Below are positions 1 through 64,000 of a DNA stretch of 64,000 nucleotides, one piece after another. Made by a program: the position numbers and the translations under genes. Source of the DNA: a virus. How positions within the stretch are numbered: position 1 is the stretch's first letter; every line of letters begins with the position of its first letter. The notes below the pieces were generated by a model. That model saw only the letters and a list, made by a program, of their open reading frames with translations. It did not search any database and had not been told where the DNA came from. The stretch lies in the IMG/VR virus record IMGVR_UViG_3300024274_000264. One strand, given 5' to 3'.

Positions 1-1
1 A

Positions 2-505
2 GAACTTTTTGTTCCTATAATTGCTGACGGCGGCTGCAAAGAAATTGGAGATTTTGCAAAAGCATTAGGAGCTGGGGCGACATTAGTTATGAGTGGAAGT
101 TTCTTTGCTGGGTGCCAAGAAACACCCCCAGTTGTTAGAGTTTTAGAAGAGATAAATTACCTTAAAGAAAAACTTAAAACTGATCACAATGATGCAACAG
201 CACTATTTCTGGAATCTTTAACTAAAACGATTGAACCAAATAAAGGTATTGTAAAATATAGGGGAATGGCGTCATTTGGTTCAATGAAACTACAAAGTGA
301 TTTATTAAATGATCCAAACATTATGATGGCAACACCAGAAGGCAAAGAAGTTGAAGTTAAAGTAAAAGGAAGTGTTAAAGAAGTTATAGCTAACATAGCT
401 GGCGGAATTCGTTCTGCTATGAGTTATACTAATTCAAGGTCAATAAAAGAGTTTCAAACAAATGTCGAGTTTGGGGTTAGACACAACTCCTCGATTTATT
501 CTTGA
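2..505 (+). CDS. guaB: IMP dehydrogenase/GMP reductase family, C-terminal part (5' truncated by window)
   Basis: Frame open from position 2: PIIADGG, ALGAGA, YRGMAS, PEGKE, GGIRSAMSY motifs. Confidence 0.85.
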   Translation, partial: ELFVPIIADGGCKEIGDFAKALGAGATLVMSGSFFAGCQETPPVVRVLEEINYLKEKLKTDHNDATALFLESLTKTIEPNKGIVKYRGMASFGSMKLQSDLLNDPNIMMATPEGKEVEVKVKGSVKEVIANIAGGIRSAMSYTNSRSIKEFQTNVEFGVRHNSSIYS

Positions 506-542
506 CATTGCCTTGGAGGTAATCATGGGTTACACATAACCT

Positions 543-1439
543 ATGTCAGTAGAAAACAAGAAAAAAGTCCTTCCAATTGTTTATTTCGAGCAAGACGGAA
601 ATAAGGAAGATTTTGCACTTAAAAAAATTTTCGAAGGAAATGTTTCGACTCTTCCAATGGAAAAAAAGAAAAACTATATTAGTTTCTCCGAACTTCTTAC
701 CTGGTATGAGTGTAAGTTTAAGCATAGATTAAAATATATTGATCAAATTCCATTAGATGGTCCTAATGAAAATACAGAATTTGGACAAATTCTTCACGAT
801 ATGTTAGAAAATTATTTGATAACAAAAAAACTTCCCGATTTTGAAGAAGAGAAAAGAAAATTAACTGAAGCATTTTCAAAACTTTCAAAATTTGAAGAAC
901 TTGAAGAAGAGCGAGAAAATTGGCAAGATGTGCTTGAACCAATAGTTTCTCAAATTCCTGAATTTATGGAAAAAACATTCCCTAATTGGGAATTTATTGC
1001 CGCAGAATATGAAATGTTTGAGCCTATTGAAAATGAAACTGGTTATTTTTTTAAAGGTTTTGTTGATGGAATTATTAAATCAAATAACAAATATTATATA
1101 ATTGACTGGAAAGGTTCCAAAGATTGGTGGGACAAATCAAAATCTACAGATCCAAAAAAATATTTACAACTTGTTCTTTATAAACATTTTTATTCTATAA
1201 AAAATAATATTCCTCTAGATCAAATAGAATGTGGATTTGTTGTTTTAAGAAGGAAAACACCAAAGTCAAATAAAGACCGTTGTTTGTTTATTCCAATAGA
1301 AGTTCAAGAAAAACAATTAAAAGAAGCCGAAGATCTTATTAAAAAGTTCTTTATTAATATAAGAAAACATTACTACACAAAAAATAGATCAAGTTGTAGA
1401 TTTTGTGTATACTATGGAACAGAATGGTGTAAAGGCTAA
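543..1439 (+). CDS. Cas4/RecB-like PD-(D/E)XK exonuclease
   Basis: SFSEL..C, FG..LH, KGFVDGI, IIDWK, QL..Y, C-terminal CRFC..C Fe-S-type cysteines. Confidence 0.85.
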   Translation: MSVENKKKVLPIVYFEQDGNKEDFALKKIFEGNVSTLPMEKKKNYISFSELLTWYECKFKHRLKYIDQIPLDGPNENTEFGQILHDMLENYLITKKLPDFEEEKRKLTEAFSKLSKFEELEEERENWQDVLEPIVSQIPEFMEKTFPNWEFIAAEYEMFEPIENETGYFFKGFVDGIIKSNNKYYIIDWKGSKDWWDKSKSTDPKKYLQLVLYKHFYSIKNNIPLDQIECGFVVLRRKTPKSNKDRCLFIPIEVQEKQLKEAEDLIKKFFINIRKHYYTKNRSSCRFCVYYGTEWCKG

Positions 1440-1833
1440 TATGAAACCAGAATATAAGCTGATATTATCAACACTAAGATATTATACACTAGCAGAGAAG
1501 ACTATTCCATTAGAAGAATATTTATTTTTTAATAAAGAAATACTTGGATCGTTAGATTTGTTTATTTTGGAACCAAAAAAATTTTTAGAACAGTTTAAAG
1601 ATAAAATCCTTTTTGCTTATGTCGTAAAGTATTTATCTGAAAAACAAATTGAACAAATTGAACAAATCAACTGCGTTGCTGGAGCCTGTGACCCAGCAGA
1701 TATGCACAAAAACACTATAAATTTTAAAAATTACTTAAAGATAGATTATTTTTCCCATCATAAAACAGATGAAGTTATTGATTATCTTTCCTCAAAAGAA
1801 GATTTATTTCTTAAAATAAAGGTAACAGAATGA
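1405..1833 (+). CDS. hypothetical protein
   Basis: ORF in coupled operon; no motif recognised. Confidence 0.55.
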   Translation: MYTMEQNGVKANMKPEYKLILSTLRYYTLAEKTIPLEEYLFFNKEILGSLDLFILEPKKFLEQFKDKILFAYVVKYLSEKQIEQIEQINCVAGACDPADMHKNTINFKNYLKIDYFSHHKTDEVIDYLSSKEDLFLKIKVTE

Positions 1834-2846
1834 AAATATCAGCTTATACAACAACAAAAGATTGCTTTGAAGGACAATATCCATTAAAAGCTTCAATCGA
1901 GTCTGTACTTCCTATTGTCGACGAGCTAATTGTTTATGATTCGTCGAGAAATAATGATGGAACTTTAAAACTTCTAAAAGAATTAGAAAAGGCAAATAAA
2001 AAAATTAAAGTAATTCATGATTCAGAACTTGATTGGAAATCGAAAAATCACGGAATCAATGATGGTATAGCAAAAGCTAATTCTAGAAAACTTTGTACTG
2101 GAACAGTATTAATTCAATTTGATATTGATGAGATTTTTCACGAAAAAGATATAAAAAAATGGAAAGATCTATGCTTCGAATTTTCGACAGGAAATATTGA
2201 AGTTTTACATTTGCCTGTTATTGAATTTTGGGGAAAGAAAAAAATAAGAATTGATATAGGTCCAACAAAAGAAAGAATAACAAAAAATCTACCCCATATA
2301 ACTCATGGAATACCTAAACAATTACGCTGGTATGATAAAGATAATTTATTGTTTTCTAAACAAGGGTCAGATGGTTGTAATTTGATTAATTCGTCAACAT
2401 TAAATCCAATCCAACAATATATGCCAAACATAGATTTCTATTGGAATTTAAGACAAAGCTCATTGTATAATGAAGATGATTTAGAAACATATGAGAAATT
2501 GTATAAAAAATATGTTATAAACCACGAAAAATATCCATGTGTTTATCATTATTCGTGGTTTAATATTGAAAGAAAACTTCAAACATATAAAAATTTTTGG
2601 GCAAACTCGTGGTCTTCACTTTATGGAGAAAACTCAGAAAAAACAAATCCTATGTTTCCAAATTTAAAAAATTCTGAGGTTACATCAGAAATGATAAAAT
2701 CTTACGCACAAGAAATAGAAGAAAAAACCGCGGGATGGATTTTTCATCAACCCTGGGATGGGAGTTCGGTTTTCGGATTGACTCCAGAAAATATAGGAGT
2801 TATCCATCCAACTTATATAAAGTCATGGATAGAAGCATCAGAATAG
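1830..2846 (+). CDS. glycosyltransferase (GT2/GT-A fold)
   Basis: ISAYT...SIESVLPIVDELIVYD, FDIDE (DxD) motif. Confidence 0.8.
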   Translation: MKISAYTTTKDCFEGQYPLKASIESVLPIVDELIVYDSSRNNDGTLKLLKELEKANKKIKVIHDSELDWKSKNHGINDGIAKANSRKLCTGTVLIQFDIDEIFHEKDIKKWKDLCFEFSTGNIEVLHLPVIEFWGKKKIRIDIGPTKERITKNLPHITHGIPKQLRWYDKDNLLFSKQGSDGCNLINSSTLNPIQQYMPNIDFYWNLRQSSLYNEDDLETYEKLYKKYVINHEKYPCVYHYSWFNIERKLQTYKNFWANSWSSLYGENSEKTNPMFPNLKNSEVTSEMIKSYAQEIEEKTAGWIFHQPWDGSSVFGLTPENIGVIHPTYIKSWIEASE

Positions 2847-3613
2847 CAACAATCATTCCTGTTTATAATGCAAAGCAATATATAGTAGAATGTATAAAAT
2901 CTGTTTTTTATCAAAAATTAGATCCAAATATCACAAATAAAATTTTTATTATTTACAATAATCCAACAGATGGAACCGAAATCGAATTATATTCTAAATT
3001 TTTGCAAAATTTAGAATCAGAAAAGATTAAGGAATCTTTTTTAATAAAAAATCAAATTGAATTTCAAGGAATTCCACAAACTAGAAATTTCGGATTTCAA
3101 TGTGTTTTTCATGAGGAAATCCAAAATGAAATAAAATATGACTTTATTGCAAATCAAGATGCTGACGATATTTGGATAGACGAATATAAATTGCAAAAAC
3201 AAGTATCTTTCTTACAGTCAAATAAAGAGATAGATATCTTAGGTACTCAATACATAGGAAGACATAAAAATGTTCAAACTAAACCTAAAGATTATATTCT
3301 ATTAGAAAGAAGACCTTTAGATCACGACGAATGTCTTTATTGGCTATTTAATGGATTAAATCCGATTGGAAATGCTTCTGTTTTATTTCGAAGAAATGTT
3401 GTAAGTAAAATTGGAATGTATGATGATATATTTCCTCTAACAGAAGATATGTGGTTCTGGTATAGAGCTGCTCTTGCTGGTTTAAAATTTTCAAATCTTG
3501 AAGATGATTGTCTGTTATATAACATGGGAAGTAATCCCAATTATTCTCCAAAATATCCAAAACTTTTCGCTGAAATGTTTAAATCAATTCTAGAAACAAG
3601 AAAACTTAAATAA
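2735..3613 (+). CDS. glycosyltransferase family 2 (true start probably near 2824)
   Basis: IIPVYNA, RN.G, QDADD, KLQKQ, EDMWFW. Confidence 0.85.
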   Translation: MDFSSTLGWEFGFRIDSRKYRSYPSNLYKVMDRSIRIATIIPVYNAKQYIVECIKSVFYQKLDPNITNKIFIIYNNPTDGTEIELYSKFLQNLESEKIKESFLIKNQIEFQGIPQTRNFGFQCVFHEEIQNEIKYDFIANQDADDIWIDEYKLQKQVSFLQSNKEIDILGTQYIGRHKNVQTKPKDYILLERRPLDHDECLYWLFNGLNPIGNASVLFRRNVVSKIGMYDDIFPLTEDMWFWYRAALAGLKFSNLEDDCLLYNMGSNPNYSPKYPKLFAEMFKSILETRKLK

Positions 3614-4641
3614 TGTTTACACTTTTAAAAATAGTACGTCACCCAATAGCAGATAAAATACAAACAATTTGTGACCAGTTGAATCTCGATTCAGATTTAG
3701 AGGTTGAAGATTTTTTAGAAAAAAATAAAAACATTAGCTCAATTTTAAAAAAAATTGAGACATTCGAAAACGCAAATTTCTATTATCAAAAGATCTTTAA
3801 AAGATCTAATTTCATATTAGATAATTTAGAATCATCAGAAGATTATCTGAATCTTGAAAATTTAAAAGATTTGTTAGAAGAATATAAAACTACTGGTGAT
3901 AAGCGAAATTTTCATATAATCGAGTCATTTTTACCAAAAACAGAAATTGCTTCCTATGACAGAATAACTTCTATTACTGGAAGGCAAAAAGTAATAAATG
4001 GTCCACAAATTTTAACTTTAAAAAAGGATGATCGAAAAAAAATTTTTAAAGATAAAAATCTCTACATGATAGACTTTTCGGCGCTAGAACCTTCGCTGCT
4101 TTTTCAAATTTTAGGATATGATGAATTAAACTATCAGGACCTTTATTTTTCAATAAAAACTAAATTAGGATTGAAATTTATAGAAAGAAGTGATATAAAA
4201 TCAGCGGTATTAAAAATTCTTTATGGTTCAAATATTGATCACATCAAAGAGATTAACCACGCTGAAAGTGAATTACTAGAAAATTTTCTTTTAAATGAAA
4301 AGTTTTTAAATTTTAAAAATGAATTATTGAATGCTTTATATGAGCAAGGACAGCTGTACAATCTTTTTGGAAAACCACTACTTTCTAAAGAACAAGCAGT
4401 TGAGGCAAATTTTCAACCTTATATGGTTGTAAATTATTACATTCAAAGTTCTGCCGCAGATTTATCACTTTTATTATTAAGTGATTTTTATAAAGACAAT
4501 ATGGATCATATCAATCCATTATTTGTAATTCATGATGCTTTACTTTTTTATGCTAAACCAAGTTTTAGTGTGGAAAATAATCTAAAATTAAGTTTTGAAA
4601 AATATAATATTTTCGCGAAAATTACTCGCGCAAACGAGTAA
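3613..4641 (+). CDS. short family A DNA polymerase-like protein (polymerase domain only)
   Basis: TGR, motif A DFSALEP, motif B K...LKILYG, NYYIQSSAAD, motif C IHDAL; no exonuclease domains. Confidence 0.75.
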   Translation: MFTLLKIVRHPIADKIQTICDQLNLDSDLEVEDFLEKNKNISSILKKIETFENANFYYQKIFKRSNFILDNLESSEDYLNLENLKDLLEEYKTTGDKRNFHIIESFLPKTEIASYDRITSITGRQKVINGPQILTLKKDDRKKIFKDKNLYMIDFSALEPSLLFQILGYDELNYQDLYFSIKTKLGLKFIERSDIKSAVLKILYGSNIDHIKEINHAESELLENFLLNEKFLNFKNELLNALYEQGQLYNLFGKPLLSKEQAVEANFQPYMVVNYYIQSSAADLSLLLLSDFYKDNMDHINPLFVIHDALLFYAKPSFSVENNLKLSFEKYNIFAKITRANE

Positions 4642-4764
4642 AAAGTATTCGAAAATACTAATTATAGGCACAGTCTCACCAGTCCGACACCAGTCATTAT
4701 TTTCACTTATTGATGACCAAAAATTCGAGGACTAGATTACACAGACACAAGGAAAAAAATAAAA

Positions 4765-5661
4765 ATGGCTCAACCAAAATATCTACAAGCAATCAAAGAT
4801 AAACTAACACCAAAACCACAATACACAAAAAAAGAATTTGTACCCGCTTATCCAACATGGAAACCTGAAATTGGGAAAACGTATAAAGTAAGATTTATAC
4901 AACCAACAGATAATGTTACAGATGAACCTTTCTATGAAATTTTATTTTATAGAAATCTCGAAGCGAATAAACGATTTGTTGCTCCATATCAGTTTGGTTT
5001 ACCTGACTCTGTAAAAGAAGAATATGATGCAATTCGAAGAGATAATTGGGATGTTGCAAAAAACTTAAAAGCAAATGAAACCTATTTTTCTCTTCTTTTA
5101 GATAGAGGAAATGAAGCGGCAGGAATTCAAGTTTTTGAATTTTCAAAAGAAATAAGAGATCAAATCTATAACGCTTTACAATCTGAAGATTATCAAGATA
5201 AAGATGTTTTTGATCCTGTTGATGGATACGACTTTGAAATCAAAGTGTTTCCAAAAACAGACAACTCTGGAAAACCCAAACTTTGGAATGGAAAACAAGT
5301 AAGAGGTTATTCTTTTCAATTGAGAATAAGCCCTTCGCCACTAGCGAAAACGCCAGAAGAAAGAACTAAACTTATAGAATCTGCTCCAAAAATTTTGGAA
5401 ATTCAAAAAGGATTTGTTAAATCTCCTGAAAACTTAAGAAAAGTATTGGATGCATTCTACGAAGCTAAAAACATGGAAGTTAATCCTGCTGAACCTCAAG
5501 CTTCTTCTGAAGTTTTGTCGGAAGGAGTTGTTATGGAAACAGATGATGAAAAAACACAGAAATTTTCTGCTTCAACTTCAGCCACATCAACAAGTGCGGC
5601 AATAGCAAAATTGAATGCACTAAAAGCTAAAGCTGGAATTAAAAAAGACGCATCAGCTTAA
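4765..5661 (+). CDS. single-stranded DNA-binding protein (gp32-like)
   Basis: VRF.P, GIQVFEF, FDPVDGYDF, acidic low-complexity tail; adjacent to recA. Confidence 0.7.
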   Translation: MAQPKYLQAIKDKLTPKPQYTKKEFVPAYPTWKPEIGKTYKVRFIQPTDNVTDEPFYEILFYRNLEANKRFVAPYQFGLPDSVKEEYDAIRRDNWDVAKNLKANETYFSLLLDRGNEAAGIQVFEFSKEIRDQIYNALQSEDYQDKDVFDPVDGYDFEIKVFPKTDNSGKPKLWNGKQVRGYSFQLRISPSPLAKTPEERTKLIESAPKILEIQKGFVKSPENLRKVLDAFYEAKNMEVNPAEPQASSEVLSEGVVMETDDEKTQKFSASTSATSTSAAIAKLNALKAKAGIKKDASA

Positions 5662-5686
5662 CCAAAAACCTATTTAAGGTTTTTTG

Positions 5687-5720
5687 AAGCCAAGTACTAA
5701 AAATACTTGGCTTTATTTTT
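5687..5720 (+). terminator. intrinsic terminator after SSB gene
   Basis: AAGCCAAGTA-ctaaaaa-TACTTGGCTT hairpin followed by a T-rich tract. Confidence 0.75.
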
Positions 5721-5766
5721 GTCTATTGTAAAATAATCCAAAGGAACAATAATAGAAGATAGAAAA

Positions 5767-6552
5767 ATGGCAAACATTAAAAAAGGCAACAAACAAGAAG
5801 TATCGCTTACTCCCAAAACCACAAATTTACTAGAGCCTCAAGAGCAAGCCTCTTCCAAAAGAATGGCAATTATTTCTGGAATCACTAAAGAAATAAACAA
5901 AACCCGCGGAGAAAAGATTGCTTATAATCTTAAAACAGATGACGATGCACCAACTAATGTAAAAAATTGGTTCTCAACATCAGCAATAAAATTAGACTAT
6001 ATTATTTCAAATAAAAGAAATGGAGGAATTCCAGAAGGAAGAATAATTGAAGTTTTTGGAGAACCTTCTTCTGGGAAATCAACTCTTGCGCAAACAATAT
6101 GCGCGCAGGCTCAAAAAAATGGGGCAATAGCAGTTTATATTGACTCTGAAAATGCAACATCTGTGGAGAATCTTGCGATGCTTGGAGTCAATACCGACGA
6201 ATTAATTTTCGTCCAAGAACAATGTATCGAAGATACATTTCAATTAATAGAACAAATAATCACCTCTGTTAAAAATCAAGATAACAATCTGCCAGTAATC
6301 ATCGTGTGGGACTCAGTAGCGGCTTCAGTTTCTAGAACCGAGTTAGAGGCAACCTACGAACAACAACAAATTGGAATCAAAGCTAGAGCTCTTAGCAAAG
6401 GTATTATGAAAGTTAATCAGATCTTGAAAGATAAAAGAGTCACACTCTTACTTGTTAATCAGACAAGACAAAAAATTGGTATCTTACATGGAGATGCTTG
6501 TGTTTCACCAGACACAAAAATTAAAATAAGAACAAAAATGTCAAATGGATGA
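5767..6552 (+). CDS. recA: RecA/UvsX N-terminal extein plus 17-aa N-intein
   Basis: GGIPEGRIIEVFGEPSSGKST, YIDSE, WDSVAA, LLVNQ.R.KIG; ends GDA|CVSPDTKIKIRTKMSNG. Confidence 0.92.
   Translation: MANIKKGNKQEVSLTPKTTNLLEPQEQASSKRMAIISGITKEINKTRGEKIAYNLKTDDDAPTNVKNWFSTSAIKLDYIISNKRNGGIPEGRIIEVFGEPSSGKSTLAQTICAQAQKNGAIAVYIDSENATSVENLAMLGVNTDELIFVQEQCIEDTFQLIEQIITSVKNQDNNLPVIIVWDSVAASVSRTELEATYEQQQIGIKARALSKGIMKVNQILKDKRVTLLLVNQTRQKIGILHGDACVSPDTKIKIRTKMSNG
6499..6549 (+). mobile_element. atypically short split-intein N fragment (RecA)
   Basis: CVSPDTKIKIR is intein block A, followed by a stop after 17 aa. Confidence 0.8.
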
Positions 6553-8431
6553 AAAAGATTATTTTAATTTCAAATTTACAATTAAGAAAAATAAACCAAT
6601 TTTTGAAATTAAACTAAAAGAAGAGTTTAAAATTTGTAAGCAAAATTATAAAGATGGGGAAATGCCGATTTCGACATCTTCTATAAGATATTTTTGTTTA
6701 TATTTCGAAAATTTACAAATAGCTGAAAAACTTTACAAGTTTTATAAATATTTTTTTAATAAAAAAAATGCCTATAAATGGTTTTTAAACAATAGATTAA
6801 TTTCAACTGAAGAGATTTCTTTTTGTGTTGAGTATTTTAAAAAAATTGAAGAGAAAATGATTTTTAATCATAAAAAAGTTATAAATTCAGAAGAATACAG
6901 AAGCACTCTAAAAAAGTCTTATAACCATGAACTTCAGTCTAAAATTAAGAAAAAATTATATCAAAATGAAGAATATAAATTAAAAGTTTATAAGGCTACT
7001 CAAAATCCTGAAGTGAAAAAAAGAAGAGTAGAATCTTATAAAAAATGGTTAACTAATGGAGGTATAGAACAATTAAAAATTGCAGCAAATAAACCAGAAA
7101 GAATAAAAAAAATTAGATATTGGTCAAAATTTTATGCGAATAAACTTCAAAGAGATCTTAATTTCCCAAAAAAATACGAACTAAATTCGTGTAAAATGAC
7201 TAAAATTGAATTTATTGTTGGAAATATTTTAAATGATTTAAAAATTAATTGGGAATATGAATCTCCATTATTGTTAGATAATAAATGGTTTTATCCTGAT
7301 TTTTCTTTAGGAAATAATTTAATAATTGAATGTTATGGAGATTATTGGCACGCAAATCCTGATAATACAAAAAGGGTAGATAAAGAAGAAGTTTGGGAAA
7401 AAGATAAAACAAGAATTGACACACTTGTAACTGATGGCTATAAAGTTCTGACACTTTGGGAATCTGAAATACTAAAACTAAAAAAAAGAGAAATACAAGA
7501 AAAAATAGAAAGATTTATAAAAATGGATATAGAAAATAACGTTTACAAAGAAGAAGAAGTTACTTTAAAAGATTTATTTGAAAGGTATGGTATTTCATCA
7601 TTTGATGAAGTCGGTATGTTGTCATTGAATGATGATATTGAAATTGAAAGTTACGATATTGTTCAAAATAAAACTGTATGGAGTAAATTAACAGATCTAG
7701 TCGTAAAACCTTCTGTTGATTCTTTTTATAGTCTAGGTTCTTTAAAAGGAACCGCAAATCATAAAGTCTGGTTTAACAATGGATGGATAGAATTAAAAGA
7801 TCATCCTGACGCTGTTAAAGTTGACGGCAAAATTGATGTTCTAGATCTTTCAGTAGAAAATACAAATTGTTACTTAGCTGAAGGTCAAATAAATCATAAT
7901 ACTACTACTCCTGGTGGTATGGCAATTCCATTTGCTGCGTCAGTTAGATTACGAGTTTATACCCCACAAAAAATCAAAGAGCTTGTCGAAAAACAAGAAA
8001 TTATAAAAGGGATTCAAGTTAGAGTAGCAACAGTTAAGAATAAAGTCGCAAGACCTTACAGACAAGCAGAGCTGCAAATTCTTTATGATAAAGGTATAAA
8101 TGATTACGAAATTCTTTTTGATGACCTCAGAGCTTTTTGTGAAACCCCAAAATATAAAGAAAATAGAGAAAAATGTGCAATAAATGGTATCTGTGCTAGT
8201 ATTTCTGGTGCAGGAGCTTGGAAAAAAATTGAATTAATTGATTGTTTAACGGGAGAAGTAAAAGGAGATAAAAGTTTTTATAAAGTAGATTTCGTTACAG
8301 TTTTTAACGATCCAAAATATAAAGAGTATATTTTAATGTTGTGTGACGGTGCCTTTATTCTAAGAGATAATGAGAAAGATGAAATTTCTGTAACAACTGG
8401 CATTCCAACTGATGAGCACAGCCTGGATTAA
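6545..8431 (+). CDS. recA: Vsr-like endonuclease fused to C-intein and RecA C-terminal extein
   Basis: YPDF..IIECYGDYWHANP..WESE, then intein GTANH...DLSVENTNCYLAEGQINHN|TTTPGGMAIPFAASVRL..KNKVARP. Confidence 0.9.
   Translation: MDEKDYFNFKFTIKKNKPIFEIKLKEEFKICKQNYKDGEMPISTSSIRYFCLYFENLQIAEKLYKFYKYFFNKKNAYKWFLNNRLISTEEISFCVEYFKKIEEKMIFNHKKVINSEEYRSTLKKSYNHELQSKIKKKLYQNEEYKLKVYKATQNPEVKKRRVESYKKWLTNGGIEQLKIAANKPERIKKIRYWSKFYANKLQRDLNFPKKYELNSCKMTKIEFIVGNILNDLKINWEYESPLLLDNKWFYPDFSLGNNLIIECYGDYWHANPDNTKRVDKEEVWEKDKTRIDTLVTDGYKVLTLWESEILKLKKREIQEKIERFIKMDIENNVYKEEEVTLKDLFERYGISSFDEVGMLSLNDDIEIESYDIVQNKTVWSKLTDLVVKPSVDSFYSLGSLKGTANHKVWFNNGWIELKDHPDAVKVDGKIDVLDLSVENTNCYLAEGQINHNTTTPGGMAIPFAASVRLRVYTPQKIKELVEKQEIIKGIQVRVATVKNKVARPYRQAELQILYDKGINDYEILFDDLRAFCETPKYKENREKCAINGICASISGAGAWKKIELIDCLTGEVKGDKSFYKVDFVTVFNDPKYKEYILMLCDGAFILRDNEKDEISVTTGIPTDEHSLD
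7523..7900 (+). mobile_element. large split-intein C fragment (RecA)
   Basis: Contains block B (GTANHKV), block F (VLDLSV) and terminal HN followed by Thr +1; begins at in-frame ATG 7523. Confidence 0.8.
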
Positions 8432-8467
8432 TTAAATATCTTGTGGCATTGTCGCGAGATATCCTAG

Positions 8468-8941
8468 TTGCTAGGATTTAGTCATCCGACGATGATAAAT
8501 ATAAAATTCATTAAAGCACTAGAAGAGGCGAGAATGCCAGTAAAAGCACGCGATGCTGATGCGGCATTCGATTTGTTTTCAGCAGAAGAATGCATATTAC
8601 TTCCTGGCGAAACAAGAGCAGTTAATACTGGGTTAAAACTTGCCGATGTGGAAATAGATGATTCCATTTCTCGATTTCTTAAAATAGAAGGACGTTCGGG
8701 GCTTGCCTTGAAAAGAATTGTTCCTTCTGGTGGTATTATTGATATCTCTTTTAGAGGAGAAATAAAATGTATTATGAACAATAATAGCAATTATGCTCAT
8801 CAATTTAAAATTGGAGATAGAATTGCTCAAATGATAATTTATACAATTTCTTCTACTGCCCAAGAAGTAAATCTTTCTTTTACAGAAACTGCAACAGAAA
8901 CGACAAGAGGAGCAAATGGATTTGGATCAACAGGAATCTAA
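8468..8941 (+). CDS. dut: dUTPase
   Basis: AAFDL, RSGLA, GIID..FRGEI, GDRIAQ, RGANGFGSTG. Confidence 0.95.
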   Translation: MLGFSHPTMINIKFIKALEEARMPVKARDADAAFDLFSAEECILLPGETRAVNTGLKLADVEIDDSISRFLKIEGRSGLALKRIVPSGGIIDISFRGEIKCIMNNNSNYAHQFKIGDRIAQMIIYTISSTAQEVNLSFTETATETTRGANGFGSTGI

Positions 8942-9440
8942 AATTAATAAAACTCAAGTTTTACCATTTGATATTTTAGTATCGGAAAAAAATAGCAATT
9001 TAAACAAAAATTCATTTATAGGTGATAGTTTTAGGTTTCTCTTTACAAGAGAAGAAAAAACTTTATCAGTAAGATTTTGTGGGTTAAAAGGTAAAGATGA
9101 AGTTTTCTTCAAAAACTTTTTTGAAGAAAATAAAAATTTATCCATGAAAGATATGTTTACAAAATATCAAATTTCGATTACGGATTTTCAAAATCAAGTG
9201 GTAAACCCAGTACTCGATGCACTTTTTCGAATTTTGGTATTAAAATTTAATGTCGTAAATAATGATTTTGATCGCAATGACTTGCAACAAAAAATTATTG
9301 TGTTGTTAACGGTTTATCAGGCTTTTTTGCAAAAAGAAAAGATATATGAAGATTTAGCGACGCATAAAACCGCAGGTCACTTGTTTAGAGATAAAATATA
9401 TCCAAGTGTATTTTCTGATACAGGTACAGTTTCCAATTGA
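8916..9440 (+). CDS. hypothetical protein
   Basis: ORF filling the operon gap; no motif. Confidence 0.55.
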   Translation: MDLDQQESKINKTQVLPFDILVSEKNSNLNKNSFIGDSFRFLFTREEKTLSVRFCGLKGKDEVFFKNFFEENKNLSMKDMFTKYQISITDFQNQVVNPVLDALFRILVLKFNVVNNDFDRNDLQQKIIVLLTVYQAFLQKEKIYEDLATHKTAGHLFRDKIYPSVFSDTGTVSN

Positions 9441-9455
9441 AAGGAAAACAAAATA

Positions 9456-10439
9456 ATGTCTATACTTTTAGTAGATGGTTTTAATAATTTTATGCGTAAT
9501 TTTGCCGCAAATCAATCTGTTACAGCAAATGGCGATCTTGTTGGCGGAGTTGTTGGATTTATTAACACTTTGAAATATGCTATAAAAACAATACAGCCAA
9601 AAGAAATTGTTGTTGTTTGGGAACAAGGTGGTGCTTCCTCAAGAAGAAAATCAATAGATTCAAGTTATAAAGCTCATAGTTCAAAGCAAACTGAAATAAA
9701 AGAATTTCATCAATACAGAGATGATGGAAGAGTTAATCCATTTTATGATGAAAACAATAAACCTAAACAACTTAGTCTTTTGTTAAGTTTACTTGATTGT
9801 TTGCCAATATATCAGATTTATGTGGAAAATACAGAGTGCGACGATATAATTGCTTATTTGGCAACTTCAAAATTAAAATCTTTACCAGATAAAAAAGTAA
9901 TCTTATCTGGAGATAAGGATTTCTATCAATTGCTTATTGATCCAAATATTGAGATATATGATCCATTAAAAAAGATGTATATTTCAAAGAATTATATTCA
10001 AGAAAAATTTGGTGTCTTAGTAGAAAATGTTTGTTTACTTCGGTCAATGATCGGAGACGAATCAGATTCAATTAAGGGTATTGAAGGGGTTGGAGAAAAA
10101 ACAGCAAATAAACTTTTCCCAATTCTTTCAAAAGAAGAAAAAGATTTAAAGTGGATAAAAGAAGAAGCTAATAAACTACTGTTTGAAACAAAAAAACCAT
10201 CCAAGGCACTCAAAAATCTGCAAGAAAACTTCGAGACTATTGAAAAAAATTGGCAGTTGATGTATCTTTCAACCACTGTCCTCTCTGCTTCACAGATAGC
10301 AGAAATCGACAAACAAGTTTCTGAACGAAATAACCTACTAAGAAAAATGGAATTTGTTAAAATTTTGCATGCTGCGAAAATGCAACACACACAAGATTGG
10401 GATTATTTCCTATCAGATTTAAAAAAAATGGTGAGATAG
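9456..10439 (+). CDS. 5'-3' exonuclease / flap endonuclease (T4 RNase H-like)
   Basis: LLVDGFN, YKA, ECDDIIA, SGDKDFYQL, GDESDSIKGIEGVGEKTA. Confidence 0.92.
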   Translation: MSILLVDGFNNFMRNFAANQSVTANGDLVGGVVGFINTLKYAIKTIQPKEIVVVWEQGGASSRRKSIDSSYKAHSSKQTEIKEFHQYRDDGRVNPFYDENNKPKQLSLLLSLLDCLPIYQIYVENTECDDIIAYLATSKLKSLPDKKVILSGDKDFYQLLIDPNIEIYDPLKKMYISKNYIQEKFGVLVENVCLLRSMIGDESDSIKGIEGVGEKTANKLFPILSKEEKDLKWIKEEANKLLFETKKPSKALKNLQENFETIEKNWQLMYLSTTVLSASQIAEIDKQVSERNNLLRKMEFVKILHAAKMQHTQDWDYFLSDLKKMVR

Positions 10440-10557
10440 GGAAATTTGTAACAACGATACTCATTAGTAATACTAATGGATATCAAATTTAAAAAAGCTA
10501 TTTTTAGCTGAGAATTCGCATGTCTAAACAAAAAAGGAATAAAACGGGCATAAATAA

Positions 10558-11997
10558 ATGACTGACTCGATAGCTAGATCTTTCTCTGACGCAAACTGGA
10601 ATCAGGCAATGCAAGAGCGTATTATGCAAGCCATGATTGTTGACAAAGAATGGGCAAAAGGCTTCATAGAAGTTTTTTCTCCTGATTTTTTTGATGATGA
10701 TAGTTTACATCTAAAAGCGGTAAGTAAACTTTATTTAAAACATCATGAAAAATATAAAGAATTTCCATCATTAGATCTTTTGGATTCTTTAACAAAAGAA
10801 TCTTTTGTAAATGATAAACCACTTCAAAACAGAATTGATGTCTTTTTATCAGAAGTTAAAAAGAATGAGCATTTAGGTGATTTAAAATATGCAAAAGAAA
10901 AATCACTTGATTGGTGCAAAAAACAAAAAACATATCAAACAGTTTTGGAAGCGACTTCATTCGTTGAACAAGGCAACTATGATTTAGTAGTTGAAAAAAT
11001 AAAAGAAGTTGCCTCGTTTGGAATCACACAATCTCAAGGGTTAGACTATACAGAAGAATTTGAAAGAAGATATTCAAAGGAAGCAAGACTTCCAATTTCA
11101 ACTGGAATACCTGAATTAGACCAAAAGGTGATTTTAAATGGTGGATTAGCTCCAAAAGAAATTGGAATTGTTGTAGCGCCAACAAATCACGGAAAGTCAC
11201 ATTTACTTATCCAGTTTGGTGCAGAAGCTTTACTAAGAGGAAAAACAGTTTTCCATTTTACAATGGAAATGCCAGAAGAATATGTCGCACTGCGATATGA
11301 TTCTTATATAACAAAAATTGACTGTTCTGATTTAAATGATAATAAAGATCTTGTCAAACAAGAAATTGATTCTCTTAAAGAGAAAGGGATTCTTGGAAAA
11401 TTAATAATCAAAGAGTTTCCTTCTGGTGTACCAACGGTAACAAATTTAAAAACATTTATTGAAAAAATGGCTTATAAGAATCTAAAGCCAGATATTATCA
11501 TTGTTGACTATGCAGCTCTTATAAGAAGTTCCGAAAAACATGAACATACAAGAATAGAACTTCAGTTGATTATTAGAGAATTAAGAGCAATGGCAAAAGA
11601 AATGTTCTGTCCAATTTGGACAGCTCTTCAATCCAACAAAGATGGAACCAAGTCGGGGGTTGTTGATGAAACCAATTTAGCAGAATCTTATGCTCAGGCC
11701 GCAGAAGCAGATTTTATTTTAGGTCTTTTTCAAAAGGCAGGTTATGGAACACTTCATGTTGCTAAAAACAGAATGGGAATAAAAGATAAGACATATAATA
11801 TCTTTTTAGATACGGCAAAATCGACTCTTAACGTAATAGAAGAAAGTAATACACCAGACACAAACAAAGATTTAGCAGTTAAATCAGCAGCTAGTGGCGG
11901 AACTTCCGCAAACCCAAACTTAAAAAATTTCTTTAAAGAAAGACAACGAAGACTTAGAGAAATCGATACCGAAGTGAAAGATGTTTTTAATGAATAA
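10558..11997 (+). CDS. replicative DnaB/gp41-like helicase
   Basis: ISTGIPELD, APTNHGKS, TMEM, IIVDYA, WTALQ, AKNR. Confidence 0.9.
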   Translation: MTDSIARSFSDANWNQAMQERIMQAMIVDKEWAKGFIEVFSPDFFDDDSLHLKAVSKLYLKHHEKYKEFPSLDLLDSLTKESFVNDKPLQNRIDVFLSEVKKNEHLGDLKYAKEKSLDWCKKQKTYQTVLEATSFVEQGNYDLVVEKIKEVASFGITQSQGLDYTEEFERRYSKEARLPISTGIPELDQKVILNGGLAPKEIGIVVAPTNHGKSHLLIQFGAEALLRGKTVFHFTMEMPEEYVALRYDSYITKIDCSDLNDNKDLVKQEIDSLKEKGILGKLIIKEFPSGVPTVTNLKTFIEKMAYKNLKPDIIIVDYAALIRSSEKHEHTRIELQLIIRELRAMAKEMFCPIWTALQSNKDGTKSGVVDETNLAESYAQAAEADFILGLFQKAGYGTLHVAKNRMGIKDKTYNIFLDTAKSTLNVIEESNTPDTNKDLAVKSAASGGTSANPNLKNFFKERQRRLREIDTEVKDVFNE

Positions 11998-13975
11998 CAC
12001 AAATAAAGAAATGAAAACACAACAAATGAATAGTACAATTATTAATCAAGATGGATTTATTTCCGATCCATATAAAAATTTTATTCATATAAGCAGATAT
12101 GCAAGATGGTTGGAAGATCAACAACGCAGAGAAAATTGGGTTGAAACTGTTGAAAGATATATTTCATTTATGAAAAAACATTTGGTCACAAACCATCGCT
12201 ACAGTTCAACTGATGGAATATTTAATGAAATAAAAACCGCAATTCTCGAACATGATATAATGCCCTCGATGAGAGCTTTAATGACAGCTGGTAACGCCGC
12301 TGAAATCGAACATGTTGCCCTTTACAACTGTAGTTTTATTGCGATTGACTCTTTAAGAGCTTTTGATGAAGCAATGTATATTTTAATGAATGGAACTGGT
12401 GTTGGATTTTCTGTTGAACAAGAGTATATAAAAAATTTACCAGTTATCGCAGATGAATTTGAACAAACCGAAACAACAATAGTCGTTGAAGATAGCAAAA
12501 TTGGTTGGGCAAAAGCATATAAAGAATTAATTTCTCTTCTTGTTAATGGTCAAATTCCAAAATGGGATATGCATAAAGTTAGACCTGCTGGGGCTAGGTT
12601 AAAAACATTTGGAGGTAGAGCATCGGGACCAGAACCATTAAAAGAACTTTTTAGATTTACAGTTCAAATATTTAAAGGAGCAAAAGGAAGACGACTCAAA
12701 TCAATTGAAGCTCACGACCTAATGTGTAAAATTGGTGAAGTTGTTGTTGTTGGCGGTGTTCGACGTTCTGCTTTGATTTCGCTTTCGAATCTTGATGATT
12801 TTGAAATGGCAAAAGCAAAAAGTGGACAGTGGTGGGAATCACAATCTCAACGTTCTCTTGCAAACAATTCAGCTGTTTACTATTCAAAACCAAACACTGC
12901 ACAGTTTTTAAGAGAGTGGAGAAATTTATACGAATCAAAATCTGGCGAACGTGGCATTTACAATGCAGATTCTGTTAAAAAACATTTAGAAAAATTCGGC
13001 AGAAGAGATTCGACTAAATCTTTCGGAACAAATCCTTGCGCAGAAATTATTTTAAGAAGTTTACAATTTTGTAACTTAACAGAAGTTGTTATTAAGGAAT
13101 ACGATACAGAAGAGACGTTAATGAATAAAATTCGTCTTGCTACATTACTTGGAACATGGCAATCTTCATTAACAAATTTCAAATATATCAGAAAATCGTG
13201 GAAAAATAATTGTGAAGAAGAAAGACTTTTAGGTGTTTCTTTAACTGGAATTTATGGTAATCAATTTATGTCAACTAATTCATCAGAATTGGTCAGCAGA
13301 TTAACAAGGATGAGAGAATACGCTGTTGAGGTTAATACACAAGAAGCAGAAAAAATTGGCATTGAACCAAGCGCAGCAATAACCTGTGTAAAACCTTCTG
13401 GTACAGTTTCTCAATTGGTTGGAGTTTCGAGCGGAATCCACCCTTGGTATTCGAAATATTATATCAGAACAGTTAGAGCAGATAATAAAGACCCACTTAC
13501 AGCTTTCTTAAAAGCCTCTGGAATTCCAAACGAACCTGACGTAATGAAACCCGAAAACACAACAGTCTTTTCTTTTCCAGTTAAAGCACCAGAAAATGTA
13601 GTTACGTCAAAAGAAATAACTGCAATTCAACATCTAGAACTATGGAAAACATATAGAGAACATTGGTCAGAACATAATCCTTCAGTTACAATCCAAGTAG
13701 GAGAAGATGAATGGATGGATGTTGGAGCTTGGGTATATAAAAATTTTGATAACATTGGAGGCGTGTCATTTTTACCAAAATCAGAACACACTTATCGGCA
13801 GGCTCCATATCAAGAAATATCCAAGGAACAGTACGAAGAAATGGTGAAAAATTTTCCAAAAGAAATTTCTTGGAAAGATTTCAGTTTGTTTGAAACAGAA
13901 GATGGAACAACGGGAGCGCAAGAACTCGCTTGTACTTCTGGAGCATGTGAGATTGTTGATATTGGAAATAAATAA
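11981..13975 (+). CDS. nrdJ: class II (adenosylcobalamin-dependent) ribonucleotide reductase
   Basis: PSMRALM, YNCS, GTGVGFS, VVGGVRRSA, TNPCAEI, TCVKPSGTVS, C-terminal CTSGAC. Confidence 0.93.
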   Translation: MFLMNNTNKEMKTQQMNSTIINQDGFISDPYKNFIHISRYARWLEDQQRRENWVETVERYISFMKKHLVTNHRYSSTDGIFNEIKTAILEHDIMPSMRALMTAGNAAEIEHVALYNCSFIAIDSLRAFDEAMYILMNGTGVGFSVEQEYIKNLPVIADEFEQTETTIVVEDSKIGWAKAYKELISLLVNGQIPKWDMHKVRPAGARLKTFGGRASGPEPLKELFRFTVQIFKGAKGRRLKSIEAHDLMCKIGEVVVVGGVRRSALISLSNLDDFEMAKAKSGQWWESQSQRSLANNSAVYYSKPNTAQFLREWRNLYESKSGERGIYNADSVKKHLEKFGRRDSTKSFGTNPCAEIILRSLQFCNLTEVVIKEYDTEETLMNKIRLATLLGTWQSSLTNFKYIRKSWKNNCEEERLLGVSLTGIYGNQFMSTNSSELVSRLTRMREYAVEVNTQEAEKIGIEPSAAITCVKPSGTVSQLVGVSSGIHPWYSKYYIRTVRADNKDPLTAFLKASGIPNEPDVMKPENTTVFSFPVKAPENVVTSKEITAIQHLELWKTYREHWSEHNPSVTIQVGEDEWMDVGAWVYKNFDNIGGVSFLPKSEHTYRQAPYQEISKEQYEEMVKNFPKEISWKDFSLFETEDGTTGAQELACTSGACEIVDIGNK

Positions 13976-13996
13976 TAGTTAATAACTATTATTAAT

Positions 13997-14743
13997 ATGA
14001 ATCTTCAAGAAATCATTGATAAATTATCGTCTGCTGGGTCTCAATCTAAAAGAGAACAGCAGATAAAGCTATTTCTAGATCAGGAAATTTTTCCTATCTG
14101 GATTAGTGAAGTAATGTCTAAAGTTGTTGTTTCTGACGGGGTAAATGTTTTAGAGTATTTTGTTTATAATGATTATCTTTGCCTTGGCAATAATACAGAG
14201 TGGTTTCATTGTCCTATGAGCCCCTTGACATGCGCTGAACTAATGGCTAAGTATGATCTTGTGTTACCGACACCTAAAATGGTGCAACAAATATATTCTG
14301 CTGCAAAAATTAAGCCTAGAGCAATTTCTTGGAGCGAACTTTACAAAAATGAAACAAAGAAATTTAACAGAGATTCGACCAAGTGTTATTTGGATCATTC
14401 AAAAAAAGTTCAAGAACAAATGATTCAAGCAGGTTGGAATTCTGGAGATTTAGTTGCAGGGCATAAAAAAGATATTGTTCTTACCAATGTATTATCAAAT
14501 CCAAAGTATAAAACCAATGTTGCTATTTATGGGTGGTTTAATTCTGATGGAACAATAATCCAAAAACTAAATGGAATAGATCACATCGTTACATATGTTG
14601 ATTATTCTCATGGATTAAGAATGGTTAAAGATGGATGTATTTTAAATGGAAATCAATCTAAATTAACTGATATTTTCGAAGACAAAACTTTGTGTAAATT
14701 AGTCCATGACGAACCTTTAAAGTTTAAAAAATATGAAAAATGA
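13997..14743 (+). CDS. hypothetical protein (possible hydrolase)
   Basis: LPTPKMV, LVAGHKKD, VAIYGW, YVDYSHG look like conserved motifs; function not assigned. Confidence 0.6.
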   Translation: MNLQEIIDKLSSAGSQSKREQQIKLFLDQEIFPIWISEVMSKVVVSDGVNVLEYFVYNDYLCLGNNTEWFHCPMSPLTCAELMAKYDLVLPTPKMVQQIYSAAKIKPRAISWSELYKNETKKFNRDSTKCYLDHSKKVQEQMIQAGWNSGDLVAGHKKDIVLTNVLSNPKYKTNVAIYGWFNSDGTIIQKLNGIDHIVTYVDYSHGLRMVKDGCILNGNQSKLTDIFEDKTLCKLVHDEPLKFKKYEK

Positions 14744-14782
14744 AAACCTATTTGATAGGTCTTTCAATGCGAAAGAAATAGA

Positions 14783-15049
14783 ATGCAAAATAAAAAAATA
14801 CAAATAGACAAAGCTTTTCTAAACAGAGTATTAGATTTTTACGCAATGGAACTAATGAATAAATTCAGATTTGAGCAATTGACTCAAGCCACGAAATATC
14901 GATTAGAAGATGAGTTAAAAAATATACAACTTGTAAAACAGAGCGCGGAACCACTTAATACGTTTTGGTTTATAGATGTAAAAGTAATTTATGGGGAAAA
15001 CGCAATTGATGTTGACATAGCTGATCCAGATCAAATTCAAATCATATAA
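14783..15049 (+). CDS. hypothetical protein
   Basis: ORF between the previous gene and dnaE piece 1. Confidence 0.5.
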   Translation: MQNKKIQIDKAFLNRVLDFYAMELMNKFRFEQLTQATKYRLEDELKNIQLVKQSAEPLNTFWFIDVKVIYGENAIDVDIADPDQIQII

Positions 15050-15059
15050 AAAGGTAAAA

Positions 15060-16910
15060 ATGAGAGAGCCTAAAAAGTATGTGAATCTACATGCACATTC
15101 AAACGGAAGTATTGGCGATGCCATCGGACTTCCCCAGGATCATTTTGATTTTGCCCAAAAAAATGAACTTGGAGCTCACGCAATTACAGATCATGGAAAC
15201 ATGAACACTTTTTCTCACTCTTACAAATACTACGAGGGTCTTAAAAAAGAAGGTAAAGAATTCAAAATTCTTTATGGAATTGAGTCTTATTTTATTCCAT
15301 CCATATCGGAGTGGTCTTCTTTAAAAGAAGAAACTTCAAAAAGAAAAGAAATAGAAAAGCAAAATAAAAAAACAAATAAAGCAAAACCAAAAAAATCAAC
15401 AGATGAGTTTATTATTTTTGATGAAATTGAAGAAAAGCGAAAAGCAGAATTTATAGCAGAAGTTGAAAACTACGAACTTTTAAATAAAGAAGTTGCGCTT
15501 TTGAAAGACGCTGAAGGAAATGTTGAAACAACTGTTGTTGAAAATGAAGAAGAAACTAAATCCAACAAAGTTAGAGATCCTCTTCGTTCAAGAAGTCATT
15601 TAGTATTGCTTGCAAAAAACACAGCAGGTTTACATAGTTTGTTTAAACTAACTTCTCTTTCTTATAAAGAAGGATTTTATTTTTTTCCACGTATGGATTT
15701 CGACTTAATAAAGCAAAATGCTAATGGTAATATAATAGCAAGCAGCGCTTGTTTAGGTGGCGAACCAAATAAAATACTCATAAAACATTTTTTAGATCTT
15801 AACCTAAATGAAGAAGATTACAAGAGTGATGTCGATAAACTAAAAACTTACAAATTCGATCAGATTCAATCTGAACTAAAACTACTTGCCGAGCAATTTA
15901 TATACGTTTTAGGAGGCAATAAAGATAATTTTTTTCTTGAAATACAGTTTAACAAAGTTCCATATCAACATTTGCTGAATTATCATTTAATTGAATTATC
16001 AAAAAGAACTGGAATAAAAGTTATTGCGACCGCAGATTGCCACTATCCAAATCCCGAACACTGGAAAGAAAGAATTATTTATAAAACTCTCGCAAGAATG
16101 ACTGTCGATAAACTTAAAGAAATTGATCCAAATACAATTCCACAAAAAATTGAAGAGTTGGAACATGAGTTATATCCAAAGAATGCCACTCAAATGTGGA
16201 ACGCTTATAAAAACTATTGTGTTAAAGATTATCCTGAAATTTATACCGAAGAATATCATGAAATAGTTTGCGACGCAATTGAACGAACGCATGAAATTGC
16301 TTTTGAAGCAATTGACAAGAAAATAGAATTCGATAAAACTCCAAAACTTCCAAGTCTGAATAAGTTAATATCAGAAAATAAAATTAAAGATTTTAAATCC
16401 GATGGTTTGAATGAAGATGAAATAAGTTTTAACGAGCTCGTCGATTTGGTTATGTCTGGTCTAGAATCAAAAAAGAAAATTGAAGATACAAAATATGTTG
16501 ACCGCGCTCTTGAAGAACTTGACGTTATCAAACATTTAAAACTTGAAAAGTATTTTTTGACTTGTGCCCAAAGTCTTAATTTGATTGGTAAAAAAATGTT
16601 ATTAGGAGCTGGCAGAGGTTGTTTCTTACCAGGAACAAAAATACATATTCCTTCTTCAAAAAGAAAATTGAATATTGAAGAGTTTTCTTCTTCAAAAGAA
16701 GAATGGGTTTATACCCACGATGGCTCAATTCAAAAAGTTTTAAAATGTTGGGATCACGATCTTCAAGACGAAGAGATAGTAGAACTCGAATTTGATGATG
16801 GTACGATAATTTCTTGCACAAAAGATCATAAATTTCTTACGAAAAATCGTGGTTGGGTCGCGGCATCTGACTTAAAAGATGATGATGAATTCGAAAAAGT
16901 ATGTTTTTAA
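15060..16910 (+). CDS. dnaE: DNA polymerase III alpha, piece 1 of 4 (PHP domain; 520-aa extein plus IntN1)
   Basis: LHAHS, AITDHG, HLVLLAKN, ATADCHY, ends GAGRG|CFLPGT... Confidence 0.95.
   Translation: MREPKKYVNLHAHSNGSIGDAIGLPQDHFDFAQKNELGAHAITDHGNMNTFSHSYKYYEGLKKEGKEFKILYGIESYFIPSISEWSSLKEETSKRKEIEKQNKKTNKAKPKKSTDEFIIFDEIEEKRKAEFIAEVENYELLNKEVALLKDAEGNVETTVVENEEETKSNKVRDPLRSRSHLVLLAKNTAGLHSLFKLTSLSYKEGFYFFPRMDFDLIKQNANGNIIASSACLGGEPNKILIKHFLDLNLNEEDYKSDVDKLKTYKFDQIQSELKLLAEQFIYVLGGNKDNFFLEIQFNKVPYQHLLNYHLIELSKRTGIKVIATADCHYPNPEHWKERIIYKTLARMTVDKLKEIDPNTIPQKIEELEHELYPKNATQMWNAYKNYCVKDYPEIYTEEYHEIVCDAIERTHEIAFEAIDKKIEFDKTPKLPSLNKLISENKIKDFKSDGLNEDEISFNELVDLVMSGLESKKKIEDTKYVDRALEELDVIKHLKLEKYFLTCAQSLNLIGKKMLLGAGRGCFLPGTKIHIPSSKRKLNIEEFSSSKEEWVYTHDGSIQKVLKCWDHDLQDEEIVELEFDDGTIISCTKDHKFLTKNRGWVAASDLKDDDEFEKVCF
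16620..16907 (+). mobile_element. split intein N fragment 1 (96 aa)
   Basis: CFLPGTKI block A, CTKDHKFLT block B, GWV.A.DLK.DD then stop. Confidence 0.92.
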
Positions 16911-16932
16911 TTTTTTAAAGTAATATCTATAT

Positions 16933-17280
16933 TTGGGACCAAAAATGATATTCTACCAAATTTTTTGCTCAAACTGTGGAATGTTGTTTTTACCTTCTCA
17001 AGATATTAAATTTGCCGATCGATCGGCAAATGTTTTATGTTGTTCGAAGAATTGTTTAAAAATTCACAATTATAAATATTCTGCTTGGACAACACGTCAA
17101 AAAATAGATTTTAAATCCGCAAGAGATGTTATTACAACTACCATAAAAATAGTTGGTAATATTCCTGAAATTAACGAACTCTTAAAATTATCTTCGTCTC
17201 TAGTAATCGATGAATATTCCAATCAACAATTATTGAAAGAAATAATTGAAATGATAAAAGACAATATAATCCTACTGTAG
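16933..17280 (+). CDS. hypothetical Cys-rich (zinc-finger-like) protein
   Basis: CSNC...CCSKNC. Confidence 0.5.
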   Translation: MGPKMIFYQIFCSNCGMLFLPSQDIKFADRSANVLCCSKNCLKIHNYKYSAWTTRQKIDFKSARDVITTTIKIVGNIPEINELLKLSSSLVIDEYSNQQLLKEIIEMIKDNIILL

Positions 17281-17290
17281 AAAGATAACA

Positions 17291-18148
17291 ATGAATAAAA
17301 AAATAAAAGTGTTCTATAACGATAAACAGAATGTCGCAAACAACATTAGTTTTTCTCCGTCGGCAGGAAAACCAAAACGATTTGTTGAAGAAATAAAAAG
17401 TTTTGATTATGTCGAAATGATTGATAATTTTGAACCATATTCAAGAAATGATTTTTATTTAGGCCATGATCAACAACATGTTGATGCGGTGTTAAATTGC
17501 GAAAAACAAAATGGGTTTGAAAACAAACTTCAAGAAGTAGCAGAATCTCTGCATTGGACAAATGCTTCATTTTATGCTGCGGCAAAATCTGCATTCGAAA
17601 ACAAAACTTTTTCTTGTTCTCCAACATCGGGATTTCACCACGCAACATATAATGAATGTATGGGGTTTTGTACTTTTAATGGGCTTATACTAGCTGCGAT
17701 TAAGCTAAAGCAGCAATACCCAGATATTCTAATTTCAATTATTGATATTGATGCCCATTATGGAAATGGAACGGATGATATAATCAAAAGATTAAATTTA
17801 AAAGATTTTATCCACCACTATACTTTTGGTGGAGTTGTTGATAGTTTTGATAAAAAAACATTATTTTATGATTTCGAAGTGACATTAAAAAATGAAATGA
17901 ATAGATTCACAAAATATTGTGATTTAATTTTGTATCAAGCTGGCGCAGATCCTCACATTGAAGATCCATACGGAGGATATTTTACAACAAAAGAACTGCA
18001 TCAAAGAGACAAGATAGTTTTTGAATTTGCTAAAGAAAACAAAATTCCTGTTGCTTGGAATCTCGCAGGCGGCTATCATAAAAACTTTGATAAAGTATTA
18101 GAGGTTCATTTAAACACATTATCCGAGGCCCACGAATGGATTCTTTAG
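17291..18148 (+). CDS. histone deacetylase (HDAC/AcuC) family protein
   Basis: GFHHA, GFCTFN, DIDAHYGNGT, QAGADPH..DPYG, GGY. Confidence 0.93.
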   Translation: MNKKIKVFYNDKQNVANNISFSPSAGKPKRFVEEIKSFDYVEMIDNFEPYSRNDFYLGHDQQHVDAVLNCEKQNGFENKLQEVAESLHWTNASFYAAAKSAFENKTFSCSPTSGFHHATYNECMGFCTFNGLILAAIKLKQQYPDILISIIDIDAHYGNGTDDIIKRLNLKDFIHHYTFGGVVDSFDKKTLFYDFEVTLKNEMNRFTKYCDLILYQAGADPHIEDPYGGYFTTKELHQRDKIVFEFAKENKIPVAWNLAGGYHKNFDKVLEVHLNTLSEAHEWIL

Positions 18149-18450
18149 AAGCAATTTTAGAGTCTGGTTTGCTTGATGATCTTACAAATTTTCAAGAAGA
18201 AATAGCGATAGCTAAAATTCATGATTTAAATAAATTCTTTGAAGAAAGTAAGTACAAAGTTCCAGAAATGGAATTAGTCAATAGAATATTATTAGTTTTA
18301 ATAGTTGCTTTAGTATCACATAATATTTATTTTGAACTTGATGCGTTAATCAATATTGTCCATTTTGAAAGTTTAAACAGAAAAGAAAAAATTATAAATT
18401 ACGAAGAATTTTGTAAACATATTTTGTCTATAATGGTCCCAAAGAATTGA
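18136..18450 (+). CDS. hypothetical protein
   Basis: ORF in operon. Confidence 0.5.
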   Translation: MDSLEAILESGLLDDLTNFQEEIAIAKIHDLNKFFEESKYKVPEMELVNRILLVLIVALVSHNIYFELDALINIVHFESLNRKEKIINYEEFCKHILSIMVPKN

Positions 18451-18488
18451 AATAAGGATTAGTTATTGTATGAGAGGTATTAAAAATT

Positions 18489-18875
18489 ATGCTCACAAGA
18501 CAACAGATAAAAAGCTGTATAACAAAAGTGGGCAGGGTAACAACCTATACAATGTTTTTTGAAATTATCAAAGATGAAGAAGAAAATGAATGTTTTTTTA
18601 ACATTGTCTCACTAACAGAAGAAGAAATTAAAGAATTAGTTCCTGTAAAAATTATTTCAAAAAGAAAAGTTAAAAGATTTTTTAGTGACATTTATCAAAT
18701 AAATGATATGGGAAAATACAGAGACGAGAAAGAAATTATAGATTTTTATTTTCCAACAATAATGTATGAACATTTCTCAATTAAACAAAAGTTTTTTATT
18801 TTTGCTGAGTGTTATGATTTTCTTGTAAATAAAAAACTATTAAAACCAATACCTACAATAAAAGTAAATATATGA
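18489..18875 (+). CDS. member of ~120-aa 'SPRK...PKIEV' paralogue family
   Basis: ISKRKVK and C-terminal PIPTIKVNI. Confidence 0.6.
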   Translation: MLTRQQIKSCITKVGRVTTYTMFFEIIKDEEENECFFNIVSLTEEEIKELVPVKIISKRKVKRFFSDIYQINDMGKYRDEKEIIDFYFPTIMYEHFSIKQKFFIFAECYDFLVNKKLLKPIPTIKVNI

Positions 18876-19261
18876 AAAAGAAAAATACAGAAATTAAATT
18901 TAGTATTAAAAAAGGTATTAACCCTAACCATTTAATAATTGCTTTTTCTCACTATGATATTTACACAAAAGCTTTTTCTGATGTTAGAATGATATTCGAT
19001 ACATTTGACTTTTTTTTAAAAATACATGAGTTTTTAACTCCTCGAAAAATAAAGTCCTTATACAAGAAAGAACTTGATCGAACTTTAGTTTCATTGAGTT
19101 TTATGGATAATAAAAATTATAAATTCATAGAAATGAAGGGATTACCGTTTGTTGACAAATATTATTGTAAGTGGATCATTACATTTAAGACTTATAGAAA
19201 ATTAAAAAAATATATAGGGAATTTTATTGTTGAGCCTCAAAAAATTATAGTTGGCACTTAA
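18872..19261 (+). CDS. member of 'SPRK...PKIEV' paralogue family
   Basis: LTPRKIKSL and C-terminal EPQKIIV. Confidence 0.65.
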   Translation: MKKKNTEIKFSIKKGINPNHLIIAFSHYDIYTKAFSDVRMIFDTFDFFLKIHEFLTPRKIKSLYKKELDRTLVSLSFMDNKNYKFIEMKGLPFVDKYYCKWIITFKTYRKLKKYIGNFIVEPQKIIVGT

Positions 19262-19289
19262 ATAAAACTAAATTAATATTTATATTCAA

Positions 19290-19580
19290 ATGGATCAAAA
19301 ACCAAAACCGCTGTCAAACGATTTATCACCAAGAAAAATTAGTTCACATAATTTTAAACTTGTTCCTGTAAAAAAATTTAGAATTGTTAATGAGTTTTTT
19401 GAGGCGGTTACAATTGATGGAAAAACTGATCCATTGTTTGATTCGTGGGAAATGGCTGAAAAATCGATCAAAGAATATTTAAGTTTGTCGCAAACAATGC
19501 GGGGTAAATATACTATAATCGTAGTATACATTAATTTGCCTTCTGAGATGAAAAACGAGACCAATGTCGAATCAAAATAA
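19290..19580 (+). CDS. hypothetical protein
   Basis: ORF in operon. Confidence 0.5.
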   Translation: MDQKPKPLSNDLSPRKISSHNFKLVPVKKFRIVNEFFEAVTIDGKTDPLFDSWEMAEKSIKEYLSLSQTMRGKYTIIVVYINLPSEMKNETNVESK

Positions 19581-19917
19581 TGACGGATATAATTTTCTAA
19601 CACTTCAATTAAATTCTAATTTTGCTCCCCTTAAAGGAATTTCTATTGTTAAGATTGATGGTCTTTTAACAAAAAGAAGATTAATTTGCATCTTGCAAAA
19701 TCGACTTAAAAGATTAGCAAAAAATAAAAAAGAAAAAATATATATTGCAACCGAGAAAAGATTTTTAAGGTTTAAAAGAAAAAAAATATATATTGCGTAT
19801 GTAGTTTACGAAAAAAATGAAAGTGTCTTAAAATTTTTTACCAAAAAAATGCTCCAAGATTTAAAAAGAAAAGGGATAAAAGTTATAAATAACAGTATTA
19901 CCGTTATTACTTCCTAG
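19564..19917 (+). CDS. basic hypothetical protein, possible divergent paralogue-family member
   Basis: LLTKRRL at an equivalent position, similar length. Confidence 0.45.
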   Translation: MSNQNNDGYNFLTLQLNSNFAPLKGISIVKIDGLLTKRRLICILQNRLKRLAKNKKEKIYIATEKRFLRFKRKKIYIAYVVYEKNESVLKFFTKKMLQDLKRKGIKVINNSITVITS

Positions 19918-19954
19918 TATTGCTACCGCGAAAACGAGGCGCTACACATGAAGT

Positions 19955-20317
19955 ATGACAAAAAGTTTTCATGAAATAGCTGTGTTGCAAGCAGATTTAC
20001 TTGAGAAAAAAGATCGAGCATATGGCAGTAGTTTTAATAAAACAGCTGATCATTTAAAAATATTGTTTCCCGATGGAATTGTAGATGATCAATACCAACA
20101 CCTAATGTTTATTATAAGAGTGTTAGACAAACTAACAAGAATTGCAAATAGTAGTCTTTTACCACCAGAAGAAGGCTGTTTAGATGCTTATTTGGACATT
20201 AACGGATATTCAATATTAGGAATAAAAAAAATTCTAGATTCGAAAATTGAACCAGAACAAAAAAATGAAGTAATCGAGGAAATGGTAATAGAACATGAAA
20301 CAAACAATCCTGCATGA
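19955..20317 (+). CDS. nucleotide-modification-associated (Nmad1/DUF1599-like) protein
   Basis: KKDRAYGSSF, IRVLDKLTRI, YLDINGYSIL. Confidence 0.75.
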   Translation: MTKSFHEIAVLQADLLEKKDRAYGSSFNKTADHLKILFPDGIVDDQYQHLMFIIRVLDKLTRIANSSLLPPEEGCLDAYLDINGYSILGIKKILDSKIEPEQKNEVIEEMVIEHETNNPA

Positions 20318-20528
20318 CGAAACAATTGGAGAAAAACAAGAACTTGTGATAAGAGCGAGAACGCTTTTATTAAGCGACGAATTTGGCAATGCAAGACAAA
20401 GATATTCAGAAATATATTTTGTTTATGTTGGAAAAGATAAAATGGATTCTGTTGGGCTAACATCAGCAGAACTAGGATTAATTGTAGAAAGATACAAACA
20501 GTATTTGTTTAAGTATAAAGAAGAGTGA
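20295..20528 (+). CDS. hypothetical protein
   Basis: ORF overlapping the previous gene. Confidence 0.45.
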   Translation: MKQTILHDETIGEKQELVIRARTLLLSDEFGNARQRYSEIYFVYVGKDKMDSVGLTSAELGLIVERYKQYLFKYKEE

Positions 20529-20550
20529 AAACTGGCATAACGATTGCCTC

Positions 20551-20578
20551 TTGACCGCTGCGCCGCGGTGCTTAGAAT
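20551..20578 (+). promoter_or_regulatory. sigma70-type promoter with GC-rich spacer
   Basis: TTGACC-N16(GCTGCGCCGCGGTGCT)-TAGAAT upstream of 20605. Confidence 0.65.
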
Positions 20579-20604
20579 GGTCGACCTAGAAAGACAGACA
20601 ACAC

Positions 20605-20979
20605 ATGAGAAAATCAACTACCAAAACTACAAAAAAATCAACTCGTAAACCAACTTCTTCGCGAAAGGTTACAAAAACATCGCGAACAACTGGTACAACA
20701 AATTCAACGTCGCGGAAACCAGCGGCAAAACGAACTGCTCGGTTGAGCAGCTCGACAATGATCTTTAATTTTAAAGATTCTTCATTTGTTACTGGTTTTC
20801 GTTGGGTTGCAAACTCAACTGATTCAACAACTGGAAACTTAACTGTTTCCATGAAAGATGGTTCTCGATATCTGTATCGGAATGTTTCGAAACAGATTCC
20901 TCAAAATTGGCGTCGACGCCAATCAGCGGGCAGTTTCTTTGTGAAATACATCAAAGAGATGAAATCGGAACGAGTTTAA
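20605..20979 (+). CDS. KTSC-like domain protein with K/R/S/T-rich histone-like N-terminal tail
   Basis: MRKSTTKTTKKSTRK...; SSFV...LTVSMKDGSRYLYRNV...SAGSFFVKYIK. Confidence 0.75.
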   Translation: MRKSTTKTTKKSTRKPTSSRKVTKTSRTTGTTNSTSRKPAAKRTARLSSSTMIFNFKDSSFVTGFRWVANSTDSTTGNLTVSMKDGSRYLYRNVSKQIPQNWRRRQSAGSFFVKYIKEMKSERV

Positions 20980-21018
20980 TTTTAGTTTCTTAAAAAAAAC
21001 CAAAAAAACTCTTAGTTG

Positions 21019-21057
21019 AATGCCTCGTGGATATAAATCTGCGGGGCATTTTCTTTT
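21019..21057 (+). terminator. intrinsic terminator
   Basis: AATGCCTCGTGGAT-ataa-ATCTGCGGGGCATT hairpin (with G-U pairs) plus T tract. Confidence 0.8.
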
Positions 21058-21058
21058 A

Positions 21059-21086
21059 TTGACAACTAATATTTTGGTTTTATCTT
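21059..21086 (+). promoter_or_regulatory. sigma70-type promoter
   Basis: TTGACA-N16-TATCTT directly after the terminator, before 21093. Confidence 0.55.
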
Positions 21087-21092
21087 TGGCTG

Positions 21093-21506
21093 ATGGAACG
21101 TATTTTCATTACTTGCTTTCCATCTATTGAGAAATATTCATTTCATTTCATTAAAGACCAAACAGAAGTTGGTTTTTTATCTATTATTGTACCAACAGAA
21201 GTGAGTCTGAATAGACTTAAACAGATAGAAAAAAGGCAAACTTATATTAGATGGTGGAAAGAAAATGTGTTTAATAAACCCTATGTAGATTATTCTTTTA
21301 TTGAAAAAGAATTTCGCGGCAAAGGCTATGGAAAAAAACTTTATAAAAGTGCCGCGATCTGGCTTAAAATTAAATTTAGTTTAAAACTTTGGGCTTCTCA
21401 AAATCAATCAAAAGAAGCAAAACGCCTATGGAACTCATTATTAAATAATAATGATTCTTTATTTATCACGGATGGCGATTCTTTAGAATTTTTAGGATTT
21501 AAATAA
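21093..21506 (+). CDS. GNAT-family acetyltransferase
   Basis: IEKEFRGKGYGKKLY acetyl-CoA motif, QS..AKRLW. Confidence 0.75.
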   Translation: MERIFITCFPSIEKYSFHFIKDQTEVGFLSIIVPTEVSLNRLKQIEKRQTYIRWWKENVFNKPYVDYSFIEKEFRGKGYGKKLYKSAAIWLKIKFSLKLWASQNQSKEAKRLWNSLLNNNDSLFITDGDSLEFLGFK

Positions 21507-21863
21507 ATGAATAGAGATAAAACTGAAATACATGTTTTTATTCGCGCTTGTTGCGATAAGGTCGCGTTCGAAATTCATAAAATAAATTTGACTATTCCTT
21601 TCTATAGTCCTTATGTGTGGACATATAAAGTAAATGCTATACTCTCCCCAAGAAAAATTAATTCGATGTTTAAATTTAAACCAAATTTTTCATTATATCA
21701 AATATTAATTCCCTACAGTACAACTAACGTGATAAATGAAGCCGTTTCTCTTTCCAATTCGTCAGAAGTGTTTATCAAAACATATGATTTATTTACTTAT
21801 TTAAATTTCGTAAAACCTAAAAATTTCTATCCGCTCCCGAAAATTGAGATTCAACTAAAATGA
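21507..21863 (+). CDS. member of 'SPRK...PKIEV' paralogue family
   Basis: ILSPRKINSM; PLPKIEIQLK. Confidence 0.7.
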   Translation: MNRDKTEIHVFIRACCDKVAFEIHKINLTIPFYSPYVWTYKVNAILSPRKINSMFKFKPNFSLYQILIPYSTTNVINEAVSLSNSSEVFIKTYDLFTYLNFVKPKNFYPLPKIEIQLK

Positions 21864-22231
21864 ATAGCATAGAATTTTGGCAAACAGCAACATGTAAAGG
21901 TATTAAAGAATATGTTAAGTTTGAGAGGCGAATAGATGAATTTAAAGATCATTATTCGAGCGTATTTTGTAAAAATGACTGTCTTTCAGTTGTTAAAATT
22001 TTAACTCCAAGAAAATGGAAACAAAAAACAAAATCTTTTGCATGTCAAAGCATGTATGAAATAATGTTATTTTCAAAATTAGATAAACATATTATAACAT
22101 TTAATCGACCATTTTTAGAAAAGCAATTTTCCCATCTTTTTATTGATCAAGTTAATCTTAATCGAATTAAAAAAGTATTAAACATATTACACACTTTTGA
22201 ACCTCAAAAAATTGAGGTAAATCTGAAATGA
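21860..22231 (+). CDS. member of 'SPRK...PKIEV' paralogue family
   Basis: ILTPRKWK; EPQKIEVNLK. Confidence 0.7.
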   Translation: MNSIEFWQTATCKGIKEYVKFERRIDEFKDHYSSVFCKNDCLSVVKILTPRKWKQKTKSFACQSMYEIMLFSKLDKHIITFNRPFLEKQFSHLFIDQVNLNRIKKVLNILHTFEPQKIEVNLK

Positions 22232-22614
22232 GAAAAAAAGAAAAACCGAGAATCAATTTTTTCAGATTTAGATCGAATATACTTTCATTTATCCAAAGTT
22301 CTGATATTTTAGATTTTTATGAGTTTAAAACATCAATTATTATTCTTAATAGAATTCTTTCTTCTCGTAAAATAAAAGCTTTGTTTTCGATAAAAATTAA
22401 TATGCCTTTATTCGAAGTCGTTATTTTCGATTCCACTTTTGAAGATTTACAGAACGATTTAAAAGTTTACTTGAGCAATAAAACCTATTATGGAAATTGT
22501 ATTTCAATTGATAATCGCCTTTATTTAGATATTCAAAACTTGAAAAAACTTTTAAATTGGGCAAACCCATCTAATATTATTCAACCTCAAAAAATTGAGG
22601 TAAATCTTAAATGA
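22200..22614 (+). repeat. 32-bp direct repeat (1 mismatch) at gene junctions 22200-22231 and 22583-22614
   Basis: AACCTCAAAAAATTGAGGTAAATCT(G/T)AAATGA. Confidence 0.85.
22228..22614 (+). CDS. member of 'SPRK...PKIEV' paralogue family
   Basis: ILSSRKIKAL; QPQKIEVNLK. Confidence 0.7.
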   Translation: MRKKEKPRINFFRFRSNILSFIQSSDILDFYEFKTSIIILNRILSSRKIKALFSIKINMPLFEVVIFDSTFEDLQNDLKVYLSNKTYYGNCISIDNRLYLDIQNLKKLLNWANPSNIIQPQKIEVNLK

Positions 22615-22967
22615 AAAAATTTAAAGAAGAAAAGTTTGATGTTTTTTATACCGACGAGAATGAAAAGAAATTATATCTCCTTAAAGATCAATGCTTTCGT
22701 TTTACTGGAACTGAATACTTTATTCTAATTCAAAATATTTACACGATTCGAAAACTAAAAGAAAAATTTAAATTTATTTCAAATGAACCAATTTACAGAA
22801 TTGTAATTTATGCCACGTATCTACTACAAAACGAAGAACTTTCTAAACTTAGAACTTGGAAAGACCAAGAATTTTTTCTTTGCAAAAAACAATTTAATAG
22901 ATTACGTGACTTTTTAAAAGTTAAAAAAATAATTGACTTGCCTCGAATTGAGGTTTCGTTTAAATGA
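22611..22967 (+). CDS. member of 'SPRK...PKIEV' paralogue family
   Basis: IYTIRKLK; DLPRIEVSFK. Confidence 0.7.
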   Translation: MKKFKEEKFDVFYTDENEKKLYLLKDQCFRFTGTEYFILIQNIYTIRKLKEKFKFISNEPIYRIVIYATYLLQNEELSKLRTWKDQEFFLCKKQFNRLRDFLKVKKIIDLPRIEVSFK

Positions 22968-23341
22968 GAAATAAAAAACCAATAGAATTGTATGGATATA
23001 TGACTGCATATGATGCGAAAACTTTAGCTCCCTTTATTAAAAAGGCAAACATTTTAAGTGTAAGCTATTTAAATCCTAGCTGGCTATATCCAAGGTATTT
23101 TACATATCAAATTAAAGAACTGGAAATTGTTTTTTCAAGAAAATTTTTCGGAAAAACTAAGATCAAAACCAAAGAAACTCTAATTTTAATAGAAATTGAA
23201 ACTCGGCTTTATGAAAGAGAAAATACCACTCTCTATAAAACAAAAATCTTTGTGAATAAAAAAACAGTAAACAAATTATTATTTTATTTAAATCCAAAAT
23301 TTCACACTAATATTCCAAAAATAGAAGTCACGAAAAGATAG
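22964..23341 (+). CDS. member of 'SPRK...PKIEV' paralogue family
   Basis: VFSRKFF; NIPKIEVTKR. Confidence 0.65.
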   Translation: MRNKKPIELYGYMTAYDAKTLAPFIKKANILSVSYLNPSWLYPRYFTYQIKELEIVFSRKFFGKTKIKTKETLILIEIETRLYERENTTLYKTKIFVNKKTVNKLLFYLNPKFHTNIPKIEVTKR

Positions 23342-23356
23342 GATAATAACTATAAT

Positions 23357-23611
23357 ATGTCAATGATCGAATTCCTAACAACAGATAAACTCGATGTAGA
23401 ATCGAGTAAACTACTAACAAAAATTGAATATAATCAACTTTATCACCAATTAACAATTTGGTTTAAAACAACAGGAGTAGCATATACATATAAAGGAGTC
23501 CCAGAAGAAACTTGGGAAGAATTAAAAAAAGCAGAGAGTAAAGGAAAATACTTTCATTCTTACATTAAAAACTTATACAAGTATGAAAAAATTGTCGATC
23601 GAAAAGATTAA
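23357..23611 (+). CDS. KTSC domain protein
   Basis: VESS..IEY...L.I.FK..G..YTYKGVP...AESKGKYFHSYIK. Confidence 0.9.
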   Translation: MSMIEFLTTDKLDVESSKLLTKIEYNQLYHQLTIWFKTTGVAYTYKGVPEETWEELKKAESKGKYFHSYIKNLYKYEKIVDRKD

Positions 23612-23636
23612 CTCTTAAATGAGTTTTCATTCGCCG

Positions 23637-23664
23637 TTGACTCGCCTCCCGCGCGACTTATAGT
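23637..23664 (+). promoter_or_regulatory. sigma70-type promoter with GC-rich spacer
   Basis: TTGACT-N16(CGCCTCCCGCGCGACT)-TATAGT; GGAGG RBS downstream. Confidence 0.65.
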
Positions 23665-23666
23665 GT

Positions 23667-25391
23667 GTGGGAGGTCGGAAAATGAAAAACAAAACAGCGT
23701 TCGTAATGTGCAGTTTGTCGCTTTTGCTCGCTTCCGTAAGCGTTCAAGCCCAAACTTTTGGTGGTGGTCAAAACTCGCCACAAGATGAGTTTATTGTTGA
23801 TTTCAACGATTCTGTGTCTCAAAGCACAGTAAATGATATTGCTTCACAATATGGAGTTACTTTGCGGGCAAACAGTCCGCAAATGGTCGGTGAAGACAGA
23901 ATTTATGTTTTTAATGCCCCGCGAGAAGTTGGACAACGAATTGTTCGCCAACTTCAAACGAATCGAAACGTGCAGGCCGCGGATCAAAACCAAGAAATGC
24001 ACGCATTTTTCACGCCAAATGATCCACAATATTCTCAACAGTGGGGATTGCATCGCGTCGGTGTTGAACGAGCGTGGAATACCACCTGCGGTCGAGGAAT
24101 TCGAGTTGCTGTAATTGATACGGGCGTTGCGTGCGAAAATCACGATGGGTTTTCACAACTTTCTGATCTTAAAGGAACAAACTGTGTTGCTGGTTGGGAT
24201 TTTGTTAACGATGACGAACATGCAAATGACGACCAAGGGCACGGATCGCACGTTGCTGGAACAATTGCTCAAACAACCAATAACGGCGTTGGAGTTGCGG
24301 GAATTGCCTACTGCTCAACCATTATTCCTGTAAAAGTTCTTGATTATCGAGGCTCTGGAACGTTAGTAGACGTTGCAGAGGGAATTCGTTTTGCGGCGGA
24401 CGCTGGAGCGCATGTTATCAACCTTTCATTAGGTGGCGGACCTAGAAACCGAGTAATGGCCGAAGCGATTAGCTATGCTCGATCAAAAGGAACTGTGGTA
24501 ATTTGTGCCGCGGGAAACAATGGGAGATATGTTGAATCTCCTGCAAATGAAGAGGGTGCATTTGCTGTCAGTGCAATCGGAACGGGTGATATGATTGCTT
24601 CGTTTTCGTCGCGCGGCCCAGAAGTTGATATTGCGGCACCTGGAGTAAACATTCTCCAACAAACAATTTGTGAGCACGGCAGAGACGGTTGCGAACAATT
24701 CGCGGCGTGGTCTGGTACTTCAATGGCAACACCACACGTTGCAGGTATTACAGCCTTGATTATGTCTCAAGGCGTAACAAATGTGGATGCTGTCGAAGGA
24801 ATTTTGAGAAATTCGGCTCAAACTCCCGAACACGGCGATTCAAACCCACAATTGTATGGTGCTGGTATTGCTAGTGCCGAATCTGCGCTCGCGGCAATTA
24901 AAACAAGACAAGTTTTGTATCGCGGGTTCTCTCTCGCGCTAATGTTTGCACTCGTTACATCTTGGATTACAAAGAAAGGTGGAAAACTTGAATCTACAAA
25001 GAAATGGTTGTTACCAGCGCTTTTTGCTTCTGTCGGTTTGTTCTTTTTACCAATGATTTTGCCAGCCTCAATACCAGGACTTGAAATTATTTCGCGGCCA
25101 CCTGGTGATTTGACAATGTTTACAAATGGATTTATTCATCAATTCCTTCCTCTGGGAAGCGCTTTTCTACCAATTGTTTTGAGTGCAATATTCTTTAATC
25201 GTAAACATCTTCGACCTATGGTTGGAGGATTTTCACTTGGCACCGCTGGTTTCTTAATGGGAACATTCCTATCAGGTTTACATGCGGCACCTTTCGGCTG
25301 GTTTGCAATGCTTGTTTGGACTGTCGGCAATCTTTTTGTGATGGGTACCCTTGCGAGATTGATGCTTGACAGCACAAAAAACCAGTCATAA
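23667..25391 (+). CDS. secreted/membrane-anchored S8 subtilisin-like protease (likely start ATG 23682)
   Basis: Signal peptide, prodomain, VAVIDTG, HGSHVAG, GTSMATPHVAG, several C-terminal hydrophobic helices; visibly higher GC. Confidence 0.93.
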   Translation: MGGRKMKNKTAFVMCSLSLLLASVSVQAQTFGGGQNSPQDEFIVDFNDSVSQSTVNDIASQYGVTLRANSPQMVGEDRIYVFNAPREVGQRIVRQLQTNRNVQAADQNQEMHAFFTPNDPQYSQQWGLHRVGVERAWNTTCGRGIRVAVIDTGVACENHDGFSQLSDLKGTNCVAGWDFVNDDEHANDDQGHGSHVAGTIAQTTNNGVGVAGIAYCSTIIPVKVLDYRGSGTLVDVAEGIRFAADAGAHVINLSLGGGPRNRVMAEAISYARSKGTVVICAAGNNGRYVESPANEEGAFAVSAIGTGDMIASFSSRGPEVDIAAPGVNILQQTICEHGRDGCEQFAAWSGTSMATPHVAGITALIMSQGVTNVDAVEGILRNSAQTPEHGDSNPQLYGAGIASAESALAAIKTRQVLYRGFSLALMFALVTSWITKKGGKLESTKKWLLPALFASVGLFFLPMILPASIPGLEIISRPPGDLTMFTNGFIHQFLPLGSAFLPIVLSAIFFNRKHLRPMVGGFSLGTAGFLMGTFLSGLHAAPFGWFAMLVWTVGNLFVMGTLARLMLDSTKNQS

Positions 25392-25394
25392 CAT

Positions 25395-25958
25395 GTGAAT
25401 ATGACACTAGCACTAATTGTCGCGGCAACAAAAGAAGGGCATATCGGAAACGATAATGCCCTTTCTTGGTTTCTTCCTTCTGATCTAAAGTGGTTTAAGG
25501 AGCTTACGGTGAATAACACTGTTGTAATGGGTAGAAAAACTTACGAATCCATCGGTAAGCCTCTTCCTAAAAGAATAAATCACGTAATATCGAAAACTTT
25601 AGATCAAAAAGAGGGAATTAAGATTTTTGCTTCGGTTGAAGATTGGTTTGACAAAAATCGAAAATTTCTTAATTCAGAAACCGAAAAAGCATTTGTTATA
25701 GGAGGTGTAGAAATTTATAATCAGTTTTTACCCTTTGTTACAGAAGTTTATTTTTCCGAATTAGAGGAATCTGAAGAACAAAAAAAGTATTCCAAATATG
25801 ACAAATCTATTTCTTTTTCTCCCCAATCCTTTTTGAATTCTGGTTGGAAGTTGTTGGAAAACGAACAAGTGATCGACGAAAAAGGCTTTTTTAAAGCCAG
25901 TTCTGAAAAAGTTTCAATCAAATATGAAAGAAATGTGCTTAAAAAAAATGAGAAATAA
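25395..25958 (+). CDS. folA: dihydrofolate reductase
   Basis: LIVA, IG..N.L.W.LPSDL..FK, MGRKTYESI, PLPKR, VIGG. Confidence 0.93.
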   Translation: MNMTLALIVAATKEGHIGNDNALSWFLPSDLKWFKELTVNNTVVMGRKTYESIGKPLPKRINHVISKTLDQKEGIKIFASVEDWFDKNRKFLNSETEKAFVIGGVEIYNQFLPFVTEVYFSELEESEEQKKYSKYDKSISFSPQSFLNSGWKLLENEQVIDEKGFFKASSEKVSIKYERNVLKKNEK

Positions 25959-26559
25959 AAGATTCAAATATGAAAATGGAACAATTGTAATAAAAGAGCG
26001 AGAAAACAAAGACGTTCCAAAAGATTTCACAGGTGTTTTCGAGCATAAAAATGGAGATAGGTCTTGGTTTAAAGAAGGAAAAAGACATAGAATAGGTGGC
26101 CCAGCTGTTATGGAGAATGGTTCCAAATATTGGTATAAAGATGGCAAACTTCATCGAGAGGATGGGCCTGCGATTATAGATAGATTCGGTGCCAAATATT
26201 GGTATAAAAATCATTCACTTCATAGATTAGATGGACCAGCGATTGAATACAAAGATGGATCAAAAGAATGGTATAAAGAGGGAAATCGCCATAGAATAGA
26301 CGGGCCTGCCGTAGAACATATAAAAAATATGAGCGGATCAAAAGAATGGTGGATTGATGGAAACTATTTTACTTGGAATTTGTTAGCCCAATTAATGAAA
26401 AAAGAAATTTATGTTGGAAAAGAAAAAGGAAAATATGGGCTTGAATGGCTAAAATTTCTCACAGAAGAAAATGGGATTTGTGAATTTCCGATTGTACCAG
26501 AAATGGAAAAAGAAAGAAGTTTTATTTATCTATTCATTTCTTTAAATAAAGAAAAATAG
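25924..26559 (+). CDS. LHREDGPA-repeat protein
   Basis: Four WYK.G.(L/R)HR.DGPA-type repeats; C-terminus shared with 30020..30427. Confidence 0.8.
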   Translation: MKEMCLKKMRNKRFKYENGTIVIKERENKDVPKDFTGVFEHKNGDRSWFKEGKRHRIGGPAVMENGSKYWYKDGKLHREDGPAIIDRFGAKYWYKNHSLHRLDGPAIEYKDGSKEWYKEGNRHRIDGPAVEHIKNMSGSKEWWIDGNYFTWNLLAQLMKKEIYVGKEKGKYGLEWLKFLTEENGICEFPIVPEMEKERSFIYLFISLNKEK

Positions 26560-26621
26560 AAAGTGTAAAACTAAACAAAAAAGATTCTGTGTCTGTAAAC
26601 TTTATAGTTTGTAATTGAAAA

Positions 26622-27134
26622 TTACCAATAACATTTCCACCAATTTACTTTGTCTCCGCTGAAAAGGTTCCATGTTTTTCCTAAATTTTTAATACATTCA
26701 TCGGCAGAATCTGCTTCTATTAAATTTCCATAATTAAATAAAACTTTTTTACCATTCATTTCAAATAAGCAATCATAATGCCACGATCGAATGTTTGATA
26801 AGTTTAAAATACCAACTCTTGTTGCAACAAATCCAAGTTCTTTTAATTTTAGCATAGAAAATCTTCCCATGTCGTCACAATCTCCAAAGTTTGCAAAAAA
26901 TTCATTTGATGGATTATCGTGATCTAGCTCACCAATAATTCCATCATATTTGTATTTGTATACATTAGAAAAAAATAGTTTTAGTTGCTCCAAAGTTTTT
27001 ATGTTTTCCCACAACAATCTATTTGCTTTCTGTTTTTCTTTATCTTTGAAAAGATAAATAACATAAAAAATAAATTTTATTAAATAGGACCAAATTGGTC
27101 TTAAAAAGTGATGAACAATAAACATTAATGTCAT
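26622..27134 (-). CDS. transglutaminase-like (Cys-His) hypothetical protein
   Basis: GDCDD and WHYDC motifs; hydrophobic N-terminus. Confidence 0.55.
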   Translation of the reverse strand: MTLMFIVHHFLRPIWSYLIKFIFYVIYLFKDKEKQKANRLLWENIKTLEQLKLFFSNVYKYKYDGIIGELDHDNPSNEFFANFGDCDDMGRFSMLKLKELGFVATRVGILNLSNIRSWHYDCLFEMNGKKVLFNYGNLIEADSADECIKNLGKTWNLFSGDKVNWWKCYW

Positions 27135-27186
27135 TTAAAATTGATTCCTTAATTTTTAACTACACATCTACAAGATAGAATAAATA

Positions 27187-27834
27187 ATGAAAATACTAAA
27201 ATCAATAAACACAAACTTCGCTATCTGGTCTATGCTAAATGGAGATCATGCTTTAGTTGAAAACGTAAAAAAATTAGACAAAGAACTGGTTGAAAAACCT
27301 GATTTTTCATCAAAACTAGAAAATAGTTTAAGAAAAGAAGTTTTCCTTTCCAAAAGAAAATGGATTCATGATTATATGAAAGATGCTTCACTTTGTGTTG
27401 CCGAGATAACCTTTGATGAACTTTTAAAGTTTGAATCTTGCTACTCAGATATTAAATTCGAACAGTTTTTAGATTCATATCAATTATCAACGGAACAAAG
27501 TAAAGAATTTACAATTGTCAGAAAAACAAAAGACAATGTTCAAAAAGGAATTGAGGCAATTGATGATATTAAAAAAAGAGTTGAAAGTTTAAAAATTGAT
27601 CTCAAGAAACAAAAAAACAAAGCAGTTCCAGCTTGGAAAATTTGTTCTGAAAAATATCTAAATTCTGAAAATTTATGGATCGCTACAAACCGCGGATTAA
27701 TGGTTAAAAAGAAAGATTCTAGCACAATAAAAGTTGTAGATGGTACTCATAGACTTTTATCTTATGGGTTGCTTGTTCGCTTAGAGAAGTTAAATATGCA
27801 AAAAATAAAGTGTATTTTTTGGGAAGAGGTTTAA
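27187..27834 (+). CDS. ParB/Srx-like domain protein
   Basis: VVDGTHRL. Confidence 0.55.
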   Translation: MKILKSINTNFAIWSMLNGDHALVENVKKLDKELVEKPDFSSKLENSLRKEVFLSKRKWIHDYMKDASLCVAEITFDELLKFESCYSDIKFEQFLDSYQLSTEQSKEFTIVRKTKDNVQKGIEAIDDIKKRVESLKIDLKKQKNKAVPAWKICSEKYLNSENLWIATNRGLMVKKKDSSTIKVVDGTHRLLSYGLLVRLEKLNMQKIKCIFWEEV

Positions 27835-27898
27835 ACGTACAGCTCGTAAAAATTACTATTGAAAAAATTATAAGTTTATTCTGTGGGAGAAAATCAAA

Positions 27899-28447
27899 AT
27901 GAAATCTTTGAATAGAGATGACTTCAGAAACCAAGTTTTTAAGCGAGATAAATTTTCTTGTGTTGCATGCGGCGAAAAAGCAATATTTGATTCAAGCCAA
28001 GAACCTACAAATTTAGATGCTCACCATATTATTGAAAGGAAACTTTGGGGAGAAAGTCAGGGGTATTTTGAAGACAATGGCGCAACCGTTTGCGAACCTT
28101 GTCATATAAAAGCAGAGGAAACATTAATTTCTTGTAATGAATTAAGGCAACTTTGTGGCATCAAAACGACAATATTACCAGAGCAATATTATAAAGATCA
28201 AGAAATTGACAAATGGGGTAACTTTGTTTTACCAAATGGAATTAGATTAAGAGGAGAGCTTTTTTATGAAGAATCTGTACAGAAAGTTTTAAAACCTGTA
28301 ATTCATTTATTTGAAGAATATGTTAAATACCCAAGAACATATCATGTTCCTTGGAGTCCTGGAGCTAAAGATAAAGAAGAGCGAACTTCTCCAATAATGG
28401 ATCATTTTTTGAATAGGGAAATTGTGGTTCTAGAAAAATTGTTATAA
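27899..28447 (+). pseudogene. HNH-RNA ligase fusion, N-terminal fragment (stops inside motif I)
   Basis: RD...C..C, DAHHI, C..CH (HNH), then KYPRTYHVPWSPG...VVLEKLL* where EKxDG is expected. Confidence 0.75.
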
Positions 28448-28481
28448 AACAATATTTCATTGTATCAATAATAATTTTGCT

Positions 28482-29504
28482 ATGTCCAAAAAATTAACAG
28501 ATGAAGAAAAAGTTCAAAAAATCATAAAAAATAAAAATATTAACGTCAAAGAAGTCATTAATTGTTATAGAGATTTGGAATACAGTTTACCCAAATTAAA
28601 GAAACAGTTTAATTTGGGTTTTAAAGAAAGTGTTTTGATATTAAAACAGAATAATATAAAGATTAGATCAATTTCAGAAAGTAGAAAAACAAATACGTTT
28701 AAAAAAGAAAATAAGGAAAATCTATTAGAAAAATATGGTGTGTCGAATGTAAGTAGTCTTGATTCTGTTAAAGAAAAAAAGAGAAAAACTTCTTTAAAAA
28801 ATTACGGAGTAGATAATATTTGGAAAACAAAAGATTATGGAATTAAAGCACAAGCTTCTAAAGAAAAGAAATATGGAATAAAAGCTATTCCTAACTTATA
28901 CGGAAAAGCAAATTATTTCGGATGGAAAAGTTCTACAGAAGAAGAAAAAAAGAAAAGGCTTCAAAATTTATGGTCAGAAAGTATTTTATCTTGGAATTCT
29001 TTAACAGAAGAACAAAAAACTAAAATAATTCAAAAACGTTCGAGAAAAATTGTTTCTTGTTATAATTCTTCGCTTGAACGTAAAATAAAAAATTCTTTAC
29101 AGAAATTAAATATACTATATAGCGAACAATTTTGGATAAACCGAAAAAGTTATGATTTTCATATTAAGATTTTTAATGTAAATTATGTATTAGAAATTAA
29201 TGGAGATTATTGGCATGCTAATCCTCTTTACTATAAGGAAAATGATTTTATTAACTATCCATTAGGTTTAATTAAAGTTAAAGAAATTTGGGATAAAGAT
29301 TTAATAAAAAAACAAAATGCGGAAAAATATGGTTATAAAACATTATATATTTGGGAAAGCGAATTGAAAAATAAATCTGAAATTGAAATTGAAAATCTAA
29401 TAAAAGAAAAACTTAAATTAAATAAAATCTCGTACAGTGCTCAAAATGAAAAATGTGAAAATTTTAAACATAAAAAAATAAAATTCATATCAAAAAAAAC
29501 ATAA
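28482..29504 (+). mobile_element. free-standing Vsr-like (putative homing) endonuclease
   Basis: EKYGV repeats, YDF, LEINGDYWHANP, IWESE. Confidence 0.8.
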
Positions 29505-29522
29505 TATGGAAATTGGTAAAAA

Positions 29523-30023
29523 TTGTTTCTGGTTATAAGCAATTACATACATGCACGTTCGCTAGATAGTTTAGAAAATCATCCATCAAGAACAAGAATT
29601 AAAGCTTTTCATTCCACAATAAAAAATGATTTACCAAAGGGTTGGAGATTTTGTTTCGAAAATGTTTTCGCAAAGCATAGTATTCATTATAAAAGTTTAA
29701 AAGACTACCATTACCTTCTTTCCGTTTGGAATGAATACAACACTTGTCTTTCTTGGGATGAAACTAAAGAATGGGCAGACTTGTTAGAAGTACCAACACC
29801 AGAAATTCTTTATAGAGGAATTTATAACGAAAAAATTTTGAAAGATCTTTATCGGCCCATTTCTAATAATGGAGATGAGTGTGAAGGTTATGTTATTCGA
29901 CCTACAGATTCCTTTCCTTATAGAGATTTTAGAAGATTTAATTTAAAGTTCGTAAGAGAAAATCATGTTCAAACTTCTGAGCATTGGAAGCAATCTAAAA
30001 TAATAGAGAATGAAATAAAGTGA
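29523..30023 (+). pseudogene. RNA ligase C-terminal fragment
   Basis: YIHARSLD, ENVFAKHSIHY, CLSWDET, EGYVIR, KFVRENHVQT..HW. Confidence 0.75.
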
Positions 30024-30427
30024 ATAATAAAATGAATAATATAATAATATTATGTAACGACGAGAAACCTCCTGAAAACTATACGGGAAAAATTAAATGG
30101 GAAACAGGTATGATTGAAATCCGTTTAAATGGAAAAGTTCATAATGTAAGTGGGCCAGTACAGGTTTATGACGAAGAAGGATTTAGACCATTAAAAGTTT
30201 TTTGGATAGATGATGTCAACTATTCTTTTAAATTGGAATATGTATTTCCAAAAAATAAAAATATGATTTTTCTTGGAAAAGAAAAAGGCAGATATGATCT
30301 TGAATGGTTAAAGTTTTTAACAGAAAATGGCTTAGAAGAATTCCCATTGATTCCAGAAATGGGAAAAGATGAAAAAATTTCTCGTTTTATTTCTAACTTT
30401 ACTAATCTAAAAGGAGAAAAAGAATAA
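30020..30427 (+). CDS. short paralogue of 25924..26559
   Basis: Shared GKEKG.Y.LEWLKFLTE.....FP..PEM. Confidence 0.7.
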   Translation: MNNKMNNIIILCNDEKPPENYTGKIKWETGMIEIRLNGKVHNVSGPVQVYDEEGFRPLKVFWIDDVNYSFKLEYVFPKNKNMIFLGKEKGRYDLEWLKFLTENGLEEFPLIPEMGKDEKISRFISNFTNLKGEKE

Positions 30428-30428
30428 A

Positions 30429-31268
30429 ATGCTTGCAAAAGCAGATATCTACTATAAACAAAATTTATATAAACTAATAACGAAAGGTAATAAAGATGAA
30501 AATCCAAGACCGAAATATAAAGATGGAACTCCTGCGAATAGTTTGTTTGTAACACAAGTGTTTGAAGAATATGATATAGAAAATGGTGAATTGCCATTTA
30601 CAACACTTAGAAACACAGCAGTTAAATCAGGAATAAAAGAAATTTTTTGGATTTATCAACTTCAATCTTCCAAACTAGAAGATACAAAAAAACTTGGGAT
30701 TAATTGGTGGAATGAATGGGAAATTGGAAATGGAACAATTGGTCAAAGATATGGGGCAACAGTTAGAAAATGGGATTTAATGAATAAACTTTTGCATGGA
30801 TTAAAACAAAATCCATTCGGAAGAAGACATATCCTTAACCTATATCAAGAATCTGATCTTCTTGAAACTGAAGGTTTGTATCCTTGTGCATTTGAAACAA
30901 TTTGGTCTGTCCGAAAAGACTTAACCTCTAAAAACTATATACTTGACATGACTCTTATTCAAAGAAGTTCAGATTATATTATGGCCAACTGGATTAACAA
31001 GGCACAGTATTATGCTTTACAGTTAATGGTTGCCTCGGATCTTGGTTACAAACCAGGCAAATTCTGCCACTATGTTCATAATCTTCATATTTACGATAGG
31101 CATTTAAATGCGGCAAACGAAATCATAAAAAGAGAATCGTTACAAGAACAGCCAAATTTTACTTTAAAACAAAGCAAAAGTTTTTACGAGTTTAATATCG
31201 ATGATTTTGAATTCGCCAATTTTGATAAACCGCAAAAAATCAATTCTGAACTAGAGATAGCAATATGA
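30429..31268 (+). CDS. thyA: thymidylate synthase
   Basis: YG, GRRHI, LYPCAF, QRSSD, HIYDRH. Confidence 0.93.
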   Translation: MLAKADIYYKQNLYKLITKGNKDENPRPKYKDGTPANSLFVTQVFEEYDIENGELPFTTLRNTAVKSGIKEIFWIYQLQSSKLEDTKKLGINWWNEWEIGNGTIGQRYGATVRKWDLMNKLLHGLKQNPFGRRHILNLYQESDLLETEGLYPCAFETIWSVRKDLTSKNYILDMTLIQRSSDYIMANWINKAQYYALQLMVASDLGYKPGKFCHYVHNLHIYDRHLNAANEIIKRESLQEQPNFTLKQSKSFYEFNIDDFEFANFDKPQKINSELEIAI

Positions 31269-31642
31269 TAAACTACGACAAAACAAAAGAAGAGCTTCTT
31301 TCTATATTAAAAGATCCTTCATTTAAATCAAAGTTTGAAGAAGTCAAAAAGAAAATAGAACAAGAGATATTGGGAAACAAAAAACTTTTAGTAACTAACG
31401 TTTTTGAAAAATATAAACTAAGTTACCACTTAGATCCAAACTATAATAGCGGATTAATGCTTTATGGTTTATACACACTGTTAACTGAAAAAGGTATTCA
31501 GGAAAGAGTTTTGGGAGTTTCCTGTAGAGAATATTTAAAATTTGTTTCAAATAAAAACCCTATTATGATCGAGACAAAACCTTTTCAAGAGGATGAGTTT
31601 CCTTCAGAAATGAAAGTTGAAAACTTCGGAGATTGGATGTAA
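31265..31642 (+). CDS. hypothetical protein
   Basis: Coupled ORF. Confidence 0.5.
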   Translation: MINYDKTKEELLSILKDPSFKSKFEEVKKKIEQEILGNKKLLVTNVFEKYKLSYHLDPNYNSGLMLYGLYTLLTEKGIQERVLGVSCREYLKFVSNKNPIMIETKPFQEDEFPSEMKVENFGDWM

Positions 31643-32034
31643 AAATGGAAAATGATATAAAACAAGTTCTTGTGTGGAGAAAAGACTTAAATGTTAGAAA
31701 AGGTAAAATAGCTGCCCAACTTGCCCACGCAAGTATAAAATGGCTAACTCAAAGGATTAGAAACAGTCCTGAAAAAAAAGCTATTGATCTTTTAGATGAA
31801 GAAGAAATTTCCTGGATCGATGGCAATTTTAAAAAAGTTGCCGTTTATGTCGAAACAGAAAAAGAATTGATAGAATTGTATCAAGCAGCAAAAGAGACGG
31901 GGTTGACCGTAAATTTAATAACCGACGCGGGATTAACTGAGTTTCATGGACAGCCAACTAAAACATGCTTAGCTATAGGACCACACTCTAGCGAGAAGAT
32001 TGATCCGCTGACTAGAGAGCTAAAACTGTTATGA
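31633..32034 (+). CDS. pth2: peptidyl-tRNA hydrolase, Pth2 type
   Basis: KQVLV.RKDL...KGKIAAQLAHAS, DAGLTEF, TCLAIGP, LKLL. Confidence 0.92.
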   Translation: MDVKMENDIKQVLVWRKDLNVRKGKIAAQLAHASIKWLTQRIRNSPEKKAIDLLDEEEISWIDGNFKKVAVYVETEKELIELYQAAKETGLTVNLITDAGLTEFHGQPTKTCLAIGPHSSEKIDPLTRELKLL

Positions 32035-32489
32035 AATATAATATAAAACTCATTTGTGAAAAACTCAATGTGACGCACCCACAACATGATAAAATAATGG
32101 AACGTGTGTCCGAACTGAAAGCAGATGTTGAAAGTTTATTTAAAGATCAGGAATATCTGGATTTCCACTTAAAAAACAGAAACGAAGAAGCGACAGAAAA
32201 ATCAGCTTTTATCTTTTTAAGACATTTGCCAAAGTATACACTCTCATTAAGTTTTCAAAACCATGAGTTTTACATTGCTGAATATGGAGAATATTTGTCT
32301 GAAACAAAGATTGAAATAATGATAGCTAATGTTTTTAACATTAAGGAATATATCTTTAAAAAAATTCCAAATTATTTGAAATATAGAACTGGTGCATTTT
32401 CTCTTGACCTTATAGATTATGAATTTCCGATAACAGCTTTGCCAAAAATTCATATCAAAATAAATGAACAATGGAATGGCCTCTGGTAA
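32031..32489 (+). CDS. hypothetical protein
   Basis: Coupled ORF; C-terminal LPKIHI resembles the paralogue-family tail. Confidence 0.5.
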   Translation: MKYNIKLICEKLNVTHPQHDKIMERVSELKADVESLFKDQEYLDFHLKNRNEEATEKSAFIFLRHLPKYTLSLSFQNHEFYIAEYGEYLSETKIEIMIANVFNIKEYIFKKIPNYLKYRTGAFSLDLIDYEFPITALPKIHIKINEQWNGLW

Positions 32490-33874
32490 ACATAATGAAA
32501 CTAAAATCAAAAACATATAGAAAATATACTGGAAAGGTTTATGACCTTTCTGTTGAGAATAAAAGTTCGTATAACGTCGAGGGTTTTCCTGTGCATAATT
32601 CTGGTGCGGGATCTTTAGTTTGTTACCTTTTAGGAATTACCCAGGTTGATCCAATTAAACATGGACTTTTGTTTGAAAGGTTTTTAAGTAAAAAGAAAGC
32701 ATGTCTCGGAGAAGATTCTTGGGTCTTGACCTATACGGGTCCTAAACAATTAAAAAATATTAAAATCGGAGACCGAATTAAAACTCATACAGGAAAATAT
32801 TTTCCTACCGTGGCAATTGATCTAACAAAAGATCGTACAGACTGGTATGAAATTACGTATGGTTATTGGCTAAATCATACCAGTCTTGGTTTGAAAGGTT
32901 TTCATAGACCATTTTATAGCGTTGGAAAATTGATAGCTAGTTCAAATCATAAATTTATTACAGCTCAACAATTTAATTGTCCACATATACAAAAAATTCC
33001 TTTAGATGTAAAATATAAAGATGTATCTGTTGAATTTATAAAATCAGTAGTAGATAATAGTTTTACAAAAACTCAGCCAAGATTTTATGGGAATGGATCT
33101 GATAATAAAACTTGGGAAATTTTTTCTATCGAAAAAGGTAAAGTCCCATTAACTTTAATTGATATTAAATTGGAAGCCGACCATACATTTTGGGTTTCAG
33201 ATAAAAAAGATGGCGTGTATGTTTTATCCCACAATTCCTTACCTGACATTGATAGCGATTGTGCAGACAGAGAAGAGGCAATTAAAATTCTTATCGAGCA
33301 TTTTGGAGAAGAATGCGTATTACCTGTTTCAAACTATAACCAACTTCAACTTAAATCCTTAATTAAAGATTTGGCTAGGTTATACCAAATTCCATTTGAA
33401 GAAATCAATCCAATTACTCAAAAAATTGAAAAAGAAACACTTGACGAAGATAAGAAACAAGATGGTTTCGATCGAGGTGTTTGGTTTCTTTCTTATGAAA
33501 GTGCCGAGAAAAACTCTCCAACTTTTAACAAACTATTGGAAGATTATCCACAACTTGAAGCGAGCATAAAAGTATTATTCAAACAAATAAAATCATGTTT
33601 TACGGAGGACACATTACTGTTGACTAACAGCGGTTGGAAAAAATACTCTGAAATTACAGAGCAAGACAAGATAGCATTTATTGACAACGTTGGAGAAATT
33701 CAATATAGTTCAGACTTTTTTAAAGTCGAAAATGGAGAAAAAGAAGTTTACAAAATTGAAACTTTAGATGGAAAGGTTTTGGAACTAACTGAAGACCATT
33801 TAGTTCAAACCGATAAAGGTTGGAAACAGGTAAAAGATTTAACAAATGAGGATTCTCTAATCGGATGGATATAA
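32471..33874 (+). CDS. dnaE: DNA polymerase III alpha, piece 2 of 4 (IntC1-extein-cis intein-extein-IntN2; likely start ATG 32495)
   Basis: VHN|SGAGSLVCYLLGIT.VDP...FERFL; catalytic SLPDIDSD; ends KS|CFTED... Confidence 0.95.
   Translation: MEWPLVNIMKLKSKTYRKYTGKVYDLSVENKSSYNVEGFPVHNSGAGSLVCYLLGITQVDPIKHGLLFERFLSKKKACLGEDSWVLTYTGPKQLKNIKIGDRIKTHTGKYFPTVAIDLTKDRTDWYEITYGYWLNHTSLGLKGFHRPFYSVGKLIASSNHKFITAQQFNCPHIQKIPLDVKYKDVSVEFIKSVVDNSFTKTQPRFYGNGSDNKTWEIFSIEKGKVPLTLIDIKLEADHTFWVSDKKDGVYVLSHNSLPDIDSDCADREEAIKILIEHFGEECVLPVSNYNQLQLKSLIKDLARLYQIPFEEINPITQKIEKETLDEDKKQDGFDRGVWFLSYESAEKNSPTFNKLLEDYPQLEASIKVLFKQIKSCFTEDTLLLTNSGWKKYSEITEQDKIAFIDNVGEIQYSSDFFKVENGEKEVYKIETLDGKVLELTEDHLVQTDKGWKQVKDLTNEDSLIGWI
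32495..32599 (+). mobile_element. split intein C fragment 1 (35 aa)
   Basis: KVYDLSVE...YNVEGFPVHN followed by Ser +1. Confidence 0.92.
32702..33235 (+). mobile_element. contiguous mini-intein (178 aa, no endonuclease) in dnaE
   Basis: CLGEDSWV..., SSNHKF block B, DIKLEADHTFW...LSHN|S. Confidence 0.9.
33596..33871 (+). mobile_element. split intein N fragment 2 (92 aa)
   Basis: CFTEDTLLLT.SGWK, LTEDHLV, GWKQVKDL then stop. Confidence 0.92.
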
Positions 33875-34320
33875 AGCAATTTTTTTCTGAAGACTATGAA
33901 AAAGTAACTTTAGAAAAGTCTCAAGCTGTTTTTGAATTGTTTTATAGTTTGGTTGATCAGTTAAAAACTAGAAAAATTATACATTCGGAAAAATTGATAT
34001 TGCTTGAAGAATTAGATGTATTTGCTATTAGTTGTCAAGATATGTCTATTGAATTTTTACGCAAATGTAAGTTCTTATCCGAAAAAGAGATTCAAGAGAT
34101 GTTTGTTACTATTTATACAATTAGCGATGAAAAAGTTCTTACCCCACACGATACTTGGATTTGGATTAATAATATCCAACTAACAAATAAATTTAAACCA
34201 CAATTTTCTTTAGGTATAAATTATGATGGAATTGAACTCTATTCTTATCTTTTGGAAATAGAAAATCAAAAAATAATAGGTCTCAAGTTGGAGCGAGAAT
34301 TCGGCGATGAAACAGAATAA
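33865..34320 (+). CDS. hypothetical protein inserted between dnaE pieces 2 and 3
   Basis: Overlaps both flanking dnaE ORFs; no nuclease motif recognised. Confidence 0.6.
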   Translation: MDIKQFFSEDYEKVTLEKSQAVFELFYSLVDQLKTRKIIHSEKLILLEELDVFAISCQDMSIEFLRKCKFLSEKEIQEMFVTIYTISDEKVLTPHDTWIWINNIQLTNKFKPQFSLGINYDGIELYSYLLEIENQKIIGLKLEREFGDETE

Positions 34321-34441
34321 AATAATCTCAATTCAAAAAATTGGTAAGAAACCTGTCTTTGATATTCACCACAATATTCCAACAGGTGCTTTTATTGACG
34401 ATCAGCCTAATATAGTGACCGAAGCTGGATTAATTTCAAAT
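34307..34441 (+). mobile_element. split intein C fragment 2 (45 aa, ends SN)
   Basis: KIISIQKIGKKPVFDI...GLISN followed by Cys +1. Confidence 0.88.
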
Positions 34442-35533
34442 TGCGGTCGCCACGCTGGCGGCGTTGTCCTCACTGACTCGCCGATCGAAAACCAGAATAT
34501 GCCTCTGATTATTGGCGGCAAGGGTGAGAAAAGATCGCTCCAAACACCTTGGACAGAAGGTGTAAACTTCAGAATGCTAGAACATTTTGGATTTCTTAAG
34601 TTTGACTTTTTGGCACTTGGAACACTCCGTATTTTTGAAAACACGGTAAGAAAAATATTAAAAAAACAAACAGGAAGACAAGAATCCGAAATACCATTTG
34701 AAGAAGTTCAAAAATGGTTTAATGATCATTTGTCACCAGACAATAATCCAATGGATGATCTTAAAGTTTATGAAAACGTGTTTTGGAATGGAAATTTTAT
34801 TTCGATTTTCCAGTTCGTAAAACCAAACACACAAGATTTTATGAAAAGGATGAAGCCTAGATCGGTCAAAGATATTGCGATTGCGACTTCAATACACCGC
34901 CCAGGCCCACTAGGATTAAAAGTAGATAGAGACTTTTTAGCGAATAGAGCAAACCCAGATTTGATTAAATATGAACATCCATTCTTAAAAGAAGTTTTAG
35001 AACCAACAAGCGGACTCTTAATTTTTCAAGAACAGTTACAGTTAATTTATCATCATTTATGTGGAGTTCCTCTCGACGAAACAGATTCCGTTCGTAAAGC
35101 ATTTACAAAGAAAGAAATCAACAACAAGGAAAAAGCGGCAAAAGAACGTGAGAAGTTAAAAGCTGAGTTTGTAGAAAAAACAAAAACCTTTGCAGGTCTT
35201 GAAGAACAAAAGGCATCAAAGTTTTTTGATAAAATGGAAAAATTGGTTGCGTATTCGTTTAACCAATGTTTGCATGGAGATTCACTTGTAGAAACTCAAA
35301 ACGGATTTAAGAAAATTAAAGAGGTTATACCAAACCAAGATTTAGTCAATAGTGTCAATGGATTTGTAAAAGTAAAAAATAAGTTTGAAAATGGTGTGAA
35401 AAATTTGGTTAAAATTAAAACGAAGTCTGGTAAAGAATTAGTCTGTACGTTAGATCATAAAATTCAAACACCTAATGGCATGAAAACTGTTAAAGAAATA
35501 ATAGAGCAAAAGCTTCAAATTATAGTAAAATAA
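34307..35533 (+). CDS. dnaE: DNA polymerase III alpha, piece 3 of 4 (IntC2-extein-IntN3)
   Basis: ISN|CGRHAGGVV, KFDFLAL, IFQF, RPGP, IFQEQ, AYSFNQ|CLHGD. Confidence 0.95.
   Translation: MKQNKIISIQKIGKKPVFDIHHNIPTGAFIDDQPNIVTEAGLISNCGRHAGGVVLTDSPIENQNMPLIIGGKGEKRSLQTPWTEGVNFRMLEHFGFLKFDFLALGTLRIFENTVRKILKKQTGRQESEIPFEEVQKWFNDHLSPDNNPMDDLKVYENVFWNGNFISIFQFVKPNTQDFMKRMKPRSVKDIAIATSIHRPGPLGLKVDRDFLANRANPDLIKYEHPFLKEVLEPTSGLLIFQEQLQLIYHHLCGVPLDETDSVRKAFTKKEINNKEKAAKEREKLKAEFVEKTKTFAGLEEQKASKFFDKMEKLVAYSFNQCLHGDSLVETQNGFKKIKEVIPNQDLVNSVNGFVKVKNKFENGVKNLVKIKTKSGKELVCTLDHKIQTPNGMKTVKEIIEQKLQIIVK
35267..35530 (+). mobile_element. split intein N fragment 3 (88 aa, basic)
   Basis: CLHGDSLVET.NG, CTLDHKI block B, then stop. 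Confidence 0.92.
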
Positions 35534-35553
35534 TTGTATCTGGTTTTAGTCAA

Positions 35554-35691
35554 ATGCAAAAATGTATGATCTGTAATCAAGAATTTAAGGTTATAAGATG
35601 GAAAATATTACGAATTTGGGAAAGCGAGATTAATTCTGATTTTGATTCGGTTCTCAAAAAAATAGAAGCTTTTGTAAAGGAAAAAAAATAA
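35554..35691 (+). pseudogene. 45-codon remnant of a Vsr-like endonuclease between dnaE pieces 3 and 4
   Basis: MQKCMICNQEFKVIRWKILRIWESEI...; WESE tail matches the endonucleases at 6545 and 28482; TAATG overlap with piece 4. Confidence 0.7.
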
Positions 35692-35801
35692 TGCTAGACG
35701 AGATCGATTCTGTTGAGTTTTATGGTATTGAAGAAACTTATGATTTGGAAGTGGATCATGAAGACCATACTTTTTATGCTAATGATATTTCTGTTTCTAA
35801 T
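35691..35801 (+). mobile_element. split intein C fragment 3 (37 aa, strongly acidic, ends SN)
   Basis: MLDEIDSVEFYGIEETYDLEVDHEDHTFYANDISVSN followed by Ser +1. Confidence 0.92.
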
Positions 35802-36833
35802 AGCCACGCAATTTCTTATTCAATAGCTACTTTTCAATGCAGCTATCTTTTAACATATCATCCAGATGAATGGATAACAGCTTGTTTAGATTATGCCGCT
35901 CTTGAAAAGGGTAAAGTTGTTGGTCAAGAAGATCCCAAAGCTGTTGCAATGAGAGAGGCACAAAAACTTGGCTATAAATTCTCAAAACCAGATATTAACT
36001 TCTCAAGTGCGGGATATGAAATGCATCCATTTAAAGAAAAAACAATAATTCCAGGATTGACAACAATTGATGGAATTGGAGAAGCAGCGCTCGAAGAAAT
36101 TAACAGAAATAAACCTTATAAAGATATAAAAGACTTATTAATAAAAGAAGATGGTTCTTGGAAACATTCTAAATTTAATCGTAAAGGATTAACAAATCTT
36201 ATTTGCTTAGAGGCCCTCGATAGTTTAAATCTTGTTTCGCCAACTGGTGAATTATCAAATTACAAACAAGCGTTTAATGTTATTGTCGAAAATTTTGATT
36301 TATTAAAGAAAACTTCAGCAAAGAAGAAAAATAATAACATTCAACCAATTTTAGATGAACTAATAAAAAAAGAACAAGAATTAAAAACAGAAGATTGGTC
36401 AAGAGCAGAAAAAACTAAATATTGGCTCGAACTTGCAGGTAGCGCAGACTTAAGTTTAATTCTTGATCCAAAATATTTTGAAGCAATAAAAGAGATGAAT
36501 CTTATAAGCGTTGATGAGATTAGAGAAATCGATTTTCTTGAAGAAGGAGAAAAGAAAAAGATCACAGAACAAGTTTGGTTTATTTTAAGAAAAGCAATAT
36601 TAAAAACAACAAAAACAGGAAAAATTTACGCCGAACTCTCTGTAATTGGAGAAAAGTTTTCAGACTTAACAGTAAAAGTTTGGGACATAAGTCCAACAGA
36701 AAACTTCGAAGCGTACCCAGTGTACGAGGTTTATTGCGGATCAATTACAAAAGACAAATATGGACTATCAACCAAACTAGATAAAATTGCTTCTTTGTCA
36801 GAAATTTATGATTATCTTTTTTCTGGCAATTGA
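35691..36833 (+). CDS. dnaE: DNA polymerase III alpha, piece 4 of 4 (IntC3 plus C-terminal extein)
   Basis: TYDLEV...FYANDISVSN|SHAISYS, PDINFS, GL..IDGIG (HhH), C-terminal OB-like region. Confidence 0.93.
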   Translation: MLDEIDSVEFYGIEETYDLEVDHEDHTFYANDISVSNSHAISYSIATFQCSYLLTYHPDEWITACLDYAALEKGKVVGQEDPKAVAMREAQKLGYKFSKPDINFSSAGYEMHPFKEKTIIPGLTTIDGIGEAALEEINRNKPYKDIKDLLIKEDGSWKHSKFNRKGLTNLICLEALDSLNLVSPTGELSNYKQAFNVIVENFDLLKKTSAKKKNNNIQPILDELIKKEQELKTEDWSRAEKTKYWLELAGSADLSLILDPKYFEAIKEMNLISVDEIREIDFLEEGEKKKITEQVWFILRKAILKTTKTGKIYAELSVIGEKFSDLTVKVWDISPTENFEAYPVYEVYCGSITKDKYGLSTKLDKIASLSEIYDYLFSGN

Positions 36834-36869
36834 CTACAATTTCGAAGATTCATACTTATATGAGTTAAA

Positions 36870-38246
36870 ATGGCACAAGGTATAAAAAATAGAAAAATTG
36901 GTGATATTTTTATTGATGAAGGAAACAAACAAATAATCTATACATTAACAAAACTTGAAATTTTTAATGGTGAATTTGGTAATATCAATTCTGATATTTT
37001 AAACTTAATAGAGAATGAGACATTCGAAGTAGCAAACAAGGTTAATATTAAAAAAACAGATCGTGTGAAAAGTGCTGTATTAGTACAGTTAACACGAAAT
37101 AAAACTAAGCAAGAATATAACTTAGTTAGATATTTTGATAAAGAAATTAATTCAAAATCTGATATTCCTACATGGGGAGGATTAAGTCTAAGAGATGATT
37201 TTGATCTTAGGTTTGGGATTAAACCAAGACTAAAATCTGCTATTGCGGGGCAAGCATTATATCAGCCATCAAAATTTGACTTTTCTGAATTGTTCACAGA
37301 CACAAAATCAATTGTCGAAACGGACAGATTTCAAGATCCAAATAAAATTTATAATACTTTGTTAAAAAAAGCAAAAGGAGATAGAACTAAGTTTGGATTA
37401 GTTATTCTTAAAATTTTGCTTGGATTAAAAAATAATAATTCAATTACAATACCTGATGGTTCACGTTTTTTAAAAGAAATAAATATATATGTTTCAGAAT
37501 TTATTGTTCCGTTGATGATTGCAATGAATAAAACATCAATTATGTTTGATAAACCGATGCTGAATATTGCCTCTAAGGCAAACCAAATAGGTTATGATGC
37601 AGAAATAAAAGATTTAACTTCTGGAAAAAATTATTTGGTTTCTGTAAAGCAGGGCGGTAGTCGTAGCAAACATGGAGCCTATGGATCAATTGCTTTTATT
37701 GCAAAGATTTTATCTGAAAAAAGATCAGTTTTAGAAAAACGAATATCAAATTTTGATTTGTTTGAAAAACTTTTAGGTATACTTCTTGGAAATTCTTCTT
37801 CTGAAGAAGATGAGAAAAATATAATATTATCGTTAACAAAACGAAAGACTTATAAAAATTTAATTGCTGTTGCCTCTAAACTTGGAATAGACAATTCTCA
37901 AATTGATACAATTACGACACAATTAAGTTCGCCAAGTTTTAATTTCGATCAAAAGATTGAATTACTTAATAAATTTGCATTAAATGTTTATTCAAAACTG
38001 AATGAAAATAAATGGTTCAAAGAGACTACAAAAACTATTTTGCAACTTGTGAATTTCATTCAAGCAAAACTTCTTATAACATCAAATAAGAATGGCGACC
38101 TACAAATACTTGGTGTTGAAGTTAACACACTGGATGAAAATGAAATTGATTTTAGTGCCAAGAAAAGCTATTTTGGAAATAAGTTGGCTACTGGACATGG
38201 TGGGTTTTTACTAAAAGAAATCGAAAAAGAAACTTTAGAATCATAG
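36870..38246 (+). CDS. hypothetical protein, possible PD-(D/E)XK-like nuclease
   Basis: SEF..P...GYDAEI...LVSVKQG weakly resembles D..(D/E/S)xK. Confidence 0.45.
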   Translation: MAQGIKNRKIGDIFIDEGNKQIIYTLTKLEIFNGEFGNINSDILNLIENETFEVANKVNIKKTDRVKSAVLVQLTRNKTKQEYNLVRYFDKEINSKSDIPTWGGLSLRDDFDLRFGIKPRLKSAIAGQALYQPSKFDFSELFTDTKSIVETDRFQDPNKIYNTLLKKAKGDRTKFGLVILKILLGLKNNNSITIPDGSRFLKEINIYVSEFIVPLMIAMNKTSIMFDKPMLNIASKANQIGYDAEIKDLTSGKNYLVSVKQGGSRSKHGAYGSIAFIAKILSEKRSVLEKRISNFDLFEKLLGILLGNSSSEEDEKNIILSLTKRKTYKNLIAVASKLGIDNSQIDTITTQLSSPSFNFDQKIELLNKFALNVYSKLNENKWFKETTKTILQLVNFIQAKLLITSNKNGDLQILGVEVNTLDENEIDFSAKKSYFGNKLATGHGGFLLKEIEKETLES

Positions 38247-38282
38247 TCTTTTCTTTATTTAAAGGTTATAATTAATTTTGTT

Positions 38283-39194
38283 ATGAATGATATCCTTGAC
38301 GAAAACACAAAAGAAAAGCTTAAAAGAAAAATAAAAGAATATATTCCAGTGAAAGATAAAATCATTACCGAAGCAAAAACCTTCATTTCGGAAGCTGTGT
38401 ATTTTATTGCAAAACCATTTATTCTTAAAACAGAAAAACTAAGTCCTTTCACAAAAGACAATCATTTTTCTCTTTATAGAAGCTATATAGAAGCCGTAAA
38501 TCAAATTAGCCCAAAAATTGATACGGTTAATAAAGTCATGGATTCGTTAAATCCAACAAATTCTGAATTCAGAAGACTAAAACTTGATGAACAATCTAAT
38601 TTCAATGGAATAAAGTTTCACGAACTCTATTTTTCAAACATATCCGACTTAAATTCTCAAGTTAGAGCAGATAGTATTCCATTCATAAGACTCTCAAAAG
38701 ATTTTGGAACATTCGAACAGTGGCAATTAGATTTTAGATCATGTGGAATGGTTGCTTTAGAAGGTTGGGCAGTATGTTACTATGATCCATATTCAAAAAA
38801 ATACATGAACTGTGTTATCGAAAAACACTCAGAAAATATACCAGTTATGGGAATTCCAGTTATTGTTGTCGATACTTTTCATCATGCTTGGTTTAAAGAT
38901 TATAGTGGCGATAAAAAAGGCTACCTTAATGGGACTCTTCAAGAGTTAAATTGGGCAGTTATAGAGCAGAGAATGATGATTGCCGAAAGAGCAAACTTAG
39001 ATCAAATTTATGCGGTACAACCAATTCAAACTTCGAATATTAATTCTTTGGTTGCAATGGATGCGCCAGTTAATAAAATGCCAATAGAACCAGTTCCAGG
39101 AATGCCAGGTATAACACCAACTCTTCCTCCAGTAACAACACAACAACAACCTTTAGTTTCAATTAAAGAAAGCAAAAAAAATGAAAAAAAATAA
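38283..39194 (+). CDS. Fe/Mn superoxide dismutase-like protein
   Basis: H..LY..Y, N..KFHELYF, FGTFEQW, GWAV, PVIVVDTFHHAW..DY, LNW. Confidence 0.8.
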   Translation: MNDILDENTKEKLKRKIKEYIPVKDKIITEAKTFISEAVYFIAKPFILKTEKLSPFTKDNHFSLYRSYIEAVNQISPKIDTVNKVMDSLNPTNSEFRRLKLDEQSNFNGIKFHELYFSNISDLNSQVRADSIPFIRLSKDFGTFEQWQLDFRSCGMVALEGWAVCYYDPYSKKYMNCVIEKHSENIPVMGIPVIVVDTFHHAWFKDYSGDKKGYLNGTLQELNWAVIEQRMMIAERANLDQIYAVQPIQTSNINSLVAMDAPVNKMPIEPVPGMPGITPTLPPVTTQQQPLVSIKESKKNEKK

Positions 39195-39894
39195 GTTAGT
39201 TAAAGAGGAAAAGAAAAAAGACGTTCAAACAATTCCTGTTGTTTCAACAAAATCATCAACATTGCCTCAAGATATGTCTCTTGATCAAAAGGTCGACAGA
39301 TATCTCATTCAATATGAAAGAGAATCTATCCCACAATCTCAAATGTTTGCAGGACTAGGAGGCTCTCCAAGACCTTCAATTCCAAACGCAATAGCTCAAT
39401 TAAGAGAACATAAATTGATTAATTTCATTTTTGAAGCTGATGAAAAAGATCCAGAACTCGATCTAGGTGGCGATGTAGGAGGAGAAAAAGATTCTTCTGG
39501 CGGATTAGATTTAGGTGGATCTGATTCTCCTGGTGATGCCGATACCGCGGAAACAGATGCCCCAGAAGTAGAAACACCAGAATTAATGTTGAACGTTCAG
39601 AAATTTGCTGCAAACATAGCAAGATTAGTTAATAACTATGACGTTATGCTTGATCCAAAATCTGTAATTTTAAACAGAGTTTATGTTTACCTTCTTAAAA
39701 ACTACAACGAACAAACTGCCAAGGAATGTATGATCGTATTAAACAAATATTATCAGCTTAGCCCAAATTCAAAAGCAATGAAATCAACACAAGCAGGCTC
39801 TGCCTATTATTCCGCAGTTGGAAATTTAGCAGATGGTGGTTCTATTCCTAGTGGTGGTGGTGGAATGGGTGGCGGAGAATCAGGAGGGATTTAA
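39181..39894 (+). CDS. hypothetical, probable virion/scaffold protein
   Basis: Acidic Gly-rich linker, FIFEADE, Gly-rich tail. Confidence 0.5.
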   Translation: MKKNKLVKEEKKKDVQTIPVVSTKSSTLPQDMSLDQKVDRYLIQYERESIPQSQMFAGLGGSPRPSIPNAIAQLREHKLINFIFEADEKDPELDLGGDVGGEKDSSGGLDLGGSDSPGDADTAETDAPEVETPELMLNVQKFAANIARLVNNYDVMLDPKSVILNRVYVYLLKNYNEQTAKECMIVLNKYYQLSPNSKAMKSTQAGSAYYSAVGNLADGGSIPSGGGGMGGGESGGI

Positions 39895-39901
39895 AAACCT
39901 C

Positions 39902-40354
39902 ATGAAAAAAACGGTCATAGAAAATTTAATTGGATCTAGTGAGAAATGGTCTATAAAACTTGAATTTTCTTTTGAAAATTTAATTCAGGTAAAGAAAATT
40001 CTTTTTAGAGAAGGTATTTCCATGAAAGAATTTTTTAGCTTTTTATCTTATTTGATAGAACATAATCAAAAATATTATGAAATATATAGATTGATCATTG
40101 AAGAGATTAAATTGCTTAAAACGAATAATCAATTAAATCTTTTGAATTCGATGAAGGGAAATAAAAAAAATATTTATTCGTTATTAAATTCTTCGGATGC
40201 ATTTAAGAATAGGAAAGATTATTATAACAGTGATGAAGAAAAAATCAGTAGTGAAGAAAACGAAAACAGCAAAGAAATTAGTAGCGAAGAAGCTTCCTAC
40301 CAAAAATACATCGATGTTATCGAAAAATACAAACTTAAAGAAGACGCTGAGTAA
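39902..40354 (+). CDS. hypothetical protein
   Basis: ORF 39833..40354; ATG at 39902 is the more likely start. Confidence 0.5.
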   Translation: MKKTVIENLIGSSEKWSIKLEFSFENLIQVKKILFREGISMKEFFSFLSYLIEHNQKYYEIYRLIIEEIKLLKTNNQLNLLNSMKGNKKNIYSLLNSSDAFKNRKDYYNSDEEKISSEENENSKEISSEEASYQKYIDVIEKYKLKEDAE

Positions 40355-40592
40355 ATTTGAAAATCAAATTGTTATGGATAAATTAGATACCGTTTTAAAA
40401 TTTATTTCCAAATTGGAAAAAAGAATAGCGGATCTTGAAGACATAAATTTAAATTATCTTTCGATAATCGAACAAATGAATGATTCGTTAAATATTTTAA
40501 CAGGTGAAGTTTTAGAAGAAGTTCAAAAAACAGAATCGCTTGATAATCTTTTGGCGCTACCATCAACCAAGAAAAATAATTTCGACAATTGA
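40197..40592 (+). CDS. hypothetical protein with basic N-terminus and coiled coil
   Basis: KKKSVVKKTKTAKK; heptad pattern. Confidence 0.5.
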   Translation: MHLRIGKIIITVMKKKSVVKKTKTAKKLVAKKLPTKNTSMLSKNTNLKKTLSKFENQIVMDKLDTVLKFISKLEKRIADLEDINLNYLSIIEQMNDSLNILTGEVLEEVQKTESLDNLLALPSTKKNNFDN

Positions 40593-40607
40593 AATAAGGA
40601 GAATTAC

Positions 40608-41006
40608 ATGACATTAAAAGAAAAAATAATTCAGTTTTTTAAATCTGCATATACATATTTGATTTTAATTGGAATTGGTTTGGCAATTCTTGTTTGTTTT
40701 CTTTTCTTTAAAGAAAAGAAGGCATATGAACTTATTGAATTTCTTAGTAATAAATTAAAAGCGCGAGAACAAGAACTTGAAGATTTGAAAAAACTTGAAA
40801 TCGAACAGAAGAAAAAACAAGAAGAAATTGAAACAAAGTTTCAAGCAACCCTTAAAGAACTTGAAGAAAAACACAAAATTGAATTGTCTCAAATAAATGA
40901 GGCAAAAAAAGAAGAACTAAGAAATATACTTGTGAAATATGAAAATGATCCCGAAGCTCAATCGGAACACTTAAACCAATTATTTGGCTTATCTTCTTCC
41001 ACTTGA
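40608..41006 (+). CDS. membrane-anchored coiled-coil protein
   Basis: N-terminal TM helix followed by an E/K-rich coiled coil. Confidence 0.6.
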   Translation: MTLKEKIIQFFKSAYTYLILIGIGLAILVCFLFFKEKKAYELIEFLSNKLKAREQELEDLKKLEIEQKKKQEEIETKFQATLKELEEKHKIELSQINEAKKEELRNILVKYENDPEAQSEHLNQLFGLSSST

Positions 41007-41031
41007 CATGTGAAACATCCACGCCTATCTT
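41003..41031 (+). promoter_or_regulatory. sigma70-type promoter
   Basis: TTGACA-N17-TATCTT; GAGG RBS before ATG 41051. Confidence 0.65.
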
Positions 41032-41050
41032 TAGCAGATTGAGGCAAAAT

Positions 41051-41635
41051 ATGGATGCGAATTCCGAACACGACGTTGTTGTTAGAACTCTTTGGACAGC
41101 AAAAGAGGGATATGCTGCCGTTAACACAACAAGCAGAAGCGATAATTGGTCAAGAGGATTATCTCCATTTTTGAATGGGCCAGTTAAAATAAATGGGGAA
41201 ACAGCGTTTAATGTTGAAAATGCATATCAAGGATCAAAAGTATATGCCCAACATTTAGATGACAATGGAGAAATTAAAAACGAATATTATAAATGGCGGC
41301 AATCTGTGTACCGAACCAAACAGGCTCTTAGATACCCATTAGGAAAAAAAGAAAAACCTTTATTTCTCTATGTCGATGGAATTAAATATGATTACTGTGA
41401 AGGGAAAGAAAAGGTGTATATACCTTTATATTCCGATGCAGTTGTTTTAAGCGAAGCATTTGAAACACTTGTTGATTTTGTTTTTTGTCATAAAAAAGTA
41501 TGCCTTTTAGATTTTGACGCTTATGACCACACAGGATTAACACGAAATGAAATTATTTATAACCCAAAGAAAAAATTTGGACATGCATTTTGTTTAATGT
41601 GGTTATTACAAGAAATTTTTGAAATTAAAACCTAG
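41051..41635 (+). CDS. hypothetical protein (possibly DUF6939-like)
   Basis: LSPF..GPV, NVENAYQGSKVY, YIPLY, LLDFD, FGHAF. Confidence 0.6.
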   Translation: MDANSEHDVVVRTLWTAKEGYAAVNTTSRSDNWSRGLSPFLNGPVKINGETAFNVENAYQGSKVYAQHLDDNGEIKNEYYKWRQSVYRTKQALRYPLGKKEKPLFLYVDGIKYDYCEGKEKVYIPLYSDAVVLSEAFETLVDFVFCHKKVCLLDFDAYDHTGLTRNEIIYNPKKKFGHAFCLMWLLQEIFEIKT

Positions 41636-41664
41636 CAAAATTTAATTCCTGTAGTTAATGTCAT

Positions 41665-41865
41665 ATGAACAAAATTATATTGCTTTGTTTGGTGCTATTG
41701 TTAACTGGTTGTTATTCGACCCAAGAAATTTGGTGTTTTGTTGGGACATTTCGAGAATATCGCTGCCATGTTTCTTATGACGAATGTTTGAAAGACTGGC
41801 ATCTCGTTTGGGATTACGATATAGCTCACAATATACAACACCCATTACAATGCGAAAAACTATAG
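41665..41865 (+). CDS. small lipoprotein
   Basis: Lipobox LLTGC. Confidence 0.6.
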   Translation: MNKIILLCLVLLLTGCYSTQEIWCFVGTFREYRCHVSYDECLKDWHLVWDYDIAHNIQHPLQCEKL

Positions 41866-41881
41866 GAGATACAATACAAAA

Positions 41882-42358
41882 ATGGTTTTTTCTACGCTTA
41901 AAAAAGTTGCAGGAGCAACAATCGGATTAGTAATTGGCAATTTCATTGAATGGAATTTTCATAAACACGTATTGCACGGCTTGGGGAAAAAGAAGGATTC
42001 TTTATGGAACTTCCATTGGTATAAACATCACAAACAGTGTAGAAAAGATATGATCGATCCAGACTACCAAATGGGACTAAAGTATTTGTTTTCAACACCC
42101 GAATTTTTAGTTCTTTCATCTGCGATGGGATTAATTTTTAAATTGTTTAGAACCAAGTTTCCAGCGGTTTCGATTGGTGTTATTCTCTATGGGTTTTTAT
42201 ATTACTTTGTTCATATGAGATCACATTTAGATCAAGAATGGGGAGAAAAATGGATTCCTTGGCACGTCGAACACCATCAAAAAGGTAATCAAGAACATTC
42301 TTTCAATGTTGTTTATCCGCTGTTTGATTTAATTCTTGGAACAACTTGGAAACCTTGA
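41882..42358 (+). CDS. fatty acid hydroxylase/sterol desaturase family membrane protein
   Basis: His boxes EW.FHKHVLH, HW.KHH, H..SH, WHVEHH; DLILGT. Confidence 0.85.
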   Translation: MVFSTLKKVAGATIGLVIGNFIEWNFHKHVLHGLGKKKDSLWNFHWYKHHKQCRKDMIDPDYQMGLKYLFSTPEFLVLSSAMGLIFKLFRTKFPAVSIGVILYGFLYYFVHMRSHLDQEWGEKWIPWHVEHHQKGNQEHSFNVVYPLFDLILGTTWKP

Positions 42359-42375
42359 TTTAAAATAAGACTCAA

Positions 42376-42717
42376 ATGCGCCAATTCTTTTTAATTTTAA
42401 AGAAAATATTTTTTTCTTTCTTACAAAAGAAAAAGGATAAAGAATTTAATTTGAAGTTAGAACCTGGATGTTCTTATCGAGTTTATTGGAAACTTTCCGT
42501 TGATTCTAAAAGACTTTCAGAAATAGACAAAACAATTAGATTTTTTACTGGGGAGTTGCAGGCGGTTAACACCAGAAAACATGGATTGATTTTAAATCCA
42601 AATGAAAGAATTTATTCTTTTTTGAGAAAAGGATTTGATACAAATACAGGTCAAAAATATATTCATAAATTAGACATACTTGAATCTGAAATTATGAAGC
42701 TTGAATTTGTTGGCTAG
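42376..42717 (+). CDS. hypothetical protein
   Basis: ORF. Confidence 0.5.
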   Translation: MRQFFLILKKIFFSFLQKKKDKEFNLKLEPGCSYRVYWKLSVDSKRLSEIDKTIRFFTGELQAVNTRKHGLILNPNERIYSFLRKGFDTNTGQKYIHKLDILESEIMKLEFVG

Positions 42718-43288
42718 GGCTTGTTGTGTTTTGTATTTCTTGGGTATTAGCCGTTTTTAATTTTTGGACGAACTTATATGTTTGACTAACTGAGTTTTGA
42801 AATCTTTTCAAAACATTTAAATATTGTTGTTTGGATTCTTCTGGTGCTGACTGTAATTCTTCTTGAAGTTCCCCAAACATTTTTGAATTTTTCTGTTGTT
42901 GTGCCGAAAGAATTTCCGCCAGCTTCGCTAAAATTTCCGTTATTTGTTTTTTAAGCTGATCCAAACTTTTGCCATTTTCGACTGCATCTCTATAAGTTCC
43001 AAACATTTTTGAAAATGTTTTTAAGAAGTTTCCTAAGATGGTATCAAGTTTAATTGCTTCTTCACCAAACGTTTTAACATTTTGATTGTTTCGATAAGTC
43101 TGCATCAAAAATGTGCCAAGGTCTCTATAATTTGCATTTTCGGCAAAACTTCGTAGCTCCAAAAAAATATCATAAAAAGATTTAAGAGTTGGATCGGTTA
43201 TTTGGTTCTCTGTTAGAGATATCTCTCTTAAAAATTTAAGTAATTCTTTTACTGAAATACGAATGGAAGGTTTCATAACAATACTCAA
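42692..43288 (-). CDS. helical hypothetical protein, possible internal head protein
   Basis: N-terminal LLKFLRE..LTE; minus-strand singleton. Confidence 0.55.
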   Translation of the reverse strand: MSIVMKPSIRISVKELLKFLREISLTENQITDPTLKSFYDIFLELRSFAENANYRDLGTFLMQTYRNNQNVKTFGEEAIKLDTILGNFLKTFSKMFGTYRDAVENGKSLDQLKKQITEILAKLAEILSAQQQKNSKMFGELQEELQSAPEESKQQYLNVLKRFQNSVSQTYKFVQKLKTANTQEIQNTTSPSQQIQAS

Positions 43289-43300
43289 AAGATAAATACA

Positions 43301-43888
43301 ATGCTAAAAAATATAACAGGTGATGCAATTAGATTTTACCGAAATAACGTAGTAAAAACACTCTATAAATTGTCCGAGGAATTTTACGAAGAAGAGAAAA
43401 AATTAGTTTTATTAAGTCCAAATATAAAATATGGTGACATTGACGGAATTAAATACTTTTTCTTAAAAGAAAAAGAACTCGAACCTATTCTAGAAACTTT
43501 TAGAGAAGAATGGTCAAACAAACACAGCATGTTTGATATATTTTACGATATAATCGAAAAGAAACGAGCAAAAAAAGAAAGTGAAATGTTTGTTATTGAA
43601 CTATTTCGAATAGGTCGACAAAAAACCATTTCAAATTCTTTCGAACTCTGTCTAGAAAATCTTTTTTTAGAGGCTGATAATAAATCAAAAGTTGACTATA
43701 ATCAACTTCATTGGTTTGAAACTCTTATGTTCTCTTTAAGAAATTATTTTATTCTTGATTTTGAAACAAGGAAAAGATATTTCGAAATAGTCTCGAACTC
43801 CTCATATGTTGGGTTTATAGAAACTATCCCAAAAAAATCTTCAACGCCAGGGTTACAAAATTTTTTAGTTAAAGAAATAACTCTTTAA
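43301..43888 (+). CDS. hypothetical protein
   Basis: ORF. Confidence 0.5.
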   Translation: MLKNITGDAIRFYRNNVVKTLYKLSEEFYEEEKKLVLLSPNIKYGDIDGIKYFFLKEKELEPILETFREEWSNKHSMFDIFYDIIEKKRAKKESEMFVIELFRIGRQKTISNSFELCLENLFLEADNKSKVDYNQLHWFETLMFSLRNYFILDFETRKRYFEIVSNSSYVGFIETIPKKSSTPGLQNFLVKEITL

Positions 43889-43897
43889 TTAAGAAGT

Positions 43898-44530
43898 ATG
43901 ACAGATACAGCAAAAAAAGCAATTCTATATTTTGCAATTTCTTTATTAGTTTTAGGTGCAGTTTCAGGTCTTTCTGCACTAATTTATAACGCAACAAAAC
44001 CAAACAACCATAACGAAACAAAGTATGGAGTTTATGAAATTAATTTAAGTGGAGACGAATGGGGGCGGTTTAATCGTAGACAATTAATTCTCGAAACATT
44101 GCCAGAGTTAAATAGACTAGGGCCTACAATGCGATTAGTTGACTCAGGAGGGGATGTTTTAGTTTTAATTGACCAGAATCAATCCACAACAAGAAATTGT
44201 TATTCTGGTGATTTTATGCAGTCTCAAAGGGTAATAACTTTATATCCAACTTGTATAACTTCTGATATCGAATTTAAATCTACATTCATGCATGAAATTG
44301 GCCATTCATTAGGAATGAATCATATTTGTAGAAGAAATGGAGAAGTAAATGATTGTTCTCCAGTAGTTCACGGAATATCTATTATGAATCCAGGTTTGGA
44401 TTACACAGATGTTTTTGAAAATCAATCAGTGTTTGATGAAATTAATCGAATATCGTCAATTCCATCTATTGAGGTTGTTGACCTTGATATAAAAGAATTT
44501 AATAGAGTTTGGAATGGAAAAAGATATTAA
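43898..44530 (+). CDS. membrane-anchored metzincin (matrixin-like) zinc metalloprotease
   Basis: N-terminal TM, HEIGHSLGMNH, Met-turn SIMNP. Confidence 0.85.
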   Translation: MTDTAKKAILYFAISLLVLGAVSGLSALIYNATKPNNHNETKYGVYEINLSGDEWGRFNRRQLILETLPELNRLGPTMRLVDSGGDVLVLIDQNQSTTRNCYSGDFMQSQRVITLYPTCITSDIEFKSTFMHEIGHSLGMNHICRRNGEVNDCSPVVHGISIMNPGLDYTDVFENQSVFDEINRISSIPSIEVVDLDIKEFNRVWNGKRY

Positions 44531-45315
44531 ATAATTTTTCCATATTCTATTGGTATAAATTTATCATTAGAGTTGAATGTTTGATAGTTTTTAACATGAC
44601 CAACGTCTAAAGTTTGAATTAGGTATTTTTCATTTATTTTAAGAAACCACAAATCTCTTTTTTCGGTTGTTGCGAGGTCATAAGCGTAACCTTCAGCTTC
44701 ATTTTCAGAAGTTGTGACAAATATGTTTTTTGGAAACAGGTTCTTATCAACTAAATTCTGTAATTGCTCTCTGTCTTTTGTAGGTCTAGCAGTATATACA
44801 GAAATAATTTTATTCTTTTTTACTTTGCCGTTTTTTAAAAAATTTACAAGATTGAAATAATCTGCTTCTACATCGGGATCTTTAAAGAAAAAACCATCAC
44901 CAGCTTCTAAAACATCTTCAACCATTTTATCTTCACCAGATACAAACAAAGTGAAAGAAGGCTGATCGAGATTTTTATCTATTGTTGGGTCTTTTGTAAC
45001 ATAGATATAGGAATCTTCCATTGGACTTGTTTCAAACTTTTCGCCACCATATTCATAGTTTGTTTGAATATTTGGAACGACAAAAACATTAGAGCCATTC
45101 CAAGAAGATTCTAAAGCTTTCAAAGCAGGAATTATTATACTGTTTAAGTTCTTTTTTTGAAGTTTAATTGTTTCTTCTTGAGCATATTTTAATAATTCTT
45201 CCGCGCGATTTTCAGTTAAATCAAGGTCTTCAATTGCTGTTTTTAAAAAATTATAATAGTCTTTGGCGTTTATTTGCAGTTCCACTTTTGATTCAAAAAT
45301 AAATTTTTTTAACAT
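44527..45315 (-). CDS. FIFES-leader protein with ADP-ribosyltransferase-like C-terminal motifs
   Basis: MLKKFIFES; VYTARP ... IFVTTSENEAEGYA. Confidence 0.5.
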   Translation of the reverse strand: MLKKFIFESKVELQINAKDYYNFLKTAIEDLDLTENRAEELLKYAQEETIKLQKKNLNSIIIPALKALESSWNGSNVFVVPNIQTNYEYGGEKFETSPMEDSYIYVTKDPTIDKNLDQPSFTLFVSGEDKMVEDVLEAGDGFFFKDPDVEADYFNLVNFLKNGKVKKNKIISVYTARPTKDREQLQNLVDKNLFPKNIFVTTSENEAEGYAYDLATTEKRDLWFLKINEKYLIQTLDVGHVKNYQTFNSNDKFIPIEYGKII

Positions 45316-45338
45316 TGCAAAATTTAATTACAAGCCAT

Positions 45339-46166
45339 AACATGCAAAATATGAATAACGAACTTAATGTTATAGTTTTTAGCCGAAATCGAGCTATGCA
45401 GCTTGATTTGCTTTTAACTTCTCTTAAACAGACATTTAAAGAATATAACAAAACAAAAATCAATGTCATATACGATTTTACCGATACGGAATTTTACGAC
45501 GGATATGAATTATTAAAAGAGCAAACGGATAAAAATATAAATTTTGTTACCGATAATGAATATGGATCATTTAAAACTACAGTTTTAAATCTTTTAGACC
45601 CAAAAAAAGATTTAACCATGTTTTTGTGTGACGATATTATTTTTTCGAATGATTGGTCTTTAACAGATAAAGAAATTGAAGTTTTAAAAACTGATGAAAC
45701 TATTATCGCAACTTCGCTTAGACTTTGGGATGGAATTGATTTTTGCTATGCGACAAATCAAAAAAGCCAGTGTCCAAAACTAGAAAATGGTATATGGAAC
45801 TGGACTACTTCTGTAGGAGATTGGGGTTATCCAATGTCTGTTGATGGAAACATCTATAAAACAGAGTTTATTTTGTCTAAAATAAACGAAGTTGCGTTCA
45901 AAACACCAAACGAATTAGAGGCGGTCTTAGCAATAACAGCCGATCGAAGTAAACCAAATTATTGTTGCTATGTGACAGAACCAAAACTTTTTAACATCCC
46001 AGCCAACATAGTCCAAACTACATTTCAAAACAAACATGGAAATATTAAAACTGCAAATCAATTAAATTACTTGTTTTTAAATGGTAAAAGATTAGATGAA
46101 AAATTTTACTTTGGAAAAAAATTCAACACAGTTCATGTTGAACTGGATTTAAAAGTAAAGGATTAA
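45339..46166 (+). CDS. glycosyltransferase (GT-A fold)
   Basis: IVFSRNRAMQL..LL.S, FLCDDIIF, WGYPMSVDG, PNELE; start approximate. Confidence 0.75.
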   Translation, partial: NMQNMNNELNVIVFSRNRAMQLDLLLTSLKQTFKEYNKTKINVIYDFTDTEFYDGYELLKEQTDKNINFVTDNEYGSFKTTVLNLLDPKKDLTMFLCDDIIFSNDWSLTDKEIEVLKTDETIIATSLRLWDGIDFCYATNQKSQCPKLENGIWNWTTSVGDWGYPMSVDGNIYKTEFILSKINEVAFKTPNELEAVLAITADRSKPNYCCYVTEPKLFNIPANIVQTTFQNKHGNIKTANQLNYLFLNGKRLDEKFYFGKKFNTVHVELDLKVKD

Positions 46167-46192
46167 AAAATTGAAATTCAATTTCCCATTTT

Positions 46193-46621
46193 ATGAAAAA
46201 AAATTTTAACCAAGAAGTGTGTTCGCTTGCGTACCAATATTTTTTAATTTGGGCGAAGAAAGAGTTTGAAACAAATCCAGATCTTGATTACCAGTCAATC
46301 ATATATTATCCACATTATCCGCTGCTTCGGCGCACAGAAAATAGTGTTGTAATTCAAATGCATACGTTAGTTTCAAACAAAGAAGATCTTGTTAAATTTA
46401 TTAAAAAAAAGATTCAATCCGTAAACATGGAGTTTAAAACAGATCTTTTTTTTGATTTACTAATGAGATATTTTGTTGAAAATTATAAACTGAAAAAATT
46501 AGGAACCAACACAACAAAAAACCAATATGGTTCTTATCATTTTATTGTTGATAGAAATTTATCTTGGTTTTTCTACAATAAAAAAACCGAAGAGCTAACA
46601 GAACTAAAAAAGGAAACATAA
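46193..46621 (+). CDS. hypothetical protein
   Basis: ORF. Confidence 0.5.
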   Translation: MKKNFNQEVCSLAYQYFLIWAKKEFETNPDLDYQSIIYYPHYPLLRRTENSVVIQMHTLVSNKEDLVKFIKKKIQSVNMEFKTDLFFDLLMRYFVENYKLKKLGTNTTKNQYGSYHFIVDRNLSWFFYNKKTEELTELKKET

Positions 46622-46624
46622 AAT

Positions 46625-47455
46625 ATGGCAATATATCTTTCGACAAATCCCGATGGCGGCAACATTGAAGGTATTGGTGTAATGGTACAATCACAACTGT
46701 TTACCAAAGCTTTAAGCCAACTTTTTAATTGCAACTATATTTTTAGAGGTTTTAAAAATTTTACACATTACCAATATTTCGATATAACGCAAGAGAGGTT
46801 TATGGATGACATAAACTATCTTTTTAATTTATATGAAAATGAAACGCTTCGGCCTGAAAAAATATCGGTTTCATCAGAAGATGAATTTAAAAAGTTTGTA
46901 TCAAGACAATCGGATTCTAATCTTGAATTGGAATTAGAACCAGGGCTGGTAACAAAATTAGGTCAGCAGTATTTACAAGAATTTGAAAAACATGGTTTTA
47001 TCAAACAAATAAAAAATAGATTTAATTTAAAACAAGAAAATCGAAAAAATGACTTTATCATTGCTGTCCATATTAGAAAATTCACAAAAACAGATTTAGA
47101 CCCTTCTCCTTTTAGGGATTATTTTTCAAAAGAAAAAGAAGATTATTATCTAAATTTAGTAGACGGATTGCGAGAAACATATAAATCAAAAAATCCAAAA
47201 TTTCAAATATATTCACAAGGATATATTGAAGACTTTAATTTTTTAAAAGCAGAAGATACTTCTTTTTTTATTGAAGAGTATCCTCTAGATTCATTTGAAA
47301 AGATGTTATCTTCTGATGTTTTTGTAATGGCAAACAGTTCCTTAAGTTACATTGTTCATTTGTTAAGAGATAAAATTACTTACTGTAAAACAGGTTTTTA
47401 TCACAAAACATATGAAAACTTAAAGATGTTTATTGGATATGACGGATTAATATAA
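46625..47455 (+). CDS. GT11/alpha-1,2-fucosyltransferase-like glycosyltransferase
   Basis: EGIG..Q, IAVHIRK..D, YY, DVFVMANSSLS. Confidence 0.7.
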   Translation: MAIYLSTNPDGGNIEGIGVMVQSQLFTKALSQLFNCNYIFRGFKNFTHYQYFDITQERFMDDINYLFNLYENETLRPEKISVSSEDEFKKFVSRQSDSNLELELEPGLVTKLGQQYLQEFEKHGFIKQIKNRFNLKQENRKNDFIIAVHIRKFTKTDLDPSPFRDYFSKEKEDYYLNLVDGLRETYKSKNPKFQIYSQGYIEDFNFLKAEDTSFFIEEYPLDSFEKMLSSDVFVMANSSLSYIVHLLRDKITYCKTGFYHKTYENLKMFIGYDGLI

Positions 47456-47668
47456 TTATGTTCCGCTGATTGTAATAGAGCCAGAGTATGACAATACGTG
47501 GTAATTAAGACCATCGCATTTAAGTACGACTGAGCATCCTACAGAACTACTAAGTGTTAGTTTTGAGCCAAAACCAACGTTTGATGTACTTCTGGCTACG
47601 CTAAAACCAGAACTGTTATTTGTTGTTACTATGCCAGATGTTTCATCTGTACGTGTTCCTAAAGATAT
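47456..47668 (-). pseudogene. start-less 70-codon fragment of a beta-rich (structural-like) protein
   Basis: ISLGTRTDETSG...GSKLTLSSSVGCSVVLKCDGLNYHVLSYSGSITISGT*; in-frame stop upstream, no ATG. Confidence 0.5.
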
Positions 47669-47747
47669 TTAATATAAATCTCCGAAAATAAATATTGAAA
47701 GAAATGTAATTTTACATTTTCCTGTTATTGTTTATAAAATCCAGGAG

Positions 47748-48464
47748 ATGAAGTACGCAGCCTCACTTGAAAATATTGATTTTGATTTTATTAATTCAAA
47801 ACTTAAAAATGGAACAAAATTTCGAATTGATATTGGAACTTCAATTTGTTCGCCAGTAACCAAATTCTGGTTTGATAACATTGATGAAAATATTTTTGTT
47901 ATTGGAATAGATCCAAATCCAGATTGTTATGAAGGTCAAAATATTTGGAATAATAAAATTACAAATATAAAATTGGCATTTGAAGGTCACCCAAAAAGTG
48001 GCAATTATTATCACTTATGCTGTGCGATAGACAATGTAGAAAAACCTGAAAAATGTGATTTTTACCGTACTACCGTAAATGTCGGTTGTTCAAGTTTATT
48101 AAAACCTAAACTCGAAAATTTTGTTGGTTGTCAGTTGCAAGATATCATCAAAGTTGATACCATTTCAATGAAATATTTACTAGATAAAATTAAATATGAC
48201 AAAATTGAAATGGTTAAAATTGATGCACAAGGAAAAGACTTAGATATTGTTAAAAGTTTTAAGGAACACTTAAAGAATGTTGTTTATCTTGATGTGGAAG
48301 GCGACACAACAAGACAATATGAAAACGCACCAAACAATTCTCAAATCGTAAATCAAATATTAGCTTTGGATTTTGTTTATTATGCAAATCTTGGCGAAAA
48401 TTTACGTTTTGTTAATAATAGCTTAGATACTTTTGGCTATAATAATAAAACAGGGGATCTATAA
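47748..48464 (+). CDS. FkbM-family methyltransferase
   Basis: IDIG, GIDPNP, GCSSLL, KIDAQGKD. Confidence 0.8.
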   Translation: MKYAASLENIDFDFINSKLKNGTKFRIDIGTSICSPVTKFWFDNIDENIFVIGIDPNPDCYEGQNIWNNKITNIKLAFEGHPKSGNYYHLCCAIDNVEKPEKCDFYRTTVNVGCSSLLKPKLENFVGCQLQDIIKVDTISMKYLLDKIKYDKIEMVKIDAQGKDLDIVKSFKEHLKNVVYLDVEGDTTRQYENAPNNSQIVNQILALDFVYYANLGENLRFVNNSLDTFGYNNKTGDL

Positions 48465-48505
48465 AAATATTTCACTCAAAAAGCGTTTAAACGCTTTTAA
48501 GTAAT

Positions 48506-48615
48506 ATGAAAAATTTATCCATAATTGGAACATGTAAGCTAGTTTATGTTTTGCCTTAATATTAGAAAAAACCGAATATAATCTATTAAATGTTGGTATC
48601 AATACGGACTATACC
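48506..48615 (+). pseudogene. decayed copy of the 5' end of the nucleotide-sugar dehydrogenase gene at 49944
   Basis: MKNLSIIGTCKL, then frameshifted LCFALILEKTEYNL, versus MKKLSIIGIGKLGLCFALTLEKHGYNV. Confidence 0.7.
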
Positions 48616-48747
48616 GAAAACATTTAGTTGCAAAACTATTAGACTTACGACTGAGTTTCTTTAACGGATATATAGATTTAATCCAACAAAATATTTTTAT
48701 AGTTAAAGTAACATTTATGAAATGTAGGTGCAACTATATCAAGCACA

Positions 48748-49464
48748 ATGTTTACACAAGATAACCTTTGTCTTAAAAACGCTTATAATTTTATCTATCA
48801 AAATAAAACAAATCCAATCCCAGTAATATTTGATGTGGGATTTAACCGTGGTGAATTTCTAGCAGATGCTTATTCAGTCCTTGGATCGGAACTAGAATTT
48901 TTTGCATTTGAACCAAATAAAAATGCGAAAGACCCAAACATTGAAAATGTTTATTTTTTTAACATGGCGCTTGGAGATACAGAAAAAAAAGGAACATTGT
49001 ATGTTCCATATGAATTTAAAGAAAAAGATAATATTTCAAGATGTGCTAGTTTATATAATCGTCCAGCGTTTGAAAAAATGACAAATTATGAGTTGCAAAC
49101 GATGGATATTGAAATTACCACATTGGATATGTTTGTTCAAAAACATTTAATTCAGCATATAGATTATTTAAAAATTGATACTGAAGGATACGAATTAAAT
49201 GTTCTTAAAGGTGCTGAAAATACGTTTCGCCTCGATAAAATCAGTGCAGGACAATTTGAATATGGTGACTGTTTTAAGGAACAAAATTACACAATAGAAG
49301 ATGTTGTCTTTTGGTTAAATTTTAATAATTTTACATGTTTTTTAGGTGAAATTCAAAAAGAAAACATTCTCTTTGTTGAAAATGCATCAGCAGTTATAAA
49401 ACAAAAATCAATTGATCTTTGGGAAAATATATTATTTGTTAATAATAAAATATTGGATCTCTAA
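48748..49464 (+). CDS. FkbM-family methyltransferase
   Basis: FDVGFNRG, FAFEP, TLD, LKIDTEGYELNVLKG, QFEY. Confidence 0.9.
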   Translation: MFTQDNLCLKNAYNFIYQNKTNPIPVIFDVGFNRGEFLADAYSVLGSELEFFAFEPNKNAKDPNIENVYFFNMALGDTEKKGTLYVPYEFKEKDNISRCASLYNRPAFEKMTNYELQTMDIEITTLDMFVQKHLIQHIDYLKIDTEGYELNVLKGAENTFRLDKISAGQFEYGDCFKEQNYTIEDVVFWLNFNNFTCFLGEIQKENILFVENASAVIKQKSIDLWENILFVNNKILDL

Positions 49465-49914
49465 ATGAAATGTATAATTTCTGGTCATCGTTTACATAAG
49501 TTGAAAACTTATAATATTGATTGGATTAGAAAAGCAATAGAAGATGCGGTATTGGAAATAAATCCAAGTATTGGAATTTCTGGCATGGCTGGTGGAGTAG
49601 ATCTTATTTTTTGTGAAGCTCTAATAAATTTAAACATTCCATACTATGCCTATGTTCCATTTAAAGAGCAAGGAGACTTATACCCAGAAGAAAAAGAATT
49701 AAGGGATAAATGTTTAAAGTCTGCAAAAGAAATTTTTTACGCAAAGAATTCTAAAATGGTAGAAGATGCAAATTGTGGAATAGTTGTTTTTGACGGAAAT
49801 AAAGGCGGCACACACAATGTGTTTCAACAAATGTTGGAAAAACGAAAATCTATGATTTGGATTAATCCTATTTCCGAATGCATCTGGGATTTAAACCAAC
49901 CAAAAACATTTTAA
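49465..49914 (+). CDS. SLOG/YspA (DUF1273-like) protein
   Basis: ISGHR, ISGMAGGVD, PF..Q, N..MV, DG..GGT. Confidence 0.8.
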   Translation: MKCIISGHRLHKLKTYNIDWIRKAIEDAVLEINPSIGISGMAGGVDLIFCEALINLNIPYYAYVPFKEQGDLYPEEKELRDKCLKSAKEIFYAKNSKMVEDANCGIVVFDGNKGGTHNVFQQMLEKRKSMIWINPISECIWDLNQPKTF

Positions 49915-49943
49915 TGGTTTTTGGTTAAAATCAATCCCATCAA

Positions 49944-51050
49944 ATGAAAAAACTATCAATCATAGGGATCGGAAAATTAGGTCTCTGTTTTGCATTAACT
50001 TTAGAAAAACATGGATATAATGTGTTAGGTGTTGATCTACTTCAATCTTATGTAGATTTAATAAACACAAAACAATATCGTAGTTCTGAACCTGGTTTAA
50101 ATGATTTATTGGATAAGTCTAAGCAGTTTCGTGCCACAACCTCAATGAGAGAGGCTGTAGAACATTCCGATACACTTTTTGTAATTGTTGCTACTCCATC
50201 CCTGCCCGACGGACGATACAGCCACGCGCAGGTAGACAGTGTAATTCAGAAATTAAAAGAAATTGGACGGCAGGAAACTCAAAAAAATCTTGTAATAACC
50301 TGCACTGTAATGCCAGGTTATTGTGATTCAATTAAAGATCAATTACTCGAATTAAACTATGTTGTTTCATATAATCCAGAGTTTATTGCTCAAGGTACAA
50401 TTTTAAGAGACCAAGAAAATCCAGACATGGTATTAATTGGCGAAGCAAATAAAACTTCTGGTGATTTACTACAAGAGATATATGAAACGCATACTGTTAA
50501 TAAGCCTAAATTTGCAAGAATGACCCCGTTGGAAGCAGAAATTACAAAAATTGGCTTAAATTGCTTTCTGACAACAAAAATTGCGTATGCCAACATGGTC
50601 GGGGATATTGTTAAAAAAGCAGGAGGCAATCCAGATACGGTATTAAGTGCAATAGGTTCTGATTCTAGAGTTGGAAATAAATTTTTAAAATATGGATATG
50701 GATTCGGCGGTCCCTGTTTGCCCCGAGATGGCAGAGCATTGGGCATTTTTGCAAAAGACCTTGATATGCCTTCAAAAATAAGTAATGCCGCAGATGAATC
50801 AAACAAACTTCATTTGCAAGAACAAATTAAATTTTTCAAAAATGAAAACAAAGATAAATTAAAAACTGTTAAATTTGATTCAGTTACATATAAGCAAGAA
50901 TCCAATCTAATAGAAGAGTCACAACAACTACTGTTTGCGGTCGGGCTCGCCAAAGAAGGATATAAAGTTGTAATCAACGAACGTAAAGATGTAGTTGAAG
51001 AAGTGAAAAAAATATATGGTGATTTATTTCAATACGAGGTAAAAGATTAA
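49944..51050 (+). CDS. ugd: UDP-glucose/GDP-mannose dehydrogenase
   Basis: IIGIGKLG, V.TP, YNPEF, GFGGPCLPRD. Confidence 0.9.
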   Translation: MKKLSIIGIGKLGLCFALTLEKHGYNVLGVDLLQSYVDLINTKQYRSSEPGLNDLLDKSKQFRATTSMREAVEHSDTLFVIVATPSLPDGRYSHAQVDSVIQKLKEIGRQETQKNLVITCTVMPGYCDSIKDQLLELNYVVSYNPEFIAQGTILRDQENPDMVLIGEANKTSGDLLQEIYETHTVNKPKFARMTPLEAEITKIGLNCFLTTKIAYANMVGDIVKKAGGNPDTVLSAIGSDSRVGNKFLKYGYGFGGPCLPRDGRALGIFAKDLDMPSKISNAADESNKLHLQEQIKFFKNENKDKLKTVKFDSVTYKQESNLIEESQQLLFAVGLAKEGYKVVINERKDVVEEVKKIYGDLFQYEVKD

Positions 51051-51051
51051 A

Positions 51052-51627
51052 ATGGATAAAGGCGCAATCGAAGACAAATATGTTTATGCAGAAATTGCTA
51101 AACTAATAAAAGAATATAATATAAATACAATAGTAGAGACTGGGACATATCGTGGGTGGTCTGCAAAGAAACTTGCAGAGTTTGGACTGCCAGTTTTTAC
51201 AATAGAAATTGACAAAGAAAATTTTGAAATGGGAGGTCTTTTCTTAAAAGATACAAAAAATGTTTTTAGATATTTAGGATCTTCTCCAGATGTTATGGAT
51301 GAAATTCTCGAAGAAAGAGATCTTAAAAATACCTTGTTTTTTTTAGATGCTCATTGGGGTGAATATTGGCCAATACATGATGAAATATTAACAATGAAAA
51401 AATATGGCATTAAACCAGTAATTCTTATTCATGATTTTTTTGTTCCAGATGAGAATGGAAAAGCAAAATTTGGATATGATGTTTATAAAAAACAAGCTTT
51501 AGATTACAACTTTGTTAAACCAAGTATTGATACTCTGTATGGTGGTGAGGACAAATATATCCACTATTGTATTCAAGAAGCTGAAGTAGATGCTGGAGTT
51601 GGTGTTTTTGTACCAAAAAAAGGATAA
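51052..51627 (+). CDS. class I SAM-dependent methyltransferase
   Basis: VETGTYRG, FFLDAHW, ILIHDF. Confidence 0.8.
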   Translation: MDKGAIEDKYVYAEIAKLIKEYNINTIVETGTYRGWSAKKLAEFGLPVFTIEIDKENFEMGGLFLKDTKNVFRYLGSSPDVMDEILEERDLKNTLFFLDAHWGEYWPIHDEILTMKKYGIKPVILIHDFFVPDENGKAKFGYDVYKKQALDYNFVKPSIDTLYGGEDKYIHYCIQEAEVDAGVGVFVPKKG

Positions 51628-51632
51628 AAAAT

Positions 51633-52274
51633 ATGATAACAATACATTATAAAAATGGAGTAGTTTTTAATCTACCAAAATATTATGCATCTGATGCTGG
51701 GTGGTTTACTTCTGCCGAAAGAAACACAAAAGAATTTTTGTGTGACTATATAAAACCTAATTTTACTATAATTGATGCTGGGGCTAATATTGGGATGTAT
51801 ACTGTCCCATTTGCTAAACTAGCTTATGAAGGAAAAGTTTATGCGTTTGAACCAACAGATACAATTGAAATGTTGAAAGAAAATCTTGCTTACAATTCTT
51901 GTGAGTCAAATGTTGTTTTACAAACACAGCCTCTTGGCGAAAAGGATGAAATTAAAAAGGATAGAGTTTTTAAAGTTTGGTCACAGGGAATTGTAGATGA
52001 CAAAGAATTTTCTTTTATTACATTAGATACCTTTGTTAAAACTAATCAATTAAAAGTTGATTTAATAAAAATAGATGTTGATTCGTACGATTACGAAGTT
52101 TTACTTGGAGGAAGACAATTTTTAACTGAGCAAAGCCCTCTCGTTGTTGTTGAATTAAATCATGCCTTATCGAAAAGAAATCACCATGTACAAGAAGCTT
52201 TAAACTACATGGAAAGTATTGGGTATAAACTAAAATTCATATTAGATAATGAAAACTATGTTTTTGAAAAATAA
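51633..52274 (+). CDS. FkbM-family methyltransferase
   Basis: IDAGANIG, VYAFEP, IKIDVDSYD. Confidence 0.9.
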   Translation: MITIHYKNGVVFNLPKYYASDAGWFTSAERNTKEFLCDYIKPNFTIIDAGANIGMYTVPFAKLAYEGKVYAFEPTDTIEMLKENLAYNSCESNVVLQTQPLGEKDEIKKDRVFKVWSQGIVDDKEFSFITLDTFVKTNQLKVDLIKIDVDSYDYEVLLGGRQFLTEQSPLVVVELNHALSKRNHHVQEALNYMESIGYKLKFILDNENYVFEK

Positions 52275-52285
52275 AGGTAAATAAT

Positions 52286-53233
52286 ATGAAAAAAATTTTA
52301 ATTACTGGGTCTACTGGCCTTTTGGGCTCTGCTCTTGTGAAAAAACTAAATGAAAATTCAAATTTGGATCTAGTTTTGTTAAATTCTAAAACTGATTTAC
52401 GAAATCAAGAAACTGTTGACAAACTGTTCGAAGAGCATAAACCTAGTTTTGTTTATCATTTGGCTGCAAAAGTTGGTGGTCTCGGAGCAAATATGGCTGG
52501 TAATGCAGAGTTTTTTCGAGACAACATCTTAATGAACACAAATATTTTATATGCTGCCTCACAGTGTAAAGAAGTGCAAAAAGTTTGTTCTGTGTTAAGT
52601 ACATGTATATTTCCAGATGGAATTGATCTGCCAATTAAAGAAATTTCTTTACATAAAGGCGAACCACATAATTCAAATTTTGGATATGCATACGCAAAAA
52701 GAATGCAAGATGTTTATGGGCGAGCATTAAATGTTCAGTGCCAAAAAAAGAAATTTATTTCTGTTATTCCAAATAACATGTATGGAGAACATGATAATTT
52801 TTCTTTAAAAGATGGTCATGTTATTCCATCAGTGATTCATAAATTGTTTTTGGCAAAGAAAAATAAATCATCTGTAGTAGAATTTTGGGGAGATGGTTCT
52901 CCGCTTAGACAATTTTCTTATGCGGAAGATGTAGCAAGAGACATGATCTACTGTATGGAAAACTACTCAGAAGATTTACCAGTAAACATCGGAAATCCAA
53001 AAGAATATTCAATTAAAGAACTTGTTGAGCTGACAAAAGAAATTATTGGATTTGATGGAGAAATTATATGGAATACTGAAAAACCAAATGGGCAAATAAA
53101 GAAAACAGCCTCAACCGAAATTTTTTCTAGCAATGTTCCAAATTTCAAATATCTTGATTTAAAAGAAGGTTTAACAAAAACAATTTCCTGGTTTGAATCA
53201 AATTATCCCAAAATTCGTGGTTGCAATTTTTGA
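52286..53233 (+). CDS. fcl: GDP-L-fucose synthase
   Basis: TGSTGLLG, LAAKVGG, STCIFP, YAYAKR, HVIP, WGDGSPLRQF. Confidence 0.92.
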   Translation: MKKILITGSTGLLGSALVKKLNENSNLDLVLLNSKTDLRNQETVDKLFEEHKPSFVYHLAAKVGGLGANMAGNAEFFRDNILMNTNILYAASQCKEVQKVCSVLSTCIFPDGIDLPIKEISLHKGEPHNSNFGYAYAKRMQDVYGRALNVQCQKKKFISVIPNNMYGEHDNFSLKDGHVIPSVIHKLFLAKKNKSSVVEFWGDGSPLRQFSYAEDVARDMIYCMENYSEDLPVNIGNPKEYSIKELVELTKEIIGFDGEIIWNTEKPNGQIKKTASTEIFSSNVPNFKYLDLKEGLTKTISWFESNYPKIRGCNF

Positions 53234-53268
53234 AAACAAATATATAATTCTTTGCTAAGTTTATAAAA

Positions 53269-55563
53269 ATGAACGAAGAGCAAAAACAAAAAACCGCATT
53301 AATAACTGGTGTTACTGGGCAGGATGGTTCTTATCTGGCTGAGTTTCTTTTAGAAAAAGGGTATAGAGTGATTGGAATGAAAAGAAGAACAAGTATCATT
53401 TCTACTTCTAGGATAGACCACATTTATTCAAATCCAAATTTTATTCTAGAGTATGGAAACATGAGCGACGCATCTTGTTTTTGGAATCTATTGTCAAAAT
53501 ATAAACCTGATGAGATTTATAATCTTGCAGCTCAATCTCATGTTAAAACATCTTTTGATGTTTCAGAAGAAACTCTTGATATAGATGGCGCAGGAGTTTT
53601 AAAACTACTTAATGCGAGTAAAGCAATTATTCCAAATGCTAGAATTTACCAAGCGAGTTCTTCCGTTACAGGGGAGACACCAGTTCTTATCAGAAAAAAT
53701 AAAAATGAAATAAAATTAGAAAAAATAGAAAATTTAGTTAACCCAAAATTAGAAAAAACGGAATATTCAAATCTTGAATGTTTAACTATTGATAGAAAAA
53801 CATTAAAATTAAAATGGTCTCCAATCGCTTATGCTTTTACTCATAAGTCATCAAATGTTTATAACATAAAAGGGACTGGTGGATTTAATATTGGAATAAC
53901 AGGCAATCACTCTGCTATGATTATTGATAAAAATGGAGAATTAGTTGAAAAGAAAATTGATGATATAAAAATAGGAGATTATCTACTTTCTTACATGTCT
54001 TTCAATAATAATTTTGAGGAAAAGGAAAGAGTTTATCCTATTTTTGATTTGAGAAAATTTGCGAATTCAAAAAAATATATAACAAGATCCAATAGTCAAA
54101 TTGATTCATTAGTTATTAATGATGATATTTGTAGATTAATTGGATTTTATTTGGCAGAAGGAAATGTTTTTATAAAAGAAAAGAAAACATACAAAACAAC
54201 TTTTACTTTTCACATAAAAGAAAAATATTACACGGACGATATTAAAAATATTGTAAAAAACAACTTTGGAATTGATTGCTGTGAATCAGAATTCGTTTCA
54301 AGAAATACTCGGAAAATTCAATTTTCAAGCAAGCAATTTGCTAAATTTTTATTAGAACAATTTAAAACAGGATCAAAAAAGAAAGAAATTCCAAGTTGGA
54401 TATACAATTTGCCGAAATCTGCATTTGTTAATTTAATGCAAGGATATGTTGGAGATGCCAAAATTTCAAAAAATGAAATTAGATATACTTCAGTAAATAA
54501 ATCAATGTTACAAGCTTTACTTTATATTTCAAAATTAAATGGAATGTCTCCAACTTTTTTAGATAGAAAAACAGGTGCATTTGATCTGTTATTTTCTTCA
54601 AAAGATAAAAAAGAAATATTAGGTACAACTGAAATAGATTTAAAGTTTAAACAAGCCAATGGAACATTAATTGAATCAAATGTTTTCAACAATTTAGCAC
54701 CAACGTATATAAGAAAACTTAACGGGTATAAAAAAAATATTTCAAAAGAAAAAATATTAAATACTTTAGAAAAATTAAAAACGAAAACTGAGTTGTCGGA
54801 AAATTTAATAAAATTAGAGAGATTATCCAACTCAGACATTCATATTGTGAAAATTAAAAAAATTGAAAAACTTAAAGAGGAAAATATTAATGTTTACGAT
54901 CTTCATGTGCCTGAAAGTCAAATTTTTATTGGCGGAAATTATCCGTTAATTTTACACAATAGCGAAATTTTCGGGACAAACCCAGAAGTTCCTCAAAATG
55001 AAGAAACTAAATTTATGCCTGCGTCACCTTACGCTTGTGCAAAAGTGTTTGCCCATAATATATGCATAAACTATAGAGAAGCATACAAGATGTTCATTTG
55101 TCCAGGAATTTTACAAAATCATGAAAGCCCAAGAAGAGGGGAAACGTTCGTAACAAGAAAGATTACTTTAGCTGCTGCAAAAATAAAACTTGGAATGCAA
55201 TCCAAATTAGAACTTGGAAACTTAGACGCAAAACGGGATTGGGGCTATGCAAAAGAATATGTTGAGGCTATGTGGTTGATGCTACAACAACCTAAACCAG
55301 ATGTTTTTGTTATTGCAACAGGAGAAAATCATTCTGTTAAAGAATTTGCAGAAACGGTTTTCGAGTATGCTGGTTTAGATCTTAAAGATCATCTTGTGAT
55401 CAATCCACGACTTTTTAGACCACACGAAGTGCCATGTCTAAAAGGTGATTATTCAAAAGCGAAGAGAATTCTTGGATGGGAACCAAAAGTTAAATTTAAA
55501 GAGCTCGCGCAAATTATGTATAATTCAGATTTAGATCTTCTAAAAAAAGGAATAATCAAATGA
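53269..55563 (+). CDS. gmd: GDP-mannose 4,6-dehydratase interrupted by an intein
   Basis: [29 protein letters not shown]|intein|[27 protein letters not shown]. Confidence 0.95.
53662..54960 (+). mobile_element. Ser-initiated intein with LAGLIDADG homing endonuclease (433 aa)
   Basis: [13 protein letters not shown] block [10 protein letters not shown] and LMQGYVGD motifs, VYDLHV...ILHN|S. Confidence 0.92.
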
Positions 55564-56543
55564 AAACAATTGTCATTATTGGAATTGGGAAGGAAAATTA
55601 CAACTATAAAAAAATAAAAGGATTTGTTGATGCTTTTGGAAAACTAGGTTACGAAGTTTTTCACTATACTCATTTAAATCATAATATATTAAATAAACAC
55701 AGTAGTATTGATATACTGTTTGCGGAAACGGAATATCTCGAAGGAAGATTTAGCAATGTCAAAAACTTTATTTTATGGACAAATACAAAGCTTTATCAAG
55801 TTATAAATTTTGCTAAAAATAATGATCATTTAAAAATGATTTTCGCACCTAAATCTTTTATGTTTGATCGCGATGTCAATGAAATGTATGTAGAAACATT
55901 TTCAACAACTGGATATCAAATGGTTGATCATGAAGGGCAAGATTTAGATTCTGTTTTAGAATTAATAGATAAAAAACAAAAAATAAATGAGTTTACATAT
56001 AAGATTTTAGATAATCTTATTTTTTCTTATATGCCCTGTTCGAAATCTGATTTAATTGAGGTAGAGACAATCAAGGAAGCAAAATACAAATTTTCTTACT
56101 TTGGCACTGGGTATAATCGCCCTCAAATTTTAGCTGCCTTCAATTTTTTAAATCAGAAAATTCCAAATCAAATAAAATATCATTTTGTTGAAAATGGTGG
56201 ACCAATCGATCCAGAGCAGTGTATTTCTTTTTATAGAGAATCAGGATATGTGTTACATGAACAAGTTAATCCTGTTATTTTAGGATATGCAGTTAGAATT
56301 GGCGAGGCTTCGGCAGCAGGAGCTAAAATGATTTTGTTTGAAACTTTACCGTTATATGATAAAGTTAAAGAGCTAAATAAAATTCCTGAAATGATTAAAT
56401 TTGGTTCTGTTACTGAATTTATAAACAAATTTGATTCAATCGAATCTCGTTCAATTGATGAAAGAAAAAAGGCGGCAGCAGATTTTAAATTCACATATGA
56501 AAATGCGATTAAAGAATTTGAAGAGTTGTTAAAACTTATTTGA
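55560..56543 (+). CDS. probable glycosyltransferase (GT-B-like)
   Basis: AF.KLGYEV, YFGT...[10 protein letters not shown]; cluster context. Confidence 0.55.
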
Positions 56544-57345
56544 ATTCTATTGTGTTTTTTAATGGAACGCTTCTATAAGTTAAATTTTCATTACCAGAAT
56601 CAGTAATAAGAATTGTATGCTCCCACTGAGCGCTATTGCTTCCATCTTTTGTGTAAACTGTCCACAAATCATTTTTATCAAGAAAAATTTCTGGTGAGTT
56701 TCTGTTGACCATTGGTTCGATTGTATGGGTTAATCCTGTGCGCAAACGCGGCCCAGTTCCTCTTTTTCCATAATGTAAAATACCAGGTTCCATATGAAAT
56801 CCATTAGGCCCAATTCCAATTCCGTGTCCACCAAATTCTTTTACAATCGAATAACCATTACTTTCAACAAAAGATTGAATCGGTTCTCCTAAATCTCCAA
56901 CTCTGGCACCATTAAAGGCACAAGCAATTCCTAAATCAAGAGCTTCTCGACTTATTTTCATTAATTTAAAATCTTCTTCAGTTATGTTTCCGAGATAAAA
57001 CATTGCACTCGTATCTCCATGAGCTTCATTATAAATTGATGTAATGTCTACATTAAAAATCATATTATCAAGTGGCTTATTATTTGGAATACCATGACAA
57101 ACAACATTTGATGGAGAAATACAAACATGACCAGGAAAAGGATGCAGAGAAGAATATAAATTTTTATATAAATAAGGCGCGCATCTACCACCATTTTTTT
57201 CAGTAAACTCTTTTACAAATTTATCAATGTCTAAACCTGTTATTCCTGGTTTGATAAGTTCTCCAATAGCAATAAGAGTTTCTGCTGCAAGTTTGCCCGC
57301 ATCTCTCATTTTTTGTATTTCTTTTTCGTTTTTTATTTCAATCAT
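56536..57345 (-). CDS. map: methionine aminopeptidase type I
   Basis: VCHGIP, NVD, GD, GHGIG, TIEPM, SAQWEHT. Confidence 0.95.
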   Translation of the reverse strand: MIEIKNEKEIQKMRDAGKLAAETLIAIGELIKPGITGLDIDKFVKEFTEKNGGRCAPYLYKNLYSSLHPFPGHVCISPSNVVCHGIPNNKPLDNMIFNVDITSIYNEAHGDTSAMFYLGNITEEDFKLMKISREALDLGIACAFNGARVGDLGEPIQSFVESNGYSIVKEFGGHGIGIGPNGFHMEPGILHYGKRGTGPRLRTGLTHTIEPMVNRNSPEIFLDKNDLWTVYTKDGSNSAQWEHTILITDSGNENLTYRSVPLKNTIEFK

Positions 57346-57370
57346 TTAAGATTATATTAAAACTAAAATT

Positions 57371-57829
57371 TTATTTTGTGAATAGTTTTATTGTATTAAA
57401 AAATTCTGAAAAACTAATTTCTTCTTTATGATTTGGACTTGGATCAAGAAAATTAAAAGTAGAAACGACAAGAGGTATATAAGGAGCAAAAGAAAATCCT
57501 TTTGCTAAATATGAAGATTTATTTAGACTGCTTTTAAGTTGAAGCGATTTGATTGTATCTTCTTTGCTAAAAGTAATTTGTTTATATTCTATTTCTTTTT
57601 CTGAAAGAAATTTAATTTTTATTGTTATGCTTGTTTTGGAAAATTCATTATACTCCAGTTCAATTTCTAGCGGAATATTTCGAGCACATAATTTTTCCAA
57701 CTCTTTTTCCATTAGAAGATAAAAATATTTGAGAATATCCTTTTCTATTCCCCAAGAATCAAGCAAAGTAAACAGTATGTTTTTTCTATCCATTTCAACA
57801 GAGATAGATATTATAGAAATAATTGTCAA
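57371..57829 (-). CDS. hypothetical protein
   Basis: ORF; contains GFSFAPYIPL. Confidence 0.45.
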   Translation of the reverse strand: MTIISIISISVEMDRKNILFTLLDSWGIEKDILKYFYLLMEKELEKLCARNIPLEIELEYNEFSKTSITIKIKFLSEKEIEYKQITFSKEDTIKSLQLKSSLNKSSYLAKGFSFAPYIPLVVSTFNFLDPSPNHKEEISFSEFFNTIKLFTK

Positions 57830-57875
57830 CTACTTTTAGACAAATAATTTAAAGATATTTAAAATAAGCAAAAAT

Positions 57876-58847
57876 ATGAAGAAACAAAAACGATATTTAG
57901 TTCTTGGTGCGGGAGGCATGATTGGACACCAAATGGTTAAAAGACTTAAAAAAGAAGGCAATTGGGTCCGTGGAGTAGATTTGGTCTATCCAGAATTTAG
58001 CTCAACAGAAGCAGATGAGTTTATTATTGGGGACCTAAGAGAAGAAAACATTTGCGAAAAAGTAATAACACCAGACATAGATGTTATAATACAGTATGCT
58101 GCAGAACTTGGGGGCGCAGAATATGTTTTTACTGGAAAAAATGACGCCGAAATTATACACAATTCTGCCTTGATAAATTTAAATGTTGCTAATGTTGCCG
58201 CAAGAAAAGGTATAAAAAATATAGCATATTCTAGCTCAGCATGTATCTATCCTGCCTATAATCAAACAGATCCAAATAATCCAAATTGTGAAGAGTCATC
58301 AGCATATCCAGCTTTTCCAGATAGCGTATATGGCTGGGAGAAGTTATTCAGCGAGATTATGTTCGATGCTTTTGCGAGAAATAAAGGATTAAACATTAGC
58401 ATTATGAGATATCATAATATTTTTTCAGAAGAGTGTGACTATTATTCGAATCGAGCGAAAGCTCCAGCCGCCTTATGTAGAAAAGTTGCAGAAGCAAAAG
58501 ATGGAACGCATATAGAAATTTTTGGAGATGGAACGCAAACAAGATCTTTTTTGTATATTGACGATTGCCTCGAAGGAACGCTTAGATTAATTGAAAGTGG
58601 GTTCGATAAACCATTAAACGTTGGAAGTACAGAAATGGTTACAATTAATGATTTAGCAAAAATGATAATTGATATTTCAGGTAAAAAATTAGAAATAAAA
58701 CACATACCTGGCCCTATTGGTGTTATGGGTCGCAATTCCGACAATAAACTAATAAAAGAAGTTTTAGGATGGGAACCGCAGTCTAAATTAAAAGATGGAA
58801 TTCAAAAACTTTATACCTGGATAAACAAACAAGTTAATAATCTTTAA
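57876..58847 (+). CDS. NAD-dependent epimerase (GDP-mannose 3,5-epimerase-like)
   Basis: GAGGMIG, SSSACIYP, PDS.YGWEKLFSE, KAPAALCRK, GRNSDN. Confidence 0.88.
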   Translation: MKKQKRYLVLGAGGMIGHQMVKRLKKEGNWVRGVDLVYPEFSSTEADEFIIGDLREENICEKVITPDIDVIIQYAAELGGAEYVFTGKNDAEIIHNSALINLNVANVAARKGIKNIAYSSSACIYPAYNQTDPNNPNCEESSAYPAFPDSVYGWEKLFSEIMFDAFARNKGLNISIMRYHNIFSEECDYYSNRAKAPAALCRKVAEAKDGTHIEIFGDGTQTRSFLYIDDCLEGTLRLIESGFDKPLNVGSTEMVTINDLAKMIIDISGKKLEIKHIPGPIGVMGRNSDNKLIKEVLGWEPQSKLKDGIQKLYTWINKQVNNL

Positions 58848-59557
58848 TATTTGTCCATAACCGACGAGGATGAGAAACCTGAGTCAATTAAAACAAGTCT
58901 ATTGTCACTTGTTACCCCATAGTGATCTAAGCTTAAAAGATCGCCAATTAAGAGATCAGCTTGAGAGACAATAAATATTATTTTGTCAATAAACTCTGGA
59001 ACTTCTCTTACTTCATCATCTTCGTTTATTATTGGGTCTTCGTTCTCGTCTGCTCGCCACTTTTCATATTCTGTTTTTGAGGAAAATCGACCTTGGTTTA
59101 GGTCGCTAAAGTTAACACTTTCTCCAGAAAGAGGTTCGTAAATATGATTTTTATATGCTGCATAAAATTGTCCTAGTTCGGATTCAAATTCTTCCCAAGG
59201 CAATCCAGCTAAAGATTCAAAATCAGATGATGAAGCAGGGCGAGCGTATTCAGAAACCAGATATGACAATCCTTTTCCAACTTCAAATATCTCTGGTACA
59301 AGCTCCTCCATATTATTTGATTCAAGTGCCTCATACGCCAATTTTTCGCTTTGATTTTGGGATAAACCAAATTTTTCTTTTGCAAATTTTATAACTTTTC
59401 CATCGCCAAGATCAAAAACTATTCTACCTTCTCCTTCTCCAAGTTTTTTCAATTTGGATATTGCATAATCAATTCTTTCTTTTTGAGTTTTGAAAGTTTT
59501 TAATGTTGCAAAAAATTCTTCTAAGCTATCTGATTCGAATATAAACGTTTTTAACAT
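58844..59557 (-). CDS. FIFES-leader protein kinase-like protein
   Basis: MLKTFIFES; LGEGEGRIVF, VIKFA, N..E, GDL...HYG, LVLIDSGF. Confidence 0.7.
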   Translation of the reverse strand: MLKTFIFESDSLEEFFATLKTFKTQKERIDYAISKLKKLGEGEGRIVFDLGDGKVIKFAKEKFGLSQNQSEKLAYEALESNNMEELVPEIFEVGKGLSYLVSEYARPASSSDFESLAGLPWEEFESELGQFYAAYKNHIYEPLSGESVNFSDLNQGRFSSKTEYEKWRADENEDPIINEDDEVREVPEFIDKIIFIVSQADLLIGDLLSLDHYGVTSDNRLVLIDSGFSSSSVMDKY

Positions 59558-59634
59558 TTTATCACCAAATTAATTAGCAATTTAAAAAGTTTTTATTTCG
59601 CCTTTACAGTTGTAACTTGCGCCACTAACATAAA

Positions 59635-60456
59635 GTGGTTATGTCCAACAAAACCCAAGTGTCTGATGAGTATTTGGAGGAATTATATTTAGACATGTAT
59701 AATACGCCAATTCTAGATTTATACGAAGAATTAAAAGAACTAGAACTTCTTCCAGATACTAATTTTTGGTGTTGTCGAGAAAATCAAAGAATACTTGATT
59801 TCAAAGAATCTTTAATTTGTTCGCACTGGGATAAGAGAGGGGCCAAGATCACAAAATTTAAACTTTTTTACTTTGTAAAACATAAAAATGAGCTTGAGAT
59901 TATTAACACACTTATATATGAATACTCGTTTTATTTTAAAAAGTTTTTCAATTATGGAAAATATTCGCAATTTTCATTTAATTCGTCCTACGATACTAAT
60001 CAAAAGGACCATAATCCTTTCTATATAGAATGGAGTAATTATTACTATGAAGATCGTTCAATAAATGAACGAACTTATATGGATACACTTTTTTCTGAAA
60101 TTGGAAAGTCTTATTGTAATGACCCATACTTTTTTTCAGATTCAGAAAATAGAAAAAACAAAAAGACTCATGCAAAGACAAAAAAAGTAATAAGAAATAA
60201 CGAAACAAAAGAATTTGTTTACGATTATGAAGAAGTTTGGGATCTATATGAAAAACATATGGAATATATTTTATCAATTAGAAAAATTCTAGAGTCTATT
60301 TATTCTAGACTTGCATTTGTTGAGTATTCTTACAAAATCAAAAAAAATGAAATTGCAGATGATATTTTAATTTATCGTTTGCAGTTGTTAAATGATGGTT
60401 TTAGAAGTTTTAAAGGCTTAATACTGGATGACTGGATCTCATTTTTAAATGAGTGA
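59635..60456 (+). CDS. hypothetical protein
   Basis: ORF. Confidence 0.5.
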   Translation: MVMSNKTQVSDEYLEELYLDMYNTPILDLYEELKELELLPDTNFWCCRENQRILDFKESLICSHWDKRGAKITKFKLFYFVKHKNELEIINTLIYEYSFYFKKFFNYGKYSQFSFNSSYDTNQKDHNPFYIEWSNYYYEDRSINERTYMDTLFSEIGKSYCNDPYFFSDSENRKNKKTHAKTKKVIRNNETKEFVYDYEEVWDLYEKHMEYILSIRKILESIYSRLAFVEYSYKIKKNEIADDILIYRLQLLNDGFRSFKGLILDDWISFLNE

Positions 60457-61080
60457 AAGTCTTTTCAACATTAAAGATTCATAAACTTTTTTGAATTTTT
60501 TTGTTTCAGCAATGTGACGTTTTAACAAGTGCTGTAAGTCTGCCACTAAATCAGGGATAGAATCATAATCTTCGTATAGTCCATTAAATACGACTCCCGT
60601 TTCCCAACCATCTGACATTGGTCTCGCTAATATTTCTCCACTAGCATAAATCCCTATCCAAAATGACTCATTTGTTATTTCTGGTAGCGTTACAACAACT
60701 TCTGCTATGGTGTCTTCTTCTTCTTTGTAATTTGTAATATCTTCTACGTTATCTCCACCAAATTGATGAATTAATTCTTCGCCAAAGTTTTCGAGAAAAT
60801 CTTCAAATTCCATATTCATAGATTCATTAAGTTTAGAAAAAAATGAATTAATATCATTTCGTTTCGTTTTAATTTTTTCGGCTAACAGTTGATCTTGAGT
60901 TCCTGTTAGTCCTAATGATGAGACTGTCGCAGCTTCGTTCTTTTCTTTTTTGTTTTTATTGTAAATTGACCAAGCGATAGCAAACGGACGTTCAGAAGTC
61001 TCGCCATACTTCTTTTTTAAATTCAAAACCAGCTTTTCATATTTTTTGCCAGGAGGTGCTTTCTCGAAAAGTTTTTTCAT
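60445..61080 (-). CDS. hypothetical, probable internal head protein
   Basis: MKKLFEKAPPG..., PFAIAWS, repeated L/V-x-E-S sites. Confidence 0.55.
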   Translation of the reverse strand: MKKLFEKAPPGKKYEKLVLNLKKKYGETSERPFAIAWSIYNKNKKEKNEAATVSSLGLTGTQDQLLAEKIKTKRNDINSFFSKLNESMNMEFEDFLENFGEELIHQFGGDNVEDITNYKEEEDTIAEVVVTLPEITNESFWIGIYASGEILARPMSDGWETGVVFNGLYEDYDSIPDLVADLQHLLKRHIAETKKFKKVYESLMLKRLSLI

Positions 61081-61092
61081 GTTTTTAACTAC

Positions 61093-61128
61093 AAATATCA
61101 AAAAGAAATTGACAAAATATCAAAAAGA
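61093..61128 (+). promoter_or_regulatory. 14-bp direct repeat flanking a TTGACA box
   Basis: AAATATCAAAAAGA at 61093-61106 and 61115-61128 around TTGACA 61109-61114. Confidence 0.55.
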
Positions 61129-61151
61129 TACAACTATGTAAGCTTACAATA

Positions 61152-63248
61152 ATGTTCGAATATGAGCTTTTATCTTTAGAAAAAGAAAAAAATGAAAAAC
61201 AATATCCAAATTTTGAAGAGTCATCCAAAGCAGATGACATTGAAAGAAAAAAAATATTTCAATATTCGACAGGTAAGAAATATAAACTTTCATTTAATGA
61301 AAATGAATTAAAATTTCCAACTAAAATAAATATCGGAAAAAATTTGGCAGAATTTACAAGTCCAGAACTGACTACATTTAGTTGTTCGTGTAAGGAATTT
61401 ACATTAGATGAATTAAATTACTGTGAGCACATAGCTGTTTTACAAAGATTGTTCAAGTATTATAATAAAGAACCATTTGTACAAGCATTAGTTAAACAAA
61501 ATAAAGTTCAAAAAGAAAAAACTAATATTAAAACATTCGTTCACTACGATTACTGCAAAGAACAGTTTGTTGTTTCTGGGAAAAATCATAAAGAAGAAAC
61601 GCTACTTTTGTTGAAAGATTTTTCAAAAGAACATAAAGAGCTTTTACTTGAAAATTTTGAATTGTTAGAAACACACATCACCCCAGTTGGAGTTTCTAAA
61701 CTAGAATCAGAATTAAAAATAGAAAAGCTGGATAAAATAAATCGATTTTATCATGAAAAAGAAAAACTTTCAAAGTCTAACTTAAGAGCCAAACTCGAAA
61801 ATCTAATTCCAAATATTTCTTTATTTGATTATCAAAAAGAAATATTTATTGATTGTTTTGCCGCGAAAAAATCAATTGTTGCATTGCCCGCAGGTGGCGG
61901 CAAAACACTAACTTCAATTTCTTTATTCAAATATATGCATGATTTAAATAATGAATTTACGATGTTTGTAATTGTTCCAAACACTCTTAAACAACAATGG
62001 GTTAGAGAAATTAAACGTTTTACAGGATTAGATGCTATTATTTTGGGCTCACAAAAAGAAATAAAAGCTTGGGATGGTAAACAAATAGCAATAATAAACT
62101 ATCATATGATGACAAGATATATTGATGATTTGGTCGGAGAAGGAAAAAAAACAAGAAGAATAGCGGATATGCTAATTGTTGATGAGTTGCAAACTGTAAA
62201 AAATAGCGAAACGAAAACATGGAAAGCTATTAAAAAATTAACTTCTGATTTTTTTCTTGGTCTTTCTGGTACAATTATTGAAAATAGATTAGATGATTTA
62301 TACAACACAATGCAAATTGTCGACGAGAATATTTTAGGTCCAAAATGGAAATTTGATAGAGATTTTCAAAGAGTAATCGCGGCAACGAAGCACAAAATAA
62401 CTTATAATGGAATCAAGAACATAAGTCTTTTACATAAAAAAATTCAACACTGTGTGTTTTCAATTTCCGAAGAAGAATTGAGAAAGAAATTGCCACCAAT
62501 AACAGAAAACACTGTTTATATAAAGCTTTCTCAAGAACAACAAGAAATAGAAAAAAACTATAGAGCAATGGCAGATAACTTACTAAAAAAAGGAATGCAA
62601 AAACCTCTAAGACCTCACGAACAGATTCTTTTAAATGCTTATCTATTAAAAGCAAGACAGGCATGTACCGCATCAGAGTTGTTGGATAAAACTCAAAAAA
62701 ATTATTTCGAACCTAAGATAGAAGAAGTAAAAAAACTAATAGAAAAACATTGCGTTCAAAACAACGAAAAATTAGTTCTGTTTTCAGAGTGGACTGAAAT
62801 GCTTTCAATCATCGAAAGAATGATTAAATCCGAGTTCAAAGCAATAAATCATGTTATATATTCTGGTGATGTTCCAACAAAACAACGTCCTAAGCTTGTT
62901 GAACAGTTTAAAACAGATCCAGACACAAAAATATTTCTTTCATCTGACGCGGGCGGAACTGGTCTGGATGGGTTGCAATTGGTAAGTAATGTAGTGATTC
63001 ATACAGAAATACCGTGGAATCCAGCTAAAATAGATCAACGGAACGCCAGATTACATAGAACACTGCAAACAAAGCCAGTTTTTTGTTATTATATAGTTGC
63101 CGATTCGGGTACAGAATTTAAAATGCAGGATAAGATAATGCAAAAAAGAGAAATTAGAAAACTTGCTTTAAACATTGATCGTTCAGGAGAGCAAACAGTA
63201 ATGAAAATCTCAGAGTTGAAAGATATACTAGAGGAAAACAATGAATAG
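61152..63248 (+). CDS. SWIM zinc finger plus SNF2-family helicase
   Basis: CSC..F.....CEH, YQ, GGGKT, VDE.Q, LSGT, FSEW, GTGLD, WNP...QR.ARLHR. Confidence 0.88.
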   Translation: MFEYELLSLEKEKNEKQYPNFEESSKADDIERKKIFQYSTGKKYKLSFNENELKFPTKINIGKNLAEFTSPELTTFSCSCKEFTLDELNYCEHIAVLQRLFKYYNKEPFVQALVKQNKVQKEKTNIKTFVHYDYCKEQFVVSGKNHKEETLLLLKDFSKEHKELLLENFELLETHITPVGVSKLESELKIEKLDKINRFYHEKEKLSKSNLRAKLENLIPNISLFDYQKEIFIDCFAAKKSIVALPAGGGKTLTSISLFKYMHDLNNEFTMFVIVPNTLKQQWVREIKRFTGLDAIILGSQKEIKAWDGKQIAIINYHMMTRYIDDLVGEGKKTRRIADMLIVDELQTVKNSETKTWKAIKKLTSDFFLGLSGTIIENRLDDLYNTMQIVDENILGPKWKFDRDFQRVIAATKHKITYNGIKNISLLHKKIQHCVFSISEEELRKKLPPITENTVYIKLSQEQQEIEKNYRAMADNLLKKGMQKPLRPHEQILLNAYLLKARQACTASELLDKTQKNYFEPKIEEVKKLIEKHCVQNNEKLVLFSEWTEMLSIIERMIKSEFKAINHVIYSGDVPTKQRPKLVEQFKTDPDTKIFLSSDAGGTGLDGLQLVSNVVIHTEIPWNPAKIDQRNARLHRTLQTKPVFCYYIVADSGTEFKMQDKIMQKREIRKLALNIDRSGEQTVMKISELKDILEENNE

Positions 63249-63735
63249 AGTTTCAAACAAACCACTTAGTTTTAAACAAATAAAAGGAAAAGTTGGTAAA
63301 AAAATAGATACAACAAATTTTAAACTTTCGGACTATCAAGGAAAAATAGATTTAATGAAAGAAGTTTGCAAAAACTATAAAGGAATAGGTTTGGCTTCTG
63401 TTCAAATTGGACTAGAAGAACATCTTTTTATTGCTAAAAGAGAAAAAGATAAAGAATTTGAGGTTTTTTTCAACGCCGAGATTGTTTCGACTTCTAATCA
63501 ACAAATTATTATAACTGAGGGCTGTTTGTCCATACCCAAAACATTTCTTCCTGTTAAAAGATATTCGAAAATAGATATTAGATATTTTAATGGCGAAAAA
63601 GAAATTGTAGAAGAATTAGACGAAGATTTTTCTATTATAGTTCAACACGAACTTTCTCATCTGGAAGGAAAAACTTTGTTTGATTTAACAACAATTAACA
63701 GAGAAGAAAAAAGAGCAATTTTAAAAAGATTATAG
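63241..63735 (+). CDS. def: peptide deformylase
   Basis: GIGLAS.QIG, EGCLSIP, QHELSHLEG. Confidence 0.95.
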   Translation: MNRVSNKPLSFKQIKGKVGKKIDTTNFKLSDYQGKIDLMKEVCKNYKGIGLASVQIGLEEHLFIAKREKDKEFEVFFNAEIVSTSNQQIIITEGCLSIPKTFLPVKRYSKIDIRYFNGEKEIVEELDEDFSIIVQHELSHLEGKTLFDLTTINREEKRAILKRL

Positions 63736-63757
63736 TCTAATATTTGTTAGAGCAATC

Positions 63758-64000
63758 ATGAATTTGTTTAATTTAATTTTTGAATCTCTTTCTCCTAATT
63801 TTCAATTACTCAATATTGAAAATTCTAGTCAGGATGATTTCGAAATTGAACTTCCAAATGGAGAAGAGGTTCTTTCATCTGAGCTACAAGAACAGTTGGA
63901 AATAATCTTCAAAAATTCTGGCGTGCATATTATGAGTGTTGAAAACCCATATGAAGTTATAATTGATAAGAACGGTACTGTGCTTGGTGGGTCTGTTATA
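63758..64000 (+). CDS. LIFES-leader protein (3' truncated by window)
   Basis: Open frame MNLFNLIFESLSPNF... runs to the window end. Confidence 0.55.
   Translation, partial: MNLFNLIFESLSPNFQLLNIENSSQDDFEIELPNGEEVLSSELQEQLEIIFKNSGVHIMSVENPYEVIIDKNGTVLGGSVI

Follow-up and report, generated by a model that had tools for sequence, protein, structure and literature searches.

Genes broken by an invading endonuclease have been described as fractured genes, in which Vsr-like endonucleases lie between the halves of split inteins, with DnaE among the eight hosts (Dassa et al. 2009, PMC2677866). The model proposed for their evolution includes the loss of the endonuclease (step III), in-frame fusion (IIIa), invasion of a site without an intein (Ia) and dislocation of the pieces (IV) (PMC2677866). 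More generally, the homing cycle runs from invasion and fixation to the decay of the endonuclease and its loss (PMC3229294). A structural reference for the nucleases concerned here is I-Bth0305I, a group I intron-encoded enzyme with NUMOD/HTH modules (PMC3239194; PDB 3R3P).

The locus studied here belongs to a window of 64,000 nucleotides taken from a virus record of 390,884 bp; this record, which has terminal repeats and a G+C content of 33%, corresponds to a jumbo phage. The locus resembles the fractured genes of 2009 in several respects: the host is a phage replication gene (DnaE), the N piece with its intein N half, what is left of the endonuclease and the C piece with its intein C half lie on one strand, and the 3' end of the endonuclease overlaps the downstream start. 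Contrary to those genes, the endonuclease is half-lost here, as a 45-codon in-frame remnant is left in the window and a full-length allele is known from a sibling, whereas the 2009 study had only a locus from which the endonuclease gene is gone (gp41-7). Four states of the 2009 model are found in this one genome. The locus also resembles the homing cycle, in that a selfish endonuclease that has become dispensable upon fixation is eroded by deletion and in that both an empty allele (L001) and an active-looking one (P0003) occur in related phages. Yet, contrary to that cycle, the element of a fractured gene would not be lost cleanly, because its 3' end provides the start signals of the downstream half. 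In all likelihood, the 45-codon open reading frame is the dead remnant of a free-standing homing-endonuclease gene that formerly stood whole between the halves of the split DnaE intein and was reduced by one 723-bp deletion.

The split DnaE gene and the frame between pieces 3 and 4

The DnaE polymerase of the window is encoded in four pieces. Piece 1 (15060..16910), which lies 15.6 kb away from the others, ends in the N half of an intein. In piece 2 (32471..33874), an intein C half comes first and an intein N half last, and between them a contiguous mini-intein is set between two stretches of extein. Piece 3 (34307..35533, plus strand) carries at its C terminus an 88-aa intein N half (35267..35533, plus strand) with Cys1 at 35267 and a T-x-x-H block (T-L-D-H). 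Piece 4 (35691..36833, plus strand) begins with a 37-aa intein C half (35691..35801, plus strand), which ends in S-N (Asn at 35801) and is followed by Ser+1. Residues D18, E20, H26, S36, N37, S38 and H39 of piece 4 are invariant in an alignment of 44 sequences (that of the window and 43 relatives), and at least 62 clusters of piece-4 proteins begin with this intein C half. The joined exteins of pieces 3 and 4 (...YSFNQ/SHAISYS...) agree with the contiguous sequence of the close relative L001, whose 3/4 junction contains no intein (...SYSFNMSHAISYS...). Pieces 3 and 4 are split in the manner of a fractured gene, as two ORFs on the same strand, one ending with an intein N half and the other starting with an intein C half. 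A blastn comparison of the DnaE region with GenBank phages gave no match.

Other parts of the DnaE region contain additional open reading frames. Two ORFs of ~150 aa without any family match lie just 5' of the intein C halves of pieces 2 and 3 (window 32031-32489 and 33865-34320), in the slot expected for an endonuclease gene; they are kept in G001, the record to which L001 belongs (L001:1613-2095 and 4629-5048). In G001, the intein that is contiguous in piece 2 of the window (32702..33235) is itself fractured (L001:2099-4638). The ORF that interrupts it encodes 311 aa, is Cys-rich (CxxCxxxF repeats) and weakly matches Phage_endo_I, and another contiguous intein is found a few residues downstream of the fractured one. 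A 115-aa ORF with a CxxC motif directly after piece 1 of the window (16933..17280) was considered as a nuclease remnant and rejected: its CxxC...CCSxxC pattern recalls the Cys repeats of the L001 nuclease, but the similarity is not significant (BLASTP E=0.5) and Pfam returned nothing.

The spacer between pieces 3 and 4 measures 157 nt and contains a single ORF (hereafter, the mini-ORF; 35554..35691, plus strand, 45 codons). An initial annotation had described it as an unannotated frame that joins a CxxC start to a WKILRIWESEI tail and overlaps piece 4 at TAATG, a description that proved accurate. The protein starts with M-Q-K-C-M-I-C, its tail includes W-K-I-L-R-I-W-E-S-E-I, and its TAA stop (35689-35691) has base 35691 in common with the ATG of piece 4. 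The same annotation held that the tail matches the C-termini of the two nucleases encoded from positions 6545 and 28482, and this is borne out by BLASTP (E=0.003 to 6545..8431 and E=0.001 to 28482..29504). There are also weak Pfam matches to the extreme profile ends of MTES_1575 and DUF559. A nuclease-domain HMM, built from relatives only and including neither sequences of this genome nor sibling proteins, was run over all 8,014 open frames of at least 25 aa in the 390-kb genome. It matched the two full nucleases and the mini-ORF (E=1.9e-7, 30.3 bits), and none besides; a loose WExE regular expression finds four places genome-wide, three of which are the two nucleases and the mini-ORF. Judging from these comparisons, the resemblance of the tail to Vsr-like nucleases is real and non-random. 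The exact 45-aa product is encoded on eight contigs (JGI and Logan), so it is not the artefact of one assembly. Diverged alleles of similar length were sought among 5.8 billion protein clusters, where only the mini-ORF itself was found.

The surroundings of the mini-ORF can be folded into a stem (CAAAAGCTTC / GAAGCTTTTG) that brackets the remnant, but this structure, obtained from the RNA of 35500-35730, is not significant (z=-1.86; 8/200 shuffles as good). The remnant is bracketed by an 11-nt inverted repeat around two HindIII-like AAGCTT sites (window 35506-35516 and 35665-35675), for which this non-significant stem is predicted.

The parent protein and the internal deletion

Used as a query against longer proteins of the protein collection, the mini-ORF has one match, the 286-aa protein P0003 (E=1.3e-17). 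Residues 1-14 are the same in both proteins, with 17/19 identities over residues 1-19 (BLASTP E=1e-10), and residues 16-45 of the mini-ORF correspond to residues 257-286 of P0003 with 29/30 identities (BLASTP E=5e-18), the sole change being Ile/Val. At the protein level, the mini-ORF is P0003 minus 241 residues (723 bp), and the view of the initial annotation that it is an internally deleted Vsr-like nuclease gene is confirmed by this full form in a sibling phage.

The boundaries of the deletion can be read from the two proteins. The N-terminal segment of P0003 goes on with I-S-W-K-H-L and the C-terminal segment is entered through N-G-W-K-I-L, while the mini-ORF reads I-R-W-K-I-L; a Trp-Lys pair is in frame at both deletion ends of P0003, and the junction lies at or just before W-K. 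Since Trp is encoded by TGG and Lys by AAR, at least TGGAA must have been repeated in the parent DNA, and a deletion mediated by microhomology may be proposed from the protein sequences. The residue at the junction, Arg (codon 15, AGA, 35596-35598, plus strand), is neither the Ser nor the Gly of P0003, which requires a break within the codon or a later change; AGA could be a chimera of a Ser codon (AGY) and a Gly codon (GGA), or the result of a point change. The 5' remnant (35554..35598, plus strand) consists of the start codon and the CxxC beta-hairpin of a zinc finger, both His ligands of which are deleted. The 3' remnant (35599..35691, plus strand) comprises TGG AAA (W-K), the part of the nuclease domain that forms its final beta-strand and its two C-terminal helices, and the stop codon.

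The full-length protein matches the Pfam families DUF559 (E=2e-8, 34.5 bits for a cut-off of 20.6), MTES_1575 (E=6e-7) and, over residues 4-50, ROS_MUCR (E=4.5e-5), with a score of 23.9 bits that is just below the 25.4 cut-off; the zinc-finger ligands are C4, C7, H19 and H23. A profile made of P0003 and its relatives matches Vsr (1cw0, 1.4e-16), the catalytic domain of I-Bth0305I (3r3p, 5.5e-9) and the DUF559 structure 3hrl. In the AlphaFold model of P0003 (mean pLDDT 74.5, both end domains 81-95), residues 1-23 fold as a beta-beta-alpha finger and residues ~177-286 as a nuclease domain, with E258-263, H264-269 and H271-285 as its C-terminal elements. A Foldseek search with this model places 3r3p first (target TM-score 0.84, probability 1.00), followed by 3hrl and Vsr. 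In the locus L124, the stretch homologous to the linker matches NUMOD3 at 2.2e-8. Sequence and predicted structure together indicate that P0003 belongs to the homing endonucleases of the EDxHD type, in the sense of PMC3239194, and that its front part is a zinc finger. It has in common with I-Bth0305I the nuclease fold, the conserved E, D and H in E-x-D-G-D-F-W-H and an N-terminal modular DNA-binding region, but it starts with a zinc finger of the Ros/MucR type and would lie between intein halves instead of in a group I intron.

The 241 lost residues include the finger helix with its two His ligands, the NUMOD-like linker, and strands 1-3 and the long helix of the nuclease. Every catalytic residue is located within residues 214-250 of P0003, that is, in the deleted part; as none of E, D, H and D is left in the mini-ORF, contrary to I-Bth0305I, the 45-aa product cannot be a nuclease. 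Similarly, the CxxC is all that remains of the Ros/MucR C2H2 ligands (CxxC and two His), and of the Vsr-like C-terminal fold that P0003 displays, the mini-ORF keeps only the last strand and the helices. By its residues, the mini-ORF would be classified as a relic of the EDxHD family and not as a functional member.

P0003 is on record from a single contig of 35,465 bp. P0004 is a 380-aa piece 4, intein C half included, with 97% identity to that of the window; its one recorded source is a Logan contig, which is also of 35,465 bp. As both proteins come from a 35,465-bp contig, we infer that P0003 adjoins pieces 3 and 4, at the 3/4 junction of a sibling phage. In the IMG/VR and metagenome scans, no close full-length relatives of P0003 were found, local identities being at most 57%. 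Since the sibling keeps the full gene and the flanks are nearly identical, the deletion should be young; the sequences at hand, which include no diverged allele, indicate that it is recent and lineage-specific.

These observations can be accommodated in the following scenario. A 286-codon parent gene would have stood between the split-intein halves of DnaE in the fractured gene arrangement, its product combining an N-terminal C2H2 zinc finger of the Ros/MucR type with a DNA-binding linker that resembles NUMOD and, at the C terminus, a Vsr-like nuclease (EDxHD). One deletion of 723 bp, with its junction at or just before the TGG AAA pair that is in frame at both ends of the deleted stretch, would have taken away the finger histidines, the linker and every catalytic residue. 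Fifteen 5' codons would thereby have been fused in frame to thirty 3' codons, giving a product unable to cut DNA. This event would belong to the decay phase of the homing cycle, the element being already fixed in the lineage. The 3' end would be hard to lose, as a Shine-Dalgarno site is embedded in its last codons and the piece-4 ATG begins on the last base of its stop, the translation start of the downstream half being supplied by the invading element.

The 3/4 junction in related phages and the survival of the 3' end

The profile of the piece-4 proteins retrieved 80 IMG/VR loci. In most of them pieces 3 and 4 are 0.8-1.2 kb apart and the gap is occupied by one plus-strand ORF of 280-440 aa. 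Relatives with a full nuclease at this junction, the search for which the initial annotation had suggested, do exist: L070:3117-3992 is an orthologue of P0003 (phmmer 3.9e-86) that shares its M-x-K-C-x-I-C start, and further relatives of P0003 are found at the junction in L073, L111 and L124. ROS_MUCR is present in the gap ORFs of L061, L067, L080 and L105, accompanied by DUF559 in L061 and L080. In other loci the site is a contiguous mini-intein (e.g. L055, L075, L120 and L122), a split whose gap is short (L053-L131, eight distinct loci) or a split in which the gap ORF is fused to piece 3 (L102, L106 and L130). Between the intein halves of pieces 3 and 4 in the window there is only the 45-codon remnant, while the whole gene is present in the sibling (P0003) and in the L070-type loci. 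In L102, L106 and L130, the piece-3 ORF extends ~500 bp beyond the intein N half and ends on the start of piece 4, an N-side fusion that is the mirror image of the RecA fusion discussed below.

The last codons of the mini-ORF (K-E) contain a Shine-Dalgarno-like AAGGA (35677..35681, plus strand), 9 nt before the ATG of piece 4. Such motifs precede 37% of the long ORFs of this genome as against 11% of random positions, and none was found at the mini-ORF's own start. Of 51 related loci, 32 show an overlap of 1-67 nt between the end of the endonuclease gene and the start of piece 4, in agreement with the 6-69 bp reported for fractured genes (PMC2677866). The proteins of one endonuclease subfamily end with G-[IV]-[YH]-x-I-G-x-x-Y, a tail encoded by codons that include TATAAAATAGGAGA. 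A six-frame translation of 1.37 million residues contains this tail motif 26 times, 17 of them within 120 nt 5' of piece 4. It is found in 12 of the 51 loci with a full gene. Among the 10 census rows with a short gap, where the window itself and the near-identical pair L090 and L091 are counted, 5 have kept it after the rest of the nuclease was gone. Other phages from which the nuclease has disappeared retain just its last ~30 nt and no translatable mini-ORF; in L101 the gap is reduced to 23 nt and no separate ORF is left.

A conserved TATAAAATAGGAGA-like stretch (G-I-Y-K-I-G-x-A-Y) is also observed directly 5' of piece 4 in many phages, whether or not they have a nuclease gene; it lies ~10-90 nt upstream of base 4001 in L079, L090/L091, L101, L103, L107, L109, L119, L080 and L098. 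It resembles a T4-type late promoter (TATAAATA) followed by a Shine-Dalgarno site.

Several explanations may be considered for a frame that remains open. One possibility, raised by the initial annotation, is that the mini-ORF is kept by selection for translational coupling, ribosomes ending at TAATG and restarting on piece 4, in which case the whole frame would be needed. In favour of this, the frame is unbroken and its last base is also the first of the piece-4 ATG, the stop/start overlap of the endonuclease recurs in 32/51 related loci, and the deletion allele is on eight contigs against one for the full allele. Nevertheless, an in-frame outcome already follows if the break occurred at or beside two W-K codon pairs that are themselves in frame, and the lack of a diverged allele means that there was no time for selection to show. 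In addition, no Shine-Dalgarno-like motif precedes the start of the mini-ORF while a properly spaced AAGGA precedes that of piece 4, and other lineages that lose the nuclease keep the tail without a start codon or a separate ORF, as the 23-nt gap of L101 illustrates. Selection for coupling thus appears unlikely as the reason for the open frame.

It seems still more doubtful, indeed quite improbable, that the small protein was recruited to a new role, for instance as a DNA-binding or intein-associated factor. The ORF is intact in an expressed operon-like array and its CxxC and amphipathic C-terminal helix are kept, but half a zinc finger joined to one strand and the helices of a nuclease core is unlikely to fold, no homologue of comparable size was found among the 5.8 billion protein clusters, and the flanks hardly differ from the parent, so that no adaptive change is seen. 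As for a chance ORF or an assembly artefact, in which a repeat collapsed between two TGGAAA sites, small ORFs are numerous in short AT-rich genomes and the deletion does end in a short repeat. Yet this explanation is hardly credible given that the mini-ORF is, aside from the two nucleases, the only match of the HMM in the genome (E=1.9e-7), that it has two collinear near-identical matches to P0003 and that the identical product is encoded on eight contigs from two independent data sources.

For a dead remnant of the endonuclease gene, the best explanation of why the 3' end survives again and again is that the downstream half takes its start signals from it, in line with the proposal of 2009 (PMC2677866). 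The ribosome binding site and start codon of piece 4 within the retained 3' end would suffice to account for it, and the comparison of the loci suggests that a translated mini-ORF is not generally required. More tentatively, the 3' end of the endonuclease might be viewed as an 'addiction' module that provides the downstream ribosome binding site and start, and in some lineages a late-promoter-like TATAAAATA, and that survives as a fossil; in the present phage, the mini-ORF might also couple the translation of piece 4 to piece 3.

The RecA and ligase fractures and the evolution of the nucleases

Two more genes of the window are interrupted by nucleases of this type. The N piece of RecA (5767..6552, plus strand) ends with 17 aa of intein (Cys at 6499) and overlaps by 8 nt a fused ORF (6545..8431, plus strand) that encodes a Vsr-like nuclease (residues 1-326, GDYWH at 7337), most of the intein (to Asn at 7900) and the C part of RecA. 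In G001 the locus consists of three ORFs, the 334-aa nuclease having its own stop and the C piece starting 17 nt earlier and in another frame. Compared with G001, small indels in the window have joined the nuclease frame to Met327 (7523), formerly the start codon of the C piece. The fused state recognised by the initial annotation is supported by these sequences as real and derived. The split of the RecA intein is atypical (6499-6552 and 7523-7900), with 17 residues (block A) on the N piece and block B onward on the C piece; this short N half resembles the 'Terminase' split of Dassa et al. (2009).

The nuclease P0002 (28482..29504, plus strand, 340 aa) interrupts an HNH-RNA ligase gene (27899..28447 and 29523..30023). 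In G001 the ligase is uninterrupted, with 354 aa, and reads ...V-V-L-E-K-L-D-G-E-N..., while in the window the first part stops after E-K-L, followed by the nuclease and by a C part that begins before I-H-A-R-S and lacks the D-G of motif I (EKL/DG). The insert is flanked by a 10-nt repeat, AAAAATTGTT. A 10-codon ORF (29506..) has the appearance of a decayed duplicate of the E-I-V-V-L-E-K-L codons found upstream. No intein was found at the ligase break, and since Rfam gave no match on the whole window, no group I intron explains it either. From its sequence, the break is an intein-less fracture and probably an inactivating one. The initial annotation was right that this nuclease is free-standing, but its reading of the ligase as a split-intein state did not stand: there is no intein, motif I is destroyed and the G001 gene is intact.

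The three nucleases had also been assigned to one family. The nuclease-domain tree unites the ligase and RecA nucleases in one clade (95/95), and P0003 and the L070 protein make up a pair (80/75) that falls outside it. P0003 is 48% identical to the L070 protein and 21-23% identical to the two other nucleases of the window; it groups with the DnaE-junction nucleases of other phages, and its N-terminal zinc finger is a different one. The tree and the identities point to one superfamily with two lineages, so the assignment holds at the superfamily level and fails below it, where the RecA/ligase clade excludes P0003. The tree also rules out that the three are recent paralogues. The more general proposal that the nuclease family invades inteins and splits them was already published in 2009 (PMC2677866).

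All of the present interpretation except the remnant itself is found in Dassa et al. (2009) (PMC2677866). What is new is a clean intermediate between the 'fractured' and 'endonuclease lost' states, together with an undeleted sibling and a census of all the states at the site. It provides a dated snapshot of a free-standing homing endonuclease vanishing from a split intein, with the full gene and its one-step deletion product in one lineage. Among related phages, the DnaE site is either empty or occupied by a contiguous mini-intein, or else it is fractured, with the full nuclease in some and its tail alone in others. These real intermediates support the gene-breaking model of 2009, and they suggest that clean loss is hard because the downstream half depends on the 3' end of the element. 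The widespread 88 + 37-aa DnaE split intein and its relatives are candidate protein-ligation tools, and P0003 and the L070 protein are candidates for tests of target specificity among EDxHD nucleases.
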